A DNA stretch of 64,000 nt. Source: an uncultured delta proteobacterium (GTDB lineage: Bacteria > Desulfobacterota > WTBG01 > CAIYCZ01 > CAIRTM01). The stretch lies in the NCBI GenBank assembly GCA_903911225.1, contig CAIWCT010000037.1, forward strand, positions 2,450-66,449, given 5' to 3'. The translations under genes were made by a program, and so were the position numbers. The notes under the pieces are model-generated. The model was not told the origin of the DNA and made no database searches. It saw only the letters and a program-made list of their open reading frames with translations. How positions within the stretch are numbered: the first letter of the stretch is position 1; every line of letters begins with the position of its first letter. Shown here in pieces: positions 1-64,000 of this stretch.

Positions 1-915
1 GTTGACTATAATGCGCCCGGCGGACTGATTGTAAAATTAAACAATGTTTTTACCGATGCCGAGGATCCTTACGGAGCCCCGAATCAATTCGGCCTGGGCC
101 GCAAAACAAAGCGCTGGACGGATGATTGTGCATCCACAGTAGGATTCATGTTCAGCGACAGGTTTAAAGTGCTCACGTTTTATAATTTTTTCAAGCAGCG
201 GTACGACAGCAAACTCGATTTTACCCAAAACTCTACTACCATGGAAGCAGGCGTGGGCTGCGAAACAAAGGTGGCGGAGAAGACCTGGCTGTTTCTTCGG
301 TATTATGCCGGACAACAGAGTTATGATACGCACCGCGCAGGCATTACCAGTTCAAATGACGCCTCTTACGGCTGGAAAAAAGTCAAAACCGGCCTTGCAT
401 GGGACTCGGAAGCGCGCTTTCAAGGCGAGTTAAATGTCGGCTATCAGTGGTACAGCTTTGATAACAGCCATGACAAAAACAATCAACCCTATAACAACAC
501 AAGCAGCTGGGTGGCAGACACTTCGGTCAGTTACCTGCAGACGGCAACCCGAACATTCACCGTATCTCTTTTAAGAAATTTTCAGCAACTGGGAGCGGGC
601 CAGAGTGGCGGTTATACAAACACGGCTTTAGGTATTGGCATGCAGCAGACAATCATGTCCAGATATTTGCTTGGTGCCAGATACGGGTATTCCAGAGACA
701 AGTACAGTTCGACAGATAACAGAAAAGACCCCATTCACAGGGTGGACCTTTCGTTCAGATACCTGCTTTCAGACTGGCTTGCAGCAGGCTTTGGTTACAG
801 TTTTAATAAAAACAACTCCAATATTTCCGGCGACAGATATACGGACAACCAGTTCAGTATCACCCTTGATATGAACCCCGGTTTTTTGCATAATGACATC
901 GGGTACTGGCAATAA
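1..915 (+). CDS. Outer-membrane beta-barrel protein of polysaccharide-export loci (5' end lies outside the window)
   Basis: Frame 1 is open from base 1, with no stop before the listed ORF at 148, so the gene is truncated by the window edge. It has alternating strand-like segments rich in Y/G/N/S/D (RVDLSFRYLL, GFGYSFNKNN). It sits directly upstream of the Wza-like and Wzc-like genes. Confidence 0.5.
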   Translation, partial: VDYNAPGGLIVKLNNVFTDAEDPYGAPNQFGLGRKTKRWTDDCASTVGFMFSDRFKVLTFYNFFKQRYDSKLDFTQNSTTMEAGVGCETKVAEKTWLFLRYYAGQQSYDTHRAGITSSNDASYGWKKVKTGLAWDSEARFQGELNVGYQWYSFDNSHDKNNQPYNNTSSWVADTSVSYLQTATRTFTVSLLRNFQQLGAGQSGGYTNTALGIGMQQTIMSRYLLGARYGYSRDKYSSTDNRKDPIHRVDLSFRYLLSDWLAAGFGYSFNKNNSNISGDRYTDNQFSITLDMNPGFLHNDIGYWQ

Positions 916-1102
916 AAATGAATCATGCATTGCAAGGCGGTATGTGTGCCTGCGCCGAGCATTTTTTCTGCATCCATTTACAGTGGCTGTCCTCTCGACC
1001 GCAAGGAAGAGAGCTGATGTTTATGGCCGTAACAATGAACAATAAATTTTATGCGGCGGATACTACAGGGGCATTTGCCGTGATTTTGCCAGGAGGAAAT
1101 CA

Positions 1103-2176
1103 ATGAGAATACAAAACAGGCCCGGATATTTTTTTTGCTGCCTGCTGCTGCTTGCTCTTTCCGGCTGCAGCGCAACTGGCGGCGATATTGTAAAGATCAG
1201 CAGTGTTCCTGAAAATGCTTCTGAATCAGGCCTTAAAGCTGCCGACCGCGCCAGGCTGGAAGAAATACAGAAAACTTCTTCTGAAAATAACGGGGCAGGC
1301 ACCGGACTCAGCAGCGTCATAACGGATAAGGCTCGCAATCTGACCATAGCAGAATACCTGCGCCAGTATCCCAACGCCAGTGGGGCAGGAGCCGGAGAGT
1401 ATACCGTCGGGCCGCATGATGTGCTGAGCATCACGGTCTATGATGAGCAAGATTTTTCAAGCCCTGCGCTGCGCGTTTCAGTCGACGGGTACATCTCCTT
1501 CCCTCTTATCGGCAGGATCAAGGTCAATGGCCTCACCACAGCGCAGATAGAGGCGCTCATTACCCGCAGGCTTGGCGAAGGTCAGATTCTGCTCAATGCC
1601 CATGTGGCGGTGCGGATAGCGGAATGCAACAGCAAGCGGTATCTGGTGATGGGTTCGGTGCAAAGTCCCGGCAGCTATCCGCTTGCCGAAAACGAGAGGG
1701 TTTTAGATGCCATATCAAAGGCAAACGGCATAACCAAGGGCGAGAAAGGTGCCAGCAGAAAGGCGAAAATCGTGCGCACGGTTCATGCCGGCACGGCTCA
1801 AGAAGAGCAGTTGGTCATAGACTTGGATTTGCAAAGCATGCAGCAGGGCACAAGCAGGCAGGCAAATATCTTTATGCAGGATAAAGACACGCTGTTTATA
1901 CCTATGCCGGAAAAATTTTACATACTGGGCGAAGTTAAAAGGCCCGGGGACTATCCTCTGTCTGAGAGTGATATAACACTTATTGAGGGCATTGGCCTTG
2001 CCGGCGGGTTTACCAATATTGCGGCGCGCAACAGTACAAGAATTATCCGCACGGAAAACGGACGGCAAAAGATTATCCGGGTCAGGGTTGATGCCATAAC
2101 CGATTCAGGCAGGCAGCTGCGCGAAATTATCCTGCAGCCAAACGATATCATCATTGTGCCGCAAAGCTTTTTTTAG
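1103..2176 (+). CDS. wza: Polysaccharide export outer-membrane lipoprotein (Wza / Poly_export + SLBB family)
   Basis: Lipoprotein signal LLLLALSGCSA. Poly_export-type core: PHDVLSITVYDEQDFS...VSVDGYISFPLIGRIKVNGLTTAQIEALI. Repeated SLBB-like segments (YLVMGSV..PGSYPL, FYILGEVKRPGDYPL). AGGAGG RBS at 1091. Confidence 0.9.
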   Translation: MRIQNRPGYFFCCLLLLALSGCSATGGDIVKISSVPENASESGLKAADRARLEEIQKTSSENNGAGTGLSSVITDKARNLTIAEYLRQYPNASGAGAGEYTVGPHDVLSITVYDEQDFSSPALRVSVDGYISFPLIGRIKVNGLTTAQIEALITRRLGEGQILLNAHVAVRIAECNSKRYLVMGSVQSPGSYPLAENERVLDAISKANGITKGEKGASRKAKIVRTVHAGTAQEEQLVIDLDLQSMQQGTSRQANIFMQDKDTLFIPMPEKFYILGEVKRPGDYPLSESDITLIEGIGLAGGFTNIAARNSTRIIRTENGRQKIIRVRVDAITDSGRQLREIILQPNDIIIVPQSFF

Positions 2177-2365
2177 TGATGGGTGTATGGATGCAATCCT
2201 CCCCGGCGGACAAGACTAAAGCCGGTGGTGATTAAAATCCACGATTCAAGATAAAGTCACATCGCGCTAAAGCAGTGAAATGTGCATGGTTGGTTGTTAG
2301 TCTTGTCCGTCGCGGCGGATTAAATTTTTCTCCCATAGCTGATTTTTATTTTTGGAGTCAATAAA

Positions 2366-4618
2366 ATGGAAAACAACAGCAAAATTACGGGCAGCCGGGG
2401 CTCGATGCATATCGAGCAAAATATCGATATTTATGATTATGTTAGAATGATCATTAAGCACCGGTGGGTTGTCCTCTCCGTTTTCAGCCTTATTGTTGGG
2501 GCCGTGCTGCTCTACTGCCTTACGGCAACCCCCATTTATCAGGCTACCATCGGCATCATCATCGATAAGGAGGAAAACGATCCGGGGACACTGCAGGCTG
2601 CTGTGTTTGCCGATACCTCTGGCATCGAGTACTATCAGACCATGTATAAGATACTGGAGAGCCGGTCGGTTGCCTACAATGTCATAGAGCGCCTGAAGCT
2701 TGCTGAAAATGCAGATTTCTTCCGCCGGGCCGATAGAATGGATACGGATAATGCCTCCGCGCAGGCAAACCCTAAAGATGCATTGATCGGGACTTTTCTT
2801 GCAAATCTGAAGATCATGCCGATTAAGAACAGCCATTATGTCAATATCTGCTATCAGTCAAAAAATCCGGTGCTGGCTGCCACTATTGCCAATGCCATGG
2901 TCGAAGCCTATCGCGAGCATGCCTTTGCCATGAAACTTGACTCTATTCAGAACTCGGCGCAGTGGCTCAATGACAATATGGCCCAGGAGCGCAAGAAGGT
3001 TGAAGACGCAGAGCGGGCACTGTTGAACTTCCGCGAGAAAAACAATATCGTTATGGATTTTTCAGGCGAAACGGAAACTATAACCGCACAGAAGCTGACC
3101 AAGCTCACTTACGATGTTGCCGACGCGGAAGCCGCCCGTGCCGAGGTGGAAACCCGCTATAAGCAGGCTGTGGCTGCTACAGGCAATCAGGACATGCTCG
3201 ACTCGCTTCCCGTTGTGCTCAGCGACAGCCTGATAGGGGAAATGAAGACCCAGGAGGTCGGGCTCGTGCAGCGCAAATCAGAGCTGTCGAAAAAATACGG
3301 CATGCAGCATCCCCAGATGCTTGCACTGCAATCCGAGATGAAATCTCTACAGGTGAAAAAAGAGCAGCAGGTGCAGCGCATTATCGAATCCCTGAACAAT
3401 ATTTATCAGGAAGCCCTTGCCAAGGAAAAATCCCTTAAGGCGGCCCTTGAGGCTCAAAAAGGCGCGGCTTTCAGCCTGAACAAAAATGCGATTGAATATA
3501 CCGGCCTGTACTGCGAGTCCGAAGGCGCCAAGGCCATGTATGCACTGCTGCTGAAGCGGTTCAAGGAAACCTCGGTTACTGAAAACCTGAAAATCGGCAA
3601 TATCCGCGTAGTCGACAAGGCCGAGACGCCGCTTGTGCCGATCAAGCCCCAAAAACTGCGCACTATGCTTTTAGCGATTATTTTCGGCCTCGGCGCGGCA
3701 TTTGGCGTGGCATTTCTGCTGGAATACATTGATGATGCCATGAATACCCCCGAGGATATTAATCAGCAACTGCACATTCCGTTTCTCGGCATTATTCCGC
3801 TGCGCCAGCAGAAAGGGCCTACTCCTGAAGATGCAGAAACCGGGCCTCCCGGGCTTGAGTCCTTCTCTTCACCACGCTCCCCTACCACGGAGGCCTATCG
3901 CGGCATACGTACAAATATTTTCTATTCGCTTCCGGAGGCAGAGCCGCAGGTGATTCTTGTGACCAGCACACTTGCTCAGGAGGGCAAAACCACCTGTGCA
4001 ACCAATATAGCTATTACCATGGCCCAGTTTGGATACCGGGTGGCCCTGCTTGACTGCGACTTTCACCGGCCCCAAATCCGCAAGATTTTTGCCATTGCGC
4101 AGGAAGACGGTATGACCAATCTCCTTGTGGGCAATAAAAAAATTGATGATGTCGTGTGCACCACGGAAGTGCCCAACCTTTATGTGATCCCCTCCGGGCC
4201 TATTCCTCCCAATCCTTCTGAAATACTCGGATCAACAAAAATGCAGGCGCTGGTGGAAGAGCTTAAGCAGAAATACGATAAGATTATCATTGATTCCGCG
4301 CCCATTGGAGCAGTAACCGATTCGCTGATGATCTCGCGTTCGGTTGACGGTATTGTCTTTATCGTGCGCGCAGGCTCAACGCCAAGAAAAATCGCCGGAA
4401 ACGCAGTGGGAGCGCTCAAGGGTATCGGCGCTACGGTGCTTGGCGCGGTAATCAACGGCCTTGACACCCATAAAGCCGGTTATCATTACTATTCCAATTA
4501 TCCTTACCATTATGGCCACTACTCTTATGGGGACGATGCCGATAGGTTCGAGCCGCAGGGTCTTGGAAAACAGCTTACGTCCATTTCGCGCAAAGTGAGA
4601 AGGATGTTTTTGGGATGA
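2366..4618 (+). CDS. wzc: Polysaccharide co-polymerase / tyrosine autokinase (Wzc/GumC/EpsG-like)
   Basis: N-terminal Wzz-type domain with a TM helix and a long coiled-coil region. Second TM helix (LLAIIFGLGAAFGVAFLL). P-loop TSTLAQEGKTTCATNIA and a DxD region. Tyr-rich C-terminal tail GYHYYSNYPYHYGHYSYG. Confidence 0.9.
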   Translation: MENNSKITGSRGSMHIEQNIDIYDYVRMIIKHRWVVLSVFSLIVGAVLLYCLTATPIYQATIGIIIDKEENDPGTLQAAVFADTSGIEYYQTMYKILESRSVAYNVIERLKLAENADFFRRADRMDTDNASAQANPKDALIGTFLANLKIMPIKNSHYVNICYQSKNPVLAATIANAMVEAYREHAFAMKLDSIQNSAQWLNDNMAQERKKVEDAERALLNFREKNNIVMDFSGETETITAQKLTKLTYDVADAEAARAEVETRYKQAVAATGNQDMLDSLPVVLSDSLIGEMKTQEVGLVQRKSELSKKYGMQHPQMLALQSEMKSLQVKKEQQVQRIIESLNNIYQEALAKEKSLKAALEAQKGAAFSLNKNAIEYTGLYCESEGAKAMYALLLKRFKETSVTENLKIGNIRVVDKAETPLVPIKPQKLRTMLLAIIFGLGAAFGVAFLLEYIDDAMNTPEDINQQLHIPFLGIIPLRQQKGPTPEDAETGPPGLESFSSPRSPTTEAYRGIRTNIFYSLPEAEPQVILVTSTLAQEGKTTCATNIAITMAQFGYRVALLDCDFHRPQIRKIFAIAQEDGMTNLLVGNKKIDDVVCTTEVPNLYVIPSGPIPPNPSEILGSTKMQALVEELKQKYDKIIIDSAPIGAVTDSLMISRSVDGIVFIVRAGSTPRKIAGNAVGALKGIGATVLGAVINGLDTHKAGYHYYSNYPYHYGHYSYGDDADRFEPQGLGKQLTSISRKVRRMFLG

Positions 4619-4803
4619 CAGGTTAGAGGTTTTTACCTGAACCATATCACCCGTATTTTTCTCTGGAGGTATAACAACCTGTAACCAATAGGCCACGGCT
4701 GACCATGCGCATCACTTCGGGCAATGGGAAAGTTTTAAGTCTTGCATTATGATTTTTTTTCATTAACAACAAAAAATCAACTCTTCGCGACCAGAAATTT
4801 ATC

Positions 4804-5772
4804 ATGAACAATTTTGCTTTGATCGGAGCAGCCGGGTTCATTGCCCCGCGCCATATGCAGGCCATTAAAGATACGGGCAATAATCTTGCCGTGGCGCTGG
4901 ACAAGCATGACAGCGTCGGCATCCTTGATCGATACTTCCCCGATGCCGCTTTCTTCACCGAGTTCGAGCGGTTCGACCGGCATGTGGAGAAACTGCGACG
5001 CGGGCCGTCCGACCGGCACATCAGCTATGTCAGCATCTGCTCGCCCAATTATCTCCATGACGCCCACATCCGTTTCGCCCTTCGCGTCCACGCCGACGCG
5101 ATCTGTGAGAAGCCCCTGGTCCTTGAGCCGTGGAATGTCGACGCGCTGGCCGAGCTTGAAAAGGAAAGCGGTCGCCGCATCAACTCCATTCTACAGTTGC
5201 GACTGCATCCGGCAATTATGGCCCTGCGGGAAAAGGTTGCTGCGACCGGTGACAAAATTCATAACATCGATCTGACGTATATCACTTCGCGCGGCCGGTG
5301 GTATCTTGCCTCCTGGAAGGGCAATGATCAAAAGTCCGGTGGGGTTGCCATGAATATCGGGGTCCATTTTTTCGATATGCTGCTGTGGATATTCGGCCCG
5401 GTCGTCAGAAACACAGTTCACCTGCTGGGGCCCATATGTGCGGCAGGCTATCTGGAACTGCAGCGGGCGCGGGTGCGGTGGTTTCTATCTGTTGATGCCG
5501 GCGACCTGCCGAAGGCCGCGTTGCAGCAGGGTATAACCACCCAGCGGGCGCTTATACTGAACGGTGAGGAGTTTGAGTTTTCCGAGGGCTTCACCGACCT
5601 TCATAAAAAAAGCTATGAGCATATTCTTGCAGGGCAGGGCTTCGGCATCCCCGATATCCGCCCGTCCATTGAGCTTGTCCATGATATACGCAATGCACCT
5701 AAAGCCGGGCTTACCGGGGATTATCACCCAATGGCCTTTGGCAAGACAGAAGTAAATAGTTGCAATTTGTAA
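4804..5772 (+). CDS. wbpB: Gfo/Idh/MocA oxidoreductase, WbpB-like UDP-N-acetyl-glucosaminuronate 3-dehydrogenase
   Basis: N-terminus NFALIGAAGFIAPRHMQAIKDTGN. Also YVSICSPNYLH, EKPL and ITSRGRWYLASWKGNDQKSGG. These match my recollection of WbpB/WlbA-type enzymes. A WbpD-like gene follows. Confidence 0.8.
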   Translation: MNNFALIGAAGFIAPRHMQAIKDTGNNLAVALDKHDSVGILDRYFPDAAFFTEFERFDRHVEKLRRGPSDRHISYVSICSPNYLHDAHIRFALRVHADAICEKPLVLEPWNVDALAELEKESGRRINSILQLRLHPAIMALREKVAATGDKIHNIDLTYITSRGRWYLASWKGNDQKSGGVAMNIGVHFFDMLLWIFGPVVRNTVHLLGPICAAGYLELQRARVRWFLSVDAGDLPKAALQQGITTQRALILNGEEFEFSEGFTDLHKKSYEHILAGQGFGIPDIRPSIELVHDIRNAPKAGLTGDYHPMAFGKTEVNSCNL

Positions 5773-5838
5773 GAGTAGAAGGTTAGAGGCTTGGATGTTC
5801 AGAAGCGTTCAAGTCTTTTGCTTATCATCTAACCTTCA

Positions 5839-5890
5839 AATCATCCAATCATCTAGCTGGAAGGTGATAGTGTTGGATGATTAATTTTTT
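5839..5890 (+). terminator. Stem-loop followed by a T-run after the wbpB-like gene (candidate terminator)
   Basis: AATCATCCAA (5839-5848) pairs perfectly with TTGGATGATT (5873-5882), followed by AATTTTTT. A second 10-bp stem-loop precedes it (5778-5787 with 5828-5837). Confidence 0.4.
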
Positions 5891-5931
5891 GCTGCTAGAG
5901 AAACCTCCAAACATCACATGAGCGAAACTTC

Positions 5932-6675
5932 ATGAACACAGTCAACTCTTCACCATCTTATTTTAAGCATGAATCAGCCTATGTTGACGATGGCGCCGAG
6001 ATCGGCGCTGGAACCAAGATCTGGCACTTCTGCCATATTATGAAGGATGCAAAAATCGGGCAGCGCTGCGTCTTCGGGCAGAACGTGAACGTTGATGGGG
6101 GGGTCGTGATCGGCAACAACGTAAAAGTTCAGAATAATGTTTCCATTTACACCGGCATTATCATAGAAGACGATGTTTTTCTCGGGCCCTCCTGCGTATT
6201 GACCAATGTCACCAATCCCCGCAGCCAGATAAGCAGGCGCAGCCTTTACGAAAAGACAATTATCCGGCGCGGGGCCACTATCGGCGCCAATGCCACTGTG
6301 GTCTGCGGCATTACCATTGGCAGATATGCCTTTATTGCCGCCGGAGCTGTGGTGGCAAAAGATGTGCCCGACTACGGCCTCATGATGGGCGCACCTGCCC
6401 GACACAAAGGCTGGATGAGCAGGCACGGCCATATTTTGAAAAATCCTGATACGGACGGCATCATGGTCTGCCCTGAATCCGGCATGAGGTATCAGTTGGT
6501 AATTCAAGATTCAAGATTCAAGATTCAAGATTTGCAACAACCAACGACCAAGGACCAAATGTTTCCGATCTCCGGGTTCCTTCTCCGTTGCCTCGATCTG
6601 GACGAAGAGGCTCTTCTGCCCCCGGAGCTGGCCGTCGGTAAAGAGTTTTATGATGAATTCAAGCAGAATCGTTGA
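5932..6675 (+). CDS. wbpD: Left-handed beta-helix N-acetyltransferase, WbpD/WlbB-like, with an in-frame low-complexity insertion near the C-terminus
   Basis: Hexapeptide repeats (GAEIGAGTKIWHFCHI, GQRCVFGQNVNV, GNNVKVQNNVSI). C-terminal GWMSRHGH...CPESGMRYQLV ... LRCLDLDEEALLP. These two conserved tail pieces are separated by a repeat-derived segment (see findings). Confidence 0.75.
   Translation: MNTVNSSPSYFKHESAYVDDGAEIGAGTKIWHFCHIMKDAKIGQRCVFGQNVNVDGGVVIGNNVKVQNNVSIYTGIIIEDDVFLGPSCVLTNVTNPRSQISRRSLYEKTIIRRGATIGANATVVCGITIGRYAFIAAGAVVAKDVPDYGLMMGAPARHKGWMSRHGHILKNPDTDGIMVCPESGMRYQLVIQDSRFKIQDLQQPTTKDQMFPISGFLLRCLDLDEEALLPPELAVGKEFYDEFKQNR
6502..6532. repeat. Tandem heptanucleotide repeat (ATTCAAG) x4.4 inside the wbpD-like CDS
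   Basis: Read directly: attcaag attcaag attcaag attcaag att at 6502-6532. Confidence 0.95.
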
Positions 6676-6698
6676 CCGTTCACCGTTGATTTTCCATA

Positions 6699-6992
6699 GC
6701 CCTTTCCGGCAGTTTTTATGTTGTCATAGATGACGGGTTGGGGGCAGGGCAGGTTTACCACCTCAATCGTTTCTATAAGGGGCTCCATGTCCACAGAAAG
6801 ACCCAGAGACAATTACGCCATTTTTCGACCAATTCAGTCGCATTTATACTGGCGTCCCTTCCGTATTAAACTGAAGATTATCTCTATGACTACAAAGAAT
6901 TTTTTAGGGTGATCTCGTGAAACGAAGCACCAACTGCGAAGATTGCCGCATAAATACTTTGGCCTCTATTGAAAGTGGGCGTAAGGGGCGGC
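6699..6992 (+). pseudogene. Decayed duplicate of the junction between the two FdtA/WxcM-like genes (3' half of gene 1 plus the first codons of gene 2)
   Basis: By-eye alignment of 6699-6992 with 10256-10552 shows long identical runs (gccctttccggcagtttt, gatgacgggttgggggcag, caggtttaccacct, cgccatttttcgaccaat, ctggcgtcccttccgtatt, ctgcgaagattgccg). It includes the GTGA stop/start overlap. The homologous frame reads ...DDGLGAGQVYHLNRFYKGL...FILASLPY and then hits a premature stop. The N-terminal half is missing. Confidence 0.8.
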
Positions 6993-7035
6993 CGGCACAT
7001 GACGCATGACAAAAGAAACAATGCAATGATGGCAG

Positions 7036-7887
7036 GTGATATCCGACATGTCTCAGTGGCTTAGTGAATATCCTGGTGCGTGGGTCTCTTCAAAAGCCTC
7101 GCTTGGAGAGAATGTAGCTATCGGAATCGGATCCATTGTATACGACAATGTTTGCGTAGGCGACAATACCAGCATTGAAGAGCACTGTGTGATCGGGAAG
7201 TTCAGTCAGCTGACTAACGGCCCCCTTGTGATCGGTGCCGGTTCGATAATTCGCTCACATACTGTTGTCTACCAAGACAGCATCCTGGCTGAAAGGCTGG
7301 AAACTGGCCACCATGTGGTCATCCGGGAAAGAACAAATGCAGGCATCAATTTGCGCGTCGGTAATTTTTCTGATATTGAGGGAAATTGTTCAATAGGTGA
7401 TTACTGCCGCTGTCACAGCTATGTCCACATAGGCAAGGGGAGCAAACTTGGCCATTTTATCTGGTTGTACTCTCTGACGACTTTGACCAATGACCCCCTG
7501 CCCCCTTCCCGGCTTCATTGTCCCGTTGAAATTCAAGACGGCGCCGTCGTGTGCGTGGGCTCCACAGTGCTGCCCGGGGCCATTCTGGGCCGGGGATGCT
7601 TTATCACCGCCGGGGCCCGGGTTTCGGGCACAATTCAGGATGGGGCCGTGATCACTTCCGACAACTGTGTCGCCGGCCATGTCAGCAACCTGATGCATAT
7701 GGAAACAGCAACGCGCCATCCCTGGATGAACCATTTTATGCAGGTCTATCCTGAGTGTTGCCATGACAGGCTGCGGCAGCTGTCTGCCGACATTATGAGC
7801 ACTAAAAAAAAAATCCGGGCGGCCCATCAGGAATGGCGTAAAACCACCCCCGCCTTGCCCCGTGAGGGCAAAGAGAATCCGCAGTAA
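7036..7887 (+). CDS. Hexapeptide-repeat (LbH) acyltransferase, candidate sugar N-acyltransferase
   Basis: Repeats GENVAIGIGSIVYDNVCVGDNTSIEEHCVIG, GAGSIIRSHTVV and GDYCRCHSYVHIGKGSKLG. The start could instead be the ATG at 7048. An ACP, KASIII and SDR follow. An A10 tract lies at 7804-7813 in the C-terminal tail. Confidence 0.75.
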   Translation: MISDMSQWLSEYPGAWVSSKASLGENVAIGIGSIVYDNVCVGDNTSIEEHCVIGKFSQLTNGPLVIGAGSIIRSHTVVYQDSILAERLETGHHVVIRERTNAGINLRVGNFSDIEGNCSIGDYCRCHSYVHIGKGSKLGHFIWLYSLTTLTNDPLPPSRLHCPVEIQDGAVVCVGSTVLPGAILGRGCFITAGARVSGTIQDGAVITSDNCVAGHVSNLMHMETATRHPWMNHFMQVYPECCHDRLRQLSADIMSTKKKIRAAHQEWRKTTPALPREGKENPQ

Positions 7888-7985
7888 AAAGGCGGCGCAG
7901 CGCTCATGCACCGGGGACGAAAATTTCTCTTCAAATACCCTAGGGGCGCGATTTTTCGAAATCAGAGATGTGGGAGAATCATGGT

Positions 7986-8225
7986 ATGACCTATGAAGAA
8001 CTCAGGCAGCAGATTGCTGAAATCCTGGAAATGGACTTGACGGAGCTTACTGAGCAGACGAGCCGAGACAGCGTTGCAACGTGGGATTCCATGGCGGCGC
8101 TCAGTATTATTTCGCTGCTGGATGATGCATGCGACGATGAAATTACGTCTGATGACATCGGGCGGTTCATATCTTTCAGGGCTATTGTCGAGTTTGCACG
8201 AAACAGGGGGATACTTAAAGGTTGA
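7986..8225 (+). CDS. Acyl carrier protein
   Basis: About 79 aa, acidic. Phosphopantetheine-site-like motif ATWDSMAALSIISLLD. GGGAGA RBS 9 nt upstream of the ATG at 7986. The ORF-track start at 7968 is probably too early. Confidence 0.75.
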   Translation: MTYEELRQQIAEILEMDLTELTEQTSRDSVATWDSMAALSIISLLDDACDDEITSDDIGRFISFRAIVEFARNRGILKG

Positions 8226-9244
8226 TGCACATGCATAAGGCAGTCATTAGCGCTTTGGCCAGCTATCTGCCTGAGCGGGTTCTCACTAACAAGGATCTGG
8301 CCGCTCAGTTCGGAACCTGGACAGCCGAGCAGATTTTTGAAAAAACAGGGATCCGCTCTCGGCACAGGGCGGGTCCGGACGAGTGCGCATCGGACCTGGC
8401 GGTCAAGGCTGCGCAGAAGCTTATTGATTCCGGCCGGCTTGACCCTCAGGAAGTGGATTATCTGCTGTTCTGCACACAGGCTCCGGACCACTATCTTCCA
8501 ACGACTGCATGCCTTATTCAGGACCGTTTAAAACTCCCCCGTTCATGTGGCGCCCTTGACTTCAACCTCGGCTGCTCGGGATACGTTTACGGGCTTTCGT
8601 TAGCTAAGGGCCTCATCGAAAGCAGTCAGGCTCGCTGCGTGCTGCTGCTCACCGCCGAAACATATTCAAAATACATCAACAGCAAAGACCGCTCTGTTTG
8701 CACTGTATTTGGTGACGGCGCAGCAGCGACAGTGCTCAGGGCGGCAGAAGGCGCTGCCGGACTGGATCAGTTTATTTTCGGCTCTGACGGCCGGGGCGGC
8801 AGGAACCTGATCGTCCAGACCGGGGGAATGCGCTGCCAGAGAACTGAAGAAACCGCCCAGGAATCAACCGATGCCGACGGCAATGTCCGCTCTGCAAATG
8901 ATCTGTACATGAACGGTCGCGAGATATTTCTATTCGCCATTCAGGCGGTTCCTGTTACCATTAACAGCCTGCTTGAGAAGGCCGGCCTCGGCAGAGATGA
9001 TATTGATTTCTTTGTTTTCCACCAGGCCACCCGCTATATGCTCGATGAGCTTGTCCGGAAATGCAAATTGCCGCCGGACAGGGTGCCCTATGCCTTCGAG
9101 ATGGTCGGCAATACTGTTTCCTCGACAATTCCCCTTGTTCTCGAGGATCTTATTCTGAGCGGTCGCATCAAAACAGGGCACCGGCTCATGCTTGTAGGTT
9201 TTGGCGTAGGCTATTCCTGGGCCGGAGGTATTGTGCGATGGTAA
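8225..9244 (+). CDS. 3-oxoacyl-ACP synthase III (FabH-like KASIII)
   Basis: YLPERVLTNKDL...EKTGIRSRH. Active-site Cys context NLGCSGYVYGL. FHQATRYM and GNTVSSTIPL motifs (Cys-His-Asn triad). The start overlaps the ACP stop (TGATG). Confidence 0.85.
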   Translation: MHMHKAVISALASYLPERVLTNKDLAAQFGTWTAEQIFEKTGIRSRHRAGPDECASDLAVKAAQKLIDSGRLDPQEVDYLLFCTQAPDHYLPTTACLIQDRLKLPRSCGALDFNLGCSGYVYGLSLAKGLIESSQARCVLLLTAETYSKYINSKDRSVCTVFGDGAAATVLRAAEGAAGLDQFIFGSDGRGGRNLIVQTGGMRCQRTEETAQESTDADGNVRSANDLYMNGREIFLFAIQAVPVTINSLLEKAGLGRDDIDFFVFHQATRYMLDELVRKCKLPPDRVPYAFEMVGNTVSSTIPLVLEDLILSGRIKTGHRLMLVGFGVGYSWAGGIVRW

Positions 9245-10026
9245 ACAGGCGGCAAAATGGTTTCCTCGAAGGTGAATGGGCCTGGATTTCGGGCGCTTCT
9301 TCCGGGATCGGCGAGGCTATTGCCCTGCATCTTGCAGGCCTGGGCGTGGGGGTGGTTATTTCGGCGCGCAGCCAGGATAAACTGAACGCAGTGGCCGAAG
9401 CCATCCAGGCCAGGGGCGGTAAGGCGATCCCCCTGCCATTGGATATTACGGACTTTGCTGCCGTAAAGCAGGCAGAGCAAAAAATCAAGGCGGATGTTGG
9501 CAGACTCGACGTGCTTATCCCCTGTGCAGGCAGGGAATTGATGCTGCCATTCAATATTTCCTCACCCGAAAAGTGGCTAAAATTATGGGAAGTCCAGGTT
9601 TTGGGGGCTTTCGAAATGGTCAGGACGGCTTTGCCGATGCTGACAGACAGTGGTGCGCGCAATGGCGGCCAGGGTCGTGTCGTTTTTATTTCTTCGACTG
9701 TGGCTTTGCGCGGCTGGCCTTCCCTGTCGGTATACTCCGCCTGCAAGGCCGGGATTCTGGGCGGCATGCGCAGCCTAGCCGCTGAGCTGGCGCCCAAGGG
9801 CATCCGGGTCAACGCGGTGACTCCGGGCATGGTTCATACGGACATGCAGAAACGCATGTTTGCGCGTATGCCCAAAGATAATCAGGATGCCATTGAAAGT
9901 GCTCATCTGCTGGGGATGGGCGAACCGGCAGACGTTGCGGCAGCTGTTGCCTTTCTGGCTTCATATGAGTCCAAGTGGATTACCGGCGAGAGTTTAGTCG
10001 TCGATGGCGGCCTGACCTTAAAATAA
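9238..10026 (+). CDS. Short-chain dehydrogenase/reductase (FabG-like ketoreductase)
   Basis: Rossmann motif ISGASSGIGEAIA. Catalytic YSACKAG (YxxxK). PGMVHTDM. The ATG at 9238 overlaps the KASIII stop (ATGGTAA). The longer ORF-track start at 9061 lies inside the KASIII gene. Confidence 0.85.
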   Translation: MVNRRQNGFLEGEWAWISGASSGIGEAIALHLAGLGVGVVISARSQDKLNAVAEAIQARGGKAIPLPLDITDFAAVKQAEQKIKADVGRLDVLIPCAGRELMLPFNISSPEKWLKLWEVQVLGAFEMVRTALPMLTDSGARNGGQGRVVFISSTVALRGWPSLSVYSACKAGILGGMRSLAAELAPKGIRVNAVTPGMVHTDMQKRMFARMPKDNQDAIESAHLLGMGEPADVAAAVAFLASYESKWITGESLVVDGGLTLK

Positions 10027-10063
10027 AACTCTGCACCGTTCGCAATGGAAAGAAGGTTCTTAT

Positions 10064-10477
10064 ATGCTGCGTTTCAACGCAGAATGCAAACTTATTGATT
10101 TTCCCAAAATAGAAGACCCGAGGGGAAATCTAACTTTTGTAGAGCAATTAAATCATATTCCTTTTAAGATTGCCAGATCATACTGGATTTACGACGTGCC
10201 AGGTGGGGGGGTAAGAGGTGGTCACGCCTATAAAAAACTGGAAGAAGTTATTATCGCCCTTTCCGGCAGTTTTGATGTTGCCGTAGATGACGGGTTGGGG
10301 GCAGAGCAGGTTTACCACCTTAATCGTTCCTATAAGGGTCTCTATATCCCCAACATGACCTGGAGACAGTTGCGCCATTTTTCGACCAATGCCGTGGCAT
10401 TTATTCTGGCGTCCCTTCCGTATTCTGCTGAAGACTATATTTACGATTATAAAGAGTTCATGAAGGTGATCGCGTGA
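10064..10477 (+). CDS. FdtA/WxcM-like cupin (dTDP-4-keto-6-deoxyhexose 3,4-ketoisomerase family), copy 1
   Basis: FPKIEDPRGNLTFVE...IPFKIARSYWIYDVPGGGVRGGHAYKKLEEVIIALSGSFDV is typical of the FdtA/QdtA/WxcM C-terminal domain. About 137 aa. Confidence 0.8.
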   Translation: MLRFNAECKLIDFPKIEDPRGNLTFVEQLNHIPFKIARSYWIYDVPGGGVRGGHAYKKLEEVIIALSGSFDVAVDDGLGAEQVYHLNRSYKGLYIPNMTWRQLRHFSTNAVAFILASLPYSAEDYIYDYKEFMKVIA

Positions 10478-10899
10478 ACCTGCAGACCAGCTGCGAAGAT
10501 TGCCGTATCATCGCTTTGCCCTCTATCGAGAGTGAGCGCAAAGGGCGTCTTACCCCGATCTATAATTTTGAGCATATCCCTTTTGATATTAAGAGAGTCT
10601 ATTACCTCTACGACGTTCCTGCTGGGTCTGAGCGCGGAGGGCATGCGCATCGCGAACTGCAGCAATTGATCATATCCGTATCTGGCAGCTTTGATGTCGT
10701 AGTGAAGGATGGCGAACAGGAGAAAATATTTACGCTTAACAGGCCCTTTTACGGGCTATATATGCCCCGGCAGATCTGGAGGGAACTGACAAATTTTTCA
10801 GCAGGTTCAATATGTCTTGTTCTTGCTTCTTCGCTTTATGACGAGCATGATTATATTCGCGACTATGAACAGTTCCAAGCCTTCAAGGGTTTTCTGTGA
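10474..10899 (+). CDS. FdtA/WxcM-like cupin, copy 2 (tandem paralogue)
   Basis: [65 protein letters not shown] overlap with copy 1 and with the downstream aminotransferase. Confidence 0.8.
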
Positions 10900-12011
10900 A
10901 TATTCCTTTTCTCGACCTTAAAGCGACCTATCTTGAACTCAAAGCCGAAATGGATGCTGCCTACCAGCGGGTGATGAACTCCGGCTGGTATCTACTCGGG
11001 CGGGAGCTTGAAGCCTTTGAAGCGGAGTTTGCCGAGTATTGCGGCGTGAAACATTGTATTGGTGTAGCAAATGGTCTTGATGCACTGCACCTGATCCTGC
11101 GGGCTTTTGATATTGGCCCGGGGGATGAAGTGATCGTTCCCGCAAATACGTATATCGCCACTTGGCTGGCAGTATCACAGTGCGGCGCATTACCTGTTCC
11201 GGTTGAGCCGGATCAGCGAACCTATAACATTGACCCCGCACTCATTGAAAAAGTGATCACGCCCCGCACCAAAGCAATCATGCCGGTGCATCTGTATGGT
11301 CAGCCGGCTGACATGGACCCGATTCTGGAGATTGCGGCTCGACATGGGTTAAAAGTTATTGAAGACAATGCTCAGGCACACGGCGCCCGCTATAAAGGCC
11401 GCCGTACCGGTGGACTTGGCCATGCCGCGGGCAACAGTTTTTATCCGGGGAAAAACCTGGGCGCTTTTGGCGATGGGGGTGCTGTTACCACCAATGATGA
11501 TACTCTTGCTGATCGTATCCGCCTGCTGCGCAATTATGGTTCTAAAATTAAATACTATAATGATGAAAAGGGCTTTAATTCACGACTTGACGAACTGCAG
11601 GCTGCTTTTCTTCGGGTCAAGCTCACCAAGCTGGATGAATGGAATGAACGTCGCAGAAGAATAGCTGCATTTTATATTCAAAAGCTTGGGGTGGGCAGCA
11701 CAGAGCGATCAGAACTCGTTCTGCCTTTGGTTGCTTCCTGGACAGAGCCGGTCTGGCATTTGTTTGTTATTCGTCATCCCCAACGGGATGAGCTTCAAAA
11801 TAAATTAATGGCAGCCGGTATCGGAACGTTGATTCATTATCCGTTTCCGCCGCATCTTACTAGCGCCTATCGGGAAATGGGGTCCCACGCAGGAGCGTTT
11901 CCCGTAGCTGAAGAATTGGCGCGAACGGTGTTAAGCCTGCCGATCGGCCCCCAGATGAGCCATGAGCAAGCGCATCATGTGATCCAGTCAATGAAAGCGG
12001 TTGCTCGTTGA
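10896..12011 (+). CDS. DegT/DnrJ/EryC1 PLP aminotransferase, FdtB/QdtB-like (3-amino-3,6-dideoxyhexose formation)
   Basis: [10 protein letters not shown]...[83 protein letters not shown]. Confidence 0.85.
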
Positions 12012-12054
12012 TGTACCTTGTCAGTGATCACATCAATCCAACTGATTCATTATT

Positions 12055-13536
12055 GTGACCAAAACGCATTATCGCAGCATATTAAAGTCCACCTCATTGA
12101 TTGGGGGGGCCTCGGTCATCAACATTCTGATCGGTATGGTGCGGACTAAGTTTGTTGCTGTGTTACTGGGGCCGTCAGGTGTCGGGCTGATGGGTGTCTA
12201 TGGAACGATCACGGGCATGGTCGGCACGGTGGCAGGCATGGGCATCAGTACCAGCGGGGTGCGGCAAATCGCGTATGCGTATGCCAATGGGGACGAAAAG
12301 GTCGTAGCCGGTACCGTGAAGACTTTGCGACGGACTGTTTGGCTGACAGGCCTGCTCGGGTGTTTCGGAATGGTTGCGGCTGCCTGGCCGCTTTCAAAAG
12401 TGACTTTCGGATCAGGGGAAGAGACGTTCAACCTTGCCTTGTTAGGGAGCACGATTCTGTTTGGATCCCTCGCTGCCGGGCAGGGGTGTTTGCTTCAAGG
12501 GACCCGGCGAATTAAGGAACTGGCCTGGGTTAGCATTTTGGGTGCCCTCAACGGCACACTCATCAGTATTCCGTGTTACTACTTTTGGGGATGCCGGGGG
12601 ATTGTGCCCAGTCTGATTCTCAGTGCGCTGGCGGGGGTTGCGACATCCTGGTGGTTCGCCCGCTGCATTCCGGTGGCGTCGTTTGCGATGCCTTGGCGTG
12701 ACAGCAGAAATGAGGCTGGCCGACTGTTGAGCTTTGGTTTCCCGATCATGTTGACAGGGTTGTTTAGTGCTGTAAGCACCTACCTTATCCGTGTCGTGCT
12801 GATTCGGCAGGTGGGGCTTGACGGTGTTGGTGTTTATCAGGCGGCCTTTGGTTTGTCCGGAATTCTCGCTAATTTCGTTTTGAACGCGATGGGAACGGAT
12901 TACTACCCACGCCTGACAGCAGTGGCGCACGATTCTGTGCGCGCTAGAGAGGAAATCAACTCGCAAACCGAAATTGCGCTTCTTTTGGCCACACCTGCAC
13001 TGGCGGTGACGCTGGTTTGCGCGCCTCTGGTGATAAGGGTATTCTATTCAGGGCAATTTGACGGGGCAATTGAAATTTTGCGCTGGGCCGTGTTCGGAAT
13101 ATTTGGGCGTGTTGTATCTTGGCCATTGGGTTTTTTGATCTTGGCCAAAGGAAAGGCGGCTTTGTTTCTTGTATCGGAAATATTGGCAGGCCTGATTCAT
13201 TTGGCGCTCATATGGGCGTGTACACGGCTCTGGGGGTTGCAGGGAACAGGGGTCGCCTTTTTACTGCTTTATTGTTTTTACACTGTGTTGATATATGGTT
13301 TCTGTACTTATCTCAATCGCAATCTTTGGAATCGGGCAACACTGTTTCATGTGCTGGGATTAGGTGGAATACTGGTGCTGATTGGTATGGCGTGCATGCT
13401 GGTCACGCATGATATTTTGCGATGGACGCTGAGCATTTGTGCCTGCGGAGCCTTAAGTGTGTACTGTTTGGTTCGACTTTCAGCTCGAACCGGAATCACG
13501 CTTCAGACACTCAGAACAAAATTGTTGGGAGCATAA
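12055..13536 (+). CDS. wzx: Polysaccharide flippase (Wzx / MOP superfamily)
   Basis: About 12-14 predicted TM helices. N-terminus ILKSTSLIGGASVINILIGMVRTKFVAVLLGPSGVGLMG is typical of O-antigen translocases. GTG start. Confidence 0.75.
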   Translation: MTKTHYRSILKSTSLIGGASVINILIGMVRTKFVAVLLGPSGVGLMGVYGTITGMVGTVAGMGISTSGVRQIAYAYANGDEKVVAGTVKTLRRTVWLTGLLGCFGMVAAAWPLSKVTFGSGEETFNLALLGSTILFGSLAAGQGCLLQGTRRIKELAWVSILGALNGTLISIPCYYFWGCRGIVPSLILSALAGVATSWWFARCIPVASFAMPWRDSRNEAGRLLSFGFPIMLTGLFSAVSTYLIRVVLIRQVGLDGVGVYQAAFGLSGILANFVLNAMGTDYYPRLTAVAHDSVRAREEINSQTEIALLLATPALAVTLVCAPLVIRVFYSGQFDGAIEILRWAVFGIFGRVVSWPLGFLILAKGKAALFLVSEILAGLIHLALIWACTRLWGLQGTGVAFLLLYCFYTVLIYGFCTYLNRNLWNRATLFHVLGLGGILVLIGMACMLVTHDILRWTLSICACGALSVYCLVRLSARTGITLQTLRTKLLGA

Positions 13537-14640
13537 TTGAGCACTGAACAGACATCCGAGATTCAATCTGTGGTTGTTCAGCCTGGAGGCCTGCACCCTA
13601 CGGAGGATCGTCCGTTGATTTCTTTCTGTCTGGTTGCCTATAACCAAGAGCAGTTCATTCGTGAGGCTGTAGAGGGGGCCTTCTCGCAGACCTACTCCCC
13701 CCTGGAGATCATCCTTTCAGATGATTATTCTTCTGACCGCACCTTTGAAATTATGTGGGAAATGGCCGCCGCCTATAGCGGACCTCATAAAATCATTACC
13801 AATAAAAACGAGAAGAATCTGGGGATTGGTGGCCATATTAATCGAGTGGTGCAAATTTCCAGCGGCGAGTTGATCGTCGGCGCGGGCGGTGATGATATTT
13901 CCCTTCCCGAGCGTACAAGCGAGATTTATCAAGCATGGATTGGATCAGGCAAAAAAGCCTTTTCTATCGATTCAGCTTATATGTTGATCAATGAATGTGG
14001 CAATAATCTTGACTTTCTCCCGATAAAAGATTTGCCAAAAGAACAGCAGTTGCTTCATTTTTCAAAAACGCTCGTAAACTATGTCCATGGATGTACCCAT
14101 GCATGGCATAAAAAGGTATTTGATGTGTTCGGCCTATTGCCCGACATTGCCATGGAAGACCTTGTGATTCCACCACGATCCATGCTGTTGGGAAGTGTGG
14201 TGCGCATCAACAAGCCGCTGGTTAAATACAGAACCCATGACAGTAACATTTTCAAGACATCCAAGAAGTTTACAATAAAAGAGGGCCTTGATAGGGAAAT
14301 ATTTGCTTTGAAGGATAGGATAAATGGGGCCATTGATGTTGTCAGGTGCATTAGCGAATACAAGCGCACTGAAACAGACCCTTCGCGCCTTTGCTATTTT
14401 GATACCTGTATTTTAAATATGCAGGTCAGTATCGGGAAATTTGCACTGCGATTGCATATCCTTACTGATTCTCCGGTGATAAGATTGTATGCTCTTGCAA
14501 AATATATTTTTTTATATGGGTTCCAGCGGTATGATGTATTTTTAGTCGTATGCGCTGTGTCAAAAAAGGCATTTATGCTAATTAGTTACAGCAGAAGATT
14601 GTTAAGGGCTTGCCATATACTCCCATGTAAAGGTTCGTAA
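13537..14640 (+). CDS. Glycosyltransferase family 2
   Basis: ISFCLVAYNQEQFIREAVEGAFSQTYSPLEIILSDDYSSDRT (GT-A N-terminal signature with DD motif). GGDDIS. TTG start as listed, so the start is uncertain. Confidence 0.75.
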   Translation: MSTEQTSEIQSVVVQPGGLHPTEDRPLISFCLVAYNQEQFIREAVEGAFSQTYSPLEIILSDDYSSDRTFEIMWEMAAAYSGPHKIITNKNEKNLGIGGHINRVVQISSGELIVGAGGDDISLPERTSEIYQAWIGSGKKAFSIDSAYMLINECGNNLDFLPIKDLPKEQQLLHFSKTLVNYVHGCTHAWHKKVFDVFGLLPDIAMEDLVIPPRSMLLGSVVRINKPLVKYRTHDSNIFKTSKKFTIKEGLDREIFALKDRINGAIDVVRCISEYKRTETDPSRLCYFDTCILNMQVSIGKFALRLHILTDSPVIRLYALAKYIFLYGFQRYDVFLVVCAVSKKAFMLISYSRRLLRACHILPCKGS

Positions 14641-14684
14641 TATTTTCCGTGCCGGAAAGGTGCGATTTGCAACTTGAATTGACC

Positions 14685-15614
14685 ATGAAAATTTCTATCG
14701 TGATACCTTTGTATAACAAAGCTCGGTATATCAAGCGGGCGATCGACTCCGTCTTGGCGCAGACCTATTCAGAGTTCGAGCTGATTGTGATTGATGATGG
14801 CTCGTCCGACGGCAGTGGGGGTATTGTTCGACAGTACGCGGATCAACGTGTGCGGCTGGTTGTACAGCCGAATAGCGGCGAATGTGCCGCGCGCAATCGC
14901 GGCATTGCCGAGTCGCGGGGGAATTGGGTTGCCTTCCTCGACGCGGATGACGAATGGATGCCGAGGTTTCTGGAATGTGCTACTGGTTTTGCAGCAACTA
15001 ATCCTTCCCTAATCCTGGTATTTGTAAATATTTTAAGTTTTGCAGAAAAGAGTCCGTGGCTCGATTGCTCCTTATCGGAGCCGCGTGTGCTTGAAAATTA
15101 CTTTGCTTTTTCAATCCAATATGGCTGCCGTGGGATAACGTCTTCTTCCGTAATAATTCAAAAGCAAATTTTGGAAATCATTGGCGGTTTTCCTATTGGC
15201 ATCCATCGAGGAGGAGATGTCGACACGTGGACTCGTCTAGCGCTAATGGGTGAAGTAGGATTTGTACCGGAAGTACTGGCTGTTTATCACAATGAGGTGG
15301 GTGGTAGCGGCGCATTGTTTCCGAAGCCACCTTTTCCTGAGGGTGTTAAAACATTGCGGCGATTGCGCGAGGAGAACAGCATTTCCTGTCAGTTCGCCAA
15401 GAGCAGCTTGGTTTTCGAAAACCTGCTTCTCCTGCAGTATGCTAAAGAATTGACCGACGATGGCGATTGGGCCAACGCGATGCGAGTTCTCTATAACGAG
15501 TGCCAGATCAGGCATTGCCCAATGAAATATTTTTTCAAGATACAGTGCCGACTGATCTTGAGATGGCTTCTGCTAAAAGGGCGGAGGTCCCATTCGGCCG
15601 ATAGCGAGAGGTAA
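14685..15614 (+). CDS. Glycosyltransferase family 2
   Basis: MKISIVIPLYNKARYIKRAIDSVLAQTYSEFELIVIDDGSSDGS. FLDADDEW (DxD). The ATG at 14685 is preferred over the listed upstream start. Confidence 0.85.
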   Translation: MKISIVIPLYNKARYIKRAIDSVLAQTYSEFELIVIDDGSSDGSGGIVRQYADQRVRLVVQPNSGECAARNRGIAESRGNWVAFLDADDEWMPRFLECATGFAATNPSLILVFVNILSFAEKSPWLDCSLSEPRVLENYFAFSIQYGCRGITSSSVIIQKQILEIIGGFPIGIHRGGDVDTWTRLALMGEVGFVPEVLAVYHNEVGGSGALFPKPPFPEGVKTLRRLREENSISCQFAKSSLVFENLLLLQYAKELTDDGDWANAMRVLYNECQIRHCPMKYFFKIQCRLILRWLLLKGRRSHSADSER

Positions 15615-15871
15615 TGTTACGCGGTTTGCTGAGTATCGTGGGGGGTAGGGGCAAATGTGACGGCGACAAAAAAAGCCGCCGGGAAGCCCAGTGAAGAAGC
15701 AATGTCTGAACGCAACGTATCATAAGGACTTCGCGAAGATGAAAACCGCCATTCTCAAGCACATGGCCTACCACGAGCACAGTATTGCCTCGCCTCGTTG
15801 CTCACTTGGAATTTTCAACTGTTTTAAAAACACGCAAGAAATAAACTAAACCGCTGGGAGTATAATTACTT

Positions 15872-16747
15872 ATGGATGAACGGGCTGTTAATTGTGTGAA
15901 GATGAGAGATTGTCCGGGTTGTGGTTGCGCCAAAGTGGTCATGGAGGGTTCTCTTATGGGTTATCCGTTGCAGCGTTGCACAGGCTGCCGATTGCTCGCT
16001 GTAAGCAACCCGCCGGATGACGCATCGCTTCAGGATATCTACAACAAAGTCTACGTGAGCGGAGGCCTCTATCAGCCGCACCTCAAGCAACTCGAAGAGA
16101 TTCGTACACTTGGAGCAAGCAGGCAGGGTTTTTACCGGAACCATATGTTCCTTAAACGTTTTAAACCTGCAAACGGCGACCGCCTTCTGGAGGTGGGTTG
16201 TGGAGTCGGTGCGTTCCTCGTAGCCGCAAGAAATGCAGGCTGGATGGCCGAGGGAGTTGACCTTTCAGAGGAGGCGTTGCAAGCCTCAGCCTCGGTTCAC
16301 GGGATTCCCGTTCACCACGGCACCCTCGAGACCGTGAGCCTGACGAACGCTCCGTATGCTGCTCTAGTCTGCTGGGAGGTCATGGAGCACCTCGTTCAAC
16401 CCAGCCGGTTTCTGGCTAGAGCCCGAGAACTTCTTTCTCCTGGGGGCCTTTTTGTCTGCTCCGTCCCTAACGAGGGCTCAAAGGTGCCTCGCTACGTGAA
16501 GCAACTCGGAGCAGCAAGCGTACCCCCCATTCACCTGAATTTTTTTGACCGCCAGTCCCTGACTAGGCTTTTCGAGCAGAATGGCTTCATTCCTGTGTCC
16601 GTAGTTTCCCAAAAAATCCTATGGAGCATGGCAGGTCGATCGGAACATATGGTGCGATGGTTCTTCGATCAATGCTTGGCCCTGGTTGGTATTACAGAAG
16701 GGCCGCATCTATTCGCTGTAGCTCGCAGTAAAAGCGGTGCTGTATGA
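15872..16747 (+). CDS. Class I SAM-dependent methyltransferase with an N-terminal Cys4 zinc-ribbon
   Basis: CPGCGC...CTGC at the N-terminus. SAM motif I LLEVGCGVGAFL. EVMEHL. Confidence 0.75.
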   Translation: MDERAVNCVKMRDCPGCGCAKVVMEGSLMGYPLQRCTGCRLLAVSNPPDDASLQDIYNKVYVSGGLYQPHLKQLEEIRTLGASRQGFYRNHMFLKRFKPANGDRLLEVGCGVGAFLVAARNAGWMAEGVDLSEEALQASASVHGIPVHHGTLETVSLTNAPYAALVCWEVMEHLVQPSRFLARARELLSPGGLFVCSVPNEGSKVPRYVKQLGAASVPPIHLNFFDRQSLTRLFEQNGFIPVSVVSQKILWSMAGRSEHMVRWFFDQCLALVGITEGPHLFAVARSKSGAV

Positions 16748-17187
16748 TGGACTCTTATATGCAATTGCAATGCGCAAACCCGTGAATCCATCTATCTTCC
16801 ACGATGCAACCTTTGCATCTCCCAAGTGGGTGGGCAATTTTGTCGCATCAGTTGCGCGTACTGGATCTGAACTGCAAGAAAGAAGGAGCGTTTGCAATCC
16901 GTGGTTTCGCAGATTGAGGGCGTCGCAGGCCGGAAAATGTCCTATTCTTTGAATAGGTGTTCACCCCCTTCGAATACTCCGAGGGCCTCAAGACAGCGGG
17001 CTTTGAAGTGCTCGACGTGGTTCCGTTGGTTCCAAACAATCTCAAAGCAATTGGGCTGCTGTAGACGAACCTTGTCATGACCATCCATAAGCTGTGGCTC
17101 TGGTTTTTTGCCCACATGATGGGAGCAATTTGTTGCAAGCCGCACGTCGCTTCAACACTAACTAACCGTTAGAGAAAGGATGCATTC

Positions 17188-18363
17188 ATGATGTCTACGA
17201 TCCTCCACGTCGCCGATTACTTTCCTGAGTACGGCGGGAATTTTATCGCTTCATTGTCGCAACTCCGCGAGACTTGCCGAAAACAAGGTTGGGATATGGT
17301 GGTAGTATTCCCCGAAGCCGCGCGTCACACGTCGTGGTGCAATAGACTGGTAGAGAAAAATTGGCGGATTCATTTTCTGCCCCGCGATGTGTCGAGGGCA
17401 CGATGTGCATGGATTCTAGCCAAGCTCATTTCCAGGGAACGCGCCGCATTGATTCACACACACTTCGTTCAATACGACTTGGTTGCCTGGTTGGCCGCGA
17501 GGCTGGCGGGAAGAGGCGGAAAAAGGGTCCGGGTCGTCTGGCACATCCATTCGGAATTGAACGTACCACTGACTCCAATCCGCAGGATTACCAATTTCAT
17601 CAAATATCGATTGATGGGTCGATCTGCGTGGATGATTCCTGTGGGGTACTCAGTAGCCAAGGGGGCACTTGCCGCCGGTTGCCCGGAATCACGCATCCGT
17701 ACCGTAGAGAATGGAGTTGATCTGGCGCACGCTACGGCCGCAACGAAAGAAAGGTTGCAAGTGCTTGCGGACTTGGGAATCGAGGAGAGCGACCGCCTGA
17801 TTCTTATGTTCGGGTGGGATGCCGTCAGGAAAGGCGTTGATATTGCTTTTGATGCTGTGGCCAAGTTGGTCGAGCAGAAACGTCAAGTGGTATTGGGAAT
17901 TGTTGGGGGTCAGGGATTGCAGAAGTATGTTTACGAGAGAGCTGGCAGCCAACTGCCTTCATGGCTTCGCGTCCTTACGCCCGTGGAGAATGTGGGAGAC
18001 CTTTACCGGGAAGCAGCCGTTTTTTTGTCCGCCAGTCGAAGCGAAGGGCTGCCGTACTCAGTCTGCGAGGCAATGGCGGCTTGCCTACCCATAATCTTGA
18101 GTGATATACCAAGCCTGTTGTGGGCACATCGGAGCACGGGTGCCGTGTTCTTCCCATCCGGCGACAGCGTGGCACTGGCTGCAGCCTTATGTCGAGTCTT
18201 AGATTGGAACGCCGAGGAGCGAGAGCAACACACCGCCGCCAACGAACAATTTATTAAGACGGAATTTTCTGTTTCATTGTGGGCCGATCGGATTCTGCTG
18301 CTGTACAGGGAGATACTCGGGCAGAATAAAAATAGCAGCCCGGCCAGCTCTCTCGGCCATTAA
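17188..18363 (+). CDS. Glycosyltransferase family 4 (GT-B)
   Basis: C-terminal EX7E-type region LSASRSEGLPYSVCEAMAACLPIILSD. N-terminal GG-containing loop EYGGNF. Confidence 0.8.
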   Translation: MMSTILHVADYFPEYGGNFIASLSQLRETCRKQGWDMVVVFPEAARHTSWCNRLVEKNWRIHFLPRDVSRARCAWILAKLISRERAALIHTHFVQYDLVAWLAARLAGRGGKRVRVVWHIHSELNVPLTPIRRITNFIKYRLMGRSAWMIPVGYSVAKGALAAGCPESRIRTVENGVDLAHATAATKERLQVLADLGIEESDRLILMFGWDAVRKGVDIAFDAVAKLVEQKRQVVLGIVGGQGLQKYVYERAGSQLPSWLRVLTPVENVGDLYREAAVFLSASRSEGLPYSVCEAMAACLPIILSDIPSLLWAHRSTGAVFFPSGDSVALAAALCRVLDWNAEEREQHTAANEQFIKTEFSVSLWADRILLLYREILGQNKNSSPASSLGH

Positions 18364-18406
18364 ATTTATTATTTTATTCTTTTCGCACAGGTTCTAAGAG
18401 TTTGAG

Positions 18407-19783
18407 ATGTTGATTTCCGATGTTTTTTTAGCCACATGCGGGTCCTCTTATGATAACGATGCTCTCGGTGGAGAGGGCAACGTAGCCCAGACCATGCGGG
18501 GGATATGGAGGGAAAGCGGCGTCGATCCCGAAAATCCGCTGGCACAATATCTGTCACCTGGTGGGTGCGCAGTGCTCAAGCCCAATTGGGTGATGGACAC
18601 CAACTTAACAGGTCAGGGGCTCGATTGCCTTGTCACTCATGCTACATTTATTGCTATGGCCATTCAGTGGTGTGTTCTTGCCCTGAAGGGCAACGGACGT
18701 ATTATTGTGGGCGATGCCCCCATTCAAGGTTGCGACCTGCCAAAGCTCATGGAGGCGGCGGGCTACAGTGCCTTAAAATTACTCTACGCTCAGGCGGATG
18801 TACCAGTCGAATGGCGCGATTTTCGCCGCACGGTGCTTGCCAACCCAGAGGGTGTATGGGATCGGCAGACAGGCGTTCGACCGATGGAGGATTATGTCCT
18901 GTTTGATCTTGGAACCGAGAGCCTTTTGGAACCGATCGTGCAAGATGCAGATCGTTTCCGCGTCACCATGTATAATCCGGACCTGATGCGCCAGACGCAC
19001 GCGCCCGGCAGGCATCAATACCTGATCTCCCGTGAAGTCATTGAAGCCGATGTGGTCATCAACCTGCCCAAGCTGAAGACGCACAAGAAGGCGTGCGTCA
19101 CCGGGGCCTTGAAGAACCTCGTAGGCATCAATGGCAACAAGGACTACCTGCCCCACCACCGACTGGGGGGGAGCCGGACGGGTGGCGACTGTTATGCCGG
19201 AGGAAATCCCTTCAAACTGGCCTCCGAACACCTCAGCGACGCGGCCAACCGCAGGGAAGGGCTGGCGGCGTATCTGCTGCGGCAGACCGTGCGTGGCACC
19301 TATAGCCTGGCCCGGCTCACCGGTGCAGATAATAACCTGGAGGGAAGCTGGTATGGCAACGATACCATCTGGCGCACTGTGCTCGATCTTAACCGAATAA
19401 TTCTTTATGGCCGCCCGGATGGCACTATGGCTGATCTGCCGCAGCGCAAAGTGCTGACACTTACCGATGCCGTTGTTTGCGGGGAAGGTGATGGTCCACT
19501 GGCACCAATGCCGCACCCTTTAGGCATGCTTACCTTAGCTGCCAATCCCGTTGCAGCGGAGTATGTACACGCACATCTGATGGGCTTCGATTGGCGGAAG
19601 ATCCCTCTGATCCGCGAGGCCTTCGGCTGTTTCAAATATCCTCTTTGCAATTTTCGGCCCGAAGACATTGAAGTTCAATTTAAGGGTCAGCGATGTTGTC
19701 AGCCTTGGCCATCATGGAATCAGAGGCCGTTCGTGCCGCCGACCGGCTGGAAAGGCCACTGTGAGCGGCAGGAAGGGCTGTAG
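18407..19783 (+). CDS. DUF362 domain protein (function unknown)
   Basis: VLKPNWV near the N-terminus and NLPKLKTHKKACVTGALKNLVGINGNK. These match my recollection of the DUF362 signature (LKPN ... KTH ... KN..G). No Fe-S cluster Cys motif is obvious. Confidence 0.55.
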   Translation: MLISDVFLATCGSSYDNDALGGEGNVAQTMRGIWRESGVDPENPLAQYLSPGGCAVLKPNWVMDTNLTGQGLDCLVTHATFIAMAIQWCVLALKGNGRIIVGDAPIQGCDLPKLMEAAGYSALKLLYAQADVPVEWRDFRRTVLANPEGVWDRQTGVRPMEDYVLFDLGTESLLEPIVQDADRFRVTMYNPDLMRQTHAPGRHQYLISREVIEADVVINLPKLKTHKKACVTGALKNLVGINGNKDYLPHHRLGGSRTGGDCYAGGNPFKLASEHLSDAANRREGLAAYLLRQTVRGTYSLARLTGADNNLEGSWYGNDTIWRTVLDLNRIILYGRPDGTMADLPQRKVLTLTDAVVCGEGDGPLAPMPHPLGMLTLAANPVAAEYVHAHLMGFDWRKIPLIREAFGCFKYPLCNFRPEDIEVQFKGQRCCQPWPSWNQRPFVPPTGWKGHCERQEGL

Positions 19784-19933
19784 CCTGAAGGCTGTTAGAC
19801 TGTTAGGTTAAGATTTTTTTGTGATTTTGTAAAAATTGCTCTTCCTCTTCCATACAACCTAACGACCTACAGCCTATCCACCTGCGTATCATAGCCTTCA
19901 GTCCATCCAACGTAATAGTTAAGGACATAAAAT

Positions 19934-21004
19934 ATGATTGGGATTCACGATCGCCCGGGCAGTTTTTCCGACAGGTGGATATTGTATTGCACGGACAAGG
20001 GAATTCCTTTCCGGCGCGTTAATTGTCTGGCAACGGATGTGGTGCTTCAATGTAAGGGGTTAGACGGATTGCTCTGGCACTGGCCGCATGACGATCCGCA
20101 ACATGTAATCGTGGCGCGGCAGGTCATCACGGCCTTGGAAATGCAAGGGCTCAGCGTCTTTCCGAATGTAAATACCTGTTGGCACTTTGATGATAAGATC
20201 GCCCAAAAGTATCTGCTGGAGTCTATTGGTGCCCCTTTGATACCCACATGGGTGTTTACCAACAAAGGGGATGCCTTGCGGTGGATTGAGGGGGCCGCCT
20301 GGCCAAAAGTGTTCAAGCTGCGGTGCGGAGCCGGTTCGGCCAATGTCAGACTCGTGCATTCCCGAAGCCAGGCTATTGCTCTTTGCCGTCAGGCATTCAG
20401 CAGCGGATTTCCTGCAGTGGCCGGCTATCTGACAGATATGCAAACCCGGGCCCGGACAACCAGGAATGCCCATGAGTTCTGGCAAAGACTCGCCCGCGCG
20501 CCAAGATCGCTGCTGAAGTTTATGGCTCTTCGCCGGCAAATGCACTGGGAGCGAGGATACATCTATTTTCAGGAATTTCTCCCTGGAAATGCGTTTGACA
20601 CCCGCATCACCATCATTGGCGACCGGGCATTCGGATTCATGCGCGCAAACCGGCCAAATGATTTTCGAGCATCCGGTAGCGGTTCAATTATTTACGATCC
20701 TGAAAAAATTGATAAACGCTGTGTTGAAATAGCGTTTCAGGTAGCAGATCGCATGGGCACACAGAGTCTGTCTTTCGATTTTCTGTTCAACCAACAACAT
20801 GTACCAATGATCGGAGAAATCAGCTACAGCTATAAGTCTTTGGCAGTTCACGCCTGCGAAGGACACTGGGACCGCGAAGGCACATGGCATGCGGGGCATG
20901 TCTGGCCGGAAGAGGCAATCCTGGAGGACTTGCTTGCGTCTTGCCGTCAAAGGACGCAAAAAGCGGGCTCTTTAAACATATCTGTAGGGAGTTCTGTCGG
21001 ATAG
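19934..21004 (+). CDS. ATP-grasp family ligase
   Basis: DDKIAQKYLLESIGAPLIPTWVF...WPKVFKLRCGAGSANVRLV...YIYFQEFLPGNAFDTRITIIGDRAFGFMRANRPNDFRASGSG...SFDFLF...IGEISY. The order of ATP-grasp motifs is conserved. Confidence 0.7.
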   Translation: MIGIHDRPGSFSDRWILYCTDKGIPFRRVNCLATDVVLQCKGLDGLLWHWPHDDPQHVIVARQVITALEMQGLSVFPNVNTCWHFDDKIAQKYLLESIGAPLIPTWVFTNKGDALRWIEGAAWPKVFKLRCGAGSANVRLVHSRSQAIALCRQAFSSGFPAVAGYLTDMQTRARTTRNAHEFWQRLARAPRSLLKFMALRRQMHWERGYIYFQEFLPGNAFDTRITIIGDRAFGFMRANRPNDFRASGSGSIIYDPEKIDKRCVEIAFQVADRMGTQSLSFDFLFNQQHVPMIGEISYSYKSLAVHACEGHWDREGTWHAGHVWPEEAILEDLLASCRQRTQKAGSLNISVGSSVG

Positions 21005-21009
21005 AACCC

Positions 21010-21345
21010 CTTGTTACGCTTGTTATATGTCATTGCCATGGCCATTCAGTGGTGTATCCGGGCCATGAAAGGCAGTGGTCGTATCGTCGTAGGCGATGCC
21101 CGAATTCAAGGTGACCTGCCAAAATGTATGGATGCGGCGCGGCTACAGTGCTTTTTAATACTCTGCGTCCAGGCGAATGCACCCGTCGAATGGCGCGATT
21201 TTCGCCGCACGGGGTTCACCAAAGAGCATTTGATTAAGAGTGTGTTTGCAATGTTCCATTGCGGGTCGATTTGATTCTGCGGCAGCACAGGAAGATATGC
21301 CGGCAGAATAAAAACAGCAGACCGGCAAGCCCCGTTCGGCAATAA
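21010..21345 (+). pseudogene. Chimeric remnant: an internal DUF362 fragment fused to a GT4 3'-end fragment
   Basis: 21010-21212 aligns by eye with 18630-18836 (AMAIQWC..GDA.IQG.DLPK...VEWRDFRRT), with a 3-bp gap. 21223-21345 aligns with 18243-18363, the last codons of the GT4 gene at 17188-18363, including gcagaataaaaa.agcag. No intact ORF remains. Confidence 0.8.
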
Positions 21346-21359
21346 AAGGTAACACAAGT

Positions 21360-23285
21360 ATGTGCGGATTCATCGGACTATGGGAAGGTAATTGCCGGGA
21401 GACAGAACAGCTGTCTTGTACGGCAGCCTTGATGGCCGACACACTTAAACATCGTGGGCCAGACGATTCAGGAATTTGGACGGACGCCGCCGCAGGCATT
21501 GCACTGGGGTTTCGCCGATTGGCCATTCTTGACCTTTCGCATGCGGGGCACCAGCCCATGCACTCCGCCAGTGGCCGATATGTTGTCGTGTTTAACGGCG
21601 AGGTGTACAACTTCGACGACCTGCGGCGCGAGTTGGCGGGGGCCGGGCATACGTTTCTTGGCCACTCCGACACTGAAGTCATTCTTGCCAGCATCGAGCA
21701 CTGGGGCCTTCGCAAGGCCGTGTGCCGCTTTGTGGGCATGTTTGCAATTGCCCTATGGGATCGTCGCGAACGAACGCTTATGTTGGTCCGCGACCGGCTC
21801 GGCATCAAGCCGCTTTATTACGGATGGGTGGGTAAGAACTTTATTTGCGGATCCGAACTGAAGGCCCTGTGCGCCTACCCCGGCTTCTCCCGGGAAGTGG
21901 ATCGCGGCGCTCTCTCACTGTATCTTCGTCACCTCTACGTGCCTACACCGTATTCAATCTATAAAGGCATATACAAGTTGCCGCCTGGGTGCCTGTTGGA
22001 GGTGCGGTTGGATGCTTTGCCCGATACTCTCAAGCCAACACCTTACTGGTCGGCGCAGGATGCCGCTGCAGATAATTTTGCCAATCGCTTTGACGAATCG
22101 GACAGCGAACTGGTGGATCGTCTTGATACCTTATTGCGGGAAGCCGTTCGTATCCGCATGGTGGCCGATGTACCGCTCGGGGCTTTTCTCTCCGGTGGCA
22201 TTGATTCATCACTTGTGGTCGGTTTGATGCAGGCGCAAAGCGAAAAACCAGTAAAAACTTTTACTATTGGGTTTCATGAAAAGCAATACAATGAAGCAGA
22301 GTATGCCCGGGCTGTTGCAAAACACTTGTGTACGGAACATACCGAACTGTATGTCTCACCTGCAGATGCAAAAGCGGTTATTCCACAACTGCCCGATATG
22401 TTCGATGAGCCCTTTGCCGACTCGTCACAGATTCCAACATTTTTGCTATCGGCATTGACCCGTAGACATGTTACCGTAAGCCTGTCCGGAGATGGTGGAG
22501 ACGAGCTTTTTGGAGGATATCAGAGATTTGCCACAAATGCAGAGCGGTGGCGATTATGGGGATGGTGCCCACCAAAGATTCGTCATTTTGTTGGTGATAT
22601 GATCCTTTCTGTGGTAGGAAGGAATCCTCTTGAAGAGAACCGATTCCTGCCACGGGGTTTAATGGACAGATTGCGATTAGAGGCCAGGCTTATCTCTCAA
22701 GAAAGTCGTGAAGCAATGTACCGTGACTATGTCTCTTGGTTACGCAATCCTTCGGAAATGGTTCGTCGTGGATGGGAACCGTCGTATGCCCTGACTGATC
22801 GCTCCAAATGGCCTCAGATTCCAAACTTTTATGAGCAAATGATGTATCTCGATACTGTCAATTATCTGTCGGATGATATTCTTACGAAAGTTGATCGCTC
22901 AAGCATGGCCGTTGGCCTGGAAGCGCGTGTGCCTCTTTTGGATCATCGGGTTGCTGAATTTGCTTGGCGGTTGCCATTTTCGCAGAAGTTTCGAAATGGT
23001 CAGGGGAAATGGATTCTCAGGCAAGTTCTTGATCGCTATGTCCCGAGCGGGCTTATCAATCGTCCCAAAATGGGTTTTGCCGTCCCGGTTGAATTCTGGA
23101 TGCGAGATTCGCTGCGCGATTGGGCGGAATCTTTGCTTGATGAGCGTAAAATGAACGACGATGGTTTTCTTAACGCCCGTCTTGTCCGTTCATGGTGGAA
23201 AGCATTTCTGGGAGGACAATACCAGTGGCACCCGCAGCTTTGGGCAATACTCATGTTCCAGGCATGGAGAGATCGCTGGCTGTAA
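21360..23285 (+). CDS. Asparagine synthase family (glutamine-hydrolysing) amidotransferase, AsnB/WbpS-like
   Basis: N-terminal nucleophile MCGF. HRGPDD. Class-II GATase core NGEVYNF. PP-loop FLSGGIDSS. Long C-terminal synthetase domain. Confidence 0.85.
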   Translation: MCGFIGLWEGNCRETEQLSCTAALMADTLKHRGPDDSGIWTDAAAGIALGFRRLAILDLSHAGHQPMHSASGRYVVVFNGEVYNFDDLRRELAGAGHTFLGHSDTEVILASIEHWGLRKAVCRFVGMFAIALWDRRERTLMLVRDRLGIKPLYYGWVGKNFICGSELKALCAYPGFSREVDRGALSLYLRHLYVPTPYSIYKGIYKLPPGCLLEVRLDALPDTLKPTPYWSAQDAAADNFANRFDESDSELVDRLDTLLREAVRIRMVADVPLGAFLSGGIDSSLVVGLMQAQSEKPVKTFTIGFHEKQYNEAEYARAVAKHLCTEHTELYVSPADAKAVIPQLPDMFDEPFADSSQIPTFLLSALTRRHVTVSLSGDGGDELFGGYQRFATNAERWRLWGWCPPKIRHFVGDMILSVVGRNPLEENRFLPRGLMDRLRLEARLISQESREAMYRDYVSWLRNPSEMVRRGWEPSYALTDRSKWPQIPNFYEQMMYLDTVNYLSDDILTKVDRSSMAVGLEARVPLLDHRVAEFAWRLPFSQKFRNGQGKWILRQVLDRYVPSGLINRPKMGFAVPVEFWMRDSLRDWAESLLDERKMNDDGFLNARLVRSWWKAFLGGQYQWHPQLWAILMFQAWRDRWL

Positions 23286-23373
23286 TGAACTATAAGCTAT
23301 GGCGCAATATGATACAAGGTGAGAAGCCCCACACCATCGGGAGTTGTTCAATAAAGTTCTCAAAAGGTGACCA

Positions 23374-24672
23374 TTGAATTCTTCACTTTTTCAAAAATCA
23401 CATGTCATAAATCCAGATGGCTGCAAAGAGTCTCTGGATGAAACCATCGATTATTCATCGCTCGCAAAGGCACAAAGAATTGCTTTGTACCTTTACTTTT
23501 TTTCCATCAACTTCGAGGTTTGGGATCCATTAAATACCGATGGGTCTTTTTCGATAGCGAAGCTCATGGGATTTATTTATTTACTTACGATAATCCCTCG
23601 GATCAAGAATTTTCTCAGAGTAGATGGACTGCAATCCTTTTTACGGCCCGTCTGGCTCTATTTTGGCTTGATCACATTAATAGATTGCCTTAACCTTACT
23701 GAAATGTCCGGCGAATTCTTTGATTTTTCCATGTTTCAAAATATCTTTTTATTATGGTTTTTAATGAATCATGCACGGCAAGATTCCCTGGTTTTGGAAA
23801 AGGGAATTCTCAGCTTTACATTAGGTTCTGTTGCTCTGTCGCTGCTGTACAGTGCCGGTATTGGAACCGAATATGAGCTCGGCAGAGTCATGATTTTTGG
23901 TGATAATCCAAATGCTATCGGGGTAAGAATTAGTATTGCGCTGCCGATAGTTATCTTGACGGTAGTACAAAATAGATTCAATTTCGGAAGGCTGCGCTAT
24001 TTATTGCTCATCTCCCTGCCTCTCTTGATAAAGCTTCTTTTGGAAACCGGTTCTCGCGTTGCTTTGATTTCCATAGCTTTAATGTTGGTAGTGGGAATAG
24101 TGTTGTTCAAAACAAAAAGTATTTTTGGTAAAATTGCATCTTTTGCCTTCGGTGTGCTGGTTTGTATCTATGGCTGGCTGATTGTGATGGAGTCGGATAT
24201 TTATGTAAAACGCCTAGCGGACACTTATTATAAAGGCGACTTGGCGGGAAGAGAAGTTTATTGGGAGACTTTATTGCCACTTATTGAAAGTAACCCGTTT
24301 TTTGGGGTTGGGAAAATAGGTTACGCTGATTTTTGTCAAAGAGCCATAGGTTATCTGTTTAGTCCGCATAATGTGTTTTTGGAAGTGCTTTGTTATACCG
24401 GCATTGTAGGATTAAGCCTTTATTTGACTTTTTTGTATCGGATAGCAAAAAAAGGCTATGAAAGTTACAAGACCGAGGGCTTGCTGCTTCCACTGCTTTA
24501 CTTAATTCCTATTGCGGGCTTGCTTTTTAGTGGTCAAATTCTTTCTACAAAAATTGGCTGGTGCCTCTTTGCGTATATCACAGGTGTTTCTCTGTTTACA
24601 CCAAAAGCAGAGTCAGAGTCAGTAAATGAGGTTGATACGTTTACCCCGCATGATGATTCTTCGCCGTCGTAG
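23374..24672 (+). CDS. wzy: O-antigen polymerase/ligase family membrane protein (Wzy-like)
   Basis: About 10-12 TM helices. Visibly AT-richer than the flanking genes. ETGSRVALISIALMLVVG segment and a large loop before the last helices. TTG is the first possible start after an in-frame stop, with AAAAGG 7 nt upstream. Confidence 0.6.
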   Translation: MNSSLFQKSHVINPDGCKESLDETIDYSSLAKAQRIALYLYFFSINFEVWDPLNTDGSFSIAKLMGFIYLLTIIPRIKNFLRVDGLQSFLRPVWLYFGLITLIDCLNLTEMSGEFFDFSMFQNIFLLWFLMNHARQDSLVLEKGILSFTLGSVALSLLYSAGIGTEYELGRVMIFGDNPNAIGVRISIALPIVILTVVQNRFNFGRLRYLLLISLPLLIKLLLETGSRVALISIALMLVVGIVLFKTKSIFGKIASFAFGVLVCIYGWLIVMESDIYVKRLADTYYKGDLAGREVYWETLLPLIESNPFFGVGKIGYADFCQRAIGYLFSPHNVFLEVLCYTGIVGLSLYLTFLYRIAKKGYESYKTEGLLLPLLYLIPIAGLLFSGQILSTKIGWCLFAYITGVSLFTPKAESESVNEVDTFTPHDDSSPS

Positions 24673-24991
24673 ATAGCGTCTGTTTGAGGGAAGCATATGC
24701 AGCACGTGGTTGAAAGCCGAGTGGCTGCGAGCTTTAACAAGGAGCTACATGCTGGTCAAAACAATGGTGAAGCAGGAAAATTTTGACTGATCAGACCTGT
24801 ACAACTAAAATATCTTTGATACCCCACTGCTTGCGGCGGGGTGTTTTATTGATTATGTACAGTAAAGAAATTGTGTTTGGTTTATAATGAGGATCACAAA
24901 GCTCACTGAAAGCCCCGGCTGCTGGGCTTTGTACATGATGCGGGCGTGGCCTTGAATGCTGAATGTCTCATCTGTATACAGGGGGAAATTA

Positions 24992-26125
24992 ATGATACCC
25001 GTAAGTGATCCCCCGAAGTTCACTTTGTTCATCGCGGATCTCGGGGGCGGCGGGGCGGAAAGAGTTTTCGTGAATCTGGGAAAAGCACTCTCGCAAAGCG
25101 GCTACCCCGTTGATCTCGTCGTTGGAACCCTTCATGGGGCGGTGTACCTCGACGAACTACCCCCCGATGTGAGGTTGATTAACCTGGGGGTAAGCCGTAT
25201 GGCCTTCGGGGCTCCTAGCCTTATCCGGTACTTACGGCGCGAGAGGCCGTCTGCTATCCTCGCTACAGGGGGGCATTCCAGTTGCCTGGCTGTCTTGGCC
25301 CATCAGTTTTCCGGTGTGCGTACAAGGATGATCGTGCGTGAAGCTAACATGGTTGGTCAGGGACTTCGGGCCATGATGCCCCTGATGCGTTGGGCGTTTT
25401 CTTTGGCTATGTGGTACTGTTACCACCGCGCCGACCACATGATCGCCGTTTCCCGGGGGGTCGCTGACGATCTGAGCGGACAGCTCGGCATACCATGGAA
25501 GAAGCTGTCCGTAATCTACAGTCCTCTCATCTCCAATGCACTTCAAAACCGCGCTTTGGAACCCCTGGACCACGAGTGGTTCCAAGAGGGGCAACCCCCC
25601 GTGATCCTCTCGGTGGGCCGGTTGACAGCCCAGAAGGACCAGCAAACTTTGATACGGGCTTTCGCCCTTGTGCGAAAGAAAGTGGTTGCAAAACTCGTGA
25701 TTCTCGGAGAAGGGGAAAATCGGGCGAAACTGGAGGCCCTCATTTCGGAGCTGGGTCTGGCGTCTGACATCTCCTTGCCGGGTTTCCACAAGAACCCCTT
25801 CGCCTTCATGTCGAGGGCGAGGCTTTTTGTCCTTTCTTCGGCTTGGGAAGGGCTCCCCGGGTCGCTTATTCAGGCCATGGCCTGTGGATGCCCCGTCGTC
25901 AGCACAGACTGCCCGAGCGGACCGAAGGAAATCCTGCAGGATGGACGCCTGGGTAGGCTGGTTCCGGTTGGGGACGCCACAAGCATGGCGGGGGCTATTT
26001 TGGAAAGCCTTTCCAAGGGGCGTAAGGCGCCCTGCGGCCCTGAGGATCTTTACCCGTACACGGTGGAATATTCCACACGGGAGTATATAAAGATTCTCCT
26101 CGGCGGCAAAGCGACTCCGCCATGA
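24992..26125 (+). CDS. Glycosyltransferase family 4
   Basis: FIADLGGGGAERVFVNL. VLSSAWEGLPGSLIQAMACGCPVVSTDCPSGPKEIL. The ATG at 24992 has a GGGGGA RBS. Confidence 0.85.
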   Translation: MIPVSDPPKFTLFIADLGGGGAERVFVNLGKALSQSGYPVDLVVGTLHGAVYLDELPPDVRLINLGVSRMAFGAPSLIRYLRRERPSAILATGGHSSCLAVLAHQFSGVRTRMIVREANMVGQGLRAMMPLMRWAFSLAMWYCYHRADHMIAVSRGVADDLSGQLGIPWKKLSVIYSPLISNALQNRALEPLDHEWFQEGQPPVILSVGRLTAQKDQQTLIRAFALVRKKVVAKLVILGEGENRAKLEALISELGLASDISLPGFHKNPFAFMSRARLFVLSSAWEGLPGSLIQAMACGCPVVSTDCPSGPKEILQDGRLGRLVPVGDATSMAGAILESLSKGRKAPCGPEDLYPYTVEYSTREYIKILLGGKATPP

Positions 26126-26228
26126 GCTGGTCGCGTGAGATTCTTGAGGAGCAAGACATACGATGTTTTGGTCCCAGCAAGCTGGAGGACAACTGGTACG
26201 CCCACCTCATGGCGGAGTCGCTTTGCCG
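26104..26228. repeat. Perfect 23-bp inverted repeat with a 79-nt spacer, spanning the stop codon of the GT4 gene
   Basis: CGGCAAAGCGACTCCGCCATGAG (26104-26126) is the exact reverse complement of CTCATGGCGGAGTCGCTTTGCCG (26206-26228). Confidence 0.95.
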
Positions 26229-26304
26229 TTCATGTGTCCCTGCATAATAAGATAGTGCCTATGCCTCTAATGATGCAGCGTCATAGCCATCCTGGAGTTT
26301 TTAA

Positions 26305-27471
26305 ATGAATATCACAATGCTCACAGAGAGCCTCGGCAGCGGAGGGGCCGAAAGGCAGCTATGCATTTTGGCTGTGGAGATGAAACGCCGTGGTCATTCT
26401 GTCCAAGTAGTGACTTACGCTCCGGGTGATTTTTATTTATCTATGCTTCAGAAAGCGAATGTAAACCATATATTCCTTGGTGGACAGGGAACATGGGAGT
26501 GGCAGAGCAAAATAAGGCGGTTTTTGAGAAGTGAACGTCATGCCGTGGTTCTGGCATTTCTTCAGAGCAGTGCGGCATACGCTGAGTTGGCGGCTTTGCC
26601 TTCCCGCCGGTGGGGGCTTGTTGTCAGTGAACGGCTTGCATTACAGGATATGGATACTGGTGCATACCGTTTTAGAAAGTATTTCCATTTGATTGCCGAC
26701 GCCATTACTGTGAACTCTCATGCCAATCGGCTAATGCTGGAAAAAGCAGTGTCGGCGCTTAAAAATCGTATGGTGACGATATACAACGCAGTGGACCTTG
26801 AAAGGTTCAAACCAGGCGCAACTCCGTGCAAATCTAAAGAGTTACGGTTGGTTGTAGCTGCCAGAATCAACAAACAAAAAAACCTGTTAGGGTCTATCGA
26901 AGCGGTTGAGCTCCTGCACCATCGGAGGGGAATCCGAGTGTCAGTTGAATGGTATGGGAATATTGCAGATGATCCACCATTGTTGTGCCAAGCCAAGCGC
27001 CGGATCACTGAGCTTGGGCTGACCGATTGTTTTTATATTCACCCGCCTACACGCGACATTATTGCGAAATATCAACAATCGGACGCGGTTTTCCTTCCTT
27101 CTTTCTACGAGGGCCTTCCCAATACGGTATGCGAGGGTATGAGTTGCGGAAAACCGATCCTTATGAGTGCAGTCTGCGATGCAGGAAACCTTGTAAAAGA
27201 GGGGCAAAACGGTTTTTTGTTTTCTCCCCATGATCCGCACGATATCGCCAATGCAATTGAAAAATTTGCTTCATTGTCTGAGGCACAAAGGCATGCTATG
27301 GGCGAGACAAGCAGGCGGATGGCTGAAGAATATTTCTCTCTTACAAAAATTGCCGACCTATACGAAGCAGTTTTATTATCAGCAAGTCAGCGACAGCATC
27401 CCAACATTGGTCATTGGTTGCCTGAAGTGCCGTGGACAGCTTTGCAACACAATAAGTTAGCAGCTTCTTAG
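26305..27471 (+). CDS. Glycosyltransferase family 4
   Basis: LTESLGSGGAERQL. LPSFYEGLPNTVCEGMSCGKPILMSAVCDAGNLVKEGQNGFLF. Confidence 0.85.
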   Translation: MNITMLTESLGSGGAERQLCILAVEMKRRGHSVQVVTYAPGDFYLSMLQKANVNHIFLGGQGTWEWQSKIRRFLRSERHAVVLAFLQSSAAYAELAALPSRRWGLVVSERLALQDMDTGAYRFRKYFHLIADAITVNSHANRLMLEKAVSALKNRMVTIYNAVDLERFKPGATPCKSKELRLVVAARINKQKNLLGSIEAVELLHHRRGIRVSVEWYGNIADDPPLLCQAKRRITELGLTDCFYIHPPTRDIIAKYQQSDAVFLPSFYEGLPNTVCEGMSCGKPILMSAVCDAGNLVKEGQNGFLFSPHDPHDIANAIEKFASLSEAQRHAMGETSRRMAEEYFSLTKIADLYEAVLLSASQRQHPNIGHWLPEVPWTALQHNKLAAS

Positions 27472-27566
27472 CTGTACGGTGCAACTTAATTAAAAGAACC
27501 TCAGGGAACGTCATTCGGGCCTCAGCCTGATCGCAAAACCAGCGTGATCCTGTGTGGCGATGAATA

Positions 27567-27583
27567 CCCCCCCCCTTTTTTTT
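27567..27583. repeat. C9-T8 double homopolymer tract upstream of a GT4 gene
   Basis: ccccccccctttttttt read directly. It ends 32 nt before the ATG at 27615. Confidence 0.95.
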
Positions 27584-27614
27584 GATTTCAGATATTACGG
27601 TATATCACAAGCCC

Positions 27615-28829
27615 ATGAAACTACTTTACATCACTGTCTCCATGCCGTTTGGCCCAGGCGAGGAATTTTTTATCCCGGAGGTGTATGAACTGCTCCGACA
27701 AGGGCATGAGGTGCTAATCGTGCCGCGATTACCCAAAGGAGCAATCGTCAATAAGGACGCCGTGGGGTTGGAGCGCCACAGCATTCGCCGACATCTGTTT
27801 AGTCTGTCTGTACTCTTTGTCGCTGTTTTAGAGATTCTGCGACATCCGGCAGCCGCAATGCGAGCTTTCGCGCTCCTGTTCGATAGCAGCGGCTTGCTTG
27901 TCCTGGCCAGAAACATCGGAGTGTTTCCAAAGGGGTTATGGCTTGCACACGTGGCATACAAGTGGCGAGCCGATCACATTCATGCCCACTGGGCCCGCAC
28001 TACTGCGACCATGGCCATGGTCGCAAGCGAAATGACCGGGATACCGTGGAGTTTCACAGCGCATCGCGGGGATATTGCGGATACCAACCTGCTTGCGACC
28101 AAAACAGCAAAAGCCGCTTTTACAAGGTTTATCTCGCAATCCGGGCTTCACATGGCAGAAGGCTTAGGCGCGCTACGGAAGCCCCGAAGCGCCTGTGTCA
28201 TTCACATGGGCGTTGAATTGTCTGCCCCACCCGTGCTACGGACAAAGACCGATAGCAGCTTTATTGTTCTTTGCCCGGCAAACTTATCTCCAGTCAAAGG
28301 GCACAAGTATCTAGTTGAAGCGATGCTCATTCTCCGGAATTCGGGGGTTTGTTGCAAGTTACTTCTTGCTGGTGCAGGCGGCCTCCAAAAGGAACTCCAG
28401 GATCAAGTTGCTCGACTGGACTTGGAAGCCACAATCTCCTTCCTGGGCCAGGTTGCGCATGATCGACTCCTGCAACTTTACAGAGAAAGTGGTGTCGATG
28501 TTGTTGTTTTGCCGAGTTTGGACCTCGGGAACAATCAGCATGAGGGAGTCCCTGTTTGCTTGATGGAGGCCATGGCGCACGGCATCCCGGTGGTTTCGAC
28601 CCGGACGGGAGGAATCCCCGAACTGCTGCGTGATGGCGCAGGGATTCTGGTGCCTCCGCAAGACCCCGAGGCTTTAGCCGAAGCGATCGAACGGCTGATT
28701 CGTGATTCCGCCCTGCAAATTCAATTGGGTCGTGCTGGAAGGCAACGGATAGAAGAGCAATTCGCCGTAGAACGAACTGTAGCCGGCCTTGTGGCCCGCA
28801 TTGAAGCAACAACAACGGCCGTTAGCTAA
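27615..28829 (+). CDS. Glycosyltransferase family 4 (WcaL-like)
   Basis: MKLLYITVSMPFGPGEEFFIPEV. LPSLDLGNNQHEGVPVCLMEAMAHGIPVVSTRTGGIPELL. Confidence 0.8.
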   Translation: MKLLYITVSMPFGPGEEFFIPEVYELLRQGHEVLIVPRLPKGAIVNKDAVGLERHSIRRHLFSLSVLFVAVLEILRHPAAAMRAFALLFDSSGLLVLARNIGVFPKGLWLAHVAYKWRADHIHAHWARTTATMAMVASEMTGIPWSFTAHRGDIADTNLLATKTAKAAFTRFISQSGLHMAEGLGALRKPRSACVIHMGVELSAPPVLRTKTDSSFIVLCPANLSPVKGHKYLVEAMLILRNSGVCCKLLLAGAGGLQKELQDQVARLDLEATISFLGQVAHDRLLQLYRESGVDVVVLPSLDLGNNQHEGVPVCLMEAMAHGIPVVSTRTGGIPELLRDGAGILVPPQDPEALAEAIERLIRDSALQIQLGRAGRQRIEEQFAVERTVAGLVARIEATTTAVS

Positions 28830-28862
28830 TATGATAGCCGAAAAACAAGCGGGGGAATTTTA

Positions 28863-30080
28863 ATGCGGATCATTTATTTACACCAATACTTCAATACACC
28901 CGATATGGCTGGCGGGACGCGATCTTACGAAATGGCGCGCAGGTTAGTAGCTGCTGGTCATGAGGTAAATATGGTAACGACTTGGAGAGAACCAACAAAT
29001 AATAAAGGTTGGTTCTCAACGAAGGTAGCGGGTATTCAGGTGCACTGGCTTCCTGTGCCGTACTCAAATGAAATGAGCTTTATTGAGCGCATTCAAGCTT
29101 TTATTCGTTTTGCGTGGGCGTCAGCATGGAAAGCAGCCTCATTGTCTGGTGACATTGTTTTTGCGACAAGCACACCCCTTACGATTACGATACCCGGAGT
29201 TCTTGCTTCGTGGTGGAAGCGCGTTCCTATGGTTTTCGAGGTTCGCGACATGTGGCCGGATGTGCCAATAGCGCTTGGGGTCTTGCACGATCCAATTCTT
29301 ATTTGGCTATCAAAGCGGTTGGAAATTTTTGCTTACAGACAGGCTGCTCACGTGGTTGCGCTGGCGCCAGGCATGCGTGAGGACATTATCGCAAAGGGTA
29401 TCCCTGCGGAGAAGGTTTCAGTCATAGCTGGCGGTTGTGATCTGGATATGTTTTCTGCAACTTCAGACAGCGCTTCACCAAGACTTGAGCATGCATGGCT
29501 AGGTGAACGAAAGCTTGTGATATATGCAGGAACGATCGGCAAGGCCAATGGTGTGGATTATCTGGTGCGGCTTGCTCAAGAGGTCGCGGTGATGGATCCT
29601 GAGATTCGATTTGCGGTTTTTGGCGACGGGCAAGAATGGGATTCCGTTTACAAGCTTGCAGATAAGCTCGGTATAATTGAGCAAAATTTTTTTATGTTTA
29701 CTGCGCTTTCAAAAAAAAAGACAGCTGTTTGGCTCAGGGCGGCTGATATGCACATGGCTCTCATGCGAGGGCCACGGATTTTTATCAAGGATGCGGTTAA
29801 CAATAAATTTTTTGACGCACTGGCTGCAGGGAAACCCATTGCCAACAATTTTGATGGCTGGCAGTCGCGTGTGGCAGAGGAAGCGGGCGTTGGTCTGATT
29901 CTGGATCCCGATGATATCGTGTCGGCTTCGCGTCATCTTGTTGATGTTTTGCATGATACTGATTGGCTCAATATGGTGCCAAGCCGGGCACACGATCTTG
30001 CTACGGGGAAATTCAGCTGTGATCGATTAGTCTTACAGCTGGAGAAGGTGCTGGCAGGTGCTGTGATACAGGGCGAATGA
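28863..30080 (+). CDS. Glycosyltransferase family 4 (WbuB-like)
   Basis: MRIIYLHQYFNTPDMAGGTRSYEMARRLVAAGHEV is a typical WbuB-type N-terminus. An A9 tract lies at 29711-29719. Confidence 0.8.
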   Translation: MRIIYLHQYFNTPDMAGGTRSYEMARRLVAAGHEVNMVTTWREPTNNKGWFSTKVAGIQVHWLPVPYSNEMSFIERIQAFIRFAWASAWKAASLSGDIVFATSTPLTITIPGVLASWWKRVPMVFEVRDMWPDVPIALGVLHDPILIWLSKRLEIFAYRQAAHVVALAPGMREDIIAKGIPAEKVSVIAGGCDLDMFSATSDSASPRLEHAWLGERKLVIYAGTIGKANGVDYLVRLAQEVAVMDPEIRFAVFGDGQEWDSVYKLADKLGIIEQNFFMFTALSKKKTAVWLRAADMHMALMRGPRIFIKDAVNNKFFDALAAGKPIANNFDGWQSRVAEEAGVGLILDPDDIVSASRHLVDVLHDTDWLNMVPSRAHDLATGKFSCDRLVLQLEKVLAGAVIQGE

Positions 30081-30202
30081 AACGCCTTTTTGATGCTACA
30101 GCTTCTGCCGCTTCAATTTTTCGAATGCGCATAGAGAGACCCATGGAAAATCCAGATGATTATTCTGGCTAAAATTCATTAAAGAAAAATTTGGCAAATC
30201 AC

Positions 30203-31780
30203 ATGCAACAAAAGACCAAGTATATCCCTTTATTGAGAAATGTAAAAATTCGATCGGCAATCGGGTTTATTCTTCTGGCCCTGTCTGCGATATTTGCCGG
30301 CATTATTTTTAGTGAAGGCCGCCTTGAAGTAATAGTTTTGATTACTGCAATCGCCTGGATGGCAGCTGTATTCTTCACGGATAAATATGTTCATAAGTAT
30401 CCGCAGAGATACTTTGCTTATCTTTTCGCTTCGCACATGAAAGCCGCTGTAATCATGGCATTTTTTTTATACGTTTTTGGCTGTATCGCCGGTCGAATTG
30501 ACGCACCGCCTCTTGTCTTGTGGACAGGCTTCATACTGTTTGTTTTAGCAGATGCCCTTGCTTCCATTCCCCGCTGCCGGGATATTCTGAAAAAATCATC
30601 TCAAGAAATGCCACCTGCTGCAGATGAGGAAGATAGCTCCAGCGATGTATTCACCAAGGCGGATTATCTTAAACTGGCGGCATCTTTAGTCGACAAGCAG
30701 GCATTTCTCAGAAAAATTCGTCCTGATTTAGACAAGCCATTCCTTGATTTTATCAAAAATAACTTACCGGATCTTCAGGGCGGGGCAGGTGATGTGCTGA
30801 TTTTAGATGATATAACCGCAGCAGATAATAAGTTTTCCACTGCTCCGGTTGGCCTTCTCATCGGCCGCACCCAAATAAACAACGTGCTTCGGCTGAACCA
30901 GTTTATGCAGTTTTGCTCAGGGTGCATAAGTATGGGGGGATATATCGTTATCCGGTACCTGCCGCTTGAAAACGCCAAAAAGAATTTGAGGGCACGCTAC
31001 GCAGGCCCTTTCTATTGGATGGCATTTATTCTTCATTTCATATGGTATCGCGCAATCCCGAAAATTCGATGGTTAGAAAAACTGTATTTTGCGCCGGTGC
31101 TTTCATGGCTAGATACCATTCATCTTTCATTCGTGAAGAAAAGAAATCGGGTGCTGTCTAAGGCTGAAGTCTGGGGCCGCTTATCGTTTTATGGCATGAA
31201 CGTGCTGGCAGAATCAGAAGGTGATGGCGAACTATATATAATTGCTCAGCGCACTGCATTACCGGTTCAAAATAAAACACCTTCATTCTATATCATTGCC
31301 GTTTTGGAAAAAGTCGGTCTGGATGGCAAAAGCCTTCATACTCATAAAATAAGAACCATGTATCCATTCAGCGAGTTTCTCCAAAAGCGGATATTCGAAG
31401 ATCATGGTTTGGCGGCAACAGGAAAATTTGCCAATGATTTCCGGCTTACAGATTATGGAATCTTTCTACGAAAATACTGGCTCGATGAATTGCCCCAGAT
31501 ATTTGACTGGTTGCGCGGTGAAATTAAATTGGTTGGAATGAGGGCGACGAGCCGACATTTTTTAAGTTTATACCCAAAGGAACTCTATGATCTCTATATT
31601 CAAATAAAGCCGGGGCTAATCCCCCCTGTTTTTGACGAAAGCACAAACGGTTTTGATCAAATCGTTGAGGTGGAATTAACTTATCTCAAGAGTTATTGGA
31701 AGCAACCCTTGAGCACTGATGTCCGGTGTTTTTTTAAAACGTTTACGGATATCGTTTTTAGAGGCGTACGAAGCAAATGA
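30203..31780 (+). CDS. Large phosphoglycosyl (sugar) transferase with an N-terminal 4-TM region, a central domain of unknown function and a divergent catalytic domain
   Basis: C-terminal Bac_transf-like motifs HKIRTM, DFRLTDYGIFLRKYWLDELPQIFDWLRGEIKLVGMRA. These compare with the canonical KFRTM...DELPQ..NVL.G.MS.VGPRP. AT-richer block. Confidence 0.65.
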   Translation: MQQKTKYIPLLRNVKIRSAIGFILLALSAIFAGIIFSEGRLEVIVLITAIAWMAAVFFTDKYVHKYPQRYFAYLFASHMKAAVIMAFFLYVFGCIAGRIDAPPLVLWTGFILFVLADALASIPRCRDILKKSSQEMPPAADEEDSSSDVFTKADYLKLAASLVDKQAFLRKIRPDLDKPFLDFIKNNLPDLQGGAGDVLILDDITAADNKFSTAPVGLLIGRTQINNVLRLNQFMQFCSGCISMGGYIVIRYLPLENAKKNLRARYAGPFYWMAFILHFIWYRAIPKIRWLEKLYFAPVLSWLDTIHLSFVKKRNRVLSKAEVWGRLSFYGMNVLAESEGDGELYIIAQRTALPVQNKTPSFYIIAVLEKVGLDGKSLHTHKIRTMYPFSEFLQKRIFEDHGLAATGKFANDFRLTDYGIFLRKYWLDELPQIFDWLRGEIKLVGMRATSRHFLSLYPKELYDLYIQIKPGLIPPVFDESTNGFDQIVEVELTYLKSYWKQPLSTDVRCFFKTFTDIVFRGVRSK

Positions 31781-31804
31781 AACTGTGTAAATAAGAGAAT
31801 AATC

Positions 31805-33856
31805 ATGTGCGGCATATTCGGATTAGTCGTTCATAAAGATGCGGGCTATGAACACGCTTTTATAAAAAAATCTTTAAGGATACTCGCTCAACTTTCGGAA
31901 TCACGGGGCAGAGATTCATCGGGACTTGTATTTAGGAATGAGCCGGAAAAGGAATTCCTGGTTTTCAAAGGGCCTGTATATCTCAGCTGTCTCTTGAAAA
32001 GGAAGGAGGTCGGGGCTCTAACCGATCACTTGGCCGAGTCATCTTGCAGCAATCAAACGATAGGGCCGCAAAACATATTTGCAGTGATGGGGCATTCACG
32101 ACTCGTCACAAACGGATCACAGCTCAATGATGCAAATAATCAACCGGTTGTCAAAGACGGTGTGATCGGGATTCATAACGGCATTATTGTGAACGAGGAC
32201 GAGCTCTGGTCGCATCATCCTGAGATGCAGAAGACCTGTGATATTGACACAGAGGTTATGCTGGCTTTGATCAGGGCGCATATCCGGGCCGGCTGGGATG
32301 TCGCAACAGCAATTTCAAAAACGGTAAAAGAAATCTTTGGCACTGTTGCGGCAGCATTTTTTTTTGATGACCTTAACAAGCTTGCGATAGCTACCAACAA
32401 CGGTTCTTTGTATGTTTTGACCGATGAGAGCGGATTTTTTGCCTTTGCTTCAGAAGAATATTTTCTGAGAAGATTGGCCCAGGCGATGCATTTAGATACG
32501 AATGAAAAATTTTGGATACGTCAGGTCGCTCCGGGTAAGGGGTTTGTGTTTGATTTAGAACACTTCCGGCTGCAGGAGTTTTCTTTTTCATCTGAGGACA
32601 GAAGATCCACAGTACATTCCAACCGAGACATGCCCTGCCGGATTGTGGTGCAATCTGTCTCAGATGGACGGCCTCAAAGAGAATTGGTCCTGGATCCCGC
32701 CAGAATTGCAGCACATCCCAAAGCCTTATCAGAGGCAGCTCTTTTAGAGTTCAATATCGACCGCATTGAGTCTCTTCGAAGGTGTACCAGATGTCTTTTG
32801 CCGGAAACATTCCCTTTTATCGAATATGATGAGCAGGGTGTCTGCAATTATTGTAATAATTATATTGTCAAGAATAAGCCCAAGCCCAGCGAAGAACTCT
32901 TTGATCTTGTCAAACCCTATCGTCGATCCGATGGCGGTTACGACTGTATTATTCCCTATAGCGGAGGACGGGACAGTACCTTCACCCTGCATTTCGCAAA
33001 AACTGTTTTGAAGCTTAACCCCCTCGCCTTTACCTATGATTGGGGAATGGTGAACGACCTTGCAAGGCGAAATATTGCACGGGTTTGCGGAAAGCTTGGT
33101 GTGGAGAATATTATCGTTTCTGCCGACATTGCCTGGAAACGCGAAAACATACGGAAGAACATCCTGGCATGGCTTGAAAAACCACACCTTGGAATGGTGC
33201 CATTGTTCATGGCAGGCGACAAGTATTTTTTTTATTATACTGATAAGATTAAGAAACAGAACGGGCTACGCCTCAATGTCTGGGGAATCAACCCCCTGGA
33301 AAATACAGAATTCAAAGTCGGTTTTCTTGGCGTTCCCCCGGATCACCATAAAAAGAGAATTTATTCGCTTTCAGCCAAAAGGCAGACGCGATTGTTTTTC
33401 AATATGCAGAAAATCATACGGGACAACCCGCGCTACTTGAATAGTTCCGTGTGGGACACGATAGGTTCATTTATAGCCAGATCCATTGTGCCGCATCGCG
33501 ATTATTACCATTTATTTGATTACTACCGATGGGATGAAAACGAGATCGAGAAACTTGTCCGTGAAGAATACCAATGGGAAACCGCCATAGACACCCAAAC
33601 CACCTGGCGGATCGGAGATGGAACAGCCCCCTTCTATAATTATATCTATTACACTGTTGCCGGATTTTCAGAGTACGATACATTCCGCAGCAATCAAATT
33701 CGTGAAGGAATGATGAGTCGAGAAGAGGGAATGCGTCTTGTCATGCTGGAGAATCGACCGAGATATGCTTCCATTAAATGGTATACAGATATACTCAACC
33801 TTGATTTTCCGTCAATAATTAAACAAATAAATAGCATACCAAAGCTATACAGTTGA
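31805..33856 (+). CDS. Fusion protein: class-II glutamine amidotransferase domain + N-acetyl-sugar amidotransferase (WbuX/WbpG-type PP-loop)
   Basis: N-terminal Ntn nucleophile MCGIFG with GHSRLVTNG and HNGIIVNEDEL. C-terminal half CTRCLLPETFPFIEYDEQGVCNYCNNY followed by the PP-loop IIPYSGGRDST. Confidence 0.7.
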   Translation: MCGIFGLVVHKDAGYEHAFIKKSLRILAQLSESRGRDSSGLVFRNEPEKEFLVFKGPVYLSCLLKRKEVGALTDHLAESSCSNQTIGPQNIFAVMGHSRLVTNGSQLNDANNQPVVKDGVIGIHNGIIVNEDELWSHHPEMQKTCDIDTEVMLALIRAHIRAGWDVATAISKTVKEIFGTVAAAFFFDDLNKLAIATNNGSLYVLTDESGFFAFASEEYFLRRLAQAMHLDTNEKFWIRQVAPGKGFVFDLEHFRLQEFSFSSEDRRSTVHSNRDMPCRIVVQSVSDGRPQRELVLDPARIAAHPKALSEAALLEFNIDRIESLRRCTRCLLPETFPFIEYDEQGVCNYCNNYIVKNKPKPSEELFDLVKPYRRSDGGYDCIIPYSGGRDSTFTLHFAKTVLKLNPLAFTYDWGMVNDLARRNIARVCGKLGVENIIVSADIAWKRENIRKNILAWLEKPHLGMVPLFMAGDKYFFYYTDKIKKQNGLRLNVWGINPLENTEFKVGFLGVPPDHHKKRIYSLSAKRQTRLFFNMQKIIRDNPRYLNSSVWDTIGSFIARSIVPHRDYYHLFDYYRWDENEIEKLVREEYQWETAIDTQTTWRIGDGTAPFYNYIYYTVAGFSEYDTFRSNQIREGMMSREEGMRLVMLENRPRYASIKWYTDILNLDFPSIIKQINSIPKLYS

Positions 33857-33872
33857 TGACAGCCGAGGAAAA

Positions 33873-35081
33873 ATGCAAAAAGCAGTCTGGTATATTTCTA
33901 AGTACGCAGGCCCTTTAAAGTATGGGGCTGGATCACGCCATTTTTATCTTGCCGGTGAGTTTAACCTGCTTGGCTGGAGCACTGTAGTGATTTGCTCCGA
34001 TTCCAATCACTTGGCTAAAATACCTGCTTTTCAGTCTATTTATACTCACGAAAGCATAGATGGCATCGATACCTGGTGGATAAAAACTATCAAATACAAG
34101 GGCTCTACCTCGTTCAGAAGGATATTGAGCTGGATCGATTTTGAGATCAAGCTCTGGTTCATGCCAAAAGATATGATTGCCCGACCTGATATCGTTATTG
34201 TTTCTTCTTTATCGCTACTGACTATCTTGAATGGATTTTGGCTTAAAAAGCGTTTTGGCTGCAAGCTAATATTTGAGATTCGAGATATATGGCCACTGAC
34301 CATTATAGAAGAAGGCGGCTTTAGCCCCAGGAATCCATTTGTCATGCTTCTGGCCTGGGTGGAAAAATTTGGCTATAATATTTCCGATATCATCGTTGGA
34401 ACCATGCCTAATTTATCTGAACACGTCAAGGAAGTAACAGGTAAAAATTTTAATTGCCATTGTATTCCTATGGGATATAACCCTGCTTTGTATAATAATC
34501 AGGAATCGTTGCCGGAAGGATATGAGGACTGCTATATTCCCAAAAACAAATTTATTATTGGTTATGCGGGGACCATCGGGATAACCAATGCCTTGGACAC
34601 ATTGATTGAATGCGCCATGGAAATGAAGGACAACCCGCGCGTCCATTTTCTTTTATTAGGCGATGGTGATTTATTAAATGAATACAAAGTAAGAGTAAGG
34701 GGACTGCAGAATATCACCTTCGCACCAAAAGTGAAAAAATCTCAAGTTCAAACAGTGCTTAGCCACTGCCAGGTTCTTTACTTCAGTGCTCTGAATTCCA
34801 AAGTGTGGCGATATGGATTATCGTTGAACAAGATGATTGATTATATGATGGCCGGCAAACCGATTATTGCATCTTACAGTGGCTATCCATCCATGATCAA
34901 TGAGGCCAAATGTGGTGTTTTTATCCCTGCAGAAAATACTTCAGCGTTCAAACAGGCCATAGCCGAATATGAGCAGTTGCCGATAGATCAATTGGAATTA
35001 ATGGGAAAAAAAGGTAAGGAATGGCTTTTGAAAAATCGTCCGTACGACAAAGTGGCTCTTGAGTATTGCAAGCTGTTTTAA
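33873..35081 (+). CDS. Glycosyltransferase family 4 (WbuB-like paralogue)
   Basis: WYISKYAGPLKYGAGSRHFYLAGEF. EIRDIWPLT. The architecture parallels the gene at 28863. Confidence 0.8.
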   Translation: MQKAVWYISKYAGPLKYGAGSRHFYLAGEFNLLGWSTVVICSDSNHLAKIPAFQSIYTHESIDGIDTWWIKTIKYKGSTSFRRILSWIDFEIKLWFMPKDMIARPDIVIVSSLSLLTILNGFWLKKRFGCKLIFEIRDIWPLTIIEEGGFSPRNPFVMLLAWVEKFGYNISDIIVGTMPNLSEHVKEVTGKNFNCHCIPMGYNPALYNNQESLPEGYEDCYIPKNKFIIGYAGTIGITNALDTLIECAMEMKDNPRVHFLLLGDGDLLNEYKVRVRGLQNITFAPKVKKSQVQTVLSHCQVLYFSALNSKVWRYGLSLNKMIDYMMAGKPIIASYSGYPSMINEAKCGVFIPAENTSAFKQAIAEYEQLPIDQLELMGKKGKEWLLKNRPYDKVALEYCKLF

Positions 35082-35145
35082 TCTAACCCGATTTTCACAT
35101 GGTTAACTTGTCAAAACAATTTATGGCCATACCGGTGTCTTCACG

Positions 35146-35739
35146 ATGAAGCGTCTGTTCGACCTGAACATCGCATCGGGTTTATCGCTGCTGTTGGCGC
35201 CACTTCTTGTCTTATTGTCTTTGATGGTCCGCATAAGGCTCGGTTCGCCGATCTTTTTTGTTCAAACGCGACCCGGACTGCACGGCAAGCCGTTCAGCAT
35301 GTTCAAGTTTCGCACTATGACCGATGAGCAGGATGCGGATGGCAACCTGCTCCCCGACGATAGGCGGCTAATACCTCTTGGGAAATTTTTTCGCAGCACA
35401 AGCCTGGATGAACTCCCTGAGCTGTTTAACGTGCTCAGGGGGGATATGAGCCTGGTTGGACCGCGGCCGCTGCTGATGGAATATCTGCCGCTCTACTCAC
35501 GGGAGCAGGCGCGGCGGCATGAGGTGCGGCCCGGCATCACCGGCTGGGCGCAGGTTAACGGTCGCAATGCAATCAGTTGGGAAGATAAGTTCAGTCTGGA
35601 TGTGTGGTATGTCGATAATCAATCCTTTTGGCTCGATATGAAAATACTCTGGATGACCTTCATAAAAGTTTTCAAGCGCGAGGGGATCAGCCAGCAGGGT
35701 CAGGCGACGATGGAAAAATTTAAAGGCGGTACAGCATGA
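35146..35739 (+). CDS. Small monotopic phosphoglycosyl transferase (PglC/EpsL-like initiating sugar transferase)
   Basis: MKRLFDL...LLLAPLLVLLSLMVRIRLGSPIFFVQTRPGLHGKPFSMFKFRTM...DELPELFNVLRGDMSLVGPRPLL. Confidence 0.9.
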   Translation: MKRLFDLNIASGLSLLLAPLLVLLSLMVRIRLGSPIFFVQTRPGLHGKPFSMFKFRTMTDEQDADGNLLPDDRRLIPLGKFFRSTSLDELPELFNVLRGDMSLVGPRPLLMEYLPLYSREQARRHEVRPGITGWAQVNGRNAISWEDKFSLDVWYVDNQSFWLDMKILWMTFIKVFKREGISQQGQATMEKFKGGTA

Positions 35740-36380
35740 ATAATGAACTGAAGCCTATTTTTATGTTCGGCGCCAGCGGACATTCCAAAGTGGTGATCGA
35801 TATCATCGAAAAGCAGGGCGCCTACAGGGTGGCTTTTCTTGCAGATGATAATATCGGCTTGAAAGGCTCCGATCTCTATAACTACCGGATCATCGGGGGT
35901 CGGGACGAGTTGCTTACCGGCGACATCAGGCAGGGCATTGTCACCATCGGCAGCAACAGCACCCGGGATCGTGTTGCCGCATGGTTGACTGCTCATGGCT
36001 GTGAGCTGGTCAGCGCTATTCACCCTTCGGCCCAGATCGGTCGGGACGTTTGTATGGGACGCGGCAGCGTAGTCATGCCAGGGGCCATCATCAACTCCGG
36101 CACCCGCATTGGCGGGAATGCTATTGTCAACACGCGGGCCAGTGTCGATCACGACTGCACTATCGGCGAGGCAGTGCACATTGCCCCCGGCTCTACCCTG
36201 TGCGGCAATGTGGTTGTCGGCAGCGGCACACTGATCGGCGCAGGGGCAACCATTATCCCTAATCTGAGAATCGGCAGCAATACCGTAGTCGGCGCCGGGG
36301 CTACGGTCACAGGCGATCTTCCGTCAAACTGTACCGCAGTCGGTACTCCGGCACGGATCATCAAACAAGGAGGACAATGA
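35736..36380 (+). CDS. NeuD/PglD/EpsM-family hexapeptide acetyltransferase
   Basis: N-terminal Rossmann-like IFMFGASGHSKVVIDIIE. C-terminal LbH repeats (IGGNAIVNTRASVDHDCTIGEAVHIAPGSTLCGNVVVG). Confidence 0.85.
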   Translation: MNNELKPIFMFGASGHSKVVIDIIEKQGAYRVAFLADDNIGLKGSDLYNYRIIGGRDELLTGDIRQGIVTIGSNSTRDRVAAWLTAHGCELVSAIHPSAQIGRDVCMGRGSVVMPGAIINSGTRIGGNAIVNTRASVDHDCTIGEAVHIAPGSTLCGNVVVGSGTLIGAGATIIPNLRIGSNTVVGAGATVTGDLPSNCTAVGTPARIIKQGGQ

Positions 36381-37510
36381 ACAAGCGCATCTACCTTTCC
36401 CCTCCCCACATGGGCGGGCAGGAGCAGCAGTTTATCCAGGAGGCTTTCGCGAGCAATTGGATCGCGCCACTGGGGCCCAATGTTGATGCATTTGAAAAAG
36501 AGCTCTCGGACATGGCGGGCATGGCCGGTGGTGTGGCCCTCTCATCGGGCACTGCGGCAATACACCTGTCGCTGAAATATCTGGGCGTGGGCCCCGGCGA
36601 TCATGTGCTGTGCTCGACTTTTACTTTTTCGGCCAGCTGCAATCCGATTGTCTATGAAAAGGCTATACCTGTTTTTGTTGATGCGGATGCCGAGTCCTGG
36701 AATATGTCTCCTGCCGCACTTGAAAAAGCAATCAGCGACCTGAACAAAAAAGGCATTAAACCAAAGGCTGCCGTTGTTGTCGAGCTCTACGGTCGCAGCG
36801 CCGACTATGATCGCCTGTTACCGATACTTGACCTCGCCGGCATACCCGTTATAGAGGATGCTGCCGAAGCCCTGGGCTCGACCTACAAGGGCCGCTGGTG
36901 CGGCTCTTTCGGAAGGTTCGGCATATTTTCGTTTAACGGCAATAAGATCATCACCACCTCGGGCGGGGGCATGGCGGTTGCAAACGATGTTGACGCCCTG
37001 CGCACAATGCGCTTTTGGGCATCCCAGTCCCGCGACCCGGGCCGACATTATGAACATAGCCAGATCGGTTACAACTACCGCATGTCAAATGTGCTGGCAG
37101 GCATCGGCCGCGGGCAGTTGCGGGTGCTGCGAGACCGGGTTCAGCAAAAACGGAAGATTCATAGCAGATATCGGGAGGCCTTCGGCGATATTGCCGATAT
37201 TGAGTTCATGCCCTGCATTGATGGATGCCATTCAAATGACTGGCTCACGGTCATTACCCTGAAGAGCGGATCCGCAGTGAGCCCGGATGCTATAATAGAT
37301 GCCCTGGAGGGCCACAATATCGAATCGCGTCCTGTGTGGAAGCCTATGCATCTGCAGCCGATATTTGTGGGCTGCCCGTTTTACTCGCAGCTGGATGCGG
37401 GAAGTATAGCCGAAAATTTGTTTAAGCGGGGTGTGTGCCTGCCCTCTGGAACGCAAATGACCGAATCCCAACAGGATCAGGTGATTCAGCTTATCCGGAA
37501 GATTTTTTAA
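36377..37510 (+). CDS. DegT-family aminotransferase (PglE/EpsN-like)
   Basis: IYLSPPHMGGQEQQFIQEAFASNWIAPLGPNVDAFE. VIEDAAEALGSTYKGR. FSFNGNKIITTSGGGM (catalytic Lys). Confidence 0.85.
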   Translation: MNKRIYLSPPHMGGQEQQFIQEAFASNWIAPLGPNVDAFEKELSDMAGMAGGVALSSGTAAIHLSLKYLGVGPGDHVLCSTFTFSASCNPIVYEKAIPVFVDADAESWNMSPAALEKAISDLNKKGIKPKAAVVVELYGRSADYDRLLPILDLAGIPVIEDAAEALGSTYKGRWCGSFGRFGIFSFNGNKIITTSGGGMAVANDVDALRTMRFWASQSRDPGRHYEHSQIGYNYRMSNVLAGIGRGQLRVLRDRVQQKRKIHSRYREAFGDIADIEFMPCIDGCHSNDWLTVITLKSGSAVSPDAIIDALEGHNIESRPVWKPMHLQPIFVGCPFYSQLDAGSIAENLFKRGVCLPSGTQMTESQQDQVIQLIRKIF

Positions 37511-37722
37511 GGCCGGGGTGTCAGGCGGTTAGAGCGCGGATGTCGGAGGATAGAGCAAATACAGTTTGGGGTTCGGAGAAATGAAGGACGGAGGGGCTCC
37601 TCCCCTTTAAAGAGCTTCCAAGAAAAGCACAAATAAAATGGAATGGGAACAAGAATCGTAAACAAGCGGAAAGGGGGTTATTGAAAAACCCCGCCACATC
37701 ATAATGGTATGGATGCCTGTAT

Positions 37723-39144
37723 ATGCTGTTTAATTCTGTTAACTTTTTTATTTTTTTTGGCAGCCTGACACTTTGTTATTTTGCCCTGCCGTATAGATTC
37801 CGCAATCTGTTCCTTCTGGCATCGAGCTATTTTTTTTACATGTTCTGGAATGCTGGATATGCTCTATTGCTCCTGTTTTCAACTGCCGCAAGCTATGGAT
37901 TTGCACTGCTTATAGAAAAAGCTCCTTCAAAAAAGAAAAAAAGGCTGCTGTTTATCAGCAGTCTTTTTTTTAATATAGGCCTGCTTTTTGTTTTTAAGTA
38001 CCTGGCCTTTTTTGCCACATCCATCCAGGCAATTTTAAAATTTTTTGCTATTGCTGTCGAGGCGCCAACCTTTAATATTTTGCTTCCGGTTGGTATTTCT
38101 TTTTTCACTTTCCGGACAATCAGCTGCCTGATTGATGTATATCGCGGCAAAATGGAGGCGGAGAGAAATTTTTGCGTTTTTGCGCTCTACGTTTCCTTTT
38201 TCCCTTCGCTCCTTGCAGGGCCTATTGACAGGGCTGTCAGTCTTATCCCTCAGCTTCATGCCAGGCACAGCATTGACATGCCGCGCATATGTTTGGGGGC
38301 GCGCATTATGCTCTGGGGGCTGTTTAAAAAAGTAGTTATCGCAGACAGGCTTGCCATTTACGCCGATAGTATTTTCAATAATGTGCCTTACCACACCGGC
38401 CCAAGCTATATTGTAGCCGCCTACTTTTATACCCTTCAGATATATTGTGATTTTTCAGGCTATTCAGACATGGCAATCGGCTGCGCAAAAATTCTTGGCT
38501 TTGACTTGGTGCAGAATTTTAACCTTCCCTATTTTTCAACAACAATTACTGATTTCTGGCGCAGGTGGCACATATCTCTTTCAACCTGGTTCCGCGACTA
38601 TTTGTATATCCCCATGGGAGGCAGCCGTAAGGGCGGGGGGGGGATTTATGTTAATCTGCTGGTCACCATGGCAGTGTGCGGGCTATGGCATGGAGCATCG
38701 TGGACATTCATTATATGGGGCGTGCTGCATGGCTGCTGTCTGTGCCTTTCAAGGCTGACACTGAACTTCCGGGATGCCGTGTATCAGCGCCTTCAGATAC
38801 CCTCAGGAGTTGTAAGCACTATGCGGGTAGTTTTTACCTTCAATCTCGTTGCGTTTTTATGGATTTTTTTTCGGGCCAATTCAGTTCATGATGCCGTGTA
38901 TATCGTGACACATTTTTTCAGCGGGTGGCCCAATCTTTTTATTGACCCGCTTTCTCTTTTTCATGGCTTTTTGGGCATCGTGGTCCTTGTGTGCGTGGAA
39001 CTGCTGCAAAGGCTAAGTCCGAAGCATGCTTCTCCTGAACAGTGGCCGCTTCCCTTGCGATGGGCGGCATACTATGCCCTGGCGCTTTCAATAGTTCTCT
39101 TTGGCGTCGATGGCGGTTCTCAGTTTATCTACTTTCAATTTTAA
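37723..39144 (+). CDS. MBOAT-family membrane O-acyltransferase (AlgI/DltB-like)
   Basis: MLFNSVNFFIFF. FWRRWHISLSTWFRDYLYIPMGGSR. GLWHGASW. Multi-TM. Contains a G9 tract at 38635-38643. Confidence 0.9.
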   Translation: MLFNSVNFFIFFGSLTLCYFALPYRFRNLFLLASSYFFYMFWNAGYALLLLFSTAASYGFALLIEKAPSKKKKRLLFISSLFFNIGLLFVFKYLAFFATSIQAILKFFAIAVEAPTFNILLPVGISFFTFRTISCLIDVYRGKMEAERNFCVFALYVSFFPSLLAGPIDRAVSLIPQLHARHSIDMPRICLGARIMLWGLFKKVVIADRLAIYADSIFNNVPYHTGPSYIVAAYFYTLQIYCDFSGYSDMAIGCAKILGFDLVQNFNLPYFSTTITDFWRRWHISLSTWFRDYLYIPMGGSRKGGGGIYVNLLVTMAVCGLWHGASWTFIIWGVLHGCCLCLSRLTLNFRDAVYQRLQIPSGVVSTMRVVFTFNLVAFLWIFFRANSVHDAVYIVTHFFSGWPNLFIDPLSLFHGFLGIVVLVCVELLQRLSPKHASPEQWPLPLRWAAYYALALSIVLFGVDGGSQFIYFQF

Positions 39145-39158
39145 CGCATGAAGGCAGT

Positions 39159-40112
39159 GTGCTAAAAAAGTATTTCCTGCGGCTGATGATATTTCTCGTG
39201 CTGCTTTTGGCAGGCGACAGGGCGCTCTATGCCCTTTTGTCCAATGCCTTTCATAAAACAGAAACCGGGGAGACCGGCGGTTTTATTAATAAAATAAGGA
39301 GCATAAAAGCTGAAGCGCTTATTGTTGGTGATTCCCGCGCCATGCACCATTACGATCCGGTAATACTTCAGGATACCCTGAAAATGCGGGTGTATAATGC
39401 AGGTGTGAACGGTCAGGGCATGCCGTATATACGAGGGATAACAGACTTGATTCTGCGCGATTACAAGCCGGGCCTCCTCATTTTCAATGTGGATGCCAGA
39501 ACTCTTGTCGCTTCTAAGGACAAGCGTGACCGGATCACTATTCTGGCCCCTTTTATGGATGAGTCGGAGGTGATTCGCGAGTTGATATATAATCGAAGCT
39601 TTTTTGAGCCCTGCAAGTACCTTTTTCACTTATTCCGCTTTAACAGCAGGCCTTTTGCAATACTGAGAAATCTGCACGCTCAGGACAAGACAATTTCAGG
39701 CTTTGAGCCTTTGCGCCGGGTGTTAAATCCTGCACTGATTATTTCCGAGGACAATTTGGAGGCAGGGGAACACGCAGATGCATACCTTGTGGGCCTCCTG
39801 CGTGCTACCCTCCATCAGGCAAAATCTGCAGGCGTTCCTGCTGTGATAGTAAATTCCCCCCGGTGGCGTTCCGTTGGAAGAATAGATCCCGGGCAAAAGC
39901 CTCTTTTTAAAATTCTCGAAGCCCTGGCCGACGAAGAGGGTGTGCCGTATCTGTCAATCAACCAGGAAAATACTGCTCGATTTCAAGATGCCGCTCTTTA
40001 TACCGATCCCGCACACTTGAATGAACAGGGGGCGCAGATTTTTACACGTATGGTTGCGCAGTGGCTTCAGCAAAAAGGATATGGGCCTTCCGGCTTAAAA
40101 ATTTTTCCATAA
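39159..40112 (+). CDS. SGNH/GDSL-like protein partnered with the MBOAT (AlgX/AlgJ/PatB-type role inferred)
   Basis: N-terminal TM helix. ALIVGDSRAMHHY (block I-like GDS). YTDPAHLNEQGAQIF (block V-like DxxH). GTG at 39159 is preferred, because the listed start at 39042 overlaps the MBOAT gene. Confidence 0.6.
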   Translation: MLKKYFLRLMIFLVLLLAGDRALYALLSNAFHKTETGETGGFINKIRSIKAEALIVGDSRAMHHYDPVILQDTLKMRVYNAGVNGQGMPYIRGITDLILRDYKPGLLIFNVDARTLVASKDKRDRITILAPFMDESEVIRELIYNRSFFEPCKYLFHLFRFNSRPFAILRNLHAQDKTISGFEPLRRVLNPALIISEDNLEAGEHADAYLVGLLRATLHQAKSAGVPAVIVNSPRWRSVGRIDPGQKPLFKILEALADEEGVPYLSINQENTARFQDAALYTDPAHLNEQGAQIFTRMVAQWLQQKGYGPSGLKIFP

Positions 40113-40379
40113 TTGAGAATCTCAGAGGAAATCAATTTTACTTGCTGCAAAGGGCTGGTTCTTTGAGGTTCGGGGCAAAAAGATCCATGGTTGAAATACT
40201 GTGGTGCCACCGGGAAACCAGGCGGTAAGCAGAGCTAATAAACCTCAACCTGTAGTATCGGGAAAATCCTGTCTACCCGCCTCAACACCTCATCAACTTC
40301 TAGTGGGCGGCGCACTTTTTTCTAAAGCGCGGCTAGTGCCCCTTCGACAGCGTTCAACAACTTAATGCCTCCGGCCCCA

Positions 40380-41432
40380 TTATTGAGGAAAAGACACAAT
40401 GCTTGAGGAGACCAGATTCTCAACGATAAACTCAGCAGCCTTTTCAGAGCCGGCGGCAGTATAGTGTAATCCATCGTAAAAAAAATCTTCATGGTTTGAC
40501 AAACCCGCCTGCATATCAATCAACACCACATTCATCTCACGAGCAACAGTCCGTATCGCATCATTAAAAGATGCAAAACAATCAATGCTCTCGTCGTCAA
40601 GAACAGCCTGTGCGAAATTGCCGTTTTTGGTCCGCCAATTTGCGGCTTCAGTCATCAGCACAGGCGTGATGCCGCTATCCCGGCATATGTGGATAAATAA
40701 CCGCAAATTTTTTTTAAATTCTTCACAATAGCCGTTACATTGGGCTGTCGGAGGCATGTTGGGGGCATCACATATCTTTATGTCGCCCGTGATCTTTTCA
40801 TTTTGTTGTGTCTGCGCATAATCCATATATGTTTTGCGGATGAGGCCGAAAAAATGACTGCGCGACGCCAGGTAATTCAGTAGCGTGACAGCCGTTATAT
40901 GGGTTGTTTCGATGACATTAAAATGTGCATATGATGTACGCCGAAACAAAGTCCCCATATCGTTTAAAGCCAGCATCATGACGCAGACTTGAGGCTTGTA
41001 AAAGCGCACTTTATTGAGCAGTATGCTCAACATGTGCTGCGTGTTGGCTCCTGAAAGACCGCAGTTCAAAGAATTGATCCGCTTGTTGAATCGCTCAGAG
41101 AGTCTCTTGCCGACCAAATAAGCAAAACGTTTGTTTTCGTCGACCGCCATACATTCGGTAGTAGATCCGCCAAGAAACGCAATGGTAAAATCGGGGTTGT
41201 CGTAAATTAATGAGGGATTGATAAATCCGTGAGAATCAACCCGATAGCGAATCGGACCCCAGGGCCAGTTAAAGATCAGATCAGTATTGGGTTTTGGTTC
41301 AGATAACACAAGAAAACGATCTAAAAAGCCGTGATAGGGATTGGTCCAGATTACCCGCAGAAAAAGCTCCCCTGAGGCAAAGATACATGCAAGGATAACG
41401 AGCCATAAAATAATCTTTTGAAATACCCGCAT
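40380..41432 (-). CDS. SGNH/GDSL hydrolase-fold protein with an N-terminal membrane anchor
   Basis: Block I FLGGSTTE. Block II CGLSGAN. Block III LALNDM. Block V YDGLHYTAAG. TM helix IILWLVILACIFA. Confidence 0.7.
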   Translation of the reverse strand: MRVFQKIILWLVILACIFASGELFLRVIWTNPYHGFLDRFLVLSEPKPNTDLIFNWPWGPIRYRVDSHGFINPSLIYDNPDFTIAFLGGSTTECMAVDENKRFAYLVGKRLSERFNKRINSLNCGLSGANTQHMLSILLNKVRFYKPQVCVMMLALNDMGTLFRRTSYAHFNVIETTHITAVTLLNYLASRSHFFGLIRKTYMDYAQTQQNEKITGDIKICDAPNMPPTAQCNGYCEEFKKNLRLFIHICRDSGITPVLMTEAANWRTKNGNFAQAVLDDESIDCFASFNDAIRTVAREMNVVLIDMQAGLSNHEDFFYDGLHYTAAGSEKAAEFIVENLVSSSIVSFPQ

Positions 41433-41777
41433 AGCGCAGACCTTTCTTCAGAAAAAAAGTGTCGTTAACTGGTAATGCGGAAAGGTTGATCCGTGAGAAC
41501 GCGTAAGGATATTTGGAATACAGCCGTGCAAACAGCTTATATCAAAACAGCAAAAAGGCGGTCGAAACGAAATTAGCCCCTTATGTGTTTTTCCCGTTTT
41601 TTTATCTAAAGGGCTTTTTTTCTACACGGCGGTCTGGCGTGTATGAATATATTGCTCATAGTAGCAAAACAGTGTATAGCCTACAATATAAAAATGACTT
41701 TTGCAACGCCGCTAATTTGTTTGTCTGGTGATCTCAAAAGCTGAAACTGCGGGCAGAAGGGGAATGCATGCAGCCAA

Positions 41778-41906
41778 CTGGATTCCCGCCGCAGTTTATC
41801 CTCGCGAAGGCGGGGACGGGAATGACATGGTTTTTTTATTTTTCAAACTGTCATCCCCGCGAAGCTTGTCCTCGACATGATCGGGGAGCGGGGATCCGGA
41901 ATCCAG
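41778..41906. repeat. Inverted pair of REP-like elements (TGTCATYCCC...GGAATCCAG type)
   Basis: The reverse complement of unit A (41778-41827) and unit B (41849-41906) both start with tgtcat(t/c)ccc and end with ggaatccag. A partial third copy is at 59572-59598. Confidence 0.7.
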
Positions 41907-42062
41907 GGTTAGGTTCATCTTTGGAGATAACCATATTTGCTCATTGCATTTTCGAAAAACCCGGGACGAGCCCGCCGATAAAAAGCAGGGTATGTGAAAA
42001 TGCTTTTGATAATCACCTTTTAAATACATATTGCATGAAAGATATTGCCGGAAAGCAGCCCC

Positions 42063-42479
42063 ATGATTGATGTTGTCCTGAAGAAAATTGAAGGGTTTAT
42101 TCCAAAGCATACAACCAGGGATCAGGCCAAAGATACCGGAATGGCAATGACCCTTATCTGTATCTTGATAGGCTATTTGGGCCATAAGCAGTATTGTATC
42201 GTTTGTGCCATCGTGCTTCTGCTGGTCACGATGACAGTGCCGACCATGTTCAGGCCGGCAGCAAAACTCTGGTTTGGATTATCCCAGATGCTGGGTGCGG
42301 TAATGTCGAAGATCCTGCTCAGCATCCTTTTTTTTCTTATAGTAACACCTGTTGGCATGATACGAAGAATGCTGGGCAAGGATTCTTTACAGCTGAAAAA
42401 GTGGAAAAAAGACAGCGCTTCTGTATTTAGAGAGCGCAATCACAGGTTTGCAGCAAGCGATATCCATCATCCATACTAA
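42063..42479 (+). CDS. SxtJ-like small membrane protein (carbamoyltransferase-associated)
   Basis: About 138 aa with 3 TM helices. Located immediately upstream of a DUF5989-like peptide and a NodU/CmcH carbamoyltransferase, the arrangement I recall for sxtI-J-K-type trios. Confidence 0.5.
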   Translation: MIDVVLKKIEGFIPKHTTRDQAKDTGMAMTLICILIGYLGHKQYCIVCAIVLLLVTMTVPTMFRPAAKLWFGLSQMLGAVMSKILLSILFFLIVTPVGMIRRMLGKDSLQLKKWKKDSASVFRERNHRFAASDIHHPY

Positions 42480-42489
42480 GGAAGACTGC

Positions 42490-42639
42490 ATGGACTTCTT
42501 AAAGGATTTATGGGGTTTTTTAAAAACCCGGAGAAAATTCTGGCTTCTGCCCATTATTTTGACATTGCTGCTGTTTGGCGCCCTGATTCTTCTTACCAGC
42601 GGCTCAGCGGTTGCGCCATTTATCTATACACTTTTTTAA
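42490..42639 (+). CDS. DUF5989 (SxtK-like) small membrane protein
   Basis: MDFLKDLWGFLKTRRKFWLLPIILTLLLFGALILLTSGSAVAPFIYTLF matches my memory of the DUF5989 consensus closely. AAGGAAG RBS. Confidence 0.7.
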   Translation: MDFLKDLWGFLKTRRKFWLLPIILTLLLFGALILLTSGSAVAPFIYTLF

Positions 42640-42652
42640 AACAGGTTGCGGT

Positions 42653-44512
42653 ATGTCAGATGTGATACTGGGGCTATCGGCGTTTTATCATGATAGCGCC
42701 GCAGCCCTGCTGCTTGACGGCACTATTGTTGCCGCTGCCCATGAAGAGCGCTTTACCCGCAAAAAGCATGACAGCGCATTCCCTGCCCATGCGGCACGCT
42801 ATGTGCTTGAAGAGGCAGGCATTACTCTTCATGATGTAGACAGTATTGCATTTTATGATAAGCCCTACCTGAAGTTCGAACGGCTCCTTGAAACCTATCA
42901 CGGATTGGCGCCCCGGGGGTTGCGAAGTTTTCTTTCGGCAATGCCGGTGTGGATTAAAGAAAAGCTTTTCATGCGCAAAATGCTCAAGGATGAGCTTTTG
43001 GCAATCGGCTCCGGCAGTCCCCGGTTTCTGTTTCCTGAACATCACCTCTCCCATGCTGCCAGCGCCTTTTATCCATCCCCGTTTGAAGAGGCGGCTATTT
43101 TAACAATTGACGGCGTGGGGGAGTGGGCAACCACGACCATAGGCCACGGCAGAGGCAATACAATAGAGATGTATCGGGAGCTGGATTTCCCTCATTCGCT
43201 GGGCCTTTTTTACTCCGCAGTGACATATTACTGCGGATTCAAGGTAAACAGCGGCGAATATAAGCTTATGGGGCTTGCCCCCTATGGTCTTGCTCATTCC
43301 GAAGATACAAAGCGGTTCAGGCAGAAGATGCTTGATAATCTGATAGATATAAGGGCAGATGGCTCCCTGCTCTTGAATATGGATTATTTTAATTTTGCAG
43401 CCGGCCTTACCATGTGTCATGAAGACAAGTGGAAGCAACTGTTCGGACTTCCGTTGCGGGCGTCTGAAGCCGGGTTGACGCAGCCATACATGGACTTTGC
43501 GCTTGCAGCCCAGCAGATAACGGAAGAGGTTATATTTCTGCTTGCTGATACGGCAAAGAAACTGACGGGAAGCCAGTATCTTGTCATGGCTGGCGGTGTG
43601 GCCCTTAACTGCGTTGCAAACGGCAAATTGCTGCGCCGCGGTACATTTAAGGATATCTGGATTCAGCCTGCGGCAGGGGATGCCGGTGGTGCGGTCGGGG
43701 CTGCCTATGCTGCTTATTATATAGGCCAGGACCGGCAGCGCACGGTTACCCCTGGTCAGGACTCAATGAAGGGCTCTTATCTTGGACCGGAATATAGCGC
43801 CCGGGATATTGAGCATATGTCACGGCGGCATAAGGCGCCGCTTCATTATTATGCTGGTTTTACTGAGCTGTGTGATGCTGTGGCCGAGCTTATTGCGCAG
43901 GGCAATGTCGTCGGATGGCTGCAGGGCCGTATGGAGTATGGACCTCGCGCCCTGGGCAACAGAAGCATACTGGGAAGCCCGTGTCTGCCGGATATGCAGA
44001 AGAAGTTGAATTTAAAAATCAAGTACCGTGAAGGGTTCAGGCCTTTTGCTCCGGCTGTTATGGAAGAGGAAATCGCCACGTACTTTGATCTGGACAGGCC
44101 GTCTCCGTATATGCTTTTTGTAGCGCCGGTTCGGGAAGACCGAAGGACCACGCTGCCGCCTAACTATGATCAGCTTACGATGTATGACCGCCTGTATCAT
44201 CTCCGGTCCGATGTGCCCGCTATCACCCATATCGACTACTCAGCGCGTATTCAGAGCATTAACAAATCGACCAATGAGCGCTTCTGGGAGCTGCTGAAGG
44301 CATTTAAGAAAAAGACCGGCTACGGCATGCTTGTCAATACGAGTTTTAACGTGCGAGGCGAGCCGATTGTGTGCACCCCGGAAGATGCATATCGCTGCTT
44401 TATGCGCACTGAAATGGACTATCTGGTGCTCGGGGATTATTTGTTTAAAAAAAACGAGCAGCCTGCCTGTAATGAAGAGAAAAACTGGCGCGAAGAATTT
44501 CAGCTTGATTGA
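42653..44512 (+). CDS. Carbamoyltransferase (NodU/CmcH family)
   Basis: MSDVILGLSAFYHDSAAALLLDGTIVAAAHEERFTRKKHD. EHHLSHAASAFY. GGVALNCVANG. C-terminal NTSFNVRGEPIV. Confidence 0.9.
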   Translation: MSDVILGLSAFYHDSAAALLLDGTIVAAAHEERFTRKKHDSAFPAHAARYVLEEAGITLHDVDSIAFYDKPYLKFERLLETYHGLAPRGLRSFLSAMPVWIKEKLFMRKMLKDELLAIGSGSPRFLFPEHHLSHAASAFYPSPFEEAAILTIDGVGEWATTTIGHGRGNTIEMYRELDFPHSLGLFYSAVTYYCGFKVNSGEYKLMGLAPYGLAHSEDTKRFRQKMLDNLIDIRADGSLLLNMDYFNFAAGLTMCHEDKWKQLFGLPLRASEAGLTQPYMDFALAAQQITEEVIFLLADTAKKLTGSQYLVMAGGVALNCVANGKLLRRGTFKDIWIQPAAGDAGGAVGAAYAAYYIGQDRQRTVTPGQDSMKGSYLGPEYSARDIEHMSRRHKAPLHYYAGFTELCDAVAELIAQGNVVGWLQGRMEYGPRALGNRSILGSPCLPDMQKKLNLKIKYREGFRPFAPAVMEEEIATYFDLDRPSPYMLFVAPVREDRRTTLPPNYDQLTMYDRLYHLRSDVPAITHIDYSARIQSINKSTNERFWELLKAFKKKTGYGMLVNTSFNVRGEPIVCTPEDAYRCFMRTEMDYLVLGDYLFKKNEQPACNEEKNWREEFQLD

Positions 44513-44763
44513 AATGCTTTATAGGGATTTTTTTCGCTCGTGCTGCATACAGGCAGAAAGCAGCATTCCAGCATTTGCTTCGGCAAGAATCATTGTCGCC
44601 ATTAGCATATTACACAGACGAACAAACCCCTGGATATGGCTATGCTGCTTCTGATGGCACTTTGAAGCCTGCATGTAATTTGAGAAATCCATGCCTGCCG
44701 CAAGGGGCGCGAACAAAAAAGCCTTGCAGGAAAATAGCGGGGCTTTAAGCGCGCTTTTTATGG

Positions 44764-44793
44764 TTGACACAGCTTGCACTGCGGGCATACAAT
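44764..44793 (+). promoter_or_regulatory. Sigma-70-like promoter in a 970-bp gene-free gap
   Basis: TTGACA (44764-44769), an 18-nt spacer, then TACAAT (44788-44793). Confidence 0.4.
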
Positions 44794-44799
44794 TAACAT

Positions 44800-44881
44800 A
44801 ATACTGCGGAAAGCATGAATCGTTAGTCCTTGTTTTTACCGCCACGTTACCCGGCGTGGCAACTACCGGCAGGTAGTTTTT
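44800..44881 (+). ncRNA. Candidate small RNA (about 80 nt) ending in two hairpins and a T-run
   Basis: Lies downstream of the promoter above. GCCACG-ttacccgg-CGTGGC (44841-44860), then CTACC-ggca-GGTAG (44863-44876), followed by TTTTT (44877-44881). No credible ORF. Confidence 0.3.
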
Positions 44882-45479
44882 GAAGAAGAGGCGATGAAGG
44901 GGGAGATAGATCGGAGCCTCCAGTACAGAAGCAGTGAATGTACAAGAAAACTGACTGGTAAACATTTGAATTACCGATGAGCCCTCGGGTGGCCTAAAAA
45001 GCAGGCTGACTAAGAAAAATAGAACCAGGATTCTTATTTATCAGAACTCTTAACTGAATCAGTGTGTGCAGCTGTTTTCAGGGTTTCAAGAGGAATGACG
45101 ACAGCGTTCAGGTTTTTAAAATCAATGCCGGGTTGGGGGGAGGCTATACTTTTAGAAAGATATTTCGAGACAAGTATCGTGACGGCTCATCTCGGTCCGG
45201 ACTCCAGCTAAATAAATTTTGAAGCATTGAAAAGAATAAAGTTCAATGATCATTACCCGGTAATGACAGCGTGTACATTGTAGATAATCCAATAAAAGAT
45301 TGTATTGCCCCAGCTATTCCCGGATGCTTGCCATCTATTTGCGTCCGGCGGGTCGGCTCACTGTATGTGGGTATTCCCAAACCGGATGATTGTATCGAAG
45401 CTGCCTCGCTTAAAGATGTTGATGTGTTAGCATCCGTGCAACGCCAGTGTGGCAGCAACATTAGAGGTTCGCTATCGTC

Positions 45480-47282
45480 ATGAAATTCCCCGCATGGTTG
45501 ACAAATCGGTTGCAGACGGATTTTACTCCGAGAGGGTTCTTCGTGCGGGTGGCGATGGACCTGTTTTTGAGCAACCTTGGGTTGTTCCTGGGGATGCTCA
45601 CCACGGTTGGGATTCGGGTTCTTACCTGGACATCGACGTCGCAGGCTTATTTTCATGATATGTTTATTCATGTCTGGTTGGCAAACGCCCCTATGCTAAC
45701 GGCCTGTTGCTTTTTCGCCTATGCTATTAACGGGCTTTACCTGGCCTCCCGGAACAAGCCTTATATAGATCGGATTTTCGGAGTCCTCAAGGCGGTGGGC
45801 ACGGCTTTTTTTCTATTTTCCCTGAGCATGTACCTAATGAAAACCTTCATGCCCCTCAGTACGATTTTGTCGGCGTGGTTTTTCATTTTTGTGCTGATTC
45901 TCGCCAACCGGTTGTTTTTGATAGCCTTTTTTAGACAGTATTATCTCATCCATGCCGAAGGCTACGATCCCCGGATCGAGCAGATTGTCCGCGAGCTGAC
46001 GCTGATCTCCCACCAGGATGGCTGGCTTCCTCCTGAAAGTCTGCCCCCGAAGGCCGCCTGGCCGCATTTTGATGATGACGAAGTCTTCGCCGCTGCCGCT
46101 GTTTTGAAGTCCGGCAAAATCAACCAGTGGACTGGCAAAGAAGTGGAGAAGTTTCAGGAGGAATTTGCCGTCTTCTGCGGAGTCCGGCATGCCATCGCTC
46201 TGACGAACGGGTCGGTGGCGCTGGAGTTGGCGCTCCAGGTTCTGGGCATCGGTCAGGGGGATGAAGTGATCGTCACCCCGAGAACTTTTATCGCTTCGGC
46301 GGCCTGTGTGGCGCTGCAGGGGGCGAAAACGGTTTTTGCCGACGTTGATCCGGAGAGCCAGAATATTACCGCCGAATCAATCCGGAACTTGATAACATCC
46401 CGGACACGGGCGATTATCACCGTGCATCTGGCTGGTTGGCCGTGCGACATGGACCCGATCATGGAGGTTGCGGGGCAATATGGTCTGAAGGTGATCGAGG
46501 ATTGTGCACAGTGCCATGGAGCCGTCTATTATAGTCGGATGCCGGTGCCGGTGAAGTCTGCGCACGTGGGCGCGCCCATCGAACGGGGAGGCGTTCGCCT
46601 CTATCCGCGCATGACGGGCAGCATGGGACATCTGGCGGCCTTTTCTTTCTGCCAGGACAAGATCATGACAACGGGCGGCGAAGGGGGCATGCTCTTGACG
46701 GATGATGACGCCCTCTGGGAAAAGGCCTGGGCGTTCAAGGACCACGGGAAAAGCTATGATGCAGTCTATCGACGTGAGCATCAGCCCGGATTCCGGTGGC
46801 TGCATGAATCCTTCGGAACGAACTGGCGGATGACGGAGATGCAGGCGGCGATCGGCCGGCGGCAGTTAAAGAAGCTGCCGGACTGGGTGGCTTCCCGGCA
46901 GCGCAACGCGGCAATCCTGACAGAGTCGTTTGCGAGGATTGCGGGGCTGCGGGTAACGGTGCCGCCTGAGAATGTCCTGCACGCCTATTATAAGTACTAT
47001 GTTTTTGTTCGGCCGGAGCGGCTGAAGGCGGGATGGGACCGGAACCGGATTATGAACGCCGTGACGGTCGAGGGCGCGCCCTGCTTCAGCGGGAGCTGCA
47101 GCGAAGTGTATCAGGAAAAGGCCTTTGACGGCAACGGCCTGCGTCCTGCCCAGCGTCTGCCCGTGGCACGTGAGCTTGGGGAGACTAGCCTGATGTTCTT
47201 GGTCCATCCGACCCTGACGGAGAGAGATATGAGAAAAATAGCAGCTATCGTCGAGAAGGTTATGGCCGACGCGAGCCGATAG
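45480..47282 (+). CDS. Fusion protein: N-terminal 4-TM domain (PglF/CapD/WbpM-type anchor) + DegT-family aminotransferase
   Basis: Residues 1-160 form 4 hydrophobic helices resembling the membrane domain normally attached to 4,6-dehydratases. Residues from about 190: LKSGKINQWTGKEVEKFQEEFAVFCGVRHAIALTNGSVALELAL, VIEDCAQCHGA, FSFCQDKIMTTGGEGGML. Confidence 0.7.
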   Translation: MKFPAWLTNRLQTDFTPRGFFVRVAMDLFLSNLGLFLGMLTTVGIRVLTWTSTSQAYFHDMFIHVWLANAPMLTACCFFAYAINGLYLASRNKPYIDRIFGVLKAVGTAFFLFSLSMYLMKTFMPLSTILSAWFFIFVLILANRLFLIAFFRQYYLIHAEGYDPRIEQIVRELTLISHQDGWLPPESLPPKAAWPHFDDDEVFAAAAVLKSGKINQWTGKEVEKFQEEFAVFCGVRHAIALTNGSVALELALQVLGIGQGDEVIVTPRTFIASAACVALQGAKTVFADVDPESQNITAESIRNLITSRTRAIITVHLAGWPCDMDPIMEVAGQYGLKVIEDCAQCHGAVYYSRMPVPVKSAHVGAPIERGGVRLYPRMTGSMGHLAAFSFCQDKIMTTGGEGGMLLTDDDALWEKAWAFKDHGKSYDAVYRREHQPGFRWLHESFGTNWRMTEMQAAIGRRQLKKLPDWVASRQRNAAILTESFARIAGLRVTVPPENVLHAYYKYYVFVRPERLKAGWDRNRIMNAVTVEGAPCFSGSCSEVYQEKAFDGNGLRPAQRLPVARELGETSLMFLVHPTLTERDMRKIAAIVEKVMADASR

Positions 47283-47435
47283 CGGTTGAAAAATCGATTG
47301 CTTTATGATTTGACCTGCACGTTGTCCCTAGGTTTTTTTATCCACCGATGTCTTCATCGTCACTTTCTCTCTTTAGCGCCCCTTTCTCACGCACTTCAAT
47401 GTTAATTGCTTAAATGACAATGCCTTATTTTCTTT

Positions 47436-47464
47436 TTGACAATGACGCATATTTTGTATATAAA
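47436..47464 (+). promoter_or_regulatory. Sigma-70-like promoter for tRNA-Ala
   Basis: TTGACA (47436-47441), a 17-nt spacer, then TATAAA (47459-47464), about 25 nt before the tRNA 5' end. Confidence 0.55.
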
Positions 47465-47488
47465 GATAAGACATAAAAAGACCTCCGT

Positions 47489-47561
47489 GGGGCTGTAGCT
47501 CAGCTGGGAGAGCGCTTGAATGGCATTCAAGAGGCCGACGGTTCGATCCCGTTCAGCTCCA
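47489..47561 (+). tRNA. tRNA-Ala (anticodon GGC)
   Basis: Cloverleaf read by eye. Acceptor GGGGCTG/CAGCTCC with the G3:U70 alanine identity pair. D-arm GCTCAGCTGGGAGAGC. Anticodon stem CTTGA/TCAAG with loop ATGGCAT. T-arm with TTCGATC. No encoded CCA. Confidence 0.9.
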
Positions 47562-47595
47562 CTTTTTAAGAATCCAGCGACATGCTGGGAAGTAT

Positions 47596-47624
47596 AAAAG
47601 CCCCTGATTTTTCAGGTGCTTTTG
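47596..47624. terminator. Bidirectional intrinsic terminator candidate (serving tRNA-Ala and the minus-strand operon)
   Basis: aaaAGCcCCTGA-tttt-TCAGGtGCTttt: a 9-bp stem with one mismatch, flanked by an A-run and a T-run. Confidence 0.55.
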
Positions 47625-47714
47625 TATAAATGTATTCCGCTTCTTTCATCTCATTTCCCCATTATGGCATGATGCCCTCAGTGTCGGATGTCCAGCCACC
47701 CCCTCTGCGTGAAT

Positions 47715-48488
47715 TTATCTGTATTCTATCCCGACAAGCTCTGCTGTGAAACTGCCAACCGCCACCTCGCTTTTAATCATAACCGGCAGTCTTTGCTTGT
47801 CGGTCGTAACCCATATCTGCAGTTTGGCATTAGGATTTTTTTCAAACACCCCGCCAAGCTTCCCAAGCTCCGGCTCTACCAGGTAGGTATCATATTCCCG
47901 GCCCGCCACCTGCACCTTTTGTCGTGAGCGCACATGCGCTTTGCCGATGACACAAACTTTCCCATCGGAGACAGGCCGTGAAATTTCCATATTTTCTTTT
48001 AGCTCATGCGTGCGGAAAAAATAAAAAATTGACAGCGGATCAAAGGCGCCGGGCATAAGAGTCACCGGCGCTTTTTTTTTGCCCTTCTTGCTGTAGATCA
48101 CCGTCTGCTTTTGCCAGTCGAACGCGATTTCCACATCCTTTATTTTTCGCGTTTGTTTTTTCTCCTTATACTGCAGCGCATGATTCATTGCAGCATCGGC
48201 ATAGGAGTCAATGCGATCATGGACCGGGTAGATATTTTCAACCAGCGGAGAAGTTGCAGCCGTCATGGCAAAATGTAAGGCTGGCGTGCCGCTTAATTTT
48301 TCCATCGGCAGAATTTCAAGTGTCACATCCGCAGCCTCTATCATGGCCCAGTACACCTTATACTGCAGCTTCTCTCCCGGCCGCAATGGTGTGTTTTCGG
48401 AAGCTATAGCTATAGATGCTTCCCCCATCAGCAGGAGTAAGCTAACAACAAAAATAGTCCATATCAAGTGCCGCTGCATAGAGCGCAT
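47715..48488 (-). CDS. DUF3108 domain protein (secreted)
   Basis: Signal peptide WTIFVVSLLLLMGEASIAIA. GEKLQYKVYWAMIEAADVTLEI and the C-terminal KLQIWVTTDKQRLPVMIKSEVAVGSFTAELV resemble DUF3108. Confidence 0.55.
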   Translation of the reverse strand: MRSMQRHLIWTIFVVSLLLLMGEASIAIASENTPLRPGEKLQYKVYWAMIEAADVTLEILPMEKLSGTPALHFAMTAATSPLVENIYPVHDRIDSYADAAMNHALQYKEKKQTRKIKDVEIAFDWQKQTVIYSKKGKKKAPVTLMPGAFDPLSIFYFFRTHELKENMEISRPVSDGKVCVIGKAHVRSRQKVQVAGREYDTYLVEPELGKLGGVFEKNPNAKLQIWVTTDKQRLPVMIKSEVAVGSFTAELVGIEYR

Positions 48489-48493
48489 TCATA

Positions 48494-49105
48494 TCACCTT
48501 TTCTGCCCGGGATTTTTTCTTTTTTTTGCCGCAGGGCGCTTCTCAACAGACCAGCCGAATTTCCCGAGCAGTTTGCCCAGCTTAAAATAGTTGCCATGCA
48601 GGTAGCAGATCGGCCCCGCCTCTGCGAGCTTAAACGCACCGGTTGCAGTGTTGATGAGACTTTCATCGGCATTGATTGCCACAACCTCGGCAAGAAACAT
48701 ATCATGGGAGCCCAGGGGCCTTATGTCGATCACCCTGCACTCGATGTTGAGGGGCGACTCCTTGATAAGAGGGGCTTTTACCTTTTGTGCCGGCGCGGGC
48801 GTGAGGCCCATTTCCTTAAACTTGTCGAAATCGCGGCCCGACTTCACGCCGCACCAGTCCGTGGCGCGGGCAAGGGCAACGGTTGTGAGGTTGATGACGA
48901 ACTCGCCTGTCTTCTTGATGATGTCGTGGGAGTACCGCTCGGGCCGGATCGAAATGGTACACATAGGCGGGTCTGAGCAGACCGTGCCGGTCCAGGCGAT
49001 GGTGATTATATTATAGCCGGTCTGCAGGTTGCCGCAGCTGACCATAACAGTCGGTGCCGGATAGATCATGGTGCCGGGCTTCCAGGCGACTTTATTATTC
49101 ATCAT
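48494..49105 (-). CDS. Flavin reductase-like (FMN-binding split-barrel) protein
   Basis: YPAPTVMVSCG...YNIITIAWTGTVCSDPPMCTISIRPERYSHDIIKKTGEFVINL. Lys-rich C-terminal tail. The start overlaps the response-regulator stop. Confidence 0.75.
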   Translation of the reverse strand: MMNNKVAWKPGTMIYPAPTVMVSCGNLQTGYNIITIAWTGTVCSDPPMCTISIRPERYSHDIIKKTGEFVINLTTVALARATDWCGVKSGRDFDKFKEMGLTPAPAQKVKAPLIKESPLNIECRVIDIRPLGSHDMFLAEVVAINADESLINTATGAFKLAEAGPICYLHGNYFKLGKLLGKFGWSVEKRPAAKKRKNPGQKR

Positions 49106-50483
49106 ACAGTTTTTTCCTCCGGTGCCGGAATGTATAGTAATTGAGATTTAAAAGCCGCGCGGCTTCGCTTTCTTTCCCCCCGGACAAGCTCAGGGCATCG
49201 TCAAAGTAATTCTTTTCTATGGCCTTGAGCGCAGCAGGAAGGTCAAAGCCGGATGACGTTAAGGTTGGCACGCCGGAAACAGAAGCAGGCGCTAAAGACG
49301 GCGTTTTTGCCTGGGGGGTTTCCTGCAGAATATTTTCCAGCGCAAGCAGCGGCCCGCGACCGATGAGCACGCCCCGCTCGATCACATTGCGCAGCTCACG
49401 AACATTGCCCTTCCAGTCGCGGTTGAGCAGCGCATGCTCGGCATCCGGCGCGATGCCGTTAAACTGTTTGCCGAACTTAGAGCTGAACCCGATCATGAAA
49501 TGACGCGCTATGGGCAGTATGTCCTCCGGCCGCGTACTCAGGCGCGGGACATCGACCTTAATGACGGCAAGGCGGTAGTACAGGTCGCGGCGGAACCGGT
49601 CGGCCTCAATCATCTGTTCGATGTCGCGATTGGTGGCCGAAATAACGCGGGTCTTCACGTGCTGCTTTTGCGTGCCGCCCACGCGGTAATATTCGCCCTC
49701 CTCAAGAAAGCGAAGCAGCTTTGCCTGCGCATCGAGGCTCAGGTCTCCCACCTCGTCCAGAAACAAGGTGCCGCCGGCCGCCTCCTCCACAAGGCCCCGC
49801 TTGCCCTTTTCATGGGCGCCGCTGAAAGCGCCTTTCTCATAGCCGAAAAGCTCGCTTTCGATCAGCTCCTTCGGGATGGCAGCGCAGTTGAGCGTAATGA
49901 ACGGCCCCTTGAAATTCGGGCTTTTATAGTGAATGGCGGCAGCCACCAGCTCCTTGCCCGTGCCTGTTTCCCCGCAGATGAGCACCGGCGTATCGGGGCT
50001 GCGGGCCACAAGGTTGATAAATTCCATAACGCTTTGAATCGACTGGCTTTCACCGATGAAGCAGGGAATGTTCTCTTCAAGGTAGCGCTCCTGCAAACGC
50101 TGCACTTCCTTGCGCAGGCGCACGGTCTCAAGTGCATTGCAGATGGTGATCAGCAGGGCTTCTATATGCACGGGCTTGACGATATAGTCATAGGCCCCGA
50201 GCTTCATGGCCGACACCACGGTTGCGATATCCTCAAAAGCCGTGATCATGATGACCACGGTCTCGGGGCGCAGCTTTTTTATTTCCTGCAGTGCCTCGAT
50301 TCCGTTCATGCCCGGAAGGCCGATATCAAGAAGAATGAGATCGGGCGCCTGTGTCTTCAAGGCATCAAGCGTTTTTTCCGCATCTGCAAAGCCCTTCACG
50401 CAGTAGTCTTTCTCCAGCGCCAGCGCTATGCCATTGCGAGCTGTTTCCTCATCGTCGACAACAAAAAGAGTGTAGGTTAGCAT
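49095..50483 (-). CDS. Sigma-54-dependent response regulator (NtrC/Fis family)
   Basis: REC domain (FVVDDEE...DLILLDIGLPGMNG). AAA+ Walker A GETGTGKE. GAFSGA loop. ESELFGYEKGAFSGA. C-terminal HTH. Confidence 0.9.
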   Translation of the reverse strand: MLTYTLFVVDDEETARNGIALALEKDYCVKGFADAEKTLDALKTQAPDLILLDIGLPGMNGIEALQEIKKLRPETVVIMITAFEDIATVVSAMKLGAYDYIVKPVHIEALLITICNALETVRLRKEVQRLQERYLEENIPCFIGESQSIQSVMEFINLVARSPDTPVLICGETGTGKELVAAAIHYKSPNFKGPFITLNCAAIPKELIESELFGYEKGAFSGAHEKGKRGLVEEAAGGTLFLDEVGDLSLDAQAKLLRFLEEGEYYRVGGTQKQHVKTRVISATNRDIEQMIEADRFRRDLYYRLAVIKVDVPRLSTRPEDILPIARHFMIGFSSKFGKQFNGIAPDAEHALLNRDWKGNVRELRNVIERGVLIGRGPLLALENILQETPQAKTPSLAPASVSGVPTLTSSGFDLPAALKAIEKNYFDDALSLSGGKESEAARLLNLNYYTFRHRRKKLYDE

Positions 50484-50493
50484 GTAGGTCTCG

Positions 50494-53130
50494 TTATTTT
50501 GAGTTTTTGTTTTTTGAGTTTGGGCCGGGATCAGCTACCGGCAGTTCGATGCGAAACTCGGCCCCGCCCCACCTGCTTGTTTCAGCGGTCAGCGTGCCCC
50601 GGTGATCGGTAATAATGCGCTGGCACAGGCTTAGGCCTATGCCAGAGCCGTCCGACTTTGTCGTGTAGAAAGGGTCAAATATCTTCGCCCGCTCCTTTGG
50701 CGGAATGCCCGGCCCGGAGTCGCCCACAGTCACCACGATGTGCCCATCACCGGAAGAAGAGCGAAGCTCAAGATTTTTCTCGCCCGTCATGGCATGCATG
50801 GCCTGCACGGCATTGGTGATTAAATTGAGCATAACCTGCTCAATCATCTGCAGATCGGCGCGGCACAGTTGCAGTCCTTCTGCAAGCTCCTGCTTCACGA
50901 TAATACCGTTTTTGCGCAACGTGGCGGCTGAAAGCTTAAGGGCCTCATCTATCGGCTGGTTCATGTTTATAAGCGAGAGCTTGGGCATGCCGGGTTTGGC
51001 AAAATCCATGACGCGGCGGATAACGCCCTCAATTTTGTTTGATGCCCCCTGTATCTCATCGGCAATGCTTAGCAGCAGGCTGCGCTCCTGAATGTCAGCA
51101 ACGCCTGCCTCGATGCCTTTTCTCAGCGAATACATATATGAGTTGATGCCGGTGAGCGGGTTTCTGATCTCATGGGCAATGCCTGCCGCGACGCGACCGA
51201 GAGACGCCATCTTTTCCTGCAGCCTCATGAGCTGCTCAAGTTCCATGCGCAGAGAAACATCCCGCACGATGGCAGTGAAAAATAAGCCGTCGCGCGAGCG
51301 CCATGCCGAACGGGAAATCTCCATGGGAAACTCGCTGCCGTCTTTGCGCAACCCCATCATTTCCTGCGGTTTTACATCCATTGACTGCAGCAGGGCATGT
51401 TCGTCCAGCGGCGTATACTGCGAGCGCTGGAGGTCGGGCACCAGCATGGAAGCATGCCTGCCCAGCACTTCATCTGCCGTGTAGCCGAAGATGGCTTCTG
51501 CAGCGCGGTTCCAGAAAACGATATGCGCGCTGCCGGTGACCGAAATGATGGCGTCGCTTGCGGTCTGCACGACGGAGCGGAACCGCTCCTCGCTGATCTC
51601 AAGAGACTCAAGCGTGCGGCTGTTGAGAAGCGCAACGGAGGCAAGCTCACTGAAAGCCGAGGCCATCCTGAGATCATTGTCGGTGAAGCCGCCGGGCTTG
51701 TTGGCAAGGGCAAGCAGGGCCAGCACCTCACCCCCGATGATGAGGGGCGCACACAGCATATTATCGATTGGCAGGTGGGGCCCGGACGACGCAAAAGGCC
51801 CGACCGGAAGGGGGTTATTGCAGTAGCGCGGAGCACGGGCTTCAAATGACTCTCGATACAAACCGGCAAGGGGCATGCTCCCGCTGGACACAGCCCCCTC
51901 GGGAAGAATTATAGCGCCGTAGCGCAGCAGATTGTCTTTGCCGGCTTCCCGCACGATATGGGCTATGAATCCGGCAGCAGCGCCGGCAAGCTGTATGCAG
52001 ATGGCGAGAATCGACTGAGAGGCCCCTGCAAAGTCGTGATAGGACAGCACGGCCCGGGCGGCCTTCAGAAGCGCAGCGGTTTCAGCGCCGCTTCGCTCGG
52101 ACTCCTGCAGGGCGATGCGCAGGGCCGCCTCTGCATTTTTTCGCACCCCGACTTCCTGCGTCAGTTCCTGCTGCTGCGTGAAAAAGTTCAGGACCAGCCG
52201 GGCAAGGTTGCCGAACTCGGATGTCGAGGCGGTCAGAGGCCCTATAAGAAGGGGGTCATGCTGGTGCAGGCTTGCCGATATGCGCTTCAGGGGCAGATTA
52301 ACCCAGATAATCAGCAACACCGACAGCAGCAGTATGACCGCCGAAACAAACGCAATAAGCAATATAAGCTGGTTGCGCGAGGTGCGCTGCATTTCGCGGG
52401 CTATGGGCGCCTCGCTGCGCACCCGGATCTGTGCTATGGGCCGTTTGTCCCAGCCGTAAATGACGCGATAAAACCCGATAACGCCGCTTTTTTCTTCATA
52501 GGTAGTCTCCAGCGTTTCGCCGCCCGGCAGCGGCAGAATTTCAATTGTGCTTTCCGTGATGAGGGAAAGCTGCTGGATATAGTCGCGGTTCCACAGGCGA
52601 CCGGCAAACAGATACCCCTTGGGAGGCGAAGATCGTTCCGTGTCGGCGACAGGCTGTATCGGCGCACTTCGTACCTCCATGAGCCCCTGCTGCGTCATCA
52701 CAAAAAAATGGCAGAAATAGCTCATGGTAAACAGCTCTGGGGAAATAGCGCCCTGGCGAACCATGGCATCAAAGGCCTGCATTTCCGCCGGGCTTTCGAT
52801 GTATACAGGGCGGAAGGAGGCATCGTAGAGCCACAGAGCGCTCACATTGAAGCTCGGCATGAGGGCTGCGCTGACCAAGTGCCCGGCCGGTGTCCGGCCG
52901 GTAACGGCCGCAACTATGTCATCGCGGGTGCTAAAGTCGTAGGCGAACATCTCCAGTGTCGCCTCTTCAAGACGCAACACGCGGTCAAACAGCGTATTTT
53001 TTTCAAATATCTTATTGCGGATGAGCAGCAGCTCCCGCCGTGTTTCATGCTGCTGGAGCATGGCAAACCCTGCTATAAACAACAGGGTGATGGCGGCGAG
53101 CAGCACGGTAATGCGGGTCTGTGTCTTCAT
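50494..53130 (-). CDS. Sensor histidine kinase (periplasmic sensor, TM, GAF-like, PAS, HisKA, HATPase_c)
   Basis: Two TM helices flank a periplasmic domain of about 240 aa. H-box AHEIRNPLTGI. N-box LNLITNAVQA. DSGPGI. GSGIGLSLC. Confidence 0.9.
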   Translation of the reverse strand: MKTQTRITVLLAAITLLFIAGFAMLQQHETRRELLLIRNKIFEKNTLFDRVLRLEEATLEMFAYDFSTRDDIVAAVTGRTPAGHLVSAALMPSFNVSALWLYDASFRPVYIESPAEMQAFDAMVRQGAISPELFTMSYFCHFFVMTQQGLMEVRSAPIQPVADTERSSPPKGYLFAGRLWNRDYIQQLSLITESTIEILPLPGGETLETTYEEKSGVIGFYRVIYGWDKRPIAQIRVRSEAPIAREMQRTSRNQLILLIAFVSAVILLLSVLLIIWVNLPLKRISASLHQHDPLLIGPLTASTSEFGNLARLVLNFFTQQQELTQEVGVRKNAEAALRIALQESERSGAETAALLKAARAVLSYHDFAGASQSILAICIQLAGAAAGFIAHIVREAGKDNLLRYGAIILPEGAVSSGSMPLAGLYRESFEARAPRYCNNPLPVGPFASSGPHLPIDNMLCAPLIIGGEVLALLALANKPGGFTDNDLRMASAFSELASVALLNSRTLESLEISEERFRSVVQTASDAIISVTGSAHIVFWNRAAEAIFGYTADEVLGRHASMLVPDLQRSQYTPLDEHALLQSMDVKPQEMMGLRKDGSEFPMEISRSAWRSRDGLFFTAIVRDVSLRMELEQLMRLQEKMASLGRVAAGIAHEIRNPLTGINSYMYSLRKGIEAGVADIQERSLLLSIADEIQGASNKIEGVIRRVMDFAKPGMPKLSLINMNQPIDEALKLSAATLRKNGIIVKQELAEGLQLCRADLQMIEQVMLNLITNAVQAMHAMTGEKNLELRSSSGDGHIVVTVGDSGPGIPPKERAKIFDPFYTTKSDGSGIGLSLCQRIITDHRGTLTAETSRWGGAEFRIELPVADPGPNSKNKNSK

Positions 53131-53258
53131 GCGGGCATTTCTCGTATATCTATCTTATGCCGGCATTATACACGGAAGCCGCCGCAAAAAAATAGTTTCT
53201 TTTTTTTTAATTTATGGTAGCTTCTATTGTTATTTTATAAACTTGGAAGGAGATAGAC

Positions 53259-53615
53259 GTGTATTTTCTATTGACATCAACGGCTTATGCAATGGCGCCC
53301 GGCGCTGGCGCCGACGGTGGCCAGGGCAGCGGCTTGCAGGCCATCATTCCCCTGGTTCTAATGTTCGGCATTTTCTATTTTTTACTTATCAGGCCCCAGC
53401 AGAAAAAGGCCCGGGAACAGAAGGAAATGCTCAATGAACTGAAACGGGATGAGACTGTCGTCACCACAGGCGGCATCTACGGCAAAATCACCGGCGTGAC
53501 TGACACCATCATCACCCTTGAGATCGCCCCGAATGTGCGGATCAAGGTCACTAAAAGCAGCATCGCCGGCAAAGCCTCAACAGAGGGAAAGCCAGCTGAT
53601 GATAAAACCAAATAA
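53259..53615 (+). CDS. yajC: Preprotein translocase subunit YajC
   Basis: IPLVLMFGIFYFLLIRPQQKKAREQKEMLNELKRDETVVTTGGIYGKI. GGAG RBS. GTG start. Confidence 0.9.
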   Translation: MYFLLTSTAYAMAPGAGADGGQGSGLQAIIPLVLMFGIFYFLLIRPQQKKAREQKEMLNELKRDETVVTTGGIYGKITGVTDTIITLEIAPNVRIKVTKSSIAGKASTEGKPADDKTK

Positions 53616-53636
53616 AGCTATTCATAAGGAGTTTCT

Positions 53637-55235
53637 GTGATGCAGAGCATGAAATGGCGATCGCTACTGTATGCCGCAGTTATCGCTGTGGCGGTGGTGT
53701 ACCTGCTGCCGACATTTTTCAAAGTGCCGGCAGGATTGGCACCGTACCTGCCCAAAGACAAAATTTCGCTGGGCCTTGACCTTCAGGGAGGTATGCACCT
53801 GGCCATTGAAGTAGACACGGACAAGGCTATCGAGAATAATCTTGACCGCTACGCCTCCGATCTTGAAGAATTACTCTATAATGAGAAGATACCGTTTGAT
53901 TCCATCAAGCGCGTCAGCAGCACCGCCATTGAGGCGAAAATAACCGAAGCCGACGCCCGGGAAAAAGTGCGGCAGCTGCTGCAGAAAAGTTTCCCCATGC
54001 TCAAAGAGCAGAAGCTTGATGAAAGCAAAGACGGGGTGACGTTTACCCTGATGGTTGATGCCCTTGAAGCAAAACAGCTTAAAAAGACGGCAACCGAGCA
54101 GGCGCTTGAAACCATCCGTAACCGCATTGACCAGTTCGGCGTGGCAGAGCCCACCATCCAGCTGCAGGGCGCAGACCAGATCGTCATTCAGCTGCCCGGC
54201 ATCTCAGATCCCAAGCGCGCCATCGATCTCATCGGCAAAACCGCGCTCCTTGAGTTCAAGCTTGTTGCTGAGGGCGTAAGCGTTGAGGATGCCCTGAAGG
54301 GCGACATTCCGGCAGACTGCGAGCTTCTGTATGAGCGCAATGTCAATCCCAAGACCGGCGAGGTAAAAAAGACGCCGTATGTGTTAAAGAAAAAGACTTT
54401 GCTCACCGGCGACAGGCTGGTGAACGCAAAGGTGCAGATCGATTCACGCTTCAATGAGCCCTATGTTTCAATGGAATTCGATGCACGCGGCGCTAAAGCA
54501 TTCGAGCGCATAACGGAAAAAAATATCAAAAAACGCCTGGCCATCGTTCTGGACAATAATGTCTATTCCGCCCCGGTCATTCAGGACCGCATCGCTGGCG
54601 GCCATGCCCAGATAACAGGAAGATTCGGCATGGAAGAGGCCCGCGATCTGGCCATCGTGCTGAGGGCGGGCTCGCTTCCGGCACCGGTAAAAATTCTTGA
54701 AAAACGAGCCGTTGGCCCGTCGCTTGGTCTGGATTCGATCAAGCAGGGAATCACGGCGATGATCATCGGCAGCGTTGCAGTCATCCTGTTTATGCTTTTT
54801 TATTACCGTACACTGGGTCTTGTTGCGGATTTTGCGATGCTGCTCAATATTCTGCTGCTGCTGGCTGCCCTTGCGGCTTTCGGCGCCACGCTCACCGTGC
54901 CCGGCCTTGCCGGTATCGTGCTCACCATCGGCATGGCCGTTGACGCCAACGTGCTGATACACGAACGCATGCGCGAGGAAAAGCGCCTTGGTAAGACGCT
55001 CAAGGCCTGCATAGACACGGGCTATTCCCGGGCGTTCATGACCATTCTGGACACGCATATCACCACGATCATTTCCGCCATTTTCCTTTTTCAGTTCGGA
55101 ACAGGCCCGGTCAAAGGATTTGCCATAACGTTGATTATCGGTCTTGTGGCCAATGTGTTTACCTCATTTGCCGTAACGCGGGTGATCATCGATTTCCTCA
55201 TGTCTAAAAAGGCTATTACAACGTTAAGCATATAG
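53637..55235 (+). CDS. secD: Protein translocase subunit SecD
   Basis: LGLDLQGGMHL. IRNRIDQFGVAEPTIQ. VLDNNVYSAPVIQDRIAGGHAQITG. C-terminal 5 TM helices. Confidence 0.95.
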   Translation: MMQSMKWRSLLYAAVIAVAVVYLLPTFFKVPAGLAPYLPKDKISLGLDLQGGMHLAIEVDTDKAIENNLDRYASDLEELLYNEKIPFDSIKRVSSTAIEAKITEADAREKVRQLLQKSFPMLKEQKLDESKDGVTFTLMVDALEAKQLKKTATEQALETIRNRIDQFGVAEPTIQLQGADQIVIQLPGISDPKRAIDLIGKTALLEFKLVAEGVSVEDALKGDIPADCELLYERNVNPKTGEVKKTPYVLKKKTLLTGDRLVNAKVQIDSRFNEPYVSMEFDARGAKAFERITEKNIKKRLAIVLDNNVYSAPVIQDRIAGGHAQITGRFGMEEARDLAIVLRAGSLPAPVKILEKRAVGPSLGLDSIKQGITAMIIGSVAVILFMLFYYRTLGLVADFAMLLNILLLLAALAAFGATLTVPGLAGIVLTIGMAVDANVLIHERMREEKRLGKTLKACIDTGYSRAFMTILDTHITTIISAIFLFQFGTGPVKGFAITLIIGLVANVFTSFAVTRVIIDFLMSKKAITTLSI

Positions 55236-55249
55236 AGAGGGACGCACTC

Positions 55250-56173
55250 GTGGAATTCATTAAGCAGAATATAAATATAAATTTCGTAGGAAAAATCTGG
55301 TACGCCCTCACCCTTTCCTGGACGCTCATCCTCCTCGGGATTGTTTGTCTGGTTGTAAAGGGCGGGCCCCATTACAGCATCGATTTTAAGGGCGGCACGC
55401 TCTTTCAGGTACGGTTTGAGCAGTCGGCCTCAGCCGGCGATATCCGCCAGGTTATCAAGGATATGGGCATTGAGGCCGGCTCGGTACAGAATTTCGGAGA
55501 TGAGGGCCAAAAGGAATACCTGATCAATATTCAGAGCAAGGTCGAAAACCTTGAGCAGTTTTCCGATGAATTCAAGGCGGCCATGGAGTCCAAATTCGGC
55601 AAAGACAAATTCGAGATCCGCCGCACCGAGGCCGTGGGCCCCAAGGTGGGAAAAGACCTGCGGCAAAAGGCTTTGCTGGCTGTGGCTCTTTCCTGTATCG
55701 GCATGCTCATCTATATCTGGTTCCGGTTTGAGTTCCGGTTCGGCCTCGGCGCTATTCTTGGCCTCATCCATGATGTGCTTATAACCATGGGCGCTCTCTC
55801 CATCACCAACACCCCCATCGACCTTTCAGTTGTTGCGGCACTGCTGACTATTGTCGGCTATTCGGTCAACGACACCATCATCGTTTGCGACCGTATCCGG
55901 GAAAATATGCCGAAGATGACGAGAAAGCCGCTGCGTGAGGTCATCAACATCAGCGTTAACCAGACCCTGAGCCGAACGATTCTTACCGTCAGCACGGTGT
56001 TTATGGCAACCCTTGCCCTGTTCATATTCGGCGGCGGCGTCATCCACGACTTTGCTTTCACCATGCTCGTGGGAACCATCACCGGCACGTATTCCTCCAT
56101 CTTTGTGGCATGCCCGGTTGTCATCTTCTGGGAGAAGTTTTTTGCGAATAAAACGGCGGGGGCCAGGAGATAA
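55250..56173 (+). CDS. secF: Protein translocase subunit SecF
   Basis: HYSIDFKGGT. GLIHDVLITMGALS. VGYSVNDTIIVCDRIRE. Adjacent to secD. Confidence 0.95.
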   Translation: MEFIKQNININFVGKIWYALTLSWTLILLGIVCLVVKGGPHYSIDFKGGTLFQVRFEQSASAGDIRQVIKDMGIEAGSVQNFGDEGQKEYLINIQSKVENLEQFSDEFKAAMESKFGKDKFEIRRTEAVGPKVGKDLRQKALLAVALSCIGMLIYIWFRFEFRFGLGAILGLIHDVLITMGALSITNTPIDLSVVAALLTIVGYSVNDTIIVCDRIRENMPKMTRKPLREVINISVNQTLSRTILTVSTVFMATLALFIFGGGVIHDFAFTMLVGTITGTYSSIFVACPVVIFWEKFFANKTAGARR

Positions 56174-56281
56174 AAACCAGCAAGTATTGCTTGAGCGTTT
56201 TGCAGCCTGTCAGTGGGGTGGCAGGCTTGTGCAGCAGCAGAACCCCGTATAGGCATTTTGCAGGAGCGTTTGATTCCACGG

Positions 56282-56317
56282 GAAGCCGGCGGGGACATGC
56301 GCTTCTGTTTTTTTAGA
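56282..56317 (+). terminator. Weak terminator candidate after secF
   Basis: GAAGC (56282-56286) pairs with GCTTC (56301-56305), followed by tgttttttt. The stem is short and the loop is long. Confidence 0.3.
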
Positions 56318-56357
56318 CAGCATTTATATAATAGAATCTTTCAAGGCGGTACACTGC

Positions 56358-57596
56358 GTGATTACTGTTGAAAAGGCTCTGGAAACAATACTTGCTCAAA
56401 TTCGGGTTCTCGGCTCAGAGCGCATCGATATACTCGGGTCGCGCGGCCGGGTGCTGGCTGAGGATATTGTGTCGGGCCTTGACGTGCCGCCTCATGACAA
56501 TTCATCCATGGACGGGTATGCCGTGCGGCATACCGACATAGCTGATGCCGTCGCCGACAAACCGGTTCAACTTAAAATCACGGGCGACCTGCCTGCAGGA
56601 TATATCTCCCGGGAAATACTTCAGCCCGGCCAGGCCCTGCGCATCATGACGGGGGCGCCGGTTCCGCAGGGCGCCGATACGGTTATTATGCAGGAAAATA
56701 CCACCGCGCAGGGCTCTACAGTTGCGATTCTGCAGGGGGAAAAGGCCGGCGCCAATATCAGGCGCGCCGGTGAGGATATTAAAAAAGGCGCTTTGCTTTT
56801 TCCGGCCGGCACTGTTGTGCGGCCTGCTCATATCGGCATCATGGCATCCATAAAGCGGGCCATGGTTTCGGTGTATCAGCGGCCGCGCGTTGCGATTCTC
56901 TCAACGGGCGATGAGCTGGTTGACATTGACGGTAAGCTTGGTCCGGGCAAGATCGTTTCCAGCAATTCCTATTCCCTGATGTCACTGGTTGCCGAAGCAG
57001 GCGGAACGCCGATTATGCTCGGCATCGCCCGGGACACAAAAGACGCTTTGCGCGCGCGCCTTCTTGAAGGGTTGCACGCCGACATTATAATCTCTTCCGG
57101 CGGCGTGTCCGTAGGTGATTACGATTATGTAAAGGACGTGCTGCAGGAGCTTGGCGCCGATATGAAGTTCTGGAAAGTTCTGATGCGCCCCGGCCAGCCG
57201 CTTGCTTTCGGCGTCATCGGCGACAAACCCGCCTTCGGGCTTCCCGGCAATCCTGTATCCGCCATGGTATCATTTGAGCAGTTCGTGCGGCCCGCCATGC
57301 GCAAAATGAGCGGTCACACAAAGCTGTTTCGCCGGCCTATTGAAGCCGTGGCGCAGCAAGATGTGCCTGGCAGACCGGGAAGAAAATTTTTCGTGCGCTG
57401 CAGGCTGACGCAAAAAGACGGGCAGTGGTTTGCCAGCACCACGGGAGAGCAGGGCTCGGGCATACTCATGTCCATGGCAGAGGCCTCAGGGCTTATGGCT
57501 ATCCCTGCAGACGTGAGCGGCGTCAGCGCAGGCGACAGAGTGAGCGTGCAGGTACTTGACCCGGAGCTCGGCTACAGCGAAACAGTCAATTATTAA
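56358..57596 (+). CDS. moeA: Molybdopterin molybdenumtransferase MoeA
   Basis: [67 protein letters not shown]. Confidence 0.9.
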
Positions 57597-57608
57597 GATC
57601 TTGCATAC

Positions 57609-57663
57609 GGTGGGTGAAACCCACCATTGATGGACATGAAAAATTTTGGTGGGTTTCACCCAC
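57609..57663. repeat. REP-like palindromic element (GGTGGGTGAAACCCACC ... GGTGGGTTTCACCCAC), copy 1
   Basis: Two short hairpins separated by about 22 nt. Closely related to 61919-61988. Confidence 0.8.
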
Positions 57664-57694
57664 ACTACAAAACTTGTTCCCAGGGAGACTTGTC

Positions 57695-59500
57695 ATGGCA
57701 GAACCATTTGTAAACCTCAAGCGTTCCAATTACTGCGGAGATCTGCGTAAAAGCGACGTTGGCCGCAATGTGACCATCATGGGCTGGGTGCATAGCCGCC
57801 GCGACCACGGGGGCCTGATTTTTGTCGATCTGCGCGACCGCACAGGCATAGCCCAGATAGCCTTTCACCCCGATGCATGTTCTTCTGCTCTGGATAAGGC
57901 CCATGACCTGCGAAGCGAATTCGTGATCGCGGTCAAAGGCACGGTAGCCGACCGGCCAGAGGGCACGATCAATCCTGACCTTCCCACGGGCGAGATCGAG
58001 GTGCTTGCAAGCGAGCTTATTATTTTAAATGAATCGCAGACCCCGCCGTTTGAAATTTCCGACCGCGCGGAAGCAACCGAGACCCTGCGCCTCAAGTACC
58101 GCTATCTTGATCTGCGGCGGCCCAAAATGCAGCAGATTTTAGCCACGCGACATCGCATGTGCCAGATAATCAGGAATTATTTCAGCGCTCAGAATTTCAT
58201 GGAATTTGAAACGCCCATGCTCACCAAGAGCACGCCCGAGGGGGCCCGCGACTATCTGGTGCCGAGCCGCATCGAGGCGGGCAGCTTTTTTGCCCTGCCC
58301 CAGTCTCCGCAGCTGTTTAAGCAGATACTCATGGTGTCGGGCTTTGACCGCTACTTTCAGATCGTGAAATGCTTTCGCGACGAGGATCTGCGCGCCGACC
58401 GCCAGCCCGAGTTTACGCAGGTTGACCTTGAGATGTCTTTTATCGATGAAGAAGATATTTACAGCCTGCTCGAAGGCCTGATGAAAAATCTGTTTAAGGA
58501 AATTCTCAGCCTCGACGTGGCGACGCCGTTTCCGCGCCTGTCATATCAGGAGGCCATGGACCGCTTCGGCTCCGACAAGCCCGATACGCGCTTCGGCCTT
58601 GAGCTTGTCGATCTTAACCCGGCCCTTAAAAATTCCGGCTTCAAGGTTTTTGCCCAGGCCATTGAAAAAGGCGGCGTGGTGAAGGGCCTCACGGTGAAGG
58701 GTGCTGATTTTTCCCGCAAAGACCTCGATGAGCTTGTTGAGGTTGCAAAAACCTACGGCGCAGGGGGTCTTGTCTGGATAAAAATAAATCCCGATGGCTG
58801 GCAGTCGCCTGCGGCGAAATTTCTCTCCGATGCTGAAAAGGCGGAAATTACGCGCATCATGGGAGCCGAAACAGGCGACCTGCTGGTGATGGTGGGCGAT
58901 GCCTCCTTCACAACGGCCTGCAACGCCATCGGCTACGTGCGGCTGCACCTGATTAAAAAGCTCGGCCTTGCGCCATCGGAAAAATTCAAGTTCACGTGGG
59001 TCAACAAGTTTCCGCTTCTTGAGTACAGCGCCGAAGACAAGCGCTGGGTTGCCATGCACCATCCCTTTACCTCGCCCCTTGAAGAAGACATGGCGCTGCT
59101 GGATACCGAGCCGGGCCGCGTGCGCGCCCGTGCCTATGACCTTGTGATGAACGGCAGTGAAATCGGAGGCGGCTCCATCCGTATCCACCGCCAGGATGTG
59201 CAGTCGAAAATGTTCAGCCTGCTTGGCATTCAGCCCGACGAGGCTGAGGTGAAGTTCGGGTTCCTGCTCGACGCGCTCAAGTTCGGCGCGCCACCCCATG
59301 GCGGGCTTGCCCTGGGGCTCGACCGCATGGTCATGCTCATGACCGACTGCGAATCGATCCGCGACGTAATTGCATTTCCCAAAACGCAGAAGGCAGCCTG
59401 CCTCATGTCGGGTGCGCCGTCGCCGGTAGACAACCGGCAACTTCGCGAGCTACACATCAAAACAAACCTGCCGCAAAAAGAAGCAAAAGAAAAAGAATAA
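57695..59500 (+). CDS. aspS: Aspartate--tRNA ligase
   Basis: RSNYCGDLR...[56 protein letters not shown]. The ATG at 57695 is preferred, because the listed GTG start at 57614 reads through the REP element. Confidence 0.95.
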
Positions 59501-59504
59501 ATAC

Positions 59505-59530
59505 AAGGAGGCCCCGGGGCCTCCTTTTTT
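59505..59530 (+). terminator. Intrinsic terminator of aspS
   Basis: AAGGAGGCCCC/GGGGCCTCCTT perfect palindromic stem followed by TTTT. Confidence 0.85.
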
Positions 59531-59680
59531 ATTGCTTCCATTGCACGTCTCTACTGCTTGCCGCACTTTCCGTCATTTCGTCTGATGCCGGAATCCAGTC
59601 CGCAGGGTGCGCTGCACCCGCTATTTTAATCAATGGGTATAGACCATCCGGCAAGGTGAATCCTCCTGCTGCAGAATTTT

Positions 59681-59710
59681 CCATGTTATATAGATGTCTA
59701 TATAACATGG
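59681..59710. repeat. Perfect 30-bp palindrome (14-bp arms, 2-nt centre)
   Basis: CCATGTTATATAGA tg TCTATATAACATGG. The 11-mer AGATGTCTATA recurs at 59803-59813. Confidence 0.95.
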
Positions 59711-59868
59711 GGTTTTCCCGTAAAATGCAGAATGAGGGATTATAGATTGACAATATTCTTATAATTTGAAATAAGCGCCGTAGGCTGGAGTTCGAAAATT
59801 ACAGATGTCTATAGTAATATATGTTGGCATCCATACGATAAAACCATTGGAGAAAAGAAGCAAAACAA

Positions 59869-60894
59869 ATGGATAGAAAACTATTTCTCGAAAAAATTCT
59901 AAATGAATTTGAAAATTGGTGGACACACGATCCACATAGCTCAAATATTAATTTTTATCAGAACACTATTACGGCTTCTCGATTGGCCTCATTATCGAAT
60001 AAGGAATTTATTGATTTCTTTTATGGTTTCGTAAGTGAAGGTGGGCGAGTACAATCAGGTGGTGACCGAACTAAGAACAAATTTCGAAATACAGTACAAA
60101 ATAACATAGATAGGTTTAGGAAATACGTTTTAAAGCCGTTTCGAGACAATTTTTCTCTTAAAGATTGGTTTTTGCAACTTGAAGAATATCCAGGATTTGG
60201 AGTGGGTATAGCAACGATATTTCTTAATCGGATAAATCATAGGAAATATCCTATAATGAATAATAAAACGTTGAAAGGGCTAAGCAGGCTTGGATACAGA
60301 ATATCTTCTTCAAAAAACTGGACAAATTATAAATTGGTTAAGCAATACCAAGATGATTTACTAAATGATTTTCCAACACTTCAAAACTATTACAAAGCAG
60401 ATGCATTAAATCATTTCCTCGTGGCTGTTTATCAAGGACAAGAGCTAATATCAGATTACTTGCAGATAGACAATTTTGAAAATGAATTGGAGCAACATGA
60501 AATAGAATGCGGTGCTGAAATCGACGAAACAAATAAGGAAGAATTGTATAAAAAATTAATCGAATGTGAAAATAGCAAATCAGAAAAAATCACAATCAAT
60601 GGAAAAGTTTATAAGAGGCATAATTACTTGATGGCTCTAATAAAGAAATATAGGGACCATAAATGCCAATTCTGTTCAACAACCATTCTTAAAGCAAATG
60701 GCGCGTATTATATTGAGGCTTGCCACATTAAGCCAAAAGCTGAAGGTGGCAAGGATAGTTTTGATAATATTCTAATTCTGTGCCCCAATTGTCATAAACT
60801 TTTTGATTATGGTGAGCGGTCTAATGAAAAGAAAAGGAATGCTACTTATTCCATTACTATTAATGAAAAAAAATACAAAGCATCGTTAAAATAA
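59869..60894 (+). CDS. HNH endonuclease with a 250-aa N-terminal domain of unknown function (possible HhH-like segment)
   Basis: C-terminal HNH_2-type motif: CQFCSTT...YIEACHIKPKAEGGKDSFDNILILCPNCHKLFDYG. The N-terminal segment YPGFGVGIATIFLNRI resembles a helix-hairpin-helix. AT-rich. Confidence 0.75.
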   Translation: MDRKLFLEKILNEFENWWTHDPHSSNINFYQNTITASRLASLSNKEFIDFFYGFVSEGGRVQSGGDRTKNKFRNTVQNNIDRFRKYVLKPFRDNFSLKDWFLQLEEYPGFGVGIATIFLNRINHRKYPIMNNKTLKGLSRLGYRISSSKNWTNYKLVKQYQDDLLNDFPTLQNYYKADALNHFLVAVYQGQELISDYLQIDNFENELEQHEIECGAEIDETNKEELYKKLIECENSKSEKITINGKVYKRHNYLMALIKKYRDHKCQFCSTTILKANGAYYIEACHIKPKAEGGKDSFDNILILCPNCHKLFDYGERSNEKKRNATYSITINEKKYKASLK

Positions 60895-60903
60895 TGCGTT
60901 AAA

Positions 60904-60975
60904 TGCCAACAAATATTTGCACCTGACTGGTGTTCCTCTGCCGCTCCTCACCAGCAGGTGAAAAACACGTTAGAT
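60904..60975 (+). other. attC-like recombination site A
   Basis: GCCAAC...CACCTGaCTGGTG...CACCAGcAGGTG...GTTAGAT. An imperfect palindrome with single unpaired bases. Ends in a GTTRRRY core (GTTAGAT, 60969-60975). Confidence 0.6.
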
Positions 60976-60998
60976 GAAAATAAATAGATAAATCTTTA

Positions 60999-61859
60999 TT
61001 GAGGGTTGTTTTGCAGAATAATCAAGCTGGACAAGTTTATATTCTTGTTTCACCGAATTCGGAATACATCAAAATTGGAGGCAGCGACTACCCTCCTCTT
61101 AAACGTATCCGGGAAATCAATACAACTGAACCATATAAAAGCCTTGGTCCATGGGGTTTATCTGATTTCAGGCAAGTTACTGATTGGAGAAAAATTGAAG
61201 CATCTTTACATTACGCTTTCAGAAGCAAACTGATCAAGAATATCGACGGGCAAAAAGAGTTGTTCCATGTCTCAGCCCATGAAGCTTCAGCGAAACTTAA
61301 TCAAATTGATCCATCAGAAATTTTAAAAAAACCAAAAGTTGACCGTATGTTTCAGGATGAGGATTTTACCACGTATATTCTCCAATTATTCAGCTTTACT
61401 GGGTTGATGAATTGGCTTGATATTCAAGGCGCATGGACCTTTGTGCTTTTTCCAGCGACTGAAGGGGGGCGATATTTTACGATCAATATTGGACCTCATG
61501 AAGTCGCATTCAGCACATTGCCGAAAAATAATGAGAAGCCAATACATATGATTTTAGTGGATCGGTTGATATTGGATTTTAAGGGAGTTAAAAATTGGGT
61601 CTACACCCATAACGGGCAAATCAAAGAAGATCACTATAAAAGTGCACTTCCCCGTTCAACTTCTCTAATTTTTGAAGGGACTTTTGAAGATGCTCAAAAT
61701 TTTCTTACTCTTGATGGAGTGAGGCGTGCATTAATAGCATATTGGACGGAAGGATTAATCGGACTAAAAGAAAGAGGTGCTTTAAGCCTCTTTGCCAAGT
61801 TTCACAACTGGAATGCCGTGGCAGAAATTCATTCTCGTTTAATGAAAAATAAGAACTAA
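60999..61859 (+). CDS. T5orf172 / GIY-YIG-like domain protein with a C-terminal domain of unknown function
   Basis: GQVYILVSPNSEYIKIGGSDYPPLKRIREINTTEP...IEASLHYAFRSKLIKNIDGQKELFHV fits the T5orf172 pattern (VYIL, KIG, R..E.N, E..LH..F, E.F). No ATG is available, so the start is TTG and uncertain. Confidence 0.6.
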   Translation: MRVVLQNNQAGQVYILVSPNSEYIKIGGSDYPPLKRIREINTTEPYKSLGPWGLSDFRQVTDWRKIEASLHYAFRSKLIKNIDGQKELFHVSAHEASAKLNQIDPSEILKKPKVDRMFQDEDFTTYILQLFSFTGLMNWLDIQGAWTFVLFPATEGGRYFTINIGPHEVAFSTLPKNNEKPIHMILVDRLILDFKGVKNWVYTHNGQIKEDHYKSALPRSTSLIFEGTFEDAQNFLTLDGVRRALIAYWTEGLIGLKERGALSLFAKFHNWNAVAEIHSRLMKNKN

Positions 61860-61862
61860 ATA

Positions 61863-62033
61863 TCTAACATGCGCATTCACTCTGACCGCCACTCCGCTTC
61901 GCTACGTGGCGGCAGTCAGTAGGGTGGGTGAAACCCACCATTTATGATGTTTCAAAATACCGGTGGGTTTCGCTACGCTGCACCCACCACGGACTGTCGA
62001 CTTCGCCTCCAGCAGGTGACCTTAACGTTAGGG
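61863..62033 (+). other. Compound or disrupted attC-like site B carrying a REP-like insert
   Basis: The 5' part is TCTAAC...ACTCTGACCGCCAC-loop-GTGGCGGCAGTCAGT. Then REP copy 2 (61919-61988). Then an attC 3' half, CCTCCAGCAGGTGACCTTAACGTTAGGG, resembling the 3' half of site A. Confidence 0.5.
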
Positions 62034-62041
62034 TGCATCAG

Positions 62042-62329
62042 ATGAGACTCATAAGCATAGTGAAGACTTCCAGTCTTGTTGGCGCGATACTGATCGGCAT
62101 TCTCACAGCAGCAATCTATTTCGGAGGGCCTAATCCGCCGACGCCAATGGTGAGCACCAACAATCCATTCAAAGCCGTCGATTTTTCGGATTTGCCCGCG
62201 CTACAACGCTTCACCGCAAAGGATGGCGCTCAGCTCGCCTACCGCTATTACAGCCCCAAAGGGAAAAAGGGGGGTCAAATCTTTAACTTGACAAATTACG
62301 CTTTCAACAACCATGAAATATCAAGATAA
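62042..62329 (+). pseudogene. Truncated N-terminal fragment of an alpha/beta-hydrolase-like protein
   Basis: MRLISIVKTSSLVGAILIGILTAAIYF (anchor), then FTAKDGAQLAYRYYSP as in hydrolase N-termini. It then stops after about 95 aa, before any nucleophile-elbow motif. The ORF-track start at 61928 lies within REP/attC sequence. Confidence 0.4.
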
Positions 62330-63098
62330 AGATTTGACCCCAATGATACCGCCAATGAAAAATAAATACGCACATTTCGCCATCGGATATGTCCTGTTTG
62401 GGCTTGTGATGCAGTTTTTTGTACCAGGCTGTGTTACCAGTCCTATACGGAGAGAAATACATTCTATGCCAAAATATAGGCCGGAGCAGTATCCTTTGAC
62501 GGTCGAAGGCTCATATCGTGGCACGTTTAATTCCAGCGGAAGCGAGTACATGCACTTCTACTTCCCACATTTCCCATGGCCGGCTCGATATGGTCAGGAG
62601 ATGCACATATTCTTTCCTGTCATGCCGGGCAATAGCCCCATTGTTATAAACAAGCGAGAGGATCTTTGGATAAACGAGTATCGAGATAAAAATACGATTC
62701 CTGTGCATTACATCTATAAAGGGGAGAAATACGGTAAAAGCCTTGAAGTGCCAAACCCTCTAAAGAATAATATCCCAACCAGCCGGGCAAAGCTTTTCAT
62801 TACAACCACAAATAATCTGCCAGAGATTCGACCTTCAGAAGGTACCCCCTTTTATGTTTACCTTAACGCAACAAAGGATGGGCCAGGATCCATATTCAGG
62901 GTTGCACAAGTGCTGCCCGGAACTAAACCTGAATGGAGCCCTGCCAGCATTCTGAATGATAAGCCTTACCAGTGGGAATGGTATAGCCCTTGGTATTATG
63001 CATGGTACCTTTATTCCGTGCCCCTGGACATAATCACCTATCCAGCGCAGTTTGCAATCTCATTGTGGGGATATTGGCTTCTAAAAGATGTTAAGTGA
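62313..63098 (+). CDS. Hypothetical protein, possible lipoprotein with a C-terminal TM helix
   Basis: FAIGYVLFGLVMQFFVPGC is lipobox-like. Trp/Tyr-rich C-terminus. The true start is probably the ATG at 62343 or 62355, since 62313 lies inside a 15-bp-arm hairpin. Confidence 0.45.
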   Translation: MKYQDKDLTPMIPPMKNKYAHFAIGYVLFGLVMQFFVPGCVTSPIRREIHSMPKYRPEQYPLTVEGSYRGTFNSSGSEYMHFYFPHFPWPARYGQEMHIFFPVMPGNSPIVINKREDLWINEYRDKNTIPVHYIYKGEKYGKSLEVPNPLKNNIPTSRAKLFITTTNNLPEIRPSEGTPFYVYLNATKDGPGSIFRVAQVLPGTKPEWSPASILNDKPYQWEWYSPWYYAWYLYSVPLDIITYPAQFAISLWGYWLLKDVK

Positions 63099-63106
63099 GA
63101 TGAACT

Positions 63107-63164
63107 GGCTAACAAAACCACTTCAGCCGACCGCTTTCAGCGGCGGCTGACCTTTTCGTTAGCT
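63107..63164 (+). other. attC-like recombination site C (58 bp, the most canonical)
   Basis: GGCTAAC-aaaaccact-TCAGCCGaCCGCT-ttc-AGCGGcGGCTGA-ccttttc-GTTAGCT. The outer cores are reverse complements. The inner stems carry single extrahelical bases. Confidence 0.7.
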
Positions 63165-63202
63165 GGTAGGCGAATATATTCGGCAGCAATGGACTATACA
63201 CA

Positions 63203-63610
63203 ATGAAAATTTTTTCCAATACCTCGATTTACTGGGGGCGCTCATTGTTTCTGGGATTACTTGCTACGGTAGGTCTCGGTGTGTGTTCACCGTTGTGGAT
63301 GCTCGCTCAGATGGGTGGCCCAATACCTTTTACATCTTTTTGGTTGCTCATTACTTCCCCCTTTTTTTTGCTTATGCTGTTTCTATCTAAAGCGCGTGAC
63401 GTGCTTGCTGGATTCGTGTGCGGACTTTTGTTTTCCTCACCGGTGGCTGTATTCTGTTGGCTCTTTTCGACCATTGATCCAAATGTGGAGAAATATTATA
63501 GAACAGAGATTAGGCGGGACGGGGTTGCTACACTTTTGATCTCGGTAATTGTGATGTTGTTTGTGGTATTTCTAAGACATGGTGGCCAAGCTGAACGTCG
63601 CAACAAATAA
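63203..63610 (+). CDS. Hypothetical small membrane protein (4 TM helices)
   Basis: 135 aa, hydrophobic helices. Bounded by attC-like sites C and D. Confidence 0.45.
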   Translation: MKIFSNTSIYWGRSLFLGLLATVGLGVCSPLWMLAQMGGPIPFTSFWLLITSPFFLLMLFLSKARDVLAGFVCGLLFSSPVAVFCWLFSTIDPNVEKYYRTEIRRDGVATLLISVIVMLFVVFLRHGGQAERRNK

Positions 63611-63679
63611 AGCTAACGAGGAGCTGCCCTGGATATGGTTCCGCTGCTCTCCACCACGCCAGTGACCTTTGCGTTAGTG
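63611..63679 (+). other. attC-like recombination site D
   Basis: AGCTAACG...CCAGTGACCTTTGCGTTAGTG. Starts immediately after the stop codon. Its 3' end shares the GAC-CTTT-n-CGTTAG consensus with sites B and C. Confidence 0.55.
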
Positions 63680-63732
63680 CGGTATTTCACGTTGCATGAA
63701 AAAGTATTTTTATCTAAAGACAAGGCTGGCAC

Positions 63733-64000
63733 ATGCGCTATGTCATAGGACTCGTAATATTATTTGCATGGTTGGGGAACGCAAATGCGTTGACGCCTCT
63801 GCCTGATAGCTCTCCCGGCTTCTTTGCAGGCGAATGGGCGGGTACTGGTGAGCACGGAACCTACTGCTATCTTAACCTGAGCGCTGATGGCTGGGGATGG
63901 GTGCTAATCGATAGCGGGTCGGGTGACTGGCTTGGCGCTCGAATGCAATGGCGTAATCGGCAACAGACGCTTCAGATCGAAAAGATCATCCCTTTGCCTG
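63733..64000 (+). CDS. Hypothetical secreted protein (3' end outside the window)
   Basis: ATG at 63733. Signal peptide MRYVIGLVILFAWLGNANA. The frame stays open to the window end. Not in the ORF track because no stop is reached. Confidence 0.4.
   Translation, partial: MRYVIGLVILFAWLGNANALTPLPDSSPGFFAGEWAGTGEHGTYCYLNLSADGWGWVLIDSGSGDWLGARMQWRNRQQTLQIEKIIPLP

Follow-up and report, generated by a model that had tools for sequence, protein, structure and literature searches.

The DNA analysed here (the window) is a 64,000-nucleotide stretch of a metagenome-assembled genome (MAG) that is 85% complete. It carries a cassette, all on the + strand, that encodes an LbH N-acyltransferase, an acyl carrier protein (ACP), a KASIII, an SDR, two FdtA-like 3,4-ketoisomerases (FdtA1 and FdtA2), an aminotransferase and Wzx, in this order. 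Pfam, NCBIfam and PDB comparisons bear out a previous sequence-only reading as regards the positions and content of the LbH, WDSM-bearing ACP, KASIII and FabG-like SDR genes, and Pfam and PDB matches do so for the two FdtA-like ketoisomerases and the FdtB/QdtB-like aminotransferase placed directly downstream. The proposal that the first four genes are translationally coupled holds for three of them: as read from the sequence, the ACP stop and KASIII start overlap in TGATG (8223–8227) and the KASIII stop and SDR start in ATGGTAA (9238–9244), but the LbH and ACP genes do not overlap, a spacer of about 95 nt with a hairpin lying between them. The FdtA1/FdtA2 and FdtA2/aminotransferase junctions are 4-nt overlaps (GTGA, also read from the sequence). 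The LbH gene shares one co-directional run, with short gaps or 4-nt overlaps, with the FdtA pair and the C-3 aminotransferase.

Directly 5′ of the LbH gene lies a 295-nt pseudogene fragment (6696–6990, + strand), a decayed copy of the junction between the 3′ end of fdtA1 and the 5′ end of fdtA2. It forms a gapless direct repeat with positions 10253–10547 (81% identity), and its frame 0 encodes a peptide that resembles FdtA1 and is cut short by a premature stop while frame 2 encodes the FdtA2 N-terminus. The location of this copy beside the LbH gene points to a past rearrangement at the upstream boundary of the latter.

The sugar-side genes are readily assigned. FdtA1 (10064–10477) matches Pfam FdtA with E = 1e-49 and FdtA of PDB entry 2pa7 with E = 1.9e-27, and its RGGHAY motif has H-A-Y in place of the H-A-H of FdtA. 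FdtA2 (10474–10899), an FdtA/QdtA-like paralogue, has the canonical H-A-H (Pfam FdtA E = 2e-51) and matches PDB entries 7n67 (7e-36) and 5tpu (1.5e-34) and QdtA (6e-30). The PLP aminotransferase (10896–12011; DegT_DnrJ_EryC1 E = 3e-124) is of the QdtB/FdtB/DesV type, with PDB matches to DesV (2oga, 2.9e-138) and QdtB (3frk, 1.3e-132), and is predicted to act at C-3 of a dTDP-3-keto-6-deoxyhexose. It is followed by the Wzx-type flippase (12055–13536; Polysacc_synt and Polysacc_synt_3), a synteny that is kept in the related loci L009, L017, L024, L096 and L182.

The LbH protein (7048–7887, + strand) has 279 residues, or 283 if translation starts at GTG 7036, and belongs to the QdtC family (Pfam Hexapep E = 2e-18). 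Its profile aligns with QdtC (PDB 3fs8) over residues 4–233 with E = 1.1e-50, including the NDPxPPS and (H/Y)PW motifs, and its AF2 model (pLDDT 91) has QdtC as the top Foldseek match (TM 0.73–0.79). Against TIGR03570 (NeuD/PglB/VioB) it scores 53 bits, the cut-off being 160.8. The QdtC-family LbH is present in a single copy in the genome. Other LbH N-acyltransferases of the locus are a WbpD-like (5932–6675) and a PglD-like (35736–36380) protein, and an MBOAT protein is also encoded. As the sequence-only reading had suggested, the QdtC match and the predicted fold support a role of this protein in N-acylation of a dTDP-3-amino-3,6-dideoxyhexose.

The same reading had proposed that the acyl group is taken from a carrier protein and not from the usual acetyl-CoA, and had asked where the enzyme falls in a phylogeny. 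On our tree, the LbH protein belongs to a separate, well-supported clade (SH-aLRT 95) of 46 sampled members, 41 of which are linked to a carrier-protein module, and the structurally characterized QdtC lies outside it. The neighbourhoods of this clade could be counted in 43 genome loci, in 36 of which the LbH gene has genes for ACP, adenylate-forming ligase and SDR as immediate neighbours; this is the usual module, and the KASIII type is rare. The order LbH-ACP-(ligase or KASIII)-SDR-FdtA-aminotransferase is kept across phyla. A metagenome locus, L096, repeats the full set as LbH-ACP-SDR-KASIII-FdtA-aminotransferase-Wzx, and its operon contains no acyltransferase other than LbH; in the L182 and L183 operons the QdtC-like LbH is likewise the sole acyltransferase. 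We infer from the module linkage of the clade, the position of QdtC outside it and these single-acyltransferase operons that the acyl donor is probably an ACP rather than CoA. It should be mentioned that ACP docking is not directly visible in the LbH sequence and that its relative QdtC uses acetyl-CoA.

Alternatively, the LbH protein could be an ordinary acetyl-CoA-dependent QdtC/FdtC that produces Qui3NAc or Fuc3NAc, with the ACP, KASIII and SDR either serving another acceptor of the locus (through the MBOAT protein or one of the other two LbH proteins, WbpD-like and PglD-like) or working towards a non-glycan product. QdtC, the nearest solved relative, is an acetyl-CoA enzyme according to the name and ligands of PDB entries 3fs8, 3fsb and 3fsc, about 95 nt separate the LbH and ACP genes, and the locus does hold other acyltransferases, but the module linkage of the clade, the lack of a second acyltransferase in the L182, L183 and L096 operons and the gene order conserved across phyla make this explanation quite unlikely.

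The ACP gene (7986–8225) encodes 79 residues and matches NCBIfam ACP with E = 4.7e-5; the phosphopantetheine-site motif reads WDSM. Its likely start is ATG 7986, which is preceded by a GGGAG motif and agrees with homologues that open with MTYEEL or MTLEEL; the open reading frame has an alternative start at 7968. Because Pfam PP-binding is matched with E = 0.033 only, we consider this ACP to be divergent. Nevertheless, a profile built from five homologues matches only ACPs in the PDB and aligns the Ser of DSM with the phosphopantetheinylated Ser of DSL. The FabH-like KASIII (8225–9244, alternative start ATG 8231; Pfam ACP_syn_III and ACP_syn_III_C) scores 293.8 bits against NF006829 (cut-off 249) and retains the catalytic Cys (NLGCSGY), His (HQA) and Asn (GNTVSS). 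The 262-residue FabG-like SDR (9238–10026; adh_short_C2 E = 1.5e-57), a predicted 3-oxoacyl-ACP ketoreductase, retains the GxxxGIG, Ser and YxxxK motifs. With the catalytic residues in place and the small open reading frame recognized as an ACP, the earlier suggestion that these three proteins could make a 3-hydroxyacyl-ACP is strengthened.

KASIII, FabG and ACP are also core parts of FAS and PKS systems, and the MAG contains about 11 other PP-binding matches, including a 1870-residue open frame with two such domains. A trio that works in lipid or secondary-metabolite synthesis and sits in a glycan locus by chance is nonetheless very improbable: its genes are coupled, co-directional and flanked by sugar-tailoring genes on either side, domain annotation finds no dehydratase, enoyl reductase and elongating or second KAS among the locus genes, and the combination with FdtA and the aminotransferase is repeated in unrelated metagenome contigs, which argues against chance juxtaposition.

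These family assignments, catalytic motifs, gene coupling and recurrent synteny, established by sequence comparison or structure prediction, lead us to propose the following pathway, to which we give a probability of roughly 0.6: with an ACP of its own, the four-gene set makes a short 3-hydroxyacyl substituent, which is probably 3-hydroxybutanoyl, for transfer to a 3-amino-3,6-dideoxy sugar. dTDP-4-keto-6-deoxyglucose would be supplied by RmlA and RmlB, whose genes lie elsewhere in the genome, and converted by one or both FdtA-like isomerases and the QdtB-like aminotransferase to dTDP-Qui3N or dTDP-Fuc3N, either configuration, gluco or galacto, being compatible with our assignment. The dedicated ACP would be phosphopantetheinylated by a genomic PPTase (two are encoded outside the locus, as are RmlB and FabD) and malonylated by the housekeeping FabD. 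KASIII would then condense malonyl-ACP with an acyl-CoA primer, in the simplest case acetyl-CoA, and the resulting 3-oxoacyl-ACP (acetoacetyl-ACP) would be reduced by the SDR to 3-hydroxyacyl-ACP (3-hydroxybutanoyl-ACP). As dehydratase, enoyl reductase and second KAS are absent, the chain is expected to end here. The LbH protein would transfer it to the C-3 amine, and the product, dTDP-3-(3-hydroxybutanoylamino)-3,6-dideoxyhexose, would be built into the repeat unit by a glycosyltransferase of the locus.

The sequence-only reading had called this arrangement unusual, which is less so in view of two published systems. [quoted passage not shown] Its product, Qui4N(3-hydroxy-1-oxobutyl)2Me, a viosamine with an N-(3-hydroxybutanoyl) group, was determined chemically and the sugar is lost in vioB and vioR mutants (PMC3927599). 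There, however, a transferase annotated as dTDP-viosamine acetyltransferase (VioB) acylates a C-4 amine and the glycan decorates flagellin, whereas here a QdtC-type enzyme would act on a C-3 amine (FdtA/QdtB route) destined for a Wzx/Wzy exopolysaccharide. For Flavobacterium psychrophilum, Cisar et al. 2019 predicted that the KAS, ACP and ketoreductase of the O-polysaccharide genes wfpC-wfpG make a hydroxyacyl group that an LbH protein moves from ACP to an amino sugar (PMC6519341). The F. psychrophilum cluster differs in its two KAS genes and C6 group (3,5-dihydroxyhexanoyl), and its PglD-homologous transferase is predicted to act on the 4-amine of UDP-Qui2NAc4N, in contrast to the single KASIII, QdtC-type transferase and C-3 amine here.

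This comparison fits one condensation per KAS and hence suggests a C4 chain. As the primer specificity of KASIII is not readable from sequence, a longer or branched chain is conceivable; a propionyl, branched or medium-chain primer would leave the cassette otherwise as proposed. Primer preference varies widely in KASIII enzymes and nothing at this locus fixes it, the closest PDB homologue (3gwa, E = 1.3e-113) is listed there under a generic name only, and the subfamily occurs in many cassettes of differing composition. We regard such a primer as distinctly improbable, since the sole chemically defined single-KASIII cassette, that of P. syringae, yields C4, the two-KAS cassette yields C6, and the hydroxyacyl group reported on Qui3N and Fuc3N in O-antigens is 3-hydroxybutanoyl (PMC4869667).

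The order of the last two steps could also be reversed, with LbH moving acetoacetyl from ACP and the SDR reducing the dTDP-N-acetoacetyl sugar to its 3-hydroxybutanoyl form. The P. syringae authors' scheme has acetoacetyl transfer first and names dTDP-N-acetoacetylviosamine as a precursor (PMC3927599), the SDR scores equally well against glucose 1-dehydrogenase-type SDRs and FabG, and a related locus (L171, GNAT-ACP-KASIII with FdtA/FdtB) is devoid of any ketoreductase, which makes 3-oxoacyl transfer feasible in relatives. Nevertheless, the SDR gene is coupled to that of KASIII by ATGGTAA, the best PDB and NCBIfam matches of its product include, besides glucose dehydrogenase, FabG-type 3-oxoacyl-ACP reductases, and type II FAS logic places reduction on the carrier. 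We thus consider transfer before reduction unlikely and reduction before transfer the probable order.

QdtC of Thermoanaerobacterium thermosaccharolyticum, a dTDP-3-amino-3,6-dideoxy-D-glucose N-acetyltransferase, is homologous to the LbH protein over its full length (E = 1e-50, ~31% identity) and shares with it the LbH fold with a C-terminal extension, both motifs and QdtA/FdtA- and QdtB-type genomic partners. However, QdtC has no carrier-protein genes nearby and uses acetyl-CoA, whereas the sister clade to which our protein belongs is almost always found beside an ACP module. The tetronate genes of Vibrio cholerae O1 (rfbK-O/wbeK-O) encode a carrier protein and acyl-activating and tailoring enzymes that supply an unusual N-acyl group for perosamine. 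They resemble the ACP, adenylate-ligase and SDR modules of most LbH relatives, but rely on ligase-based loading in place of KASIII condensation and differ from the present cassette in sugar, transferase and acyl group. FdhC adopts a GNAT fold and uses 3-hydroxybutanoyl-CoA, whereas the transferase here is an LbH protein. FdhC (E. coli O103, Salmonella O55, Hafnia) and QdhC (Acinetobacter) are the 3-hydroxybutanoyl transferases for Fuc3N and Qui3N and, downstream of FdtA/QdtA and FdtB/QdtB, form the product predicted here, dTDP-Fuc3N or dTDP-Qui3N with (R)-3-hydroxybutanoyl (PMC4869667). Their clusters, as described (PMC4869667), contain no ACP, KASIII or ketoreductase genes, while the present locus appears to make its own donor.

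The principle of such sugar decoration is thus already known genetically in P. syringae, and the novelty here is modest: it concerns the QdtC-type transferase family and the C-3 amine as the acylated position. Most likely, the cassette provides both the acyl donor and the transferase for tailoring a 3-amino-3,6-dideoxyhexose that would enter a Wza/Wzc/Wzx/Wzy exopolysaccharide.

Positions 1 to ~47 kb of the window form one large surface-polysaccharide locus, nearly all of it on the + strand. Besides a β-barrel porin, Wza, Wzc, Wzx and a Wzy-like protein, it encodes many glycosyltransferases (GT2 and GT4) and PglC-like transferases, and its tailoring enzymes include several DegT-family aminotransferases. 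Every gene that the sequence-only reading had named at 7036-12011 was found there. On the + strand, the gene of a hexapeptide-repeat (left-handed β-helix, LbH) protein (7036/7048-7887) is followed by those of a 79-amino acid ORF with a WDSM motif (the ACP, 7986-8225), a KASIII (8225/8231-9244), an SDR (9238-10026), two FdtA-domain proteins (FdtA1, 10064-10477, and FdtA2, 10474-10899), a DegT-family aminotransferase (10896-12011) and Wzx (12055-13536). The claimed TGATG overlap of the ACP and KASIII genes and the ATGGTAA overlap of the KASIII and SDR genes can both be read in the sequence, and a GTGA overlap is present at the FdtA1/FdtA2 and FdtA2/aminotransferase junctions alike. The overlap of the LbH and ACP genes was not borne out: ~95 nt, including a hairpin, lie between them. 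This GC-rich hairpin (7893-7913) is located right behind the LbH stop codon and has no T-run on the + strand; promoter and terminator scans gave nothing exceeding the shuffled background. Further upstream, at 4804-6675, the genes of an oxidoreductase of the GFO/IDH/MocA type and of another LbH acetyltransferase adjoin the 5′ side of an fdtA remnant; this WbpB/WbpD-like pair suggests that the locus also contains a distinct branch for a 3-keto/3-amino UDP-sugar.

The LbH protein belongs to the QdtC family. A profile of 25 homologues matched the dTDP-3-amino-3,6-dideoxy-D-glucose N-acetyltransferase QdtC (PDB 3fs8) with E = 1.1e-50 over nearly the whole length (profile positions 4-233, chain residues 16-253, C-terminal region included), and the next PDB match had E = 1e-14. 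For the AlphaFold (AF2) model of the protein (pLDDT 91), Foldseek ranks 1-4 were QdtC chains (TM 0.64-0.79), with LpxD, LpxA and GlmU ranking below (TMq ~0.55 or less). N148 and D149, invariant across the 25 family members, fall on LTNDPTPPS of QdtC in the alignment; we take the Asn-Asp pair of this LTNDPxPPS segment to be catalytic-site residues. The gene is the sole QdtC-like copy in the metagenome-assembled genome (MAG), and its gene run also contains, 2-3 kb further downstream, the two FdtA-domain genes and the QdtB/DesV-type aminotransferase gene.

Several sources label homologues of this protein LpxD/LpxA, and both JGI homologue names and the top NCBIfam matches suggested an LpxA/LpxD-like lipid A enzyme. 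This identity was ruled out, as the NCBIfam matches fall far under their cut-offs and the protein matches QdtC specifically; nor is it a generic hexapeptide protein. Against TIGR03570 (NeuD/PglB/VioB) the LbH protein scores 53.3 bits, failing the cut-off of 160.8. FdhC has a GNAT fold and takes a CoA-bound donor; the window transferase, an LbH protein by both domain and model, does not have the FdhC/QdhC-type fold. A plasmid collection searched with the LbH protein returned distant haloarchaeal acyltransferases only.

The 79-amino acid ORF scored below significance against Pfam PP-binding (E = 0.033) and was not picked up by a whole-genome PF00550 scan of the MAG. Despite this weak Pfam score, its identity as an ACP was resolved by a profile of five homologues, which matched acyl carrier proteins only in the PDB; the WDSM serine aligns with the modified Ser of the DSL motif in solved ACPs. 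The single KASIII of the cassette keeps the Cys-His-Asn triad (NLGCSGY, FHQAT and GNTVSS align with solved KASIII enzymes) and matches the Burkholderia pseudomallei KASIII structure 3gwa with E = 1.3e-113; PDB entries 3gwa and 3gwe could act as templates for an analysis of its primer pocket. Its assignment as a housekeeping FabH was rejected, since only the broader model NF006829 passes, the TIGR00747 score of 264.5 bits being below the cut-off of 292.1, and is also contradicted by the surroundings: glycan genes adjoin the KASIII gene, and FabD is on another contig. In the SDR, the glycine-rich motif, the Ser and YxxxK are all present; it matches FabG and glucose-dehydrogenase-type SDRs, with FabG models among the best, all of them under their equivalog cut-offs. 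Elsewhere, the MAG encodes RmlB, FabD and two phosphopantetheinyl transferases.

The aminotransferase matches the C-3 aminotransferases DesV (2.9e-138) and QdtB (1.3e-132), and both FdtA paralogues match solved FdtA, QdtA and WlaR-type enzymes. For FdtA1, the best solved isomerases, 2pa7, 7n67 and 5tpu, match about equally well. The nearest solved isomerases of FdtA2 are 7n67, 5tpu and QdtA, which we take to be Qui3N-pathway enzymes, a proximity that would slightly favour the gluco (Qui3N) over the galacto (Fuc3N) configuration. In tandem FdtA pairs (window 10064-10477; comparison loci L009 13546-14046 and L171 6426-6830), the first paralogue carries RGGHA(Y/F), as against RG(G/A)HAH in FdtA and in the second paralogue, and the second motif His is therefore consistently replaced. 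The two His of RG(G/A)HAH are presumably the catalytic His49/His51 of FdtA. The first paralogue could be a partner subunit that is specialised or non-catalytic.

The neighbourhoods of 43 reference-genome loci, whose LbH proteins are 32-56% identical to that of the window, were sampled. The expected KASIII beside LbH was found in 0/43, and at 36 of the 43 loci the immediate neighbours of the LbH gene encode an ACP, an adenylate-forming (AMP-binding) ligase and an SDR, usually in the order RmlA-LbH-ACP-ligase-SDR-(small ORF)-FdtA-aminotransferase-Wzx. In the nearest metagenomic relatives (55-56% identity) this ligase operon is found again, with no other acyltransferase inside. Examples of the ligase-type module are L009 10001-13553 and 35 further loci (L010-L048), as well as L182, L183 and L184; it is often trailed by a 145-170-amino acid ORF without a Pfam match, with FdtA and aminotransferase genes alongside. 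We found no paper on the LbH-ACP-ligase-SDR module in the literature. A KASIII-type relative, the metagenome locus L096, came only from a KASIII query; its gene set is that of the window, in a slightly different order, LbH-ACP-SDR-KASIII-FdtA-aminotransferase-Wzx. Given the prevalence of the ligase modules together with L096, the window thus has, in a rare form with KASIII, the common combination of a QdtC-like transferase with a carrier-protein module.

The sequence-only reading had proposed placing the LbH enzyme phylogenetically. In a maximum-likelihood tree, a 46-sequence clade with an SH-aLRT of 95, 41 members of which are module-linked, excludes the solved QdtC and a module-less Eubacterium homologue. 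The window LbH groups with those of Desulfocicer vacuolatum (ligase type; the cultured strain DSM 3385 has this operon) and L096 (support 81), and is accordingly separate from the solved QdtC and in the module-linked clade. This separation and the linkage to the module in 41/46 loci support a predicted ACP-bound donor for LbH, in place of acetyl-CoA. Literature searches on QdtC with acyl carrier proteins and on FabH/FabG in polysaccharide clusters returned nothing relevant, and one on O-antigens yielded unrelated lipid and quorum-sensing papers only.

Near homologues of the KASIII (58-70% identity) are accompanied by the same WDSM-type ACP, and by transferases that vary from locus to locus: L089 has another type of LbH, L091 a GNAT, and the Massilia flagellar locus L092 a 221-amino acid hexapeptide-repeat (LbH) protein next to flagellin. 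The L092 cassette (Massilia sp. TN1-12, 8001-13356), in the order KASIII-ACP-KASIII-Rieske oxygenase-SDR-LbH, is flanked by flagellar export genes (flhA) on one side and by flagellin on the other, and suggests a hydroxylated C6 acyl group of greater complexity on a flagellin glycan. A GNAT also occupies the transferase place in L171 (6426-10156; FdtA1-FdtA2-GNAT(177 aa)-ACP-KASIII-aminotransferase), a locus that contains no ketoreductase and may lead to a 3-amino sugar with an N-acetoacetyl (3-oxoacyl) group via GNAT, not LbH. In the window, a gap-free direct repeat of 295 nt (6696-6990 and 10253-10547, 81% identity) was found. The upstream copy (6696-6990) is a decayed fdtA1-3′/fdtA2-5′ junction fragment with premature stops, immediately 5′ of the LbH gene, and the acyl module, together with the 5′ part of fdtA1, therefore lies between the two copies. 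The repeat pair fits a duplication or a cassette exchange through recombination at fdtA.

The closest known system to the window cassette is the viosamine island of P. syringae pv. tabaci, which comprises the vioA aminotransferase, the vioS KASIII, the vioB LbH transferase, the vioR 3-oxoacyl-ACP reductase, acp, vioM and vioT (PMC3927599). The flagellin glycan of this pathovar contains D-Quip4N(3-hydroxy-1-oxobutyl)2Me, a sugar that is missing in vioA, vioB, vioT and vioR mutants, and P. aeruginosa PAK has genes homologous to the island (PMC3927599). Both island and window have an ACP with the phosphopantetheine Ser, a single KASIII, a ketoreductase-type SDR and an LbH transferase. Unlike the island, with its VioB-type transferase and C-4 amine, the window has a QdtC-type transferase and a C-3-type aminotransferase (predicted C-3 amine). 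These differences and the failure against TIGR03570 make the cassette a functional parallel of the viosamine island and not an orthologous member. In F. psychrophilum, wfpC-G (two KAS, an ACP, a ketoreductase and a PglD-like transferase) is the predicted source of 3,5-dihydroxyhexanoyl on Qui2NAc4N (PMC6519341). The 3-hydroxybutanoyl group on Fuc3N/Qui3N in the O-antigens of E. coli O103, Salmonella O55, Hafnia and Acinetobacter is ascribed to FdhC/QdhC, without ACP genes, and these were the only transferases that we found described for it (PMC4869667).

The family assignments, motifs, gene coupling and recurrent synteny of the cassette were shown from the sequences and the predicted structure. 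In the route that we propose, RmlA and RmlB would yield dTDP-4-keto-6-deoxyglucose, which the FdtA-type isomerase and the QdtB-type aminotransferase would convert to dTDP-Qui3N or dTDP-Fuc3N. Malonate would be put on the dedicated holo-ACP by FabD, KASIII would join malonyl-ACP with acetyl-CoA, the SDR would reduce the 3-oxo group, and the QdtC-like LbH would form the amide. The chain would halt at 3-hydroxybutanoyl because the cassette contains no dehydratase, enoyl reductase or elongating KAS. We infer that the ACP is the direct donor, that the chain is C4 and reduced before transfer, and, likewise, the configuration at sugar C-4.

The comparative data, namely (i) the QdtC type of the LbH, (ii) its module-linked clade and (iii) L096, support the 3-hydroxyacyl amino sugar of the sequence-only reading. 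We put the probability of the full statement, in which a 3-hydroxyacyl group is made on a private ACP and moved by LbH to a 3-amino-3,6-dideoxyhexose, at about 0.6, and hold with greater confidence the general claim that an ACP-derived acyl group is placed on such a sugar. It is an even bet that the window LbH is a member of a large, phylum-spanning, unnamed QdtC sister clade of several hundred proteins that takes acyl groups directly from a dedicated carrier protein, not CoA, like LpxA/LpxD. Interchangeable donor modules, mostly ACP, adenylate-forming ligase and SDR, occasionally ACP, KASIII and ketoreductase, would then diversify the N-acyl groups of 3-amino-3,6-dideoxyhexoses, with the 295-nt fdtA remnant as the scar of one exchange. 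No paper addressing the idea of such a carrier-dependent N-acyltransferase family was found in the literature.

The N-acyl groups of rare amino sugars determine how O-antigens, capsules and flagellar glycans behave physically and as antigens. If true, the full statement would add a second, self-sufficient bacterial route to 3-hydroxybutanoyl-Qui3N/Fuc3N, with the donor on a private ACP and a QdtC-type transferase; the gain is incremental, as the same logic is already genetically established in P. syringae. A QdtC-like LbH beside an ACP should then be annotated neither as an N-acetyltransferase nor as LpxD/LpxA. What is most interesting beyond this is the large QdtC sister clade, whose members may be sugar N-acyltransferases that depend on an acyl carrier and have exchangeable donor modules; it would then be a ready supply of acyl-ACP-dependent enzymes for glycoengineering.

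Follow-up and report, generated by a model that had tools for sequence, protein, structure and literature searches.

Two single-gene nuclease cassettes in an integrase-less integron array: a candidate modification-dependent restriction endonuclease and a T5orf172 protein with a plausible defence role

The window analysed here, a stretch of 64,000 nucleotides from an uncultured delta proteobacterium, carries next to aspS an integrase-less integron cassette array (CALIN type) of at least four cassettes, the first two of which encode the proteins ORF1 and ORF2. In our reading, which we hold to be on balance probable, these are two independent single-ORF cassettes, the first encoding a type IV endonuclease and the second a T5orf172 nuclease directed against mobile elements, the latter part being much less supported than the former. 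A first-pass annotation had proposed both genes as compact defence modules; the proposal is supported for cassette 1, whereas for cassette 2 the pointers to defence are circumstantial. CALINs of uncultured bacteria can carry defence candidates.

The cassette array beside aspS

The gene aspS lies directly upstream of the array. The cassettes are AT-rich, with a GC content of 33-46% compared with 56% in the flanking genes. No Phage_integrase match was found among the called genes within 10 kb to either side of ORF1 or among 10 other ORFs of the window, and with no integrase near it the array is therefore of the CALIN type, not a complete integron with intI, attI and Pc. The lone minus-strand ORFs of the window were considered as integrase candidates and ruled out: they encode a GDSL lipase, a DUF3108 protein and a flavin reductase. 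A CALIN array has no Pc promoter, and a search of the DNA ahead of ORF1 gave no promoter-like site.

The attC sites, all on the forward strand, were called from sequence, fold and complementarity; a hairpin heuristic recovered two of the four, along with background matches, and Rfam gave no match in the region. Cassette 1 begins at 59824, within an R'-type core, G|TTGGCAT, at 59823..59830. This left boundary matches, in reverse complement, every base of the R'' box ATGCCAAC (60903-60910), and the complementarity reaches 15 nt at 93%. The attC-like site that had been reported between the two genes is a genuine attC of 73 nt (60903..60975), recognised from its sequence and hairpin fold. It comprises R'' ATGCCAAC, L'' GCACCTGaCTGGTG, L' CACCAGCAGGTG and R' GTTAGAT, in an imperfect palindrome with one extra base, and its hairpin, in which one base is bulged, has a folding energy of -11 to -12 kcal/mol.

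The attC of cassette 2 is longer, at 172 nt (61862..62033), and runs from R'' ATCTAAC to L'-R' CCAGCAGGTGACCTTAACGTTAGGG. Its R'' complements the first bases of the cassette, GTTAGAT, R'' and R' are paired in the minimum-energy fold, and its 3' half is common to the attC of cassette 1. Cassette 3 ends in a textbook 58-nt site (63107..63164; GGCTAAC ... GTTAGCT), called from its fold of -18 to -19 kcal/mol, with R'' and R' paired and one bulged base. In the attC of cassette 4 (63611..63679; AGCTAAC ... GTTAGTG), R'' complements the opening GTTAGCT of the cassette, and the fold of the bottom strand, in which R'' and R' are paired, has an energy of -11.9 kcal/mol.

When each R'' is compared with the reverse complement of the first bases of its own cassette, 8/8, 7/8, 5/8 and 7/8 positions agree for cassettes 1-4. 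Both the attC anatomy (R''-L''...L'-R' with an extrahelical base) and the R'' signature of a circular cassette are therefore present in the array, and the common L'-R' motif occurs three times against 0.27 expected by chance. Neither cassette 1 nor cassette 2 contains a methyltransferase gene or any second ORF, and the first-pass annotation was right that each gene would have to act without a partner.

A REP-like palindrome is nested within the attC of cassette 2, at 61919-61975. A connection of the Ssn kind, joining ORF2 to hairpin repeats beside it, was considered and rejected: the palindrome recurs in this genome's locus only, and no repeated hairpins were found at 73 other ORF2 loci.

ORF1: a predicted reader domain joined to an McrA-type nuclease

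Both ORFs are real, as are the motifs that had been quoted from them, CHIKP...DNILILCPNCHKLFDYG and GFGVGIATIFLNRI. ORF1 (59869..60894, forward strand) encodes 341 residues, and its homologues and AF2 model (pLDDT 90.7) together indicate a candidate type IV, that is modification-dependent, restriction endonuclease contained in one protein. ORF1 has 172 homologues; of the 120 that were listed, about 100 span the full length (335-359 aa) and keep both domains. The folds, motif conservation, domain architectures and genomic contexts of ORF1 are what the analysis shows; the reading of bases, the identity of the modification and the cleavage are proposed.

The C-terminal domain (aa 246-341; 60604..60891, forward strand) is an McrA-type HNH nuclease, recognised by Pfam, PADLOC, NCBIfam and PDB searches alike. 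Pfam places HNH_2 (35.9 bits) and HNH (35.4 bits) at aa 266-315, well above cut-offs of about 21, which bears out the HNH motif read earlier from the sequence. PADLOC, one of the checks that had been suggested, returned mREase_IV for this domain (5e-10), and the NCBIfam model for PT-DNA restriction endonuclease matched it at 5.9e-9. The beta-beta-alpha-Me HNH motif is intact, together with its zinc cysteines: the key residues are C266, C269, C305 and C308 (zinc), H286, N300 and H309, of which C305 and C308 are nearly invariant and the others invariant in 52 sequences. In the PDB the domain matches EcoKMcrA (6ghc, 3e-8), TagI (6ghs) and ScoMcrA (5zmm), over a range of E from 3e-8 to 6e-5.

The N-terminal domain (aa 1-215; 59869..60513, forward strand) has an HhH-GPD/Ogg-like glycosylase fold according to Foldseek and profile searches, and the HhH-like segment that had been noticed in it is the hairpin of this domain, GFGVGIATIFLNR, at aa 109-121. 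Foldseek on AlphaFold models, another suggested check, gave consistent fold matches here and no assignment for the C-terminal domain of ORF2. Its matches for the ORF1 domain include Ogg2 (3n0u, TM 0.50 over 206 columns, prob 0.97), 3knt, MjOgg, MutY, MagIII and AlkA, with target-normalised TM up to 0.51. The top PDB match of the domain profile is again Ogg2 (9o01, E 0.048), and Pfam Ogg-HhH is found at E 0.12; the fold link (Foldseek E 0.1) and the sequence statistics are each weak alone.

In the profile alignment to Ogg2, the single alignment that sets the register of the catalytic site, an invariant glycine (G113) stands at the position of the canonical lysine and an invariant asparagine (N131) at that of the catalytic aspartate, across 52 sequences. 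A comparison by hhalign with an approximate sequence of E. coli Nth gave a weak match (E 0.27) with the register shifted by two residues, and was therefore used solely for the absence of an acidic residue at aa 127-134, where none occurs in either register. The canonical catalytic residues of a glycosylase appear to have been lost, with the caveat that D178 is invariant, as is K133, and K176 nearly so.

Both the base-flipping glycosylase fold and the company kept by this domain point to a reader. It is homologous, at E 1e-50 to 1e-70, to the N-terminal modules of McrB-like GTPases, and domains of its type occur in 214 representative proteins; among the 60 long ones, the McrB AAA_5 GTPase is present in 52, an EVE domain in 16 and McrB_N in 2. 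The invariant residues are identical in the HNH-fused and McrB-fused architectures. In E. coli McrB the N-terminal position is held by a DNA-recognition domain, and the association with McrB, EVE and McrB_N is the layout that would be expected of a modification sensor. We predict from the sequence comparisons and the model that the ORF1 N-domain is a reader of modified bases. Other effectors on the same sensor were also sought among relatives of intermediate length, but these appeared to be McrB or EVE fusions cut short and offered no new nuclease.

How might such a protein work? We propose that the N-domain would scan DNA, flip bases out and retain non-canonical ones, perhaps modified guanines such as 7-deazaguanines, by analogy with the Ogg-like END and Dag proteins. 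Binding of the base would allow the McrA-type HNH domain to cleave the DNA that carries the modification and is foreign to the cell. Unmodified host DNA would be left uncut, and a methyltransferase or immunity gene would therefore be unnecessary.

Could the N-domain instead be a working enzyme? ORF1 would then be a two-step enzyme, in which an active non-canonical (Dag-like) glycosylase excises modified bases and the HNH domain breaks the abasic or nearby DNA. Dag1-Dag19, which are HhH glycosylases carried by integrons, are enzymatically active in defence, and the essential aspartate of Dag1 is reported to be D184, with W188 stacking, not the canonical one (10.1101/2025.10.29.685425). In ORF1 the invariant D178 is followed four to five residues on by H182/F183, a spacing that resembles the Dag1 pair and therefore leaves room for catalysis by the N-domain; the conservation of K133, D178 and K176 counts in the same direction. 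Against this stand the hairpin that has G113 in place of lysine, the asparagine at the canonical aspartate, and the use of the same domain as an N-terminal McrB GTPase module beside the EVE and McrB_N readers; END sensors of this kind are, moreover, described as inactivated (PMC12191111). We consider a two-step enzyme rather unlikely, and prefer a reader that binds the modified base and leaves cutting to the HNH domain.

The genomic contexts of ORF1 homologues agree with a restriction function, four of four being defence or mobile islands. The first context holds Mrr and an integrase, the second AAA_23 and AAA_13, the third a deaminase, a ResIII-PIN-MTase set and OLD-TOPRIM, and the fourth IS21 and DruA. 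In none of the four is there a methyltransferase gene immediately beside the ORF1 homologue; genes with methyltransferase domains lie a few kb downstream in two, one of them within the separate ResIII-PIN-MTase set. An R'' box is found about 10 nt past the stop codon of the homologue at 10 of 23 metagenome loci, and the family recurs as an integron cassette. Viral contigs contained no full-length copy. A conserved upstream partner was considered on the strength of an ORF of 209-210 aa at two loci and rejected, since the two ORFs are related neither to one another nor to cassette 3. A housekeeping role in DNA repair, in which a glycosylase of the Ogg or EndoIII type is assisted by an accessory nuclease, would suit the fold matches to Ogg2, MutY, MagIII and AlkA, but is very improbable given the missing canonical catalytic residues, the AT-rich cassette DNA in a GC-richer genome, the patchy occurrence of the family in islands and the restriction enzymes that are the nearest relatives of the HNH domain.

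ORF1 compared with known modification-dependent systems

The first-pass annotation saw in ORF1 a layout that recalls type IV HNH enzymes, and the comparison bears this out, both in the nearest relatives of the HNH domain and in the homology of the N-domain to McrB reader modules. With EcoKMcrA, TagI and ScoMcrA (6GHC, 6GHS and 5ZMM), which are the top Foldseek matches, ORF1 shares a homologous C-terminal HNH domain with its preceding helices, and the same order of an N-terminal reader, predicted in ORF1, and a C-terminal nuclease. There is, however, no significant similarity outside the HNH region, the N-domain of ORF1 having the HhH-GPD glycosylase fold. The readers of these enzymes are unrelated to the N-domain of ORF1: EcoKMcrA uses its N-domain for 5mC/5hmC, and ScoMcrA an SBD and an SRA domain for phosphorothioate and 5mC. 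McrBC systems, with their variable N-terminal McrB readers, share the module homologous to the ORF1 N-domain, whereas ORF1 has neither GTPase nor McrC partner and would have cleavage built in through its HNH domain.

The closest parallel is with the END nucleases, in which an inactivated EndoIII/Ogg sensor is fused to a PLD or PD-DExK nuclease and which restrict hypermodified phages (PMC12191111, bioRxiv 2025). ORF1 resembles END-PaCF1 and END-Mag, by fold and by their description in the part of that report drawn on here, in joining within one protein a glycosylase-fold sensor without canonical catalytic residues and a nuclease, with no methyltransferase; the END sensor type is also described there as fused to McrB, as we see for the ORF1 N-domain. 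The effectors listed in that part are PLD, NucS-like PD-DExK and the McrB GTPase, and the McrA-type HNH domain of ORF1 is absent from the list. ORF1 differs further in that its sensor is N-terminal, compared with C-terminal in END-PaCF1, and in being borne on a cassette. It has three features of the group, an EndoIII/Ogg-like HhH fold (on statistics that are individually weak), the apparent loss of the canonical glycosylase residues (with the caveat of the invariant D178) and a fusion of sensor and effector, and by analogy we regard it as an HNH version of the END nucleases, a fusion not among the architectures named in that part of PMC12191111.

The Dag glycosylases are known defences carried on Vibrio integrons (Getz et al., 10.1101/2025.10.29.685425), and like ORF1 they combine an HhH-superfamily glycosylase fold with an integron cassette. 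D178 and H182/F183 of ORF1 possibly correspond to D184 and W188 of Dag1. The Dag proteins are glycosylases for which the portion of the report available mentions no fused nuclease, whereas ORF1 carries the HNH domain; Dag1 is reported there with a Lys-Asp catalytic pair, in contrast to the Gly at the hairpin Lys and the Asn at the canonical Asp of ORF1. The earlier description of the domain combinations as uncharacterised must accordingly be narrowed: the principle of a sensor joined to a nuclease was published in 2025 and Dag is known, while the HNH fusion is unlisted in the available part of PMC12191111.

If ORF1 works as predicted, an HNH effector would join the restriction enzymes that read hypermodified DNA through a disabled repair glycosylase, and the design would circulate as an integron cassette beyond Vibrio, in Bacteroidota and other environmental bacteria. 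Enzymes like ORF1 would serve well as reagents to detect modification in phage genomes.

ORF2: a T5orf172 nuclease with a family-specific C-terminal domain

ORF2 (60999..61859, forward strand) encodes 286 residues from a TTG start; gene callers pick the TTG at 61011, which gives 282 aa. Homologues and an AF2 model (pLDDT 91.8, pTM 0.86) describe a T5orf172/GIY-YIG nuclease followed by a family-specific domain that packs on it to form one compact two-domain unit. There are 587 homologues, the best 120 listed being about 280 aa long at 60-88% identity, nearly all full length with both domains kept. With more than 550 members, this compact and widespread two-domain nuclease family could be screened for function at little cost.

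The division of ORF2 into a T5orf172/GIY-YIG domain and about 180 further residues, as first proposed, holds, and the latter have no detectable relative. The nuclease domain (aa 8-108; 61020..61322, forward strand) is supported by Pfam, Foldseek and conservation: Pfam T5orf172 matches at 35.8 bits (cut-off 20; 1.2e-8) over aa 12-102 and profile positions 2-99 of 101, and Foldseek finds Slx1 (prob 0.92). About 50 viral T5orf172 models in BFVD match it with an rmsd of about 2-3 A over about 100 residues. Y14, K25-I-G27-G28 and R36 are invariant in 50 sequences and E87 nearly so. Y14, R36 and E87 we take, from general knowledge of GIY-YIG enzymes, to be the catalytic core, and the nuclease domain is apparently catalytically intact. 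The PADLOC model PDC-S57 covers aa 8-111, the nuclease domain alone, at profile positions 3-101 of 212, so that the match falls short of full length.

The C-terminal domain (aa 109-286; 61323..61856, forward strand) is a conserved alpha/beta domain of a fold family for which searches found no relative: there was no Pfam match at E<=10, no PDB match by profile search and no BFVD match by Foldseek. Foldseek otherwise gave weak and inconsistent matches to ARPC2, YbjN and a type III chaperone, which we treat as noise because of their TM of <=0.29 and high rmsd. Its invariant motifs include QGAWT, GGR(Y/W)FT(I/L)NIGxHEVA and GVRRAxxAYW, and it is found solely fused to T5orf172, in a fixed architecture. 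Domain charge and pI were also considered and were uninformative.

A role of ORF2 in defence is plausible from these comparisons. The protein would be a self-contained nuclease against mobile elements, with the C-domain supplying target recognition or control. The circumstantial pointers are its place on a cassette here, the lack of copies on viral contigs, a patchy spread and a few defence-type neighbours, as around the Treponema primitia copy, which lies amid Abi_alpha, NADAR and a type ISP R-M system. The family was found at 73 loci in 185,579 species genomes, scattered over at least 15 phyla or classes, and no recurring partner gene appeared among 130 neighbours at 33 loci, which are mostly housekeeping genes with few of defence type. 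ORF2 was considered as a regular cassette gene and rejected as such: the heuristic, with a sensitivity of about 50%, found attC sites downstream of none of 60 loci, and by eye attC-like sites follow the homologue at about 4 of 49. Most genomic copies (about 90%) therefore lie outside cassettes. A further reading, in which the C-domain is a new fold family that provides sensing or specificity in a single-protein defence nuclease, spread horizontally through many bacterial phyla, and ORF1 is the two-step glycosylase-HNH enzyme, seems to us possible but doubtful.

Is ORF2 a defence gene at all? It may have come to lie on a cassette by mere capture, as a homing-type T5orf172 endonuclease, either selfish or domesticated, or as a DNA-binding regulator descended from such an enzyme; the ICP1 homing endonucleases, Odn and PLE CapR would be its parallels. 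In the literature found, the T5orf172 proteins that have been characterised are homing endonucleases of phages or derivatives of these, combining a nuclease with a DNA-binding domain (PMC10448857, PMC8263062, PMC8096241), and ORF2 shares a modular T5orf172/GIY-YIG nuclease plus second domain with these three as well as with PDC-S57 and PD-Lambda-1. The mostly housekeeping neighbours favour this explanation, and the high conservation of ORF2 across phyla, which fits recent horizontal spread, also counts for it. No relative was found, however, in the 2.9 million viral contigs of IMG/VR; the genes stand alone in intergenic positions, outside introns, inteins and phage genomes, and all 73 loci come from bacterial assemblies. 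The catalytic core is conserved, and ORF2 is therefore not a pure repressor. The nuclease-first order and the C-domain, which has no relative in the PDB, BFVD or Pfam, are also unlike the homing examples, and the family is cellular, not viral. ORF2 does not show the features of a phage homing endonuclease of the T5orf172 type, and a homing origin of this kind is a tentative explanation that we doubt.

Less probable again is an effector of the abortive-infection type, a non-specific nuclease kept inactive by the C-domain and, on a cue from the phage, freed to kill the cell or degrade all DNA. No sensor-like fold was recognised in ORF2 in the PDB or BFVD by Foldseek, and we judge such an effector distinctly unlikely. 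The compact model, with the C-domain packed on the nuclease, and the lack of an immunity partner would both suit it, as would the position of the T. primitia copy beside Abi_alpha and NADAR.

A cassette array without an integrase

The two genes considered here, ORF1 of cassette 1 (59869-60894, 341 aa) and ORF2 of cassette 2 (60999-61859, 286 aa from a TTG start, or 282 aa from the TTG at 61011 that is favoured by gene callers), lie in an array of cassettes that is preceded by the housekeeping genes yajC-secDF, moeA and aspS and then by a strong terminator at 59505-59526. Cassette organisation begins at 59823, the left boundary of cassette 1 (G|TTGGCAT), and cassettes 1-4 end in attC sites at 60903-60975 (attC1), 61862-62033 (attC2), 63107-63164 (attC3) and 63611-63679 (attC4). 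All four sites start with a RYYYAAC-like box, end with a GTTRRRY-like box and fold as an imperfect palindrome, with a single bulged base in attC1 and attC3. The most diagnostic feature of the array is the complementarity between the R'' box within each attC and the start of its own cassette: in reverse complement, R'' matches the first bases of that cassette at 8/8, 7/8, 5/8 and 7/8 positions for cassettes 1-4, as is expected if cassettes are cut out in circular form. A common L'-R' motif occurs three times, compared with 0.27 times by chance, and the GC content of the cassettes is 33-46%, against 56% for moeA-aspS.

On other metagenomic contigs, which share this ORF1 protein and gene order, the array reaches about 1 kb past the window end and there gives way to housekeeping genes on the opposite strand. 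No integrase was found in this continuation and no recombinase among the other window ORFs scanned, implying a CALIN-type array. It is also without Pc, and no promoter-like site was found upstream of ORF1.

The anatomy that the first-pass annotation had given both cassettes (the ORFs, their nuclease domains and an attC-like site between the genes) proved right throughout. Residues 266-315 of ORF1 match HNH_2 and HNH, and residues 12-102 of ORF2 match T5orf172 with MUG113, all with scores above the curated cut-offs. Detectable homologues number 172 for ORF1 and 587 for ORF2; nearly all are full length, and in each family conservation extends over both halves of the protein, so that these are genes under selection and not chance ORFs. 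The two are independent of each other: a T5orf172 neighbour is absent at every ORF1 locus examined, and HNH is not among the 25 commonest Pfam families of ORF2 neighbours.

The ORF1 protein and its probable relation to modified-DNA restriction

Among solved structures, the ORF1 HNH domain comes closest in a PDB search to those of the type IV enzymes EcoKMcrA (E 3e-8), TagI and ScoMcrA, which also lead the Foldseek matches for ORF1. The domain is matched, too, by a PADLOC type IV model and by the NCBIfam model for phosphorothioate-DNA restriction. In 52 aligned sequences, its zinc cysteines are fully or almost fully conserved, as are the His/Asn/His residues of the beta-beta-alpha-Me site.

The N-domain (residues 1-215) had been left unassigned apart from an HhH-like segment. 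That segment stands, but Foldseek on the model, which is of high confidence (pLDDT 90.7), allows the fold to be assigned as that of an HhH-GPD DNA glycosylase. Thermotoga Ogg2 comes first (TM 0.50 over 206 columns, prob 0.97), followed by MjOgg, MutY, MagIII and AlkA. Ogg2 8-oxoguanine glycosylase is likewise the best PDB sequence match of the N-domain profile (E 0.048), and Pfam Ogg-HhH gives a sub-threshold match at the same place. These statistics are individually weak and mutually consistent. In the Ogg2 profile alignment, an invariant G113 occupies the position of the catalytic Lys and an invariant N131 that of the catalytic Asp; the top-scoring Ogg2 PDB entry itself has Asn at the latter position, where Asp is present in the remaining entries for that enzyme.

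The strongest evidence on the N-domain comes from domain architecture. Its profile finds 214 representative proteins, most of which, besides HNH fusions of about 340 aa, are 500-1260 aa long. A McrB-type AAA_5 GTPase was detected in 52 of the 60 long proteins scanned, with EVE also present in 16 and McrB_N in two, and the McrB Walker motifs are visible in the alignment consensus. Residues W17, F54, G58, G59, Q62, R67, W100, N131, K133 and D178 are invariant in HNH and McrB architectures alike. Since the N-domain stands in place of, or next to, known readers of modified bases at the McrB N-terminus, it is by far most simply predicted to be a reader of modified DNA itself.

The four ORF1 homologue loci whose surroundings were inspected all lie in defence or mobile islands, and no full-length copy was found in IMG/VR. 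At 10 of 23 metagenomic homologue loci an R'' box (ATGCCAAC or AGCCTAAC) lies about 10 nt past the stop codon and is followed by attC palindromes, which marks the family as a recurrent integron cassette. The R'' box and the 10 or so nucleotides after the stop (TAAAGCACGAAATGCCAAC or ...AGCCTAAC) are kept at 57-81% protein identity, the remainder of the attC differing (homologue loci L126-L142, L010 and L137); the 3' junction of the cassette seems to travel with the gene.

A close parallel is provided by the END nucleases, defined in a 2025 preprint as defences encoded by one gene, whose sensor of hypermodified bases is an inactivated EndoIII/Ogg domain (PMC12191111). There the sensor is fused to a PLD or a NucS-like PD-DExK effector nuclease, and also to a McrB GTPase, and an Ogg-like member restricts phages with modified guanines (PMC12191111). 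An HNH fusion is not among the architectures given in the available text of that source. Vibrio integrons, for their part, carry many active HhH glycosylases (Dag) directed against 7-deazaguanine phages, with K118, D184 and W188 essential in Dag1 (10.1101/2025.10.29.685425). Could the ORF1 N-domain likewise keep some residual catalysis? It has no hairpin Lys, but its invariant D178 is followed at a distance of four to five residues by H182/F183, which recalls D184 and W188 of Dag1; we keep such activity as a rival reading of low probability.

The best reading of ORF1 is as a candidate enzyme of the END and type IV class, or one closely analogous to them, with HNH as its nuclease. Such an enzyme would carry its sensor at the N-terminus and would need no methyltransferase. 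Set against the principle published in 2025, it would be a new variant in having an HNH effector, in being borne on a cassette and in coming from environmental phyla. The earlier proposal that both cassettes are candidate defence modules is well supported for cassette 1 and unproven for cassette 2.

The T5orf172 protein of cassette 2

The ORF2 N-domain is a complete T5orf172/GIY-YIG nuclease domain by both Pfam and Foldseek, matching Slx1 (prob 0.92) and superposing on about 50 viral T5orf172 models with an rmsd of roughly 2-3 Å. Y14, K25-I-G27-G28 and R36 do not vary in the family, and E87 hardly does. Conservation of the C-domain (residues 109-286) equals that of the nuclease domain, and the two are modelled with confidence as one compact unit (pLDDT 91.8, pTM 0.86). 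The initial view that it has no recognisable motif holds: no relatives were found in Pfam (E<=10) or by PDB sequence search, Foldseek gave only low-TM matches, and a BFVD search gave none outside the nuclease domain. It was never seen with a partner other than T5orf172.

The family is distributed patchily, among Spirochaetota, Bacteroidota, Chloroflexota, CPR, Desulfobacterota, Planctomycetota, Nitrospirota, Neisseriaceae, Bradyrhizobium and others, with no relatives among 2.9 million viral contigs. The 130 neighbours at 33 loci include no recurring gene and are mostly metabolic; a defence or mobile minority comprises PDC-S01, AriA-like, type I methyltransferase, RhuM, YhcG, NADAR and mad2 genes. 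The Treponema primitia copy sits amid Abi_alpha, NADAR and a type ISP R-M enzyme. Of 49 genomic copies, only about 4 have attC-like sites on their 3' side. The most economical guess is that ORF2 is a defence gene, encoding a target-recognising or phage-triggered nuclease; a domesticated or selfish homing-type nuclease is a real if lesser possibility. The family is uncharacterised and merits a screen.

Repeats and neighbouring genes

The last 50 bp or so of aspS, with the terminator (59448-59530), recur twice 3' of the array, past the window end, at 14866-14945 and 14985-15075 of the same-order locus L002, each copy with its own terminator. The array thus lies in a small island of about 5.4 kb bracketed by direct repeats, which resemble the att sites of an integrated element; an integrase is absent. 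A REP-like palindrome, GGGTGGGTGAAACCCACC-N~20-GGTGGGTTTCACCCACCC, has three copies in about 7 kb around the array, at 57606-57668, at 61919-61975 (nested in attC2) and at 14802-14861 of L002 (about 700 bp past the window end), with no further copy in the rest of the 64 kb. The first contains the GTG start (57614) of the mechanical aspS ORF; the start chosen by gene callers, 57695, yields an aspS product of 601 aa. In the 280-bp non-coding stretch before the first cassette boundary there is a perfect 14+14 nt palindrome, CCATGTTATATAGA / TCTATATAACATGG (59681-59710), and a direct repeat, AGATGTCTATA (59692-59702 and 59803-59813), which may be what is left of a regulator-binding or attI-like site.

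The other cassettes encode proteins of 261 aa (62313-63098), 135 aa (63203-63610; hydrophobic, probably membrane) and 151+152 aa (L002 13865-14775), and the array is followed by a 443-aa protein (L002 15404-16735) with a hydrophobic N-terminus, by eye a possible signal peptide; Pfam and NCBIfam gave no significant match to any of these proteins (best E 0.05). Unrelated to the cassettes are a region of lower GC at about 23000-47000, with polysaccharide-modification-type genes (carbamoyltransferase, DegT aminotransferase, MBOAT, GDSL esterases), and a tRNA-Ala at 47489-47562.
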